Origin: Candidatus Saccharimonadota bacterium
Lineage (GTDB): Bacteria > Pseudomonadota > Gammaproteobacteria > Enterobacterales > Enterobacteriaceae
Direction of reading: 5' to 3'
Assembly: GCA_015134435.1 (NCBI GenBank)
Contig: CP043989.1
Span: forward strand, 60,001 to 92,000
Length of the DNA stretch: 32,000 nt
In this document: positions 1 to 32,000 of the stretch, piece after piece
How the letters are laid out: each line of letters begins with the position of its first letter
Position numbering within the stretch: the stretch's first letter is position 1
Program-made: the position numbers and the translations under genes
Notes under the pieces: model-generated
What the model was told of the DNA's origin: nothing
The model's database searches: none
Seen by the model: only the letters and a program-made list of their open reading frames with translations

Positions 1-148
1 TAATAAAATTTAATATTGAATCTCCTAAAAATTCTAATCTTTCATTATGATTATTATTATAACTTCTATGTGTTAAAGATAAAATTAATATTTTTTTATT
101 AATAAATTTATATTTAATTTTTTTTTCTAAAAAATGTATTTTAATCAT
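1..148 (-). CDS. rnc: Ribonuclease III, N-terminal part (gene runs off the left edge)
   Basis: Minus-strand ATG at 148-146. The translation [49 protein letters not shown] carries the RNase III signature ERLEFLGDS. It lies directly downstream of lepA-lepB, as in the conserved lepA-lepB-rnc operon. Confidence 0.9.
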
Positions 149-155
149 AAAATTT

Positions 156-1040
156 TTAAATAATTTTACCTATTCTATTAAATCTTATTCCAGTTGGAAA
201 AAAATTTTCTTGTTTTTTTATACTTATTAATATATATTCAGCTTTACCTATAATTAAATTTTTATTTATAAATCCTAAATATCTACTATCTTCACTATTA
301 TCTCTATAATCTCCCATAACAAAATACATATTTTTAGGTATAATTCATATTTTTTTTTTATTTTTTTTTATATTTTTATTTTTATATAAAGTTAATAATA
401 TTTTATGATTATTATTTTGAATATATTCTATTTTTTCTATTAAAAAAATAATTTTTGAAAATATTTTTTTATTTAATTTAATAAAATTAATATTATTAAT
501 ATTTCAAAAATTTTCATATATATTATTATTAATAATATATATTTCTTCTATTAATTTACTTAATAATATATTTTTATATTTAACTATATTTTTTTTATTA
601 TATTTTTTTTTAATATTATTATATTTATATATATATATTTTTTTATTTTTTTTATTATATATAATTTTATCGTTAGGTAATCCAATTATACGTTTTATAT
701 AATTTATATTTTTATTTTTTGGATATTTAAATACAATTATATCTCCATATTTTGGTTTATTTATATTTATTATATTTTTATTATTAAATGGATTTTTTAT
801 ATTATATTTTATTTTATTTACTAAAATTATATCTCCAATTAATAATGTTGGTAACATAGAAGCTGATGGTATTTGAAAAGATTCATATATAAATAATTTA
901 ATTATAGATATAAATATTAATGTAATTAAAATTTTTTTAAATTTTATAAAATATATATTTTTTTTATTTTTTTTTTTAATATTAAATTTTATTATTAATA
1001 AATTTATTAATATAAATATAAATATTATTTTATTATACAT
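156..1040 (-). CDS. lepB: Signal peptidase I
   Basis: ORF 504..1040 continues through in-frame TGA (504-506 and one more) to TAA at 156-158, giving 294 aa. It has the catalytic-Ser box [10 protein letters not shown], then [19 protein letters not shown] and a C-terminal [13 protein letters not shown] box (GDNRxxSxDSR type). It sits 18 nt downstream of lepA. Confidence 0.93.
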
Positions 1041-1058
1041 ATATATAATTTTTTATTT

Positions 1059-2855
1059 CTAAAATTTTATTTTTAATATTTTAAAATATATTTTTGGTGA
1101 TATTAAAATATTTCCTCTTTTTTTTAATTTTTTTTTACCTTTTTTTTGTTTATTTAATAATTTTTTTTTTCTTGTAATATCTCCTCCATAACATTTTGAA
1201 ATAACATTTTTTCTAAAAGATTTAATTGTAGATGAAGAAATTATTTTATTATTACATTTTGATTGTATTTTTATTTCAAATTGTTGTTTTTTAATATTAT
1301 TTTTTAAAATATTAATTATATTTTCGCTATATTTTTTAATATCTTTTTTATTTAATAATACTGAAAAACCTTCTAATTTATTATTATTTATTAAAATTTC
1401 TAATAAATTAATATTTGATTTTTTATATTTTTTAAATTTATATTCAAATGACGCATATCCTTGGGAAATAGATTTAATAATATTATTAAAATTTGTTATT
1501 ATTTCATATGTTGGTAATTCATATTTTAAATAAACATTATTATTATAATATAATATTTTTTTTTGTACACCTCTTTTATTTAAACATAATTTAATTATTT
1601 TACTTAAAAATATTTGAGGTGTTATTATATTACATATTGATATAGGTTCTTGTATTTCTTTTATATTGTTTTTTAATGGCAATTTATTTGGATTTTCTAT
1701 ATATAATATTTTTTTTTTTTTTGTAATAACTTTATAAATTACATTAGGAGATGTTATTATTATATTTAAATTATATTCTTTTTTTAATCTTTCTTTTATT
1801 ATTTCTATATGTAAAATTCCTAAAAATCCACATCTAAATCCATTTCCTAATAAATATGAATTTTCTGGTTTAAATGTAAAAGAATAATCATTTAAACTTA
1901 ATTTTTCTATTGATTTTTTAAAATATATAAAATTTTTATTATTTTCAGGATATAAACTAGCATATATTTTAGATTTTGTTTTTTTAAATTTTGGTATTTC
2001 TTTTAAATTATTATTTTTATAATTTATAATTGTTTTTCCTATAGGATTAAAATATTTTTTATTTTTTATATTACATGATATTCATCCTATTTCTCCACAA
2101 TATAAATTATTTATTATTTTTTTTTTAGGTGTGTATATATATATAATTTTTACATTATATTTTTTATTATTAAAATTTATTATTTTAATAATATCATTTA
2201 TTTTAATTTTTCCATTAATAATTTTTATTAAAAAAAATACACCTAAATATTTATCAAAATATGAATCAATTATTATTGCTTTTAAAGGTAGTTTTTTATT
2301 TACTTTTGGATATGGTATATATTTTATAATATTTAAAATAATTTTTTTTATTCCTATTTTTTTTTTTGCAGAACATAAAATTATATTTTTTTTTTTAATT
2401 TTTAAAATATTTTTTATTTGATTTTTTATATTATTTATATCTTTATATAATAAATCTATTTTATTAATTATAATAATTATTTTTATATTTAATTTTTTTG
2501 CTATATTATAATTTGCAATTGTTTGTGCTTGTATTCCTTTTGTAGCATCTATTAATAATAATGCTCCTTCACATATATGTAATGATCTTATTACTTCATT
2601 ATTAAAATCTATATGACCTGGTGTATCTATTAAATTTAATTTATATATTTTATTATTTAATTTATAATTTAATGAAACACTTTGTAATTTAATAGTTATT
2701 CCTCTTTCTTTTTCTACTTCCATAGAATCTAAAATTTTAATTTTTTTTTTATTTTTTTTTTTTTTAGTACATATTTCTATAATTTTATTTGATAATGTAG
2801 ATTTTCCGTGATCTATATGAGCAATTATAGAAAAATTTCTTATATATTTTTTCAT
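1059..2855 (-). CDS. lepA: Elongation factor 4 (LepA GTPase)
   Basis: ORFs 2082..2855 and 1059..1682 are in the same frame and are joined through TGA codons, giving 598 aa. GTPase motifs AHIDHGKST, DTPGH and NKID are present. The C-terminus CYGGDITRKKKLLNKQKKGKK matches the E. coli LepA tail. The stop is TAG at 1059-1061. Confidence 0.96.
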
Positions 2856-2938
2856 ATTTAAATTTATATTATTATTTTAATTTAATAAATGTTATTATAA
2901 TAGAATTATATAATATAAATTTTATTTTGATAATAAAT

Positions 2939-4354
2939 ATGAAAAATAATATAATTACAAGATTTGCACCTAGTCCTACTGGTTATTTACATATTGGTAA
3001 TATAAGAATAGCTTTATATTCTTGATTATATGCAAAAAAAAATAATGGTAAATTTATTTTAAGAATAGAAGATACTAATTTAAATAAATTTAATAAAAAA
3101 TATTCTGATTATATATTATATGTTTTAGAATGATTAGGTTTATATTGAGATGATGAAATATATTATCAATCTGATCGTATTGATATTTATAAAGATATAA
3201 TAAATTATATGTTATTTAATAATTTAGCTTATAAATGTTTTTGTTCTATTAATAGATTAAATAAAATACGTAAAATATGTATTAAAAAGGGTATTAAACC
3301 TAAATATGATAATTTTTGTAGAGATAAAAATTTAAATTATAATAATATTCCATATGTAGTAAGATTTAAAAATTCTTTATATGGAAATATTGTTTTTAAA
3401 GATATTATATTTAATAAAATAATTTTTAATAATTATGAATTAGATGATTTTATAATACAAAGAAGTAATGGAATTCCTACTTATAATTTTTGTGTTGTTG
3501 TAGATGATAATTATATGTCTATAACTCATGTTATAAGAGGAGAAGATCATATTAATAATACACCTAAACAAATAAATATTTTTAAATCTTTAAATTATAA
3601 AATACCTAAATATATTCATTTACCTATTATATTAGATTTAAATAAAAAAAAAATATCTAAAAAAAATTTTTTATTTAATATAAAAAAATATATTAATGAA
3701 GGTTATTTACCTATATCTATATTAAATTATTTATTATTTTTAGGTAGATTAAATATTAATTATAAATTTAATAATATAAATGAAATGAAATATATATTTA
3801 ATTTATTTAAATTAAAAAAATCTTCATGTATATTAAATATGAAAAAAATTTTATTTTTAAATAAATATTATTTATCAAATGTTTCTTATAATTATTTAAA
3901 ATTATATTTTAAATATTATATTATTAATAATAATATAATTTTAGATTATTTAAATAATTTAGATGAAATAATATCTTTTATATTACCTAGAAGTTATTTA
4001 ATTAAAGATATAGTTAATTTTTGTTTAATATTTAATAAATATATATATTTTGATTCTTTACTTATAATTAAATATAAAAATAATTATTCTTATTTAATAT
4101 TATTATATTTATATAATAAAATAAAAAATTTATTTTTTTGAGATATAAAATATATTGATTTTTATATAAAGAAATTATTAAAAAAATTTAATTATTTAAA
4201 AATAAAATATATATATAAAATTTTACATTTTTTTATAACAGGTAAAGAAATAACTCCTAATATTAATAAAATAATTTTATTATTAAAAAAAAAAAAATTT
4301 TTATTTAGAATAAAATATTGTATTAAAAAATATTTATTTAATTTTATTAAATAA
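2939..4354 (+). CDS. gltX: Glutamyl-tRNA synthetase
   Basis: ATG at 2939. [47 protein letters not shown] carries the HIGH motif, with TGA at 3023-3025 at the conserved Trp. It continues in frame through ORF 3209..4141 (VIRGEDHINNTPKQ, KISKK as the KMSKS equivalent) and one more TGA to TAA at 4352-4354, giving 471 aa. Confidence 0.95.
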
Positions 4355-6052
4355 AATTTTTTTTAATTTTTTTAAAATATTAATATTGTTTTTATTATTT
4401 AAATAATTTAATATTGATTTTTTTTTTTTATTACTTATATTATTTATAATTTTAATATTTTTTTTATTTAATTTAATAAAATTTTTAAAATTACATATAA
4501 TTTTACTTATTTTTATTGATGTATATTCTCCAATATTTGGAATACATAATGAATAAATTAAATTATTTAATTTTATTTTATTTTTTGATAATTTTATTGA
4601 TATAATTATTTTATTTGCTAATTTATTTTTTATTTTTGGTATTTTTATTAATTTTTTTTTAGTTATTTTAAAAATATCTAATATAGATTTTATATATTTA
4701 TATTTTATTAATTTTTTTATTATATTTTTTCCTAAACCTATTATATTAAATGATTTTTTTGAAACAAAATGTGTTATATTATTAATAATTTGTTCTGGAC
4801 ATTTAGTATTTGAATAACATTTTGGTATTTTTTTGTTTGTATTTATTTTTTTTTTACAAAATGGACATTTTTTAATTAAATATTTATTATTATTTTTTTT
4901 AATTATTTTTACAATTTTTGGTATTACATTTCCTTTTCTTTCTATAACTACATAATCATTAATATTAATATTTTTTTTTTTTAAATAATTTAAATTATAT
5001 AAATTTATTTTTTTTATTTTTACTTTATTAATTTTTATTTTTTTTACATGAATAATTGGTATTATTACTCCATTTCTATTTATTTTAAAATTTATTTTTT
5101 TTACTTTTGTAATTTTTTTTTTTGAAGGGAATTTTCATGCTATACATCATTTAATATATTTATTATTTTTACCTATTTTTTCTTGTATATATTTATTATT
5201 AACCTTAATCATTATTCCATCGATTTCAAAATTTATTTTTTTTTTAATTTTTTTAATTTTTTTATAATATTTTTTTATATTATTAATATTTTTATATAAT
5301 TTAGTTTTTTTTTCTATTTTAAATCCTAATTTTTTTATTTTTTTTAAACTTTTATATTGAGTTAAAAAATTTTTTCTATTATTATTTATTATAATATCAT
5401 ATGCTATAAAAGATAATTTTCTTTTTTTTATTATTTTATAATTTAAAGTTCTTATTGTTCCAGAAACTAAATTTCTACTATTAGAAAAATTTTTATTTTT
5501 ATTTATTTTTAAAAAATTTTTTTTAGAAATATAAATTTCACCTCTAATTTCTAAAAAATTTATTTTATCTTTATGTTTTATATATTTAGGTATTGAATTT
5601 ATATATTTAATATTTTTTGTTATATCTTCTCCGTATAAACTATCTCCTCTAGTTAAAGCTTTATATAAATAATTATTTTTATAAATTAAAGTAATAGCTA
5701 CTCCATCTATTTTTAATTCACAACATAAATCTTTTATTTTATATTTTTTTTTAATATTATTTATATATTTATATACATCTTTGAAATAATAGCATTTTTT
5801 TATAGATAACATAGGTATATTATGTTTTAAAATTTTAAAATTTTTTATATATTTATAATGTATATTTCTATTAGGATTATTTTTATATTTTAAAAAAGGA
5901 TATTTTTTTTTTAATTTTTTTAATTTTTTATTTAAAATTTTATATTTTTTATTTGAAATTATATTTTTTTTTTTAAAAAAATAATAATAATTAAATATTT
6001 TAATTTTTTTTTTAATTTTTAAAAATTTTTTTTTAATTTTATTAATATTCAT
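4334..6052 (-). CDS. ligA: NAD-dependent DNA ligase, apparently without the C-terminal BRCT domain
   Basis: ORF 5147..6052 holds the adenylation domain with the KxDG motif (CELKIDGVA). It continues through TGA codons (WCIAWKFPS matches YAIAFKFPA of E. coli) into the OB fold, a four-Cys zinc finger (CPFCKKKINTNKKIPKCYSNTKCPEQ) and the HhH region. TAA at 4334-4336 gives 572 aa, against about 670 aa in E. coli. Confidence 0.92.
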
Positions 6053-6350
6053 ATTTTATTAAATAAATTTTATAAATATATAATATATTTAAAATATTTT
6101 ATATTTTAAAATAATAATTTTTTAATAATAAATAAATTAATATAATGTTATTTATTTAATTTTATATTATATTTAAAATTTTATAAATATTTATATTTTA
6201 TTTTAATTTATTTTATATATATTTTTATTTTAAATATAATAATTATTTTTTAATATAAATAATAATTTATTATTTTATTATTATATTATTTTTTTATTTT
6301 TATTTTTTATAAAAATATTTTAATTTAAATAATTAATAATTTTTAATAAA

Positions 6351-6434
6351 CGGAGGTAGAGAGATTCGAACTCTCGAACGATATACGTTTACGATTTTCA
6401 AGACCGTTGCCTTAAACCACTCGGCCATACCTCC
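6351..6434 (-). tRNA. tRNA-Ser, anticodon UGA (type II, long variable arm), no encoded CCA
   Basis: The reverse complement GGAGGTATGGCCGAGTGGTTTAAGGCAACGGTCTTGAAAATCGTAAACGTATATCGTTCGAGAGTTCGAATCTCTCTACCTCCG folds as a cloverleaf. The acceptor stem is 7 bp (GGAGGTA/TACCTCC). The anticodon stem is ACGGT/ATCGT with loop CT-TGA-AA. The variable arm is 4 bp (AACG/CGTT). The T arm is GAGAG-TTCGAAT-CTCTC. It is by far the most GC-rich island in the window. Confidence 0.95.
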
Positions 6435-6458
6435 TATATTATTTATAATATAATTATA

Positions 6459-7259
6459 TTATATTTTATATGTATAAAAATTAATTATATTGATTTTTTT
6501 TTTATTTAAAAAATTTTTAATTTTAATTTTATTATTAAAAATAAATTTTTGTTCTAATAATATATTTTTTTTAAATTTTTCATTAATTTTATATATATTA
6601 TTTTTTTTATTATTAGAATTTATTTTTTTTATATTTTTTTTTAATATATTTTTTGGAATATTTTTAATACTTATATATTTAGGATTCATAGAAGTTATAT
6701 GCATACATATTTGTTTTATATATTTTTTATTTATTTTATTTTTATAAGTATTTATTTTTAATATAGTACCTATTTTTTTATTATAATGTAAATATTTATT
6801 TATATATTTACCTTTTAAAAAACAAATATTATCTATTAATATATTTTCATTAAATTTTAATATTAAATATTGTATTTTTTTTTTAAAATATTTTTTTATT
6901 TTTTTTAAAATAAAAATTTTTTTTTTTAAACAGAAATTTATTATTTTTTTAGAAAATTTTTTAAAAATAATATTTTTAGATGTAAAATCTGTTTCGCATA
7001 ATAATTTTAACATAATTGCAATATTATTTTTTATTTTATTTATAATTATTCCTTTTTTAGGCAAATTATTTTTTTTAATTTTATTTTTTTTTAAAAATAT
7101 TATAGATTTTTTTAAATTATAATTATTTTTTTCTAAAGCTTTTTTACATTTTTTTATACTTATATTTGTTAAATTTCTAATTTTTTTTATTAAATTTATA
7201 TTATTTTTTTTATTATTATTATTTAATTTATTGTTTTGCATATAATATTTAAATATCAT
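6459..7259 (-). CDS. tsf: Elongation factor Ts
   Basis: The ORF 6459..7259 is 266 aa. LIKKIRNLTNISIKKCKKALEKNNYNLKKSIIFLKK matches the EF-Ts N-terminal UBA-like domain, LLCETDFTSKN matches VNCQTDFVAKD, and MHITSMNPKYI matches MHVAASKPEFI. The start is uncertain: ATG at 7259, or ATG at 7241. Confidence 0.9.
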   Translation of the reverse strand: MIFKYYMQNNKLNNNNKKNNINLIKKIRNLTNISIKKCKKALEKNNYNLKKSIIFLKKNKIKKNNLPKKGIIINKIKNNIAIMLKLLCETDFTSKNIIFKKFSKKIINFCLKKKIFILKKIKKYFKKKIQYLILKFNENILIDNICFLKGKYINKYLHYNKKIGTILKINTYKNKINKKYIKQICMHITSMNPKYISIKNIPKNILKKNIKKINSNNKKNNIYKINEKFKKNILLEQKFIFNNKIKIKNFLNKKKINIINFYTYKI

Positions 7260-7891
7260 TTTATAGATTTTATTGAATCATCGTTTCCTGGTATAATATA
7301 ATCTATATTTTCTGGATTACCATTAGTATCTATTATTGAAAATATTTTTATTTTTAATTGTTTTGCTTCTTTTATTGCTATTTTTTCATGTTTACAATCT
7401 ATTACAAAAATTGCATTAGGTAATCCTTTCATATTTTTAATTCCTTCTAAATTATTTTTTAATTTTTTTAATATTTTTTTTTTAATTATCATTTCTTTTT
7501 TAATTAATTTTTTAAATATTCCTGTATTATATTGTTTTTCTAATTCTTTTAAATATTTAATAGATTTTTTTACAGTTTTTCAATTTGTTAAAGTACCACC
7601 TAATCATCTTTTATTTATATAAAATTGATTGCATTTTATGGCTGTTTTTTTTATTAATTTTGAAGCAGATTTTTTTGTACCTATAAATAATATTTTGTTT
7701 TTTTTTTTTTGTAATTCTTTTAATTTTTTAATTGCTATTTTAAATAATTTAATAGTTTTATTTAAATTTATAATATGAATATTATTATATTTAGTATATA
7801 TAAAAGGTTTCATTTTTGGATTTCAATATTTAGTTTGATGACCAAAATGTATTCCTGCTTTTATCATTTTTTTTATTGAAAATTTTATCAT
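7223..7891 (-). CDS. rpsB: 30S ribosomal protein S2
   Basis: ATG at 7891. [32 protein letters not shown] matches the S2 N-terminus (AGVHFGHQTRYWNPKM). The frame runs through ORFs 7604..7813 and 7256..7492 via TGA=Trp. Under code 4 the TGA at 7256-7258 is read through, and the first true stop is TAA at 7223-7225 (222 aa). Confidence 0.9.
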
Positions 7892-7982
7892 TTTTTTCTC
7901 ATTTTTATTTTAAAAATATATTTTTTATATTATTATATAATTATATTTTATTTAAATATATATATAAAATTTGGATATTAAA

Positions 7983-8726
7983 ATGATTATTAAAAATAAT
8001 AAAGATATAAAAAAAATGATTAATGTAAGTAAAATTGCTAAAAATATTTTATTATATATTTCAAAATATATTAAAGCAGGTATTTCTACAGGTTATATCA
8101 ATGATTTATGTCATAATAAAATTATAAATTATTATAAATCTTATCCAGCTGTTTTAGGTTATATGAATTTTCCTAAATCTATATGTACTTCAGTAAATGA
8201 TGTAGTTTGTCATGGTATTCCTAATTATAATTTTATTTTAAAAAATGGTGATATTATTAATATAGATATTTCTATTTGTAAAGATAAATATTATTCTGAT
8301 GTATCAAAAATGTTTTTTGTTGGTACTCCTAATATTAATGTATTAAAATTATGTAATATTACTTATAATAGTATTTTTTATGCTCTTAAATGTGTTAAAA
8401 ATGGTAATAAGTTAAATTTAATTGGTAAAAATATACAAAAATATGTTGAATATTATGGTTATTCTATAGTTAAAAATTATTGTGGTCACGGTATAGGTAG
8501 AAAATTACATGAATTTCCTCAAATTTTACATTATAAAAATGATTATAATTTAAGTATGAAAACTGGTATGATTTTTACAATTGAACCTATGGTTAATTTA
8601 GGACATAGTGATACATATATTATGGAAGATGGATGAACAGTAAAAACAAAAGATGGTAGTTTATCTGCTCAATATGAACATACTATTTTAGTAACTAAAA
8701 ATGGTTATAAAATATTAACTATTTAA
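7983..8726 (+). CDS. map: Methionine aminopeptidase (type I)
   Basis: Metal ligands are conserved: GDIINIDISICKDKYYSDVSKMF (two Asp), CGHGIG (His), FTIEPM (Glu) and QYEHT (Glu). TGA at 8634-8636 falls on the conserved Trp of DGWTVKTKD. TAA is at 8724-8726. I prefer ATG 7983 as the start over the TTG at 7971 used by the ORF track. Confidence 0.94.
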
Positions 8727-8730
8727 TTTT

Positions 8731-9492
8731 TTAATAATTTTTTCTATAATAAATTTCTTTAATTTCTTTTCATATTATTTTTATTATTTTTTTTTTTTTT
8801 TTTTTATTTAAATTTAATTTTTTTATATATAAAATATTTTTATTTATATTTATTTTTTTTTTAATCATTTTTGTATAAAATATATTTTCATTATATATAT
8901 TTATATCTATTAAATCATAAATATTTTTATTTTTTTTTGATATGAAATTTTGTATTGAATTTATTTTATTATCTATAAATATTTTTTTATTTTTTATATT
9001 TATTGAAAATCCTCTTATTTTATAATCTATTATAATTAAATCAGATTTAAATTTTGAAATTAAATAATTAATTAATTTTAATACTGTAGTTGATCCATAT
9101 ATATATATATTTATATCTATTTTTATTATAATTATATTTTTTTTAAAATTATTTTCTTGATATATATTTATAAATATATAATTTTTATTTATATTTGATA
9201 TTATATTATTATTTTTATTATTTTTTTTTTTAATTTTTTTAATTAATATTATAATATTTATTTTTTTAAAATTATTTTTTTTTATATAAAGATTTATTAT
9301 TTTATAATTTATTATTTTTAATATTTTTTTTATTATATTTTTAATTTTAATTTTATTATATTTTTTTTTAAAATAATTAAATATAATTTTTTTATTTTTA
9401 ATAAAATTTATATAATATATTTTATAAATATAAAGATTTAAATTTTTAATTAAATTATCAGAATTATATATTTTATTTTTTTTATGTTTCAT
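8731..9492 (-). CDS. speD: S-adenosylmethionine decarboxylase proenzyme homologue (E. coli SpeD class), with the processing-site Ser replaced
   Basis: ORF 8770..9492 plus read-through of TGA 8770-8772 to TAA 8731-8733 gives 253 aa. It aligns without gaps to my recalled E. coli SpeD: LKLINYLISKFKSDLIIIDYKIRGFSINIKNKKIFIDNKINSIQNFISKK vs [62 protein letters not shown] vs NVYQENIFHTKM, and the tail WKEIKEIYYRKNY vs WKEMREIYYGRNM. Confidence 0.85.
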
Positions 9493-9643
9493 AATTTTTT
9501 ATATTAAATATATATATATTATAAAAAAATTATTTTTTAAATTTATTATTTTATATTATTATATAATATTTTATATTAATTGTTTATTTTATTTTTTTAT
9601 AATATTATATATTTTATTTATTTTTTTATATTATTTATATTAA

Positions 9644-11227
9644 TTATTTTTTTAAAGATATTATTTGATTTAAAATTATTTTTTTTTTATTTTTTTTTAT
9701 AAAATAACCTTCTCTTTCTAATTGAAATATTTTATTTTTATTATTTAATATATCTTTATTTATATATCCTTTTTTTTTAATTATAGATTTTTTATTAATA
9801 TATTTTAAAAAATTTTTTTTTTTATTTATATTATTTTTTTTAAATAAATAATTAAATAATTTAAATTTTATTTTAATAGAATCTTTTTTAGATATTCAAT
9901 GTATTATTTTATATTTTTTTTTATAATTTTTATTTTGTTTTAATATTGAAAATTTTATATATTTTATTTTTTTATTTTTTTTAAATTTAATTTTTTTAAA
10001 TTTTATTATTTTTGAATATTTTAATTTTATTTTTAATTTATTTAATTTTTTATTTTTTTTTATTTTTAAATCGTTTTTATCTATATATATTTTTTTATAT
10101 AAATTTATTTTTCTTTTACCAAATTTTTTATTATATGGATGATTTTTTATATATATAATATTTTTTTTTTTAATATTTGTTAAAATTATTTTTATTGGAT
10201 TTATTATACCCATAACTCTTGGAGATATTTTATTTAAATCTTTTCTTAAAAAATTTTCTATTATATTAATATTTATTACACTTTCTTGTTTACTTATACC
10301 TAAACATTTACAAAAATTTAATATAGATTTTTTTGTATAACCTCTATTTTTCATTGCTATTAAAGTCATTAATCTTTGATCATTTCAATTTTTTATTATT
10401 TTTTTTTTAATTAGTATATTAATTTTTCTTTTAGAAGTTAAATTATTACTAATATTTAATCTAGAAAATTCATATTGATTTGATTTATGACTTATATTTA
10501 TATTATTTAAAATTCAATTATATAATAATTTATTATTTTGAAATTCTAAAGTACATAAGGAATGTGTTACTTTTTCTATAGAATCAGCTATACAATGAGC
10601 AAAATCATATGTTGGATATATACATCAATTATTTTTAGTTCTTATATGACTTAAATATTTTATTCTATACAATACAGGATCTCTTAATATTATATTTTTA
10701 GAACTCATATTTATTTTAGCTCTTAAACATACTTCTCCTTCAGAAAAATATTTATTTTTCATTTTATTAAATAAAATAATATTATCTTTTATACTTCTAT
10801 TTCTAAATGGACTATTTTTACCTTTTTTTAATAAAGTACCTCTATATTTTTTTATTTTTTTTTTAGATAATTCATCTACATAAGCTAAATTTTTTTTTAT
10901 TAATTGTAAAGCATAATAATAATATTTATTAAAATAATTTGAAGTATATTTTATATTTTTATTTAATTTATAACCTAATCATTTTATATCTTTAATAATA
11001 CATTTAATATATTTTTTTTTTATTGTACTAGGATTAGTATCATCAAATCTTAAATTACATATACCATTATAATATTTAGCAATTTCGAAATTTATAAATA
11101 TTGATTTTGCATGACCTATATGTAAATAACCATTAGGTTCAGGTGCAAAACGTGTTATAATTTTTTTATATTTTTTATTTTTTATATCTTTATTTATTTT
11201 TTTATATATAAAATTTTTTTTATTCAT
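9644..11227 (-). CDS. glnS: Glutaminyl-tRNA synthetase
   Basis: ATG at 11227. [24 protein letters not shown] carries the HIGH motif, followed by [10 protein letters not shown]. The frame continues through several TGA codons and ORF 9896..10369 to TAA at 9644-9646 (527 aa). The C-terminal FQLEREGYF matches E. coli FQFEREGYF. Confidence 0.94.
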
Positions 11228-11547
11228 TTTTTTTAATATAAATTTATATTTATAAATTAATAATTTTAATTATTTTATTTATATATTTTATAATTTATTA
11301 ATGTATTAAATTTAATTTTAAATATTATATTTTTAATTTATAGTTTTAATATTAAATATATTATATATTTTATTTAATATTTTTATAATATTAAATATAT
11401 TTATTTATTTTTATTATTTTAATTTTATATATTATAATATTTATTATTTATTTTTATAATATATTAATTAATTTAATATATATTATTTTTATATAATAAT
11501 TTTATAATATTTATTTTTTTTATTAAAATTATATTTTTGGTATTATA

Positions 11548-12459
11548 ATGTATATTCAATTTTTAGGAACTAATGCTGGCACTCCTTCTATAAGAAGAAA
11601 TGTTAGTAGTATGGCTCTTATTTTAAATAGTAATATTTATGAGATATGATTATTTGATTGTGGAGAAGGTACTCAAAATCAAATTTTATATACTTCTATA
11701 AAATTAAATAAAATTAAAAAAATATTTATTACACATATGCATGGTGATCATATTTTTGGTTTAATTGGTTTATTAACTAGTAGATCTATGTGTAATAGTA
11801 ATAATTTATTAGAAATTTATGGTAGTAAAGGTATAAAAAAATTTGTAAAATTAAATTTAAAATTAACTAATTGTTGTATTAATTTTCCTTTAAAAATATT
11901 TGAAATAAAAGAAGGTAAATTATTTAATGATGGAAATTATAAAGTAAGTTGTTTTTTATTAAATCATACATTAGAATGTTATGGTTTTTATATTAAACAA
12001 TGTAATAAATTAGGACATTTAAATGTAAAAAAATTAATATTTGATGGAATATATCCTGGTCCAATATATAAATATTTAAAATTAGGAAAAAAAGTTTATT
12101 TTAATGAAAGAATAATTAATGGTAAAAAATATTTAGGAAAAAATATAAAAGGAAAAAAAATTGCAATTTTAGGTGATACACGTCCTTTAAATAAAAAATG
12201 TATTTATTTATATAATTTAGATGTTTTGATATATGAATCTACTTTAAAACATAATATGTTTAAAGAAGCTAATTCTAGAGGACATTCTACTAATATACAA
12301 GCAGCTATAATTGCTAAAAAATATAATGTAAAAAAATTAATTATTACTCATTTTAGTTCTAGATATTCAAATAAAGATCTTAATTTTATATTAAAAGATT
12401 GTTGTAAATATTTTTTAAATACTAAAATAGCAAAAGATTTTTATATTTTTAAAATATAA
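11548..12459 (+). CDS. rnz: Ribonuclease Z / RNase BN (metallo-beta-lactamase fold)
   Basis: ATG at 11548. MYIQFLGTNAGTPSIRRNVSSMALIL...IWLFDCGEGTQNQIL...IFITHMHGDHIFGLIGLLTSRS matches E. coli RNase BN (FLGTSAGVPT, WLFDCGEGTQHQ, HLHGDHLFGLPGLL). There is one in-frame TGA. The gene is 303 aa and ends with TAA at 12457-12459. Confidence 0.92.
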
Positions 12460-13268
12460 ATTATTTTATTAATAGTTAAAATTTTTATAATATTTTTTAT
12501 TATTTAAAATATTTAAGTATTATGTTTTATTAATATTATTTATAATAATTGATTTAAATATATTAAATTTTTATTTTTTATATTTTATTTTTTTTATATT
12601 AAATATTAATTTTTTTATTTTATTTTAAATTATATATAATATAAATATATTTTTATTAATAATATTAAAATATTAAAAAATTTATTATTAAAATTAAAAA
12701 AATTAAATATTTTTTTTTAAAATTAATTTATTAAATATTTTTAAAATTTTTAAAAATAATTTTTTAAATTATTTAAAAGTAAATTTTAAAATAAAATTAT
12801 ATTTTAAAATAATTTATAAATATTTTAAAATTTGTTATTTTTTAATAATTATTAATTTTATATTATATAAAATATATAATTACTATTAAATATTAATATA
12901 TTTAATAAAAAATTTTATTATATATAATTTTTTATCATTTTAAATATATTATTATATAATATAATTAATATTAATAATAATATATATATATAAATATATA
13001 TATATTAATTATTATTTATAAATTATTAAATATAAAAAATAATTTAAATATTTTAATTATATTTAATATTAATTATTTTATTTATTAATTATTTTATAAA
13101 ATTTTAAATTAATGAATAAATATAAGTTAATAAAATATTATTTATATTAAATTATAAAATTATTAATAAATTTAATTAATTTATATAAAATAAATTTAAT
13201 ATTAAATTATTTTTATTATTTTATTATTTTTATAAAAAATATATATTTTTTTATAATATAAATTTAAT
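12460..13268. other. 809-bp non-coding spacer, about 99% A+T
   Basis: I count only about 10 G/C in 809 nt. TAA stops are dense in all six frames and no ORF is present. It contains (TA)n palindromes (about 12981-13006) and phased T5A4-type tracts (about 12738-12831). Confidence 0.8.
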
Positions 13269-13973
13269 TTATTTATTTTTTTTTATTCCTATTAATTTTA
13301 AATTTAATAAATTTAAATTAATTAAATCTAAATATAATATTAATGCTCCTAATATTGAATATTTTTTTAATTTTTTATTTTTTTTCGATATACATATTCC
13401 TATTTCTTTTAATTTTTGATTATCTCAAGATATTAATATACAAAATGATAATATTCCTAAATATGATGTTATTCATATAATAAAAGAGCTTTTTAATAAA
13501 ATATTAATTAAATTATTTATTATTATATTTATTATAAATATTAATGAAATATTTCCTATTTTTGTTAAATTTATTTTAGATTTATATCCTAATAAACTCA
13601 TAATTAAAAATATAATATTACAAATTATAAATGATATTTTTATTGAATAATATGTATATATTAAAAATATATTTGATATTAATATTCCTATTAATATTGA
13701 ATAAATTATAAATAATAAATTAATAATATTTGTTCTTAATTTATTAATTACATTAGAAAGTAAAAAAATAATAATTAATTGATTTATTAAGAAAGTAAAT
13801 AAAAATAATTTATTAAAAAATATTATTTTTTTAAAAAATGGAATTTTTTTTATACATCATGATGTAAAAAAAGTTATTAATAATCCATATAAAACTCAAT
13901 TATATACTTTATTTATATAAATATTAATATTATTTACAGTATTTTTATAAAAATAATATGAATATTTTTTCAT
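13269..13973 (-). CDS. ybhL: Bax-inhibitor-1 family inner-membrane protein (YbhL/YccA family)
   Basis: It is absent from the ORF track because four TGA codons fragment it. I translated it manually from ATG 13973 to TAA 13269-13271 (234 aa, multi-pass hydrophobic). KVYNWVLYGLLITFFTSW matches QVYGWMTVGLLLTAFVAW, WDNQKLKEIG matches YDTQKLKNMG, and KKYSILGALILYLDLINLNLLNLKLIG matches RKYSILGALTLYLDFINLFLMLLRIFG of my recalled E. coli YbhL. Confidence 0.8.
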
Positions 13974-14123
13974 AATTATTTTCCTTATTATATAATATAT
14001 TTTATATATTTTTTAAATATTATTTTTACTAAATTATTTAAATATATTATATTTAATTAATAATATTATATATTAAATTAATATTTTTATATATAAAATA
14101 TTTTTGATTTTTTATTATATTAT

Positions 14124-14405
14124 ATTATTTTGTATATTTTTTTTTATAACTCAACTTGGATTAAATTTTATAATTTTTTTTTTTGGTATTATAAAATATT
14201 TTTTTGTTATAGGATTTTTTCATTTAATATTTTTTTTATTTTTAATTATAAATTTGCCTAATTTTTTAATTTTAATATTTATTTTTTTTTTTAAATAAAA
14301 TATAATTTTTTTAAAAAAAATATTTAAAATAAAATTTATTTTTTTTTTTGTTATTTTTGTATAATTATTTATATAATTAATAATATCTTTTTTATTATAA
14401 TTCAT
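14124..14405 (-). CDS. ihfA: Integration host factor alpha subunit (HU/IHF family)
   Basis: ORF 14220..14405 plus read-through of two TGA codons to TAA at 14124-14126 gives 93 aa. KKLGKFIIKNKKNIKWKNPITKKYFIIPKKKKIIKFNPS parallels [37 protein letters not shown]. It lies immediately downstream of pheT, as in the conserved pheST-ihfA arrangement. Confidence 0.85.
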
Positions 14406-14410
14406 ATAAT

Positions 14411-16636
14411 TTAATTAATTAAAGCATTAAATTTATTTTTTAATAAATTTTTACATTTATTAATAATATTATTTATTTCTTTTTTTTTTAATGTTTTTTT
14501 ATTATCTTGTATATTTAATCTTAATGTTATATTTTTTTTTTTATTTTTTTTTAAATAATTATTATTATATATTTTTATAATATTTATTTTTTTTATTATT
14601 TTTTTATTAATTGATAAACATTTTTTTATTATATTATTTATTTTTATATTTTTATTTATAATTATTGTTATATCCCTTTTATTATTTTGATATTTTGATA
14701 TATTTTTAATTATTTTATTTTTTTTAAATAATATATTTTTTATTTTTATTTCTAATAAATATATTGGGTGTTTAAATAAATATTTTTTTTGTAATTTATA
14801 ATTTAACATCCCCATATAACCTATTTTTTTTTTTTTATAAAATATATCTGTATTTTGATTTTTATCTAATATCTTATTATTAGATTTTTTTATATATAAA
14901 TGTTTTTTTTTATTTCTTTTTTTAAAAATATATTCTAAATCTCCTTTTATATCATAAAAATCAAAATATTTATTATTTGTATATCATTTATCTTTATTTT
15001 TATATCCATATAATATTAAAGATAATTTTTTATATTCTTTAATTTTATTGTTTTTTATATTAAAACATGTACCTAATTCAAAAAATTTAATACTTTCTTC
15101 TTGTCTTTTAATATTAAAATATACAGTTTTTAACATATTTAATATTAAAGAAATTCTTAATCATCCCATATTTTTAGATATTGGATTATATATTTTTATA
15201 TTTTTATATTTTTTAAATAATTTATTTTCTTTATTTTTATTAATAAATTGAAAATTTATTATTTCTATATATCCTATATTTTTAATTATATTTCTAATTT
15301 TATTTATTTTTTTTGAAATATTTATTTTTTTATTAATTATAATTTTAGTTTTAAAATTTTTTATAGGAATTTTATTATATCCATATATTTTTAATATTTC
15401 TGATATTATATTTTCTATAATATATATATTATTTTTTCATTTTGGTAATTTTATAATTATATATTTTTTTTTTTTTTTTATTATTTTATATTTTATAGAT
15501 TTTATAATATTAATTATTTTTTTTTTATTTATATAAAATCCAATTTTTTTTTTAATATATTTATAATTTAAAATTAATATTTTATTATTATTTTTTTTTT
15601 TATTAATTATAGTATTTGTTTTATTTGATGTTCCTTTATATTTTTTTTTTATTAATTCACATGTTTTTTGTAAAAATATATCTTGTATATTATAATAAAT
15701 ATTACTTATATATTTATTAATTTTAATATTATTTAAATTATTTTTTTTTATAAAATATTTATTATTAAATAATGGTGCAATTAAAATTAAATTTTTAGTA
15801 TTTTTACTTATATGATATTTTTTAATATTTTTTTTTAAAAAAATATTTTCTTTTATATATATATATTTATTTTTTATAAAATTATATTTTTTTATTTTAT
15901 TTAAATCTAAATATATTATTTTTTGTCCTGATTCTATTAAAATATAATTTATTATATCTTTAATATTATTACTTTTTTTTATATTTAATATATTAAATTT
16001 ATTTTCATCATTTATATTTATTTTTTTATTTAAGTATTTAATATTATTTATAATAATATATTTATAATTTATTATATTTTTATCTATTATATTATTTATT
16101 ATAATTAAATTATTTTTAATTTTTTTTTTGATTTTATTTTTATTTATAAATATATTTTTTTTTATTAAAATTGATATTTCTTTACATATTGAATATATAT
16201 TATTACAATTTATTTTATTATATGGTATATTTATATTTAATAAATTTATTTTATTTAAATATTTAATATTTTTTAATAATGTTTTTTTTTTTTTATATAA
16301 TATAAATATATCTTTTTTATAATATTTTTTTTTGATATAAAATAAAAATTTTTTTTTTATATCTTTTTTATTTATTAATATATATTTATTTTTTATATTT
16401 TCTTTATTATATTTTATATATATATTATATATATTTTTTTTATATAATATTTTAATTAAAATTAATTTTAATAATTTTATTTTAAATGAATTTATTTTTT
16501 TTATTATATAATTTTTATTTTTTTTTATATTTATATAATTAGTTTCAAATCCATTATTATTTAATATATTAATTATATTTTTAATATTTATATTATTTTT
16601 TATATATTTTTTAATTCAAGTTTGAGAAAATTTCAT
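14411..16636 (-). CDS. pheT: Phenylalanyl-tRNA synthetase beta subunit
   Basis: ATG at 16636. MKFSQTWIKKYIKNNINIKNIINILNNNGFE matches E. coli MKFSELWLREWV...GLE. The frame is continuous (TGA=Trp) down to TAA at 14411-14413, which includes ORF 14411..14815, giving 741 aa. It starts 26 nt downstream of pheS. Confidence 0.88.
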
Positions 16637-16662
16637 ATATTTTATTTATTAATTATTAAAAA

Positions 16663-17637
16663 TTAAAATTGTTTTAATAATTTAATATTATTTTCATATA
16701 ATAATTTTATATTTTTAATATTATATTTTATCATTATTAATCTTTCTATTCCTAAACCAAATGCTATTCCTGAATATATTTTATTATTAATATTTAAATT
16801 TTTTAATATTTTTGGATGTATTAAACCACATCCTAATATTTCTATTCATTTATTTTGTTGATTTTTTATAAAAACTTCAGCTGAAGGTTCTGTAAAAGGA
16901 AAATATGATGGTAAAAATTTAATTTTTATTTTTTTATTAAAATAATAAAATAAAAATTTAAAAATAATATATTTTAAATTTGAAAAATTTATATTTTTAT
17001 CTATTAAAAATAAATCTAATTGATGGAATGTTGGAGTATGTGTTTTATCGTAATCTCTTCTAAAAACACATCCTGATGTAATTATTTTAATAGGTGGTTT
17101 ATTTTTTTTTATATATCTTGTTTGTAAACATGAAGTTTGAGTTCTTAATAAGTAATTTTTATTAATTCAAAATGTATCTTTTTTAGATCTTGATGGATGA
17201 TATTTATTTATATTTAATGCATCAAAGTTATGATATATATCTTCTATCTCATTTCCTGATATATTATCAAATCCTATTTTTTCAAAAAATTTTTCTATTT
17301 TATTTAATGTAATATTAATAATATGTTTATTTCCTATATTTGGAATTTTTCCAGGAAGTGATATATCTATTTTTTTTTTAGTTTTTTTTATATTTTTTTT
17401 TAATATTTTTTTTTTTAATATATTTATTTTATTTTTTATATATTTTTTAATTTTATTAATTTTTTTACCTATTTTAGGTCTTAATTTTAAAGATATTTTT
17501 TTTATATTTTTTATAAATTTGTTTATATATCCTTTTTTACTTAAATATTTTATACGAATTTTTTCTAAAAAATTTATATTGTTTATATTTTTAATTTCTT
17601 TATTGAATTTTTTTAAATATTTTTTGAATTTTAACAT
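16663..17637 (-). CDS. pheS: Phenylalanyl-tRNA synthetase alpha subunit
   Basis: ORF 17167..17637 continues through TGA codons. Class II motifs are present: HPSRSKKDTFW, LLRTQTS, GCVFRRDYDKTHTPTFHQLD, FPFTEPSAEV and GCGLIHPKIL...AFGLGIERL. TAA at 16663-16665 gives 324 aa. Confidence 0.94.
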
Positions 17638-17657
17638 TTTTTAAAAATATATTATTT

Positions 17658-18005
17658 TTATTTTTTAATTAATGATATTATTTTATTAAAACTTTTTTTT
17701 TCATTATTAATTATTTCAAATAATATTTTTCTATTTAAATTTATAAATTTTTTTTTTAGTTTATTAATAAATTTACTATATGTTAATCCATATTTTCTTA
17801 CTTTTGCATTAATTTGTAAAATTCAAGTTTTACGAAAATTTCTTTTTTTTTGTTTTCTATGTATATATGAATATTGTCCAGCTTTTATTACTGCTTGTTT
17901 AGCTGATTTATATGTTTTTGATCTACAAGAATAATAACCTTTAGCTTTTTTTAATATTTTTTTATGTTTTTTATGAGCAATAACACCTCTTTTAATTCTA
18001 ATCAT
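17658..18005 (-). CDS. rplT: 50S ribosomal protein L20
   Basis: [61 protein letters not shown]... matches L20 ([29 protein letters not shown]). There is one TGA. The gene is 115 aa and ends with TAA at 17658-17660. Confidence 0.95.
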
Positions 18006-18036
18006 AAAATACCTATTTATTATTTTTTATTTATAA

Positions 18037-18234
18037 TTATAAATATGGGTTAATTTTTTTTATTATTTTAGAATATTTTTTATTTATAATTTTTTTTTTT
18101 TTTAATTTTCTTTTTCTTTTTTTACTTTTTTTTGTTAAAATATGACGTAGATTAGAATTTTTAAATTTTAATTTTCCTGAAGAAGTTTTTTTTATTCTTT
18201 TTTTAATTGATTTAATAGTTTTTATTTTTAACAT
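18037..18234 (-). CDS. rpmI: 50S ribosomal protein L35
   Basis: This 65-aa basic ORF, MLKIKTIKSIKKRIKKTSSGKLKFKNSNLRHILTKKSKKRKRKL, is typical of L35 (PKIKTVRGAAKRFKKT...HILTKK). It sits between infC and rplT. Confidence 0.93.
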   Translation of the reverse strand: MLKIKTIKSIKKRIKKTSSGKLKFKNSNLRHILTKKSKKRKRKLKKKKIINKKYSKIIKKINPYL

Positions 18235-18235
18235 A

Positions 18236-18781
18236 TTATTTTTTTTTTTGTATTAAAATTATTGTAATTTGTCTATTTTCTATTGTTTTATTTATAAAAA
18301 ATATATTTTTATTATTTTTTTTTAATTTATTTTCGATTTTATTCATCATATTAATTGCTATATTTTTATGTATTATTTCTCTTCCTCTTAACATAATTAT
18401 TATTTTTATTTTATATTTTTTTTTTATTAATTTTATTATATTTTTTATTTTTATTTTGTAATCATTTTTATCTGTATTAGGTCTAAATTTTATTTCTTTT
18501 ATTTTTAATATTTTATTTTTTTTATTTTTTTTATTTTTTTTTTTATTATATATGTATTTTCCATAATCAAATATTTTACATATAGATGGGTTTATATTAG
18601 GATTAATTTCTACTAAATCTAAATTAAGATTTTTTGCTATTTTTAATGCATCTTTAGTTAATATTATATTATTTTTTTTATTATTTTTAATATTATTTAT
18701 TAATTTTATTTTATATTTTTTAATTTCATTATTTATTTTATATTTTTTTATATATATATTTTTTTTATAATTTTTAATAAT
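18236..18781 (-). CDS. infC: Translation initiation factor IF-3, non-AUG (ATT) start inferred
   Basis: The frame is open from 18814 down to TAA at 18236-18238. INNEIKKYKILINN...ILTKDALKIAKNLNLDLVEINPNINPSICKIFDYGKYIYNKKK...IKEIKFRPNTDKNDYKIKIKNIIKLI...MLRGREIIHKNIA matches IF-3. There is no ATG, GTG or TTG in frame upstream of the conserved core. ATT ATT at 18781-18776 aligns with the E. coli N-terminus length, giving 181 aa. Confidence 0.85.
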   Translation of the reverse strand: MIKNYKKNIYIKKYKINNEIKKYKIKLINNIKNNKKNNIILTKDALKIAKNLNLDLVEINPNINPSICKIFDYGKYIYNKKKNKKNKKNKILKIKEIKFRPNTDKNDYKIKIKNIIKLIKKKYKIKIIIMLRGREIIHKNIAINMMNKIENKLKKNNKNIFFINKTIENRQITIILIQKKK

Positions 18782-18785
18782 TTTA

Positions 18786-18790
18786 TCCTT
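18786..18790 (-). promoter_or_regulatory. Shine-Dalgarno-like AAGGA upstream of the infC ATT start, overlapping the thrS stop codon
   Basis: The minus-strand sequence is TAAGGATAAAATTATT. AAGGA lies 4 nt before the first ATT and 7 nt before the second. It is one of very few G-containing motifs in any inter-cistronic gap here, and most other genes have no visible SD. Confidence 0.35.
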
Positions 18791-19988
18791 ATTTAAATTT
18801 TTTAATTTTAAATTTTATTTTTTTAATTAATTTTTTTAATGATGTTGTGTATATTTTATTATTATAAGATCTTATACTTATAATATTTAATTTTTTTTCT
18901 TTATCGCCGCATATTATCATGTAAGGTATTTTTTGTAAAGTATATTTTCTTATTTTAAAATTTATTTTTTTATTTTTAAAATCTCCTATAGAATCAATAT
19001 TATTTTTAATTAATTTTTTTAATATATATTTTGAATATTTTAAATGTTTTATTGAAATATTTATTACTACTATTTTTATAGGTGCTAATCATATTGGAAA
19101 TTTTCCATTATATTGTTCTATTATAATTCCTATAAATCTTTCTAATGAACCTAATATTGCTCTATGTATTATTATAGGATATTTTTTTTTATTATTTTTA
19201 TTTAAATAAATTATATTTAATTTTTTTGATAAAAAATAATCTAATTGTATTGTCCCACATTGTCATTTTCTATTAAAAAAATCTTTTAATATAAATTCAA
19301 TTTTAGGTCCATAAAATGCACCTTTTTTATTTTTAATTTGAAATTTTATTTTTTTTTTTTTTAAAATATTAATAATTTTATTTTCTGCTATATTTCATAT
19401 TTTTTTTTTTCCTAAATATTTTTTTGGTCTAGTAGATAAATATATTTTTATATGTTTAAATTTAAATTTAAATATTTTATATATTTCATAAGTCATATTT
19501 ATACATTTTGATATTTCAATTTCAATATTTTTTGAATTACAAAATATATGAGCATCATCTTGAATAAATGATTTTGTTCTCATTAATCCATATAAAGATC
19601 CAGAATTTTCATTTCTATGACATATTCCAAATTCAGATATTCTTAAAGGTAAATTTTTATAAGATTTTATTTTTTGTTTATATATTTCTATATGACCTAA
19701 ACAATTCATTGGTTTAATACATAAAATTTTATTTTTATATTTTGTATAGAATATGTATTTTTTATAATTTTTTCAATGTCCGCTTTTTAATCATATATTT
19801 TGATCAATTAAAAAAGTTGTAATTACTTCTTCATATTTATATTTTTTTAATTTTTTTCTTATTAATTTTTTTATATTTTCTAAAAGTTTAAATCCATTAG
19901 AATGTCAAAAAATCATTCCAGGTGATATATTACTTGTATGATATAAATTTAATTTTTTATTTAATAATCTATGATCTATATTTTTCAT
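18789..19988 (-). CDS. thrS: Threonyl-tRNA synthetase, catalytic core plus anticodon-binding domain only (N-terminal TGS and editing domains absent)
   Basis: ATG at 19988. [36 protein letters not shown]... aligns with E. coli ThrRS starting near residue 240 ([29 protein letters not shown]). It continues through [17 protein letters not shown] 19395..19709 ([31 protein letters not shown]), [10 protein letters not shown] and [16 protein letters not shown] to CGDKEKK and TAA at 18789-18791. That is 399 aa, against about 640. Confidence 0.92.
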
Positions 19989-20045
19989 TATTTTATTTTT
20001 AAAAATATTTATTTTTTTTAATTATATAAAATATATTAATATATA

Positions 20046-20089
<44 letters not shown>

Positions 20090-20103
20090 ATTATATATTA
20101 ATT

Positions 20104-20643
20104 TTGATAAAATTATATAAAAATAGGGTTTATGTGTATATAAAAAATCATTTAATTTTTTGTATTTCTTTTATTATTTTTTTATTTAAAATATTTAAAA
20201 TTTTTAATTTAAATATTAATATAGTAAATTTTTTTTTTATTTCACTTTTATCATCTATAATGCCTGATATAGATCATCCTAATTCTTTTTTAGGTAATAA
20301 ATTTAAAATTTTATCTTTTTTATTATTTAATTTTTTTGGACATAGAACTATTACTCATAGTTTATTAGGAGTAATAATATATTTTTTATTTATTGTATAT
20401 TTAAATTTTTTTTTAAATTTTAATTTTGATATCATATTAGCTTTATTTTTAGGTTATTTTAGTCATATTTTTTGTGATATGTTTACTTTTAAAGGAATAT
20501 TTTTTTTATGACCATATAAAATTAAATTTAGAATTCCATTTATTTATATATATATTAATAAAAAAAATGAATATTATTTTTGTATTATTTTTTTTATTTT
20601 TTCTTTATTTTTTAATAATTTTTGTATTAAGAATATTAATTAA
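20104..20643 (+). CDS. ydjM: Inner-membrane metal-dependent hydrolase, YdjM family (DUF457)
   Basis: SIMPDIDHPNSFLGNKFKILSFLLFNFFGHRTITHSLLGV matches my recalled E. coli YdjM LLPDIDHPKSFLGQRLKWISKPIARAFGHRGFTHSLLAV. GYFSHIFCDMFTFKGIFFLWPYKIKFRIPF matches GYLSHILADMLTPAGVPLLWPCRWRFRLPI, with TGA at the conserved Trp (20509-20511). TAA is at 20641-20643. The start is uncertain: TTG 20104 or GTG 20134. Confidence 0.82.
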
Positions 20644-20653
20644 TTTTAAAAAT

Positions 20654-23600
20654 ATGTTTACATTATATCAATCTAATAATTTAAATATTTTGAAAGAAAA
20701 TATGTTATATATTATAAAAAAAAATAAAATAAATAATATTTTTTTTTGTAATAATTTTATATTAGTTCCTAATAATAATGTTTCTTTAAATATAAAAATT
20801 TTTTTAGCTAAAAAATTAGGTATATGTGCAAATTTTAAATTTTTATTATTAAATAATTTTATATTAAAAATTTATAAAATAATTATACCTAATATTTATA
20901 AAAATAATTATTTTAATAAAAATAATTTATTATTAATAATATTTAATATTTTACCTAAACTTATAAAATTAAATGAATTTTTGATAATAAAAAAATATTT
21001 AAATTATGATTATAGTTATGAAAAATTATTTTATTTATCAATTAAAATTTCTAATATTTTTTTTAAATATTTAATTTATAGATTAGATTGATTATATAAA
21101 TGAGAAAATTATAAATATGTAAAAAATATTAATAATTTTATTCATCAAAAATGACAATCTATATTATGAAGAGAAATAAAAAAATTTATTAGTAATAAAT
21201 TTTTATTTAATTTTAATAAATTTAATATTTATTTTGAATTTTGTAATAAATTAAAAAAAAAAAATTTTATTTTTCCTAAAAATATTATTAATAATATTAA
21301 TATATTTAATATTTCATATATACCACCTATTTATATAAATATTTTATATTTAATATCAAAATATATTAATGTTAATTATTTTTTATTTAATCCATGTTAT
21401 AAAATTTGATATAAAAATATATTTTTTAATAATAAAAAAAGTAATTTTAAATGTTATAAAGAATATAAATCTTTTAATAATAAAAATAATTATAATTTTA
21501 TTTTATTAAATTATGGTAAAAGTTTTTCTAAACATTTATTATTATTATCAAAATTAAATATTAAAAAAATAAATTATTTTATAGATATAAAAAGAAATAA
21601 TAAATTAAATATTATTAAAAATAATGTTTTACATTTTAATAATAATTTTAGTAAAATAAAAGATGATAATTCTATTATAATTAATAAATCTAATGGATAT
21701 ATGGAAGAAATAAAAAAATTAAAAAATTTTTTATTTGATTTAATTATTAATAAAAATTATAATGTTAATGATATAATTGTAAATGTAACAGATATTAATT
21801 TATATTCTATATATATAGAATCAATATTTTCTAATAAATTTTGTAAAAAATATTTACCTTTTAAAATATTAGAAAATAATAATTTTTATAATAATGAATT
21901 ATTAAATATATTTTTAAATTTATTAAATATATATAATTTAGAATTTAATTTAGTTGAATTATTATGTTTTTTTAAAAAAAAAGTAATATTTAAGAAATTT
22001 AATATTAATTATGAAGAATTAAAAGTTATTTTATATATTATAAAAAATATTGGTTTAAATATAAATTTAAATGAAAAATTGAATAAAAATATAACTAATA
22101 AATTTAATTATTTAACTTTAATAAATTGATTAAAAAGAATTTTATTAGGTTATTGTATAGATAATGAATATTATATTTGAAATAATATTATTCCTTATAG
22201 TTATTTATCTAATAATTTTTATTATGATTTAATTGAAAAAATATTAAAATTTTTTGATAAAATTTTATTTTGAAAAAATATTTTAAATAAAAAATATTTA
22301 TTCTCTGATTGAATTTTTATATGTATAAAATTTATAAATAATTTTTTTTATAAAAAATATTTAAATAAAAGTTGTTTTTTAAATAAAAATATTTTCTTTT
22401 CTATTTTAAAAAAATATAAAATTTATTTTTCTAATAAATATTTAGATATTAATATTTTTAAAAAAATTTTAATTTATTTTTTAAAATGTAAAAAAAAAAA
22501 AAAAATATATTCTATAGATTGTATAAATTTTTGTTCATTTAATTATTCTGAATCTTTATTTTTTAAAGTTATATGTTTAATTGGAATGAATGAAAATATT
22601 TATTTAAAAAATAAAATTTATTGTAATTTTGATTTAATTTATTATAATTGAAGAATAGGTGATTATGATAAAAATAATAATAATAAATATTTATTTTTAC
22701 AAAAAATTTTATTTTCAAATAAATTATATATAAGTTATATTAATTTTTCTTTTATAGATAATAATTTTAATTTTCCATCTATATTATTAATTTTTTTAAA
22801 AAATTATATATCTATATTTATAGATAAAAATTTTTTATATAGAAAAAAAAAAAATAATTTTATTTTTTTAAAAAAAAATATATATAATATAAAAAAATAT
22901 AATTTAAATATATCTAATTATATAAATAAAAATAAATATTTTAATATATTAAATAATAAATATATTATTAATTTATTTAATTTACATAATTTTTGATTAA
23001 ATCCAATTAAATATTTTTTTATTTATTATCATGGTATAAATTATTTTATTGATAATATATATATTAATAAAAATGAAAATTTTGATTTAAATATAAAAAA
23101 TTTTTATTTATTTAAATTTAAAATTATAGATATTTTAATAAAATATGGAAATATAAATAATATTTATTTATATTTAAAATATTTAAATTTATTTCCTATT
23201 AATAATTTTGGTAAAATATTATGAAATAAAGAAAAAAAAAATATTTTTAATTTAGTTGAAAATATTAAAAATTTTTATTTAAAAATTAAAAAAATTAAAA
23301 TTAAATGTATAATTAATAATTATATTATAAAAGGTTATATATATAAAAATAATAATTTAGGTTTATTTAAATGATTACCTAAAAAATTAAATTTAATAGA
23401 TGCTTTATTATTATGAATAGATCATTTATTATATTGTTATATGGGTGGTAATAAATGTAGTTATTTATATGGATATAATAGTATATGATGTTTTTTACCT
23501 ATAGATAAATATAAATGTATAAAATATATAAATAAATATATTAATGGTTATTTAAATAGTTTTAATTATCCTGTATTTTTTTTACCTAAATCTTCAAATA

Positions 23601-23842
23601 TATGAATATTTTCAGCTTATAATATTAAATATAAATTTTTATTAAATAAATATTTTATTGAAAAAGCTAAAGAAAAATTATTTAATAGTTTATATGGAAA
23701 TTTTTTTATAAAAGGTGAATTATATGATATATATATATCTTATATAATTAAAAAATATTATAATTTTTTAAATATTAATTTTATAATACAAGAAATAGAA
23801 AAATGATTATTACCTGTATTTAATAATTTAATTATTAAATAA
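20654..23842 (+). CDS. recC: Exodeoxyribonuclease V gamma subunit (RecC)
   Basis: ATG at 20654. MFTLYQSNNLNILKENM matches E. coli MLRVYHSNRLDVLEALM. I translated the whole gene manually and the only interruptions are TGA. Conserved blocks include YLIYRLDWLYKWE, ISYIPPIYINIL, LFNPCYKIWYKNI, LLGYCIDNE, FKVICLIGMNENIY, NKYLFLQKILFSNKLYISYI and LHNFWLNPIKYFF, with the tail WLLPVF. TAA at 23840-23842 gives 1062 aa. Confidence 0.93.
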
Positions 23843-23853
23843 TTAATAAATTT

Positions 23854-26496
23854 ATGATTAATAATAAAAATTTTTTAAATATTTATTTAGGAAAATCTAA
23901 TTTAATAGAATCTTCAGCTGGTACAGGAAAAACACATATTTTATCATTATTATATTTACGTTTTTTATTAGGTATAAATATTGAATATAATTTTTTAAAT
24001 TTATTTATTAAAAATATTTTAGTAGTTACTTTTACTGATGTAGCATGTTTAGAAATAAAAAAAAGAATATTTTCGAATATTAGAAAATTACGTACTTATT
24101 TTTTTAAAAAAATAAATATTGATGATTATATAAAAAATATATTTTTATATATTAAAAATATTCCTAATATATTAAATATATTAATAAATTGTGAAAATAA
24201 TATTGATACTATTTCTATTTATACTATACATGGATTTTGTAAAAAAATTTTATTTTCTTATTTTATTAATTCAAATATAAATTTTTATTCAAAAATTTTA
24301 AATTATGAAGATAAATTTATTTATAATATAATAATACTTTTTTGACGTAAGTATTTTTATAATTTATCTTTTAATATAATTAAGATAATTTATTCTTATT
24401 GAATTAATCCTATGTGTTTATATAAATATATATATTGTATTTTAAATTTTACTAATTTTAAATTTAATAGTATATTAAAATATTTTTCTATAGAAGATTG
24501 TTATAATAAAATTATTAATTATATTAATGATTTTAAAAAAAAATGAATTTTAAATTATAAATATATATATAAATATATAAATTCATTAAAATTTAATTTT
24601 TTTTTATATAATAAAAAAAAAATAGAAATATGATTTAATTATATAAATTTATGATGTAAAAATAAAAATATTGATTTTTATATTCCTTTTTGTTTAAAAA
24701 ATTTTAGTTATAAATATATTTCTAAATATATATTTTTTTTAGATTTTAATATTAAAAATATATTTATTTATATAGATAAATTATATTTTATAATTAATGA
24801 TTTACGTAATTTTATTATATTTAAATGTTTAGAATATATTAATATTAAAAAAAATATATATAAAGAAAGAAATAATTTTATTAGTTTTAATGATTTAATA
24901 AATAAATTAAATTATATATTAAATAATTATGAAAATAATTTTTTATTAAATGATATTAGAAATAATTATCCAATATGTTTAATTGATGAATTTCAAGATA
25001 CAGATATTTTACAATTTAATATATTTAATAATATATATATAAAAAATAAATTTAATAATACTAAAATAATTTTTATTGGTGATCCTAAACAATGTATATA
25101 TACATTTAGAAATGCTAATATTTTTAATTATTTTAAAGTAAAAAATAATGTAGATTTTTTATATATTTTAAATATTAATTGAAGATCTTCTTATTTTTTG
25201 GTTAAAAGTATAAATTATATTTTTAATAAAATTAAAAATATTTTTATATTTAAAGATTTAAATTATATATCCGTTTTACCTTCTTATAAAAATAAATTTT
25301 TATTTATAAAAAAAAATAAATTAATTGATTTTAGTATAAAATTTTTTAATTTAAATAATTTTAATAATTTAAATTATAAAATAAATATAGCTAAATTTTG
25401 TTCTATTAAAATATATAATTTATTAAATTCTAAAAAATATTTTTTATATAAAAATAATATTAAAAGAAAAATATTACCTTCTGATATTGCTATTTTAGTT
25501 CATAAAAATTATGAAATTAAAATTTTTTTTGATATATTAAAAAAATATTTTTTACCTATTAATTGTATATTAGAAAAAAGTAATATTTTTTCTTCTTTAG
25601 AAGCAAAAGAAATTTTTTTTGTATTAAAAGCTATAATTTTTCCTGAACATAAATTAAATATAAAAAATGCGTTATTTACTAATATATTTAATTATGATTT
25701 ATTTACTATAAATAAATATATTAATAATTATAAATTATATATAAATATTATAAATAATTTTTATTATTATAATAATATATGAGATAAATATGGTATTTAT
25801 TCTTTAATAAATTTTTTATTAGAAAATAAAAATATTAATAATAATAATAATTTTGTAAATTATAAAAATGAACAATTTAATATTAATTTATTACATATAG
25901 CTGAAATTTTGCAAAAAAAATTTTGTTTAATAAATGATAAATTTTTATTATTAAATTGATTAAATGAAAAAATTAATAATTTATCTGATATAAATAATAA
26001 AGAATATTATTTACGTTCTTTTTCTTATGAAAATGAAGGTATTAAAATATCTACAATACATAAATCTAAAGGATTACAATATAATATAGTTTGAATACCA
26101 TTTTTATTTTTTTTAAATAAATTTAATAATTTTAATATTTATTATAATCGTAAAAATTGTAAAATTAATATAGATTTATTTAATTTAAAAAAAAATAATA
26201 ATTTTATGAATGAAGAAATTATTTCTGAAGAAATGCGTTTATTATATGTAGCTATAACTAGATCTATATATCAATGTAATATTATTTTATATAAAATATT
26301 TAATAAAAATAAAAATTTTAATTGTATTAATAGAATTATAAATAATAATAAAAATTTAATTTTTTTTAATTATAAATATATTAATTTTATTAATATTAAT
26401 ATTTTTAAATATATTAAAAAAAATAATTTTTATATAATAAAATATATTTTACAAAAAAATAATAATTTAAAAATAAAAAAAAAAAAAAAAAATTAA
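23854..26496 (+). CDS. recB: Exodeoxyribonuclease V beta subunit (RecB), helicase portion; the frame terminates just after an A18 run
   Basis: ATG at 23854. SF1 helicase motifs are present: ESSAGTGKTH, VVTFTDVA, IYTIHGFC, LIDEFQDTD, IFIGDPKQCIYTFRNANI, NINWRSS, ISTIHKSKGLQYNIVWIPF and RLLYVAITRS. The frame is continuous through TGA=Trp until AAT TAA at 26491-26496. That is 880 aa, with no nuclease domain in this frame. Confidence 0.92.
26475..26492 (+). repeat. A18 homopolymer at the recB frame junction (candidate slippage site)
   Basis: There are 18 consecutive A from 26475 to 26492. The upstream recB frame stops 2 nt after the run. The downstream nuclease-domain frame becomes open at 26477, inside the run. 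Confidence 0.9.
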
Positions 26497-27292
26497 AATA
26501 ATTAATTATTCTAATATTATTTTATTAAATAAAAATATATTATTTAATAATATAAAATGTTTAAATAAAAATATTTTTTTTTTAAATTTACCTAAAGGAA
26601 AAAAAATAGGAAATTTTTTTCATAAAATTTTTGAAAAAATAAATTTTAAAAAAACAATATGTAATAATTTTTTATTAAAATATATATATAAATATAATAT
26701 TAAAAAAAAATATATTTTTAATATAAAAAAAATTTTAATTAATACATTAAATGTAAAATTATATCCTTTAAATATAAATTTATTAAATATTAAATTTAAT
26801 TTAATATTAAAAGAATTTAATTTTTTTTTATATATTAATAAATCAATTAATTTTATAAAATTTAATAATATTATTAAAAAATATGATAAAATTTCAAATT
26901 CATGTAATGATTTAAATTTTAATAATTTTATTAAAGGATATTTAAATGGAACAATAGATTTAATTTTTAAATATAATAATAAATATTATATTATTGATTA
27001 TAAATCTAATTGATTAGGAAATAATATTATTAATTATAATAAAAAAAATATAAAAAAAAATATAATTTATAATAGATATGATATTCAGTATCAAATATAT
27101 TCTATTGCTTTACATAATTATTTAAAATTAAATTTAATTACATATGATTATTCTTTGCATTTTGGTGGTATTTTTTATATATTTTTAAGAGGTTTATTTA
27201 TTGAAAATAATTATAGATCTTATAGTGGTATTTTTTATATAAAACCAAATAAAAAATTAATTTTTAAATTAAATAATTTTTTTAAAATATAG
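26477..27292 (+). CDS. recB: RecB C-terminal nuclease domain, in the +1 frame relative to the helicase part, with no canonical start codon of its own
   Basis: The frame is open from 26477. LPKGKKIGNFFHKIFEKINF matches FPRGASPGTFLHSLFEDLDF. GYLNGTIDLIFKYNNKYYIIDYKSNWLG matches GMLKGFIDLVFRHEGRYYLLDYKSNWLG and retains the catalytic D...DYK motif. YDIQYQIYSIALHNYL and HFGGIFYIFLRG also match. The stop is TAG at 27290-27292. There is no in-frame ATG, GTG or TTG upstream of the conserved nuclease motifs (first about 27157). Confidence 0.88.
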
Positions 27293-27300
27293 GTATTATT

Positions 27301-29187
27301 ATGATTTTTAATGAAGTAGAGAAATTTTTATGATCTTGTTATAAAAAAAAAGAAGCAACTTTATTAGATATATATTTTTCTAAATTATTATGTAAAGAAA
27401 ATAATTTTAATTATTCTGTTATAATGTTATTTAATTTTTTAATTAGTTTATCTAATAGATTAGGGAATATATGTCTTCCTATTTGTGAAATTTTAGGTAA
27501 AAATATATTTACTAAATATATATATAATTTTTTAATTTATTTTTTTAATAAATATATTAATATTTATAATTGTATTAATATATTATTTAAATATAATTTT
27601 ATAAGTATTTATTATAAAAATTATACAACTCCTTTTATATTATATAAAGATTGTATTTATTTACATAAATTTTGAGTATATGAGAATTATATATCTAATT
27701 TTTTTAAAGTTAATTATAGAAAAAAAAAAAAATTAAATAATAAAAAAATTTCTTATATATTTAAATATTTGAAAATTTTTAATATGGATATATATCAAAA
27801 AATATCTATGTTAAATATTTTTTTTAATAAAATATCTTTTATTTCAGGTTCACCTGGTACTGGTAAAACAACTATTATTGCTAAATTAGTTTATATATTA
27901 TATAAAATATTTAATTTTAAATCTAAAAATGATATTAAAATAGCATCTTTTACTGGAAAATCTTCTTCATATTTAACAAATATATTAATAAAAAATTATA
28001 AATTATTAAAAATTAAAAAAAAAATATATAATAATTTACCTAATAAAGCAACAACAATACATAAATTATTTAATTTAAATATTAATTTAAAAAAAAATAA
28101 TAATATTAATAATAAATATCATTTAAAATTTAATATTTTAATTATAGATGAATTTTCTATGATAGATATAATTACTTTATATTATATATTTTATTTTTTA
28201 AATAAAAAATTTATAAAAATAATTTTTTTAGGAGATAGTAATCAAATAGGTCCTATAAATTCTTGTTCATTATTAAATGAAATATGTAATTATAATTATT
28301 CTTTTTTTAATAAAAATAAAGATATTATTAATTTTTTATTAAAATATAAATTTAATTTTTTAAAATTTAATATAAATATTAATAAATTAAATAATAATAT
28401 ATCTTTTTTATTAAAAAATTATCGTTTTAAAAAAAATAAATATTTAAATATATTTTCTAATTATATAAATTGTGGTGAATATAGTAAAATAGATGAATTT
28501 TTGTATAAAAATAATTTTAATAAAAATATAAATTTTTATGATTCTAATAAATTTGATTATAATTTTTTAATTAATTTTTGTATAAAAAAATATAAATATT
28601 ATATTAATTATATAAATAATAATAATATTAATTTTAATAAATTATTATATTATTTTAATAAATTTCAAATTATATCAATAATAAAAAATTCTAAATTTGG
28701 TACTTTTTATTTAAATAAATATATTAATAATTTTTTTTTATCTAAATATATAAATGATAATTTAATATATATAGATAATAAAAATAAAATTTATTATAAT
28801 GGACAACCTATAATTATTACAAAAAATAATAATGATATAAATATATATAATGGTGATATAGGGTTTATATTATATAATAAAAATAAATTAAAAATTTTTT
28901 TTTCAAATATTAATAATAATAATAATATTATTATTTATTTTAATAATTTTATTTTTTGAGAATTAACATGAGTTATAACAGTACATAAATCGCAAGGATC
29001 AGAATTTAATCATATATTATTAATAATACCTAATTATTTTTATAATTTGTTAGATAAAAAAATATTATATACTGCATTAACTCGTTCTATAAAAAAAATT
29101 AGTATTTATTCAAATAAAGATATGTTTTTAAATATTATTAAGAGAAATAAAGTATATTATAATAATATTATAAATAAATTAATATAA
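27301..29187 (+). CDS. recD: Exodeoxyribonuclease V alpha subunit (RecD)
   Basis: ATG at 27301. The frame runs through ORFs 27424..27675 and 27769..28959 via TGA. Motifs ISGSPGTGKTT, ASFTGKSS, TIHKL, IIDEFSMID, IFLGDSNQIGP, YRF, NGDIGFI, TVHKSQGSEF and YTALTRS are present. TAA at 29185-29187 gives 628 aa. Confidence 0.93.
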
Positions 29188-29919
29188 TTTTAATATTTTT
29201 TTATTAAATATTATTAATATTAATAATTTTAAATTTATATTTTTATTTTTTTTTATATTTATTTCATTTTTTTTTATTAAATTTAATATTTTTTTTTTTT
29301 CAATATTTTTATATTTATATATATTTTTAATAAAATATTTAAATAATATATTTAATATTAATATTTTATTAAATTTTTCATTTTTTATTTTATCTATTAA
29401 ATATAAAATTTTTTTTATATTTTTTTTATATAATAATAAAATTATATTTTTTATATAATTAAAGTTTATATATTTATTATAATATATAATATTTTTACTA
29501 TAATTTTTATTATATATTATAGTTATAATATTATTAATTTTTTTTTTAAAATTTATTAATTTAATATAATTAAAATCTATAATTAATATTATAAATATAT
29601 ATTTGTTTATTTTTTTTATTATATAATTAAATATATAATAATTTATATTATTTATTTTTTCTATTATATTAATAATAATTAATTTTTTTTTTGAAAATAA
29701 ATTATTTTTTATTATAATATTTATTAAATTATTTCAATTATATTTTTTATTTATTATTACATTTATAATATTATTTTTATTTATTTTTTTTAATAAAATT
29801 TTTTTTATTTTATTTTTACAATTTTGTTTTTCTATATAATTATTTCCTATAATATAATAAAAATTATATTTTTTTTTTATTTTTTTTTTAGAAAATTTAT
29901 TATAAAAAATTTTATTCAT
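29179..29919 (-). CDS. holA: DNA polymerase III delta subunit, shortened
   Basis: ATG at 29919, 5 nt after the leuS stop, which is the conserved leuS-(lptE)-holA position. YNFYYIIGNNYIEKQNCKNKIKK matches AAYLLLGNDPLLLQESQDAVRQV, and NWNNLINIIIKNNLFSKKKLIIINI matches DWNAIFSLCQAMSLFASRQTLLLLL of my recalled E. coli HolA. TAA at 29179-29181 gives 246 aa, against about 340. The rest is too diverged to align by eye. Confidence 0.7.
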
Positions 29920-29924
29920 AATAA

Positions 29925-32000
29925 TTATGTTATAAAATTAATAATTTTATTTTTTATATATATAATATTTTTTATTTTTTTATTTTTTAAAAAAATTTTT
30001 ATATTTTTATTTTTATATATATATATTAATATTTTTTTTTTGTTAAGTGTATTTTTAATTTTTATTATTTTTTTAGTTTTACCATTTATTTGTAATATTA
30101 TTTTTATTTTTTTTTTAATTATTATTTTTTTTTTATTTATTTTTGGTCATAAAGAATTGTCTATAATTTTTTTATTTTTCATTTTTTTTCATAAATAAAA
30201 TGTAATATGAGGACAAAATGGATATATTAAAATTATAATTGTATTAATACATTTTTTTATTAAATTATAAATTTTTTTATTTTTTATTTTTTTATTTTTT
30301 TTTATTAAATTAAAAAAAATCATTATTTTAGATATAATTGTATTAAAATTATTTTTTTTATTTAAAATATATGTTGTTTCTTTTATAATTTTATTTAATT
30401 TATATTTTATATAATAATATTTTTTAATATTTATTTTTTTATTATAATTTATTTTTTTTTTTTTTTTAAAATTAAATATTAAAATTCATAATTTATTTAT
30501 AAATCTATAACATCCTTTTATATTTAAATCATTTCAATATAAATTTTCATTTATAGGTGCAGAAAATATTATAAATAATCTTAATGTATCAGCTCCATAT
30601 TTATTTATTATTTTTAAAGGATTTATTCCATTATTTTTAGATTTTGACATTTTATTTTTACCAGAATATATTAATTTTATATTTTTATTTTTTAAATAAA
30701 AATATGTTTTATTATTTTTATATATTTTTTTAACATTTTTTTGTGATATTCAAATTTTTTTATTTTTTTTAAAATAATAATATGTATCTGATAAAACAAT
30801 ACCTTGACAAATTAATCTTTTTACTGGTTCATTAGATTTTATTAATCCTATATTTTTAAAAAATTTATGAATAAATCTAAAATATATTAAATGCATTGTT
30901 GCATGTTCTATTCCTCCTATATATGTATCTATAGGTAATCAATAATTAGCTTTTTTACTTTTAAATATATTTTTTTTATATTTTGGACATGTATATCTAA
31001 TATAATATCATGATGATTCCATAAAAGTATCAAGTGTATCTGTTTCTTTTTTTCAAATTTTATTTTTTAATTTTATTTTTTTTCATTTTTTTATTTTTTT
31101 TAAAAAATTTTTATTTGAATTAATATTTTTTATTTTAGGAAATTTAACAGGTAATTTATTTTTTTTTATAGTTTTATATTTGTTATTATTTTTTATTATA
31201 GGTATTGGAACACCTCAATACCTTTGTCTAGATATAACTCAATCTTTTAATTTAAAAATAATTTTTTTTTTAATTAATTTTTTTTTAATTAAATATTTTT
31301 TTATATTTTTAATATTTATTTTTTTTTTTTTTAATTTAATTAATTTATATTTTTTAATAAAATAATTATGTTGTTTATTAAAATTAGGACATATTAGTAT
31401 TGCATTTGTATTATATAATTCTTCTGTAAAATTAGTTATTCAAATAGGAATTTTATGTTTTGTAATTGGATTTTTTATATATAAATTAGTATTTATACCT
31501 ATACATTTATTAATATTTTTAATATTATTTTTATATATTTTGTTTTTTATTTTATTAAATATATTTGGATTTTTTTTTTTAATAAAATTAATTATTTTAT
31601 TATTAATAGATATACTTATACATAAAGTTGATATTAATAAATTTATATTTTTTATAAATATTTTTATTTTTTTTTTAGTTTTATAAATATTAATATTTAA
31701 TTCTAATCCTTTATATTTACCTATTCATTTTTTTTGCATATTTATGACTTTTTTAGGTCATTTATTTAATTTATTTAAATCATTATTTAATTTATTAGCA
31801 TATTTAGTTATTTTTATAAATCATTGTGATTTTTTTTTATATTTTATTATTGAATTACATCTTCAACATTTATTATTTATTACTTGTTCATTTGCTAATA
31901 CTGTTTTATCTATAGGACATCAATTAATTATTTTTTTTTTTTTATATATTAATTTTTTTTTAAATAATTTAATAAATAATAATTGTTCTCATTTATAATA
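29925..32000 (-). CDS. leuS: Leucyl-tRNA synthetase (N-terminal ~130 aa lie beyond the right edge)
   Basis: The frame starts at 32000 as YYKWEQLLF (E. coli YYRWEQKFF). It continues through [46 protein letters not shown] and the KMSKS motif ([15 protein letters not shown] at 30650-30648). The tail [10 protein letters not shown]...KIINFIT ends at TAA 29925-29927. All internal interruptions are TGA. Confidence 0.93.

Follow-up and report, generated by a model that had tools for sequence, protein, structure and literature searches.

A +1 frame change at an A18 tract in the helicase-nuclease linker of recB, as assembled for Candidatus Stammera capleta

The recB gene of Candidatus Stammera capleta, a beetle symbiont with a genome of 212,704 bp and approximately 10% GC, is interrupted by a change of reading frame at a run of 18 adenines, and the nuclease domain continues in the next frame. 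Is this a gene that has recently been lost, a protein made in two pieces, a gene rescued by slippage, or an ordinary gene whose homopolymer was miscounted? The initial annotation, made from the window (the whole stretch of DNA analysed, 32,000 nucleotides), offered three options: (a) slippage on the poly(A), (b) a two-piece RecB, and (c) a very recent inactivation or a sequence error. This framing stands, with (a) fitting and (c) gaining support, but (b) is disfavoured. The most likely explanation is a real or polymorphic +1 variant of tract length, with recB still functional and partly rescued by transcriptional or ribosomal slippage.

The recC-recB-recD locus and the site of the frame change

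All statements on open reading frames and frames in recB rest on translation by genetic code 4, in which TGA encodes Trp. In the genes of the window, TGA occurs in frame 91 times and TGG not once, and recB appears shattered if translated by code 11. An Rfam scan of the window gave one tRNA as the sole match. The gene order is recC-recB-recD, all on the forward strand, so that RecB is encoded alongside intact recC and recD. The recC gene (exodeoxyribonuclease V gamma subunit; 20654-23842, ATG at 20654, TAA at 23840) is an intact code 4 reading frame of 1062 aa which matched the NCBIfam recC models with E = 1e-153, and RecC of relatives, encoded in the same position, has 1055-1110 aa. The recD gene (exodeoxyribonuclease V alpha subunit; 27301-29187) is likewise intact with 628 aa, its ATG and stop confirmed, and scored 341.9 bits against TIGR01447 (cut-off 310.15).

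The helicase part of recB, in the 0 frame, spans 23854-26496, with an ATG at 23854, 880 codons, the C-terminal sequence ...NNLKIKKKKKN and a TAA at 26494-26496. Its product is identical to an 880-aa protein in NCBI and contains the Pfam domains UvrD-helicase (E = 7.5e-40) and UvrD_C. The A18 tract (26475-26492) codes for a Lys run of the helicase-nuclease linker. The nuclease part follows in the +1 frame at 26477-27292, opening inside the tract and comprising 271 codons and a TAG at 27290-27292. Directly 5′ of the tract the +1 frame is closed by a TAA (26474-26476), so that the two frames can productively be joined within the tract and nowhere else. Re-translation under code 4 thereby reproduced the split, the end of the helicase frame and the opening of the nuclease frame as they had first been annotated.

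Removing one A (A17) or adding two (A20) produced a single recB reading frame of 1145 or 1146 aa, as had been predicted. The joined A17 product scored 736.1 bits against TIGR00609 (cut-off 696.05), its residues 8-1141 aligning with positions 4-1173 of the 1175 in the model, a cut-off of which the helicase or the nuclease half alone would fall short. No second stop or frameshift was found elsewhere in the 3.4 kb of recB, and the lesion is of the kind described for symbionts, a single indel within an A/T run of 9-10 nt or more. By its flanking anchors the break maps to approximately residues 880-913 of E. coli RecB, within the linker of residues 870-940, and the junction thus lies in the linker where the initial annotation had placed it.

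The length of the tract is not exceptional in the Stammera capleta genome. On the sense strand, the genes of the window contain 130 tracts of 9 nt or more, and five tracts of at least 16 nt were observed against 3.0 +/- 1.6 expected from codon shuffling of the same genes. Chance does not, in contrast, yield a frame change exactly at a tract with a homologous open frame of 271 codons after it. The four further tracts of at least 16 nt, located in pheT, leuS, recC and orf255 (A19 at 8787-8805 and 16-nt tracts at 15464-15479, 22490-22505 and 30452-30467), are all in frame, which suggests that selection acts to keep the frame at tracts of this length and that assembly errors are not rampant.

Conservation of the nuclease part and comparison among Stammera genomes

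The +1-frame product aligned with residues 945-1172 of E. coli RecB (E = 2e-38), including the motif pairs IDLIF/IDLVF and IIDYKSNWLG/LLDYKSNWLG, and with positions 942-1174 of the NCBIfam recB model (E = 2e-58). The active-site codons are found within 26621-27004 (His 26621-26623, Asp 26957-26959, Asp 26996-26998 and Lys 27002-27004) and correspond to H956, D1067, D1080 and K1082 of E. coli RecB in an alignment to chain B of 1W36. In an alignment of 39 Stammera sequences these residues (H923, D1035, D1048 and K1050, the H/D/D/K active site) are invariant columns, and the nuclease part has kept all 28 of its clade-invariant residues, active site included. The nuclease motif and the flanking blocks are thus as well conserved as was first noticed. 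Pfam gave no domain for the nuclease piece at E <= 0.01; because the PDB and NCBIfam matches are strong, we attribute this to sensitivity under biased composition and not to decay.

At about 10% GC, synonymous sites are saturated and locked by composition, and protein relative-rate tests were therefore used in place of dN/dS. The ratio of the window branch to intact sisters was 0.71-1.01 for the nuclease and 0.86-0.92 for the helicase, and neither this branch nor that of a second frameshifted genome (L001) was accelerated. The proposal that the nuclease domain is still under selection is consistent with these rates, but the test is weak, and the same values are equally compatible with a very recent lesion, from which it does not separate ongoing function.

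In approximately 37 of 40 Stammera genomes recB is a single reading frame. The full-length gene in these approximately 37 relatives implies strong long-term selection, and the nuclease segment was kept in all relatives; the decayed segments that the initial annotation had named as evidence against its reading were not found. Two other Stammera recB genes are frameshifted at poly(A), by an A20 in the same linker (L001) and by an A16 elsewhere in the gene (L002), and the same type of lesion thus recurs in sister genomes. These two are unrelated tips, the sites differ from that of the window, and each of the frameshifts is found in one genome alone and is not shared by its nearest relative. At the homologous linker site, the closest relative (L004, 72% identical) has an in-frame A14, L086 an A14 and an A9, L085 an in-frame A26 and L001 its out-of-frame A20. 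The comparison of the orthologous site that had been called for therefore finds recB and its nuclease retained in relatives, but not the frameshift: an out-of-frame arrangement is conserved neither in orthologues, as it would be in a programmed gene, nor among populations or species. The strongest published argument for frameshifts maintained by selection, conservation across species, is accordingly missing here. An alignment-based search of genome contigs returned 80 loci, one from Stammera (L005) and the others from distant Gammaproteobacteria, which did not serve to compare the site. The paper on the Stammera genomes mentions neither recB nor frameshifts nor homopolymers.

The length of the tract in independent assemblies

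From the assembly we infer a genomic length of 18. The published Stammera genomes were obtained from NEBNext PCR libraries sequenced on HiSeq 3000 or NextSeq 2000 instruments and assembled with MEGAHIT. An independent assembly was available for one of the three frameshifts, the window genome and L001 being present in NCBI and absent from Logan. Exact look-ups of their in-frame products (A17 and A20 for the window, A19 and A22 for L001) accordingly gave no match, a result that speaks neither for nor against such products. The genomes L002 (GenBank CP144790.1) and L003 (Logan, SRR23946962) differ, over 7,000 bp, at the recB tract alone, which is a frameshifted A16 in the former and an in-frame A15, giving a protein of 1178 aa, in the latter. 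As the frameshift of a sister recB vanishes in an independent assembly, the A18 length call is itself insecure, and option (c) gains concrete support. A further 16 Stammera RecB proteins do not differ between NCBI and Logan, and each is encoded in frame.

A serious though less likely rival is that A18 is a miscount arising from PCR-based Illumina libraries and MEGAHIT, or that the symbiont population within the beetle is polymorphic for A17 and A18 with one allele assembled; most or many cells would then carry recB as an ordinary gene in frame. Besides the disagreement between A16 and A15, the library and assembly methods and the 16 concordant in-frame proteins, this reading draws on the position of the frameshifts, which sit in the longest homopolymer (L001 and L002) or the second longest (the window, behind the in-frame A19) of the stretches examined. 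It also predicts exactly the intact conservation and the unaccelerated rates that were seen. Miscounts appear infrequent, however, judging from the four other window tracts of 16-19 nt that are in frame, and exact look-ups place the window genome in NCBI only. At mononucleotide runs, PCR stutter usually favours contraction. As all three frameshifts equal the in-frame length plus one, the A15 in Logan may itself be the artefact.

Slippage, its alternatives and known systems

Our preferred but tentative reading is that recB is otherwise intact and still constrained, that it carries A18 in place of an in-frame A17, and that full-length RecB comes from a minority of slippage products. As encoded, the message would give a helicase-only RecB of 880 aa; RecB of 1145 or 1146 aa would arise where, in a minority of messages or ribosomes, one A is dropped or two are added. 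RNA polymerase slippage on the T18 template, ribosome sliding on A18, or both, may provide the routes. A need for few copies of RecBCD would explain why the lesion is tolerated in recB while essential genes of the window with A16-A19 tracts stay in frame. The RecB tether is a neutral place for the growth of a Lys run; relatives carry A14 to A26 there, and in E. coli randomised or lengthened tethers are tolerated (PMC6326792).

The anatomy, the absence of acceleration and a published class of such genes all argue for slippage. The precedent in Buchnera and Blochmannia to which the initial annotation pointed is that of Tamas et al. 2008 as relayed in PMC5009743 and PMC3017870, where frameshifted poly(A) genes gave 12-50% frame-corrected transcripts, and slippage climbs exponentially with run length (PMC5574713). 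Genome-wide in Buchnera and E. coli, slippage at A/T runs consisted mostly of +1 insertions, and no frame-restoring events were seen (PMC5574713). The rescue of recB requires -1 or +2 and not this commonest event, which counts against slippage, as does the fact that the frameshift is unshared. We nevertheless infer that slippage would occur here and that its product would be functional.

It is improbable that recB has undergone a very recent inactivation without rescue, such that the integrity of the nuclease reflects lack of time and no useful amounts are made. Homopolymer indels are a recognised first step in the erosion of symbiont genes (PMC3017870), the frameshift is limited to a single tip, and the genome is the smallest of the Stammera genomes (240-325 kb in relatives). 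The gene is nevertheless free of a second lesion over its 3.4 kb, neither half is accelerated, recC and recD, which would be useless without RecB, are intact, and the full-length gene is kept in the approximately 37 other Stammera. Very improbable, too, is a RecB of two polypeptides, an 880-aa helicase and a nuclease of about 266 aa assembling on RecC, for which translation would have to reinitiate at a non-canonical start such as the ATT at 26492-26494 that overlaps the TAA. Biochemistry allows for such a protein: E. coli RecB1-927CD, when supplied with free RecB928-1180, regains nuclease activity, repair and Chi-dependent recombination, both in vitro and in vivo (PMC10954480). Here the break falls within the linker, the nuclease piece would hold all of the E. 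coli RecBn fragment, and L001 is also split in this linker. Against this, the start-codon scan found no ATG or GTG in the +1 nuclease frame, which makes independent translation unlikely; the lone TTG (codon 227, 27155) lies 3′ of all catalytic motifs, in agreement with the initial annotation that no ATG, GTG or TTG precedes them. A start codon and ribosome-binding site belonging to the nuclease piece were thus not found, the upstream sequence being pure A with no Shine-Dalgarno-like element. Furthermore, the fused form is kept in approximately 37 relatives, and the two linker splits are at differing positions in unrelated tips. Only a faint chance is given to the idea that the poly(A) of the tether is a mutable and transcriptionally noisy dial that balances a nuclease-less helicase, RecB(h)CD, against complete RecBCD in Stammera. 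Changes of length (A14, A18, A20 and A26 in different lineages) would then have flipped the default product repeatedly from one form to the other, and the out-of-frame state would be a tolerated or even selected state of low nuclease and not damage.

Genes with programmed slippage or frameshifting include dnaX (E. coli and Thermus), the transposases of IS elements and prfB, and their sites are conserved among relatives, usually with stimulatory elements. Like these, recB changes frame at a slippery homopolymer, but the gene is in frame in approximately 37 of the 40 relatives, and both the position and the length of the tract vary. We rejected a programmed +1 site of the prfB kind, as there was no adjoining stop or rare codon, no upstream Shine-Dalgarno-like element and no conservation. 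Ribosome sliding on lysine-coding poly(A), reportedly described by Koutmou et al. in eLife in 2015, is said to be an error and quality-control phenomenon; similarly, the iterated AAA of the A18 would let tRNA-Lys re-pair in any frame. We know of no natural bacterial gene shown to be rescued by such sliding.

The closest counterparts of the slippage that we favour are the poly(A) frameshifts of Buchnera aphidicola and Blochmannia (Wernegreen et al. 2010 MBE; Williams and Wernegreen 2010, PMC3017870; Tamas et al. 2008 PNAS, as far as relayed there), with which recB shares an AT-rich reduced genome and one indel within a long run of A in an otherwise intact gene without acceleration of rate. As with dnaX, dnaG and pth of Blochmannia vafer, an information-processing gene is hit. 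The tract is far longer than in Blochmannia (at most about 12; PMC3017870), with A18 here and A16-A26 in relatives, and the frameshift, unlike those cases, is unconserved across species and known from the DNA of one assembly. The split RecB of E. coli (Pavankumar et al. 2024, PMC10954480) is broken in the same linker with both halves complete, and proteolytic pieces of 100 kDa and 30 kDa are known from E. coli RecB; the split form was engineered by co-expression with proper starts, unlike the Stammera nuclease frame, which has no canonical start.

If A18 is real, recB would be a further and unusually long case of a symbiont gene surviving a homopolymer frameshift, the first described for the Stammera clade though not for the phenomenon itself (Tamas et al. 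2008), and its break would coincide with the single site at which, according to experiments in E. coli, RecB can be cut and remain active. A wider question is how essential genes that each bear up to 18 slippery tracts are expressed. In practice the case serves mostly as a caution. Where a genome has 10% GC and A tracts of 9 nt or more number in the hundreds, single-base calls decide whether a gene is scored as intact, split or a pseudogene, and for at least one homopolymer in the Stammera clade two assemblies of the same reads disagree.

Anatomy of the frame change in recB

The window was taken to belong to Candidatus Stammera capleta. With TGA read as Trp, the helicase part of its recB runs in the 0 frame of the forward strand from an ATG at 23854 to a TAA at 26494–26496 and ends in NNLKIKKKKKN. 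The site of the frame change is a forward-strand run of 18 A (A18, 26475–26492). The nuclease part lies on the same strand in the +1 frame, which is closed by a TAA at 26474–26476, opens directly afterwards at 26477 within the tract and extends over 271 codons to a TAG at 27290–27292; recD starts on this strand 9 nt further on, at 27301. The initial annotation described this sequence accurately and its observation is confirmed: the helicase frame had the same end in the code 4 translation, and the opening of the nuclease frame inside the A18 was reproduced. That no start codon precedes the nuclease motifs was likewise borne out, as the +1 frame contains no ATG, no GTG and only a single TTG at codon 227, downstream of the active site. 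The 880 aa N-terminal piece is a 100% match to one NCBI database protein.

The +1 frame product aligned with residues 945–1172 of E. coli RecB (E = 2e-38). The catalytic motif had been called conserved, and indeed the counterparts of E. coli H956, D1067, D1080 and K1082 are all kept in the alignment, as are all 28 columns of the nuclease part that are invariant among 39 aligned sequences. One A fewer or two extra A had been proposed to restore the gene; these changes give joined proteins of 1145 and 1146 aa, respectively, and the joined RecB matches the NCBIfam recB model over its whole length with 736 bits (cut-off 696 bits).

The junction had also been assigned to the natural linker between helicase and nuclease. 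Joined residues 788–812 correspond to E. coli 793–817 and joined residue 912 to E. coli 945, and these flanking anchors place the Lys run (joined residues 875–879) at roughly E. coli 880–913, within the linker at 870–940 that includes the tether at 881–899 (PMC6326792). In the Stammera alignment the break falls in a weakly conserved stretch rich in Lys and Asn, and an INYS motif that hardly varies follows 4 residues downstream.

Poly(A) tracts in Stammera recB and across the window

A protein search yielded about 40 Stammera RecB sequences, 37 of which were single proteins of 1146–1190 aa. Besides that of the window, two recB genes were split. In CP145602.1 the frame changes at an A20 (locus positions 6602–6621) in the same linker, 7 residues upstream of the break in the window, and is restored by −1 or +2 A. 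In CP144790.1 it changes at an A16 inside helicase domain 2A. The three genomes are not one another's relatives, and each frameshift is confined to a single terminal branch of the tree. At the orthologous site, where the frameshift of the window is not conserved among relatives, the out-of-frame A20 of CP145602.1 was found alongside in-frame tracts: A14 in the nearest relative of the window (72% identical), A14+A9 in the nearest relative of CP145602.1 (80% identical) and A26 elsewhere. These tracts mark the RecB tether as a hot spot of poly(A) growth. The A26 (K8) is located in CP144771.1 (locus positions 3132–3157), in a recB with the same translation under code 11 and so without TGA codons.

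The density of poly(A) on the sense strand is extreme: in the 25 genes of the window, 130 A tracts reach 9 nt or more, among them 18 in pheT (14414–16645), 14 in leuS (29928–32000) and 12 in ligA (4337–6055), whereas T tracts of this length are rare, with only 8. Codon-shuffled versions of the same genes held 87 ± 8 A tracts of this length, and for tracts of at least 16 nt the count was 5 versus 3.0 ± 1.6; no depletion of A tracts relative to codon shuffling was found. The A18 is thus ordinary in the window, its frame alone being exceptional. If slippage occurred at published rates, genes so rich in tracts would yield mostly out-of-frame messages. The longest tract is A19 when read on the coding strand (8787–8805); it is in frame and lies in a gene on the reverse strand (8734–9498) whose 255 aa ORF has no Pfam match.

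Competing readings of the frameshift

Genes of Buchnera and Blochmannia that carry one indel in a poly(A) tract stay under selection, and 12–50% of their transcripts are frame-corrected by RNA polymerase slippage, as Tamas et al. 2008 is summarised in PMC5009743 and PMC3017870. The recB of the window would belong to this known class of poly(A)-frameshifted symbiont genes, and the mechanism would not be new; notable are the tract length, the site in the RecB tether and the recurrence in the Stammera clade. Slippage becomes exponentially more frequent as runs lengthen, and in A/T runs it most often inserts one base (+1), whereas −1 or +2 is required here; genome-wide in Buchnera, no frame-restoring events were seen (PMC5574713). 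Since the RNA:DNA hybrid is half as long as A18, messages of heterogeneous length would be expected. Iterated AAA codons also let ribosomes slide. The likeliest reading, though a tentative one, is a real or polymorphic +1 variant in tract length with recB still functional and full-length RecB made at a reduced level through slippage. Signs of decay were sought in the invariant columns, relative rates and integrity of recC and recD, and none was found. In three-taxon relative-rate tests against intact sisters, the window branch evolved at 0.71–1.01 times their rate in the nuclease part and 0.86–0.92 times in the helicase part (0.83–1.10 and 0.80–1.05 for CP145602.1), and the flanking recC and recD are both intact. 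This pattern of constraint would fit a recB that still works, one damaged very recently or one never damaged; a recent inactivation without rescue is judged improbable. A RecB enzyme in two pieces, for which the nuclease part would need the start codon that it lacks in the window, is more improbable still.

The main rival, less likely but a real possibility, is that the homopolymer was miscounted or that the assembly did not resolve a polymorphism. The published Stammera genomes derive from PCR-amplified Illumina libraries assembled with MEGAHIT, with local errors curated. Comparison with an independent assembly covers one of the three frameshifts, that of CP144790.1, the genomes of the window and of CP145602.1 being absent from Logan. 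The recB tract was the sole difference over 7,000 bp between CP144790.1 and the Logan assembly of SRR23946962: the GenBank sequence has A16 (locus positions 6271–6286) and a split recB (768 + 384 aa), whereas the second assembly has A15 (locus positions 5271–5285) and a single 1178 aa ORF in frame. As the two assemblies disagree, the reads at that tract must be mixed, through stutter or real polymorphism. Against a simple artefact, however, the other tracts of 16–19 nt in the window are in frame in four of four cases. Moreover, all three frameshifts equal the in-frame length + 1 and need −1 or +2, whereas PCR stutter usually shortens runs. The same direction is also ill suited to rescue by the +1 insertion that predominates in transcription.

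Composition and gene order of the window

Stammera, the symbiont of tortoise beetles, is extracellular and pectinolytic. The GC content is 6–13% across the whole window. Under code 11, recB and its neighbours appear shattered, and reading TGA as Trp gives long ORFs; in the annotated frames Trp is encoded by 91 in-frame TGA and no TGG, and Lys by 1881 AAA and 14 AAG. The gene order is lepB, lepA, gltX, ligA, tRNA-Ser, tsf, rpsB, map, orf255, glnS, rnz, a BI-1 family gene, an HU/IHF gene, pheT, pheS, rplT, rpmI, infC, thrS, ydjM, recC, recB, recD, orf252 and leuS. The roughly 800 nt that separate rnz from the BI-1 family gene (12457–13271) show no long ORF with a coding pattern and no Rfam match; given how compact the genome is, this stretch is long, and a gene may have decayed there. 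The reverse-strand thrS (18792–20021) encodes about 410 aa, compared with 399–414 aa in two relatives and 599 aa in CP145602.1, and it seems that some members of the clade have lost the N-terminal domains. Between recD and leuS, the reverse-strand orf252 (29182–29937, 252 aa) has no Pfam match, and its position is kept in relatives, where it measures 236–262 aa.
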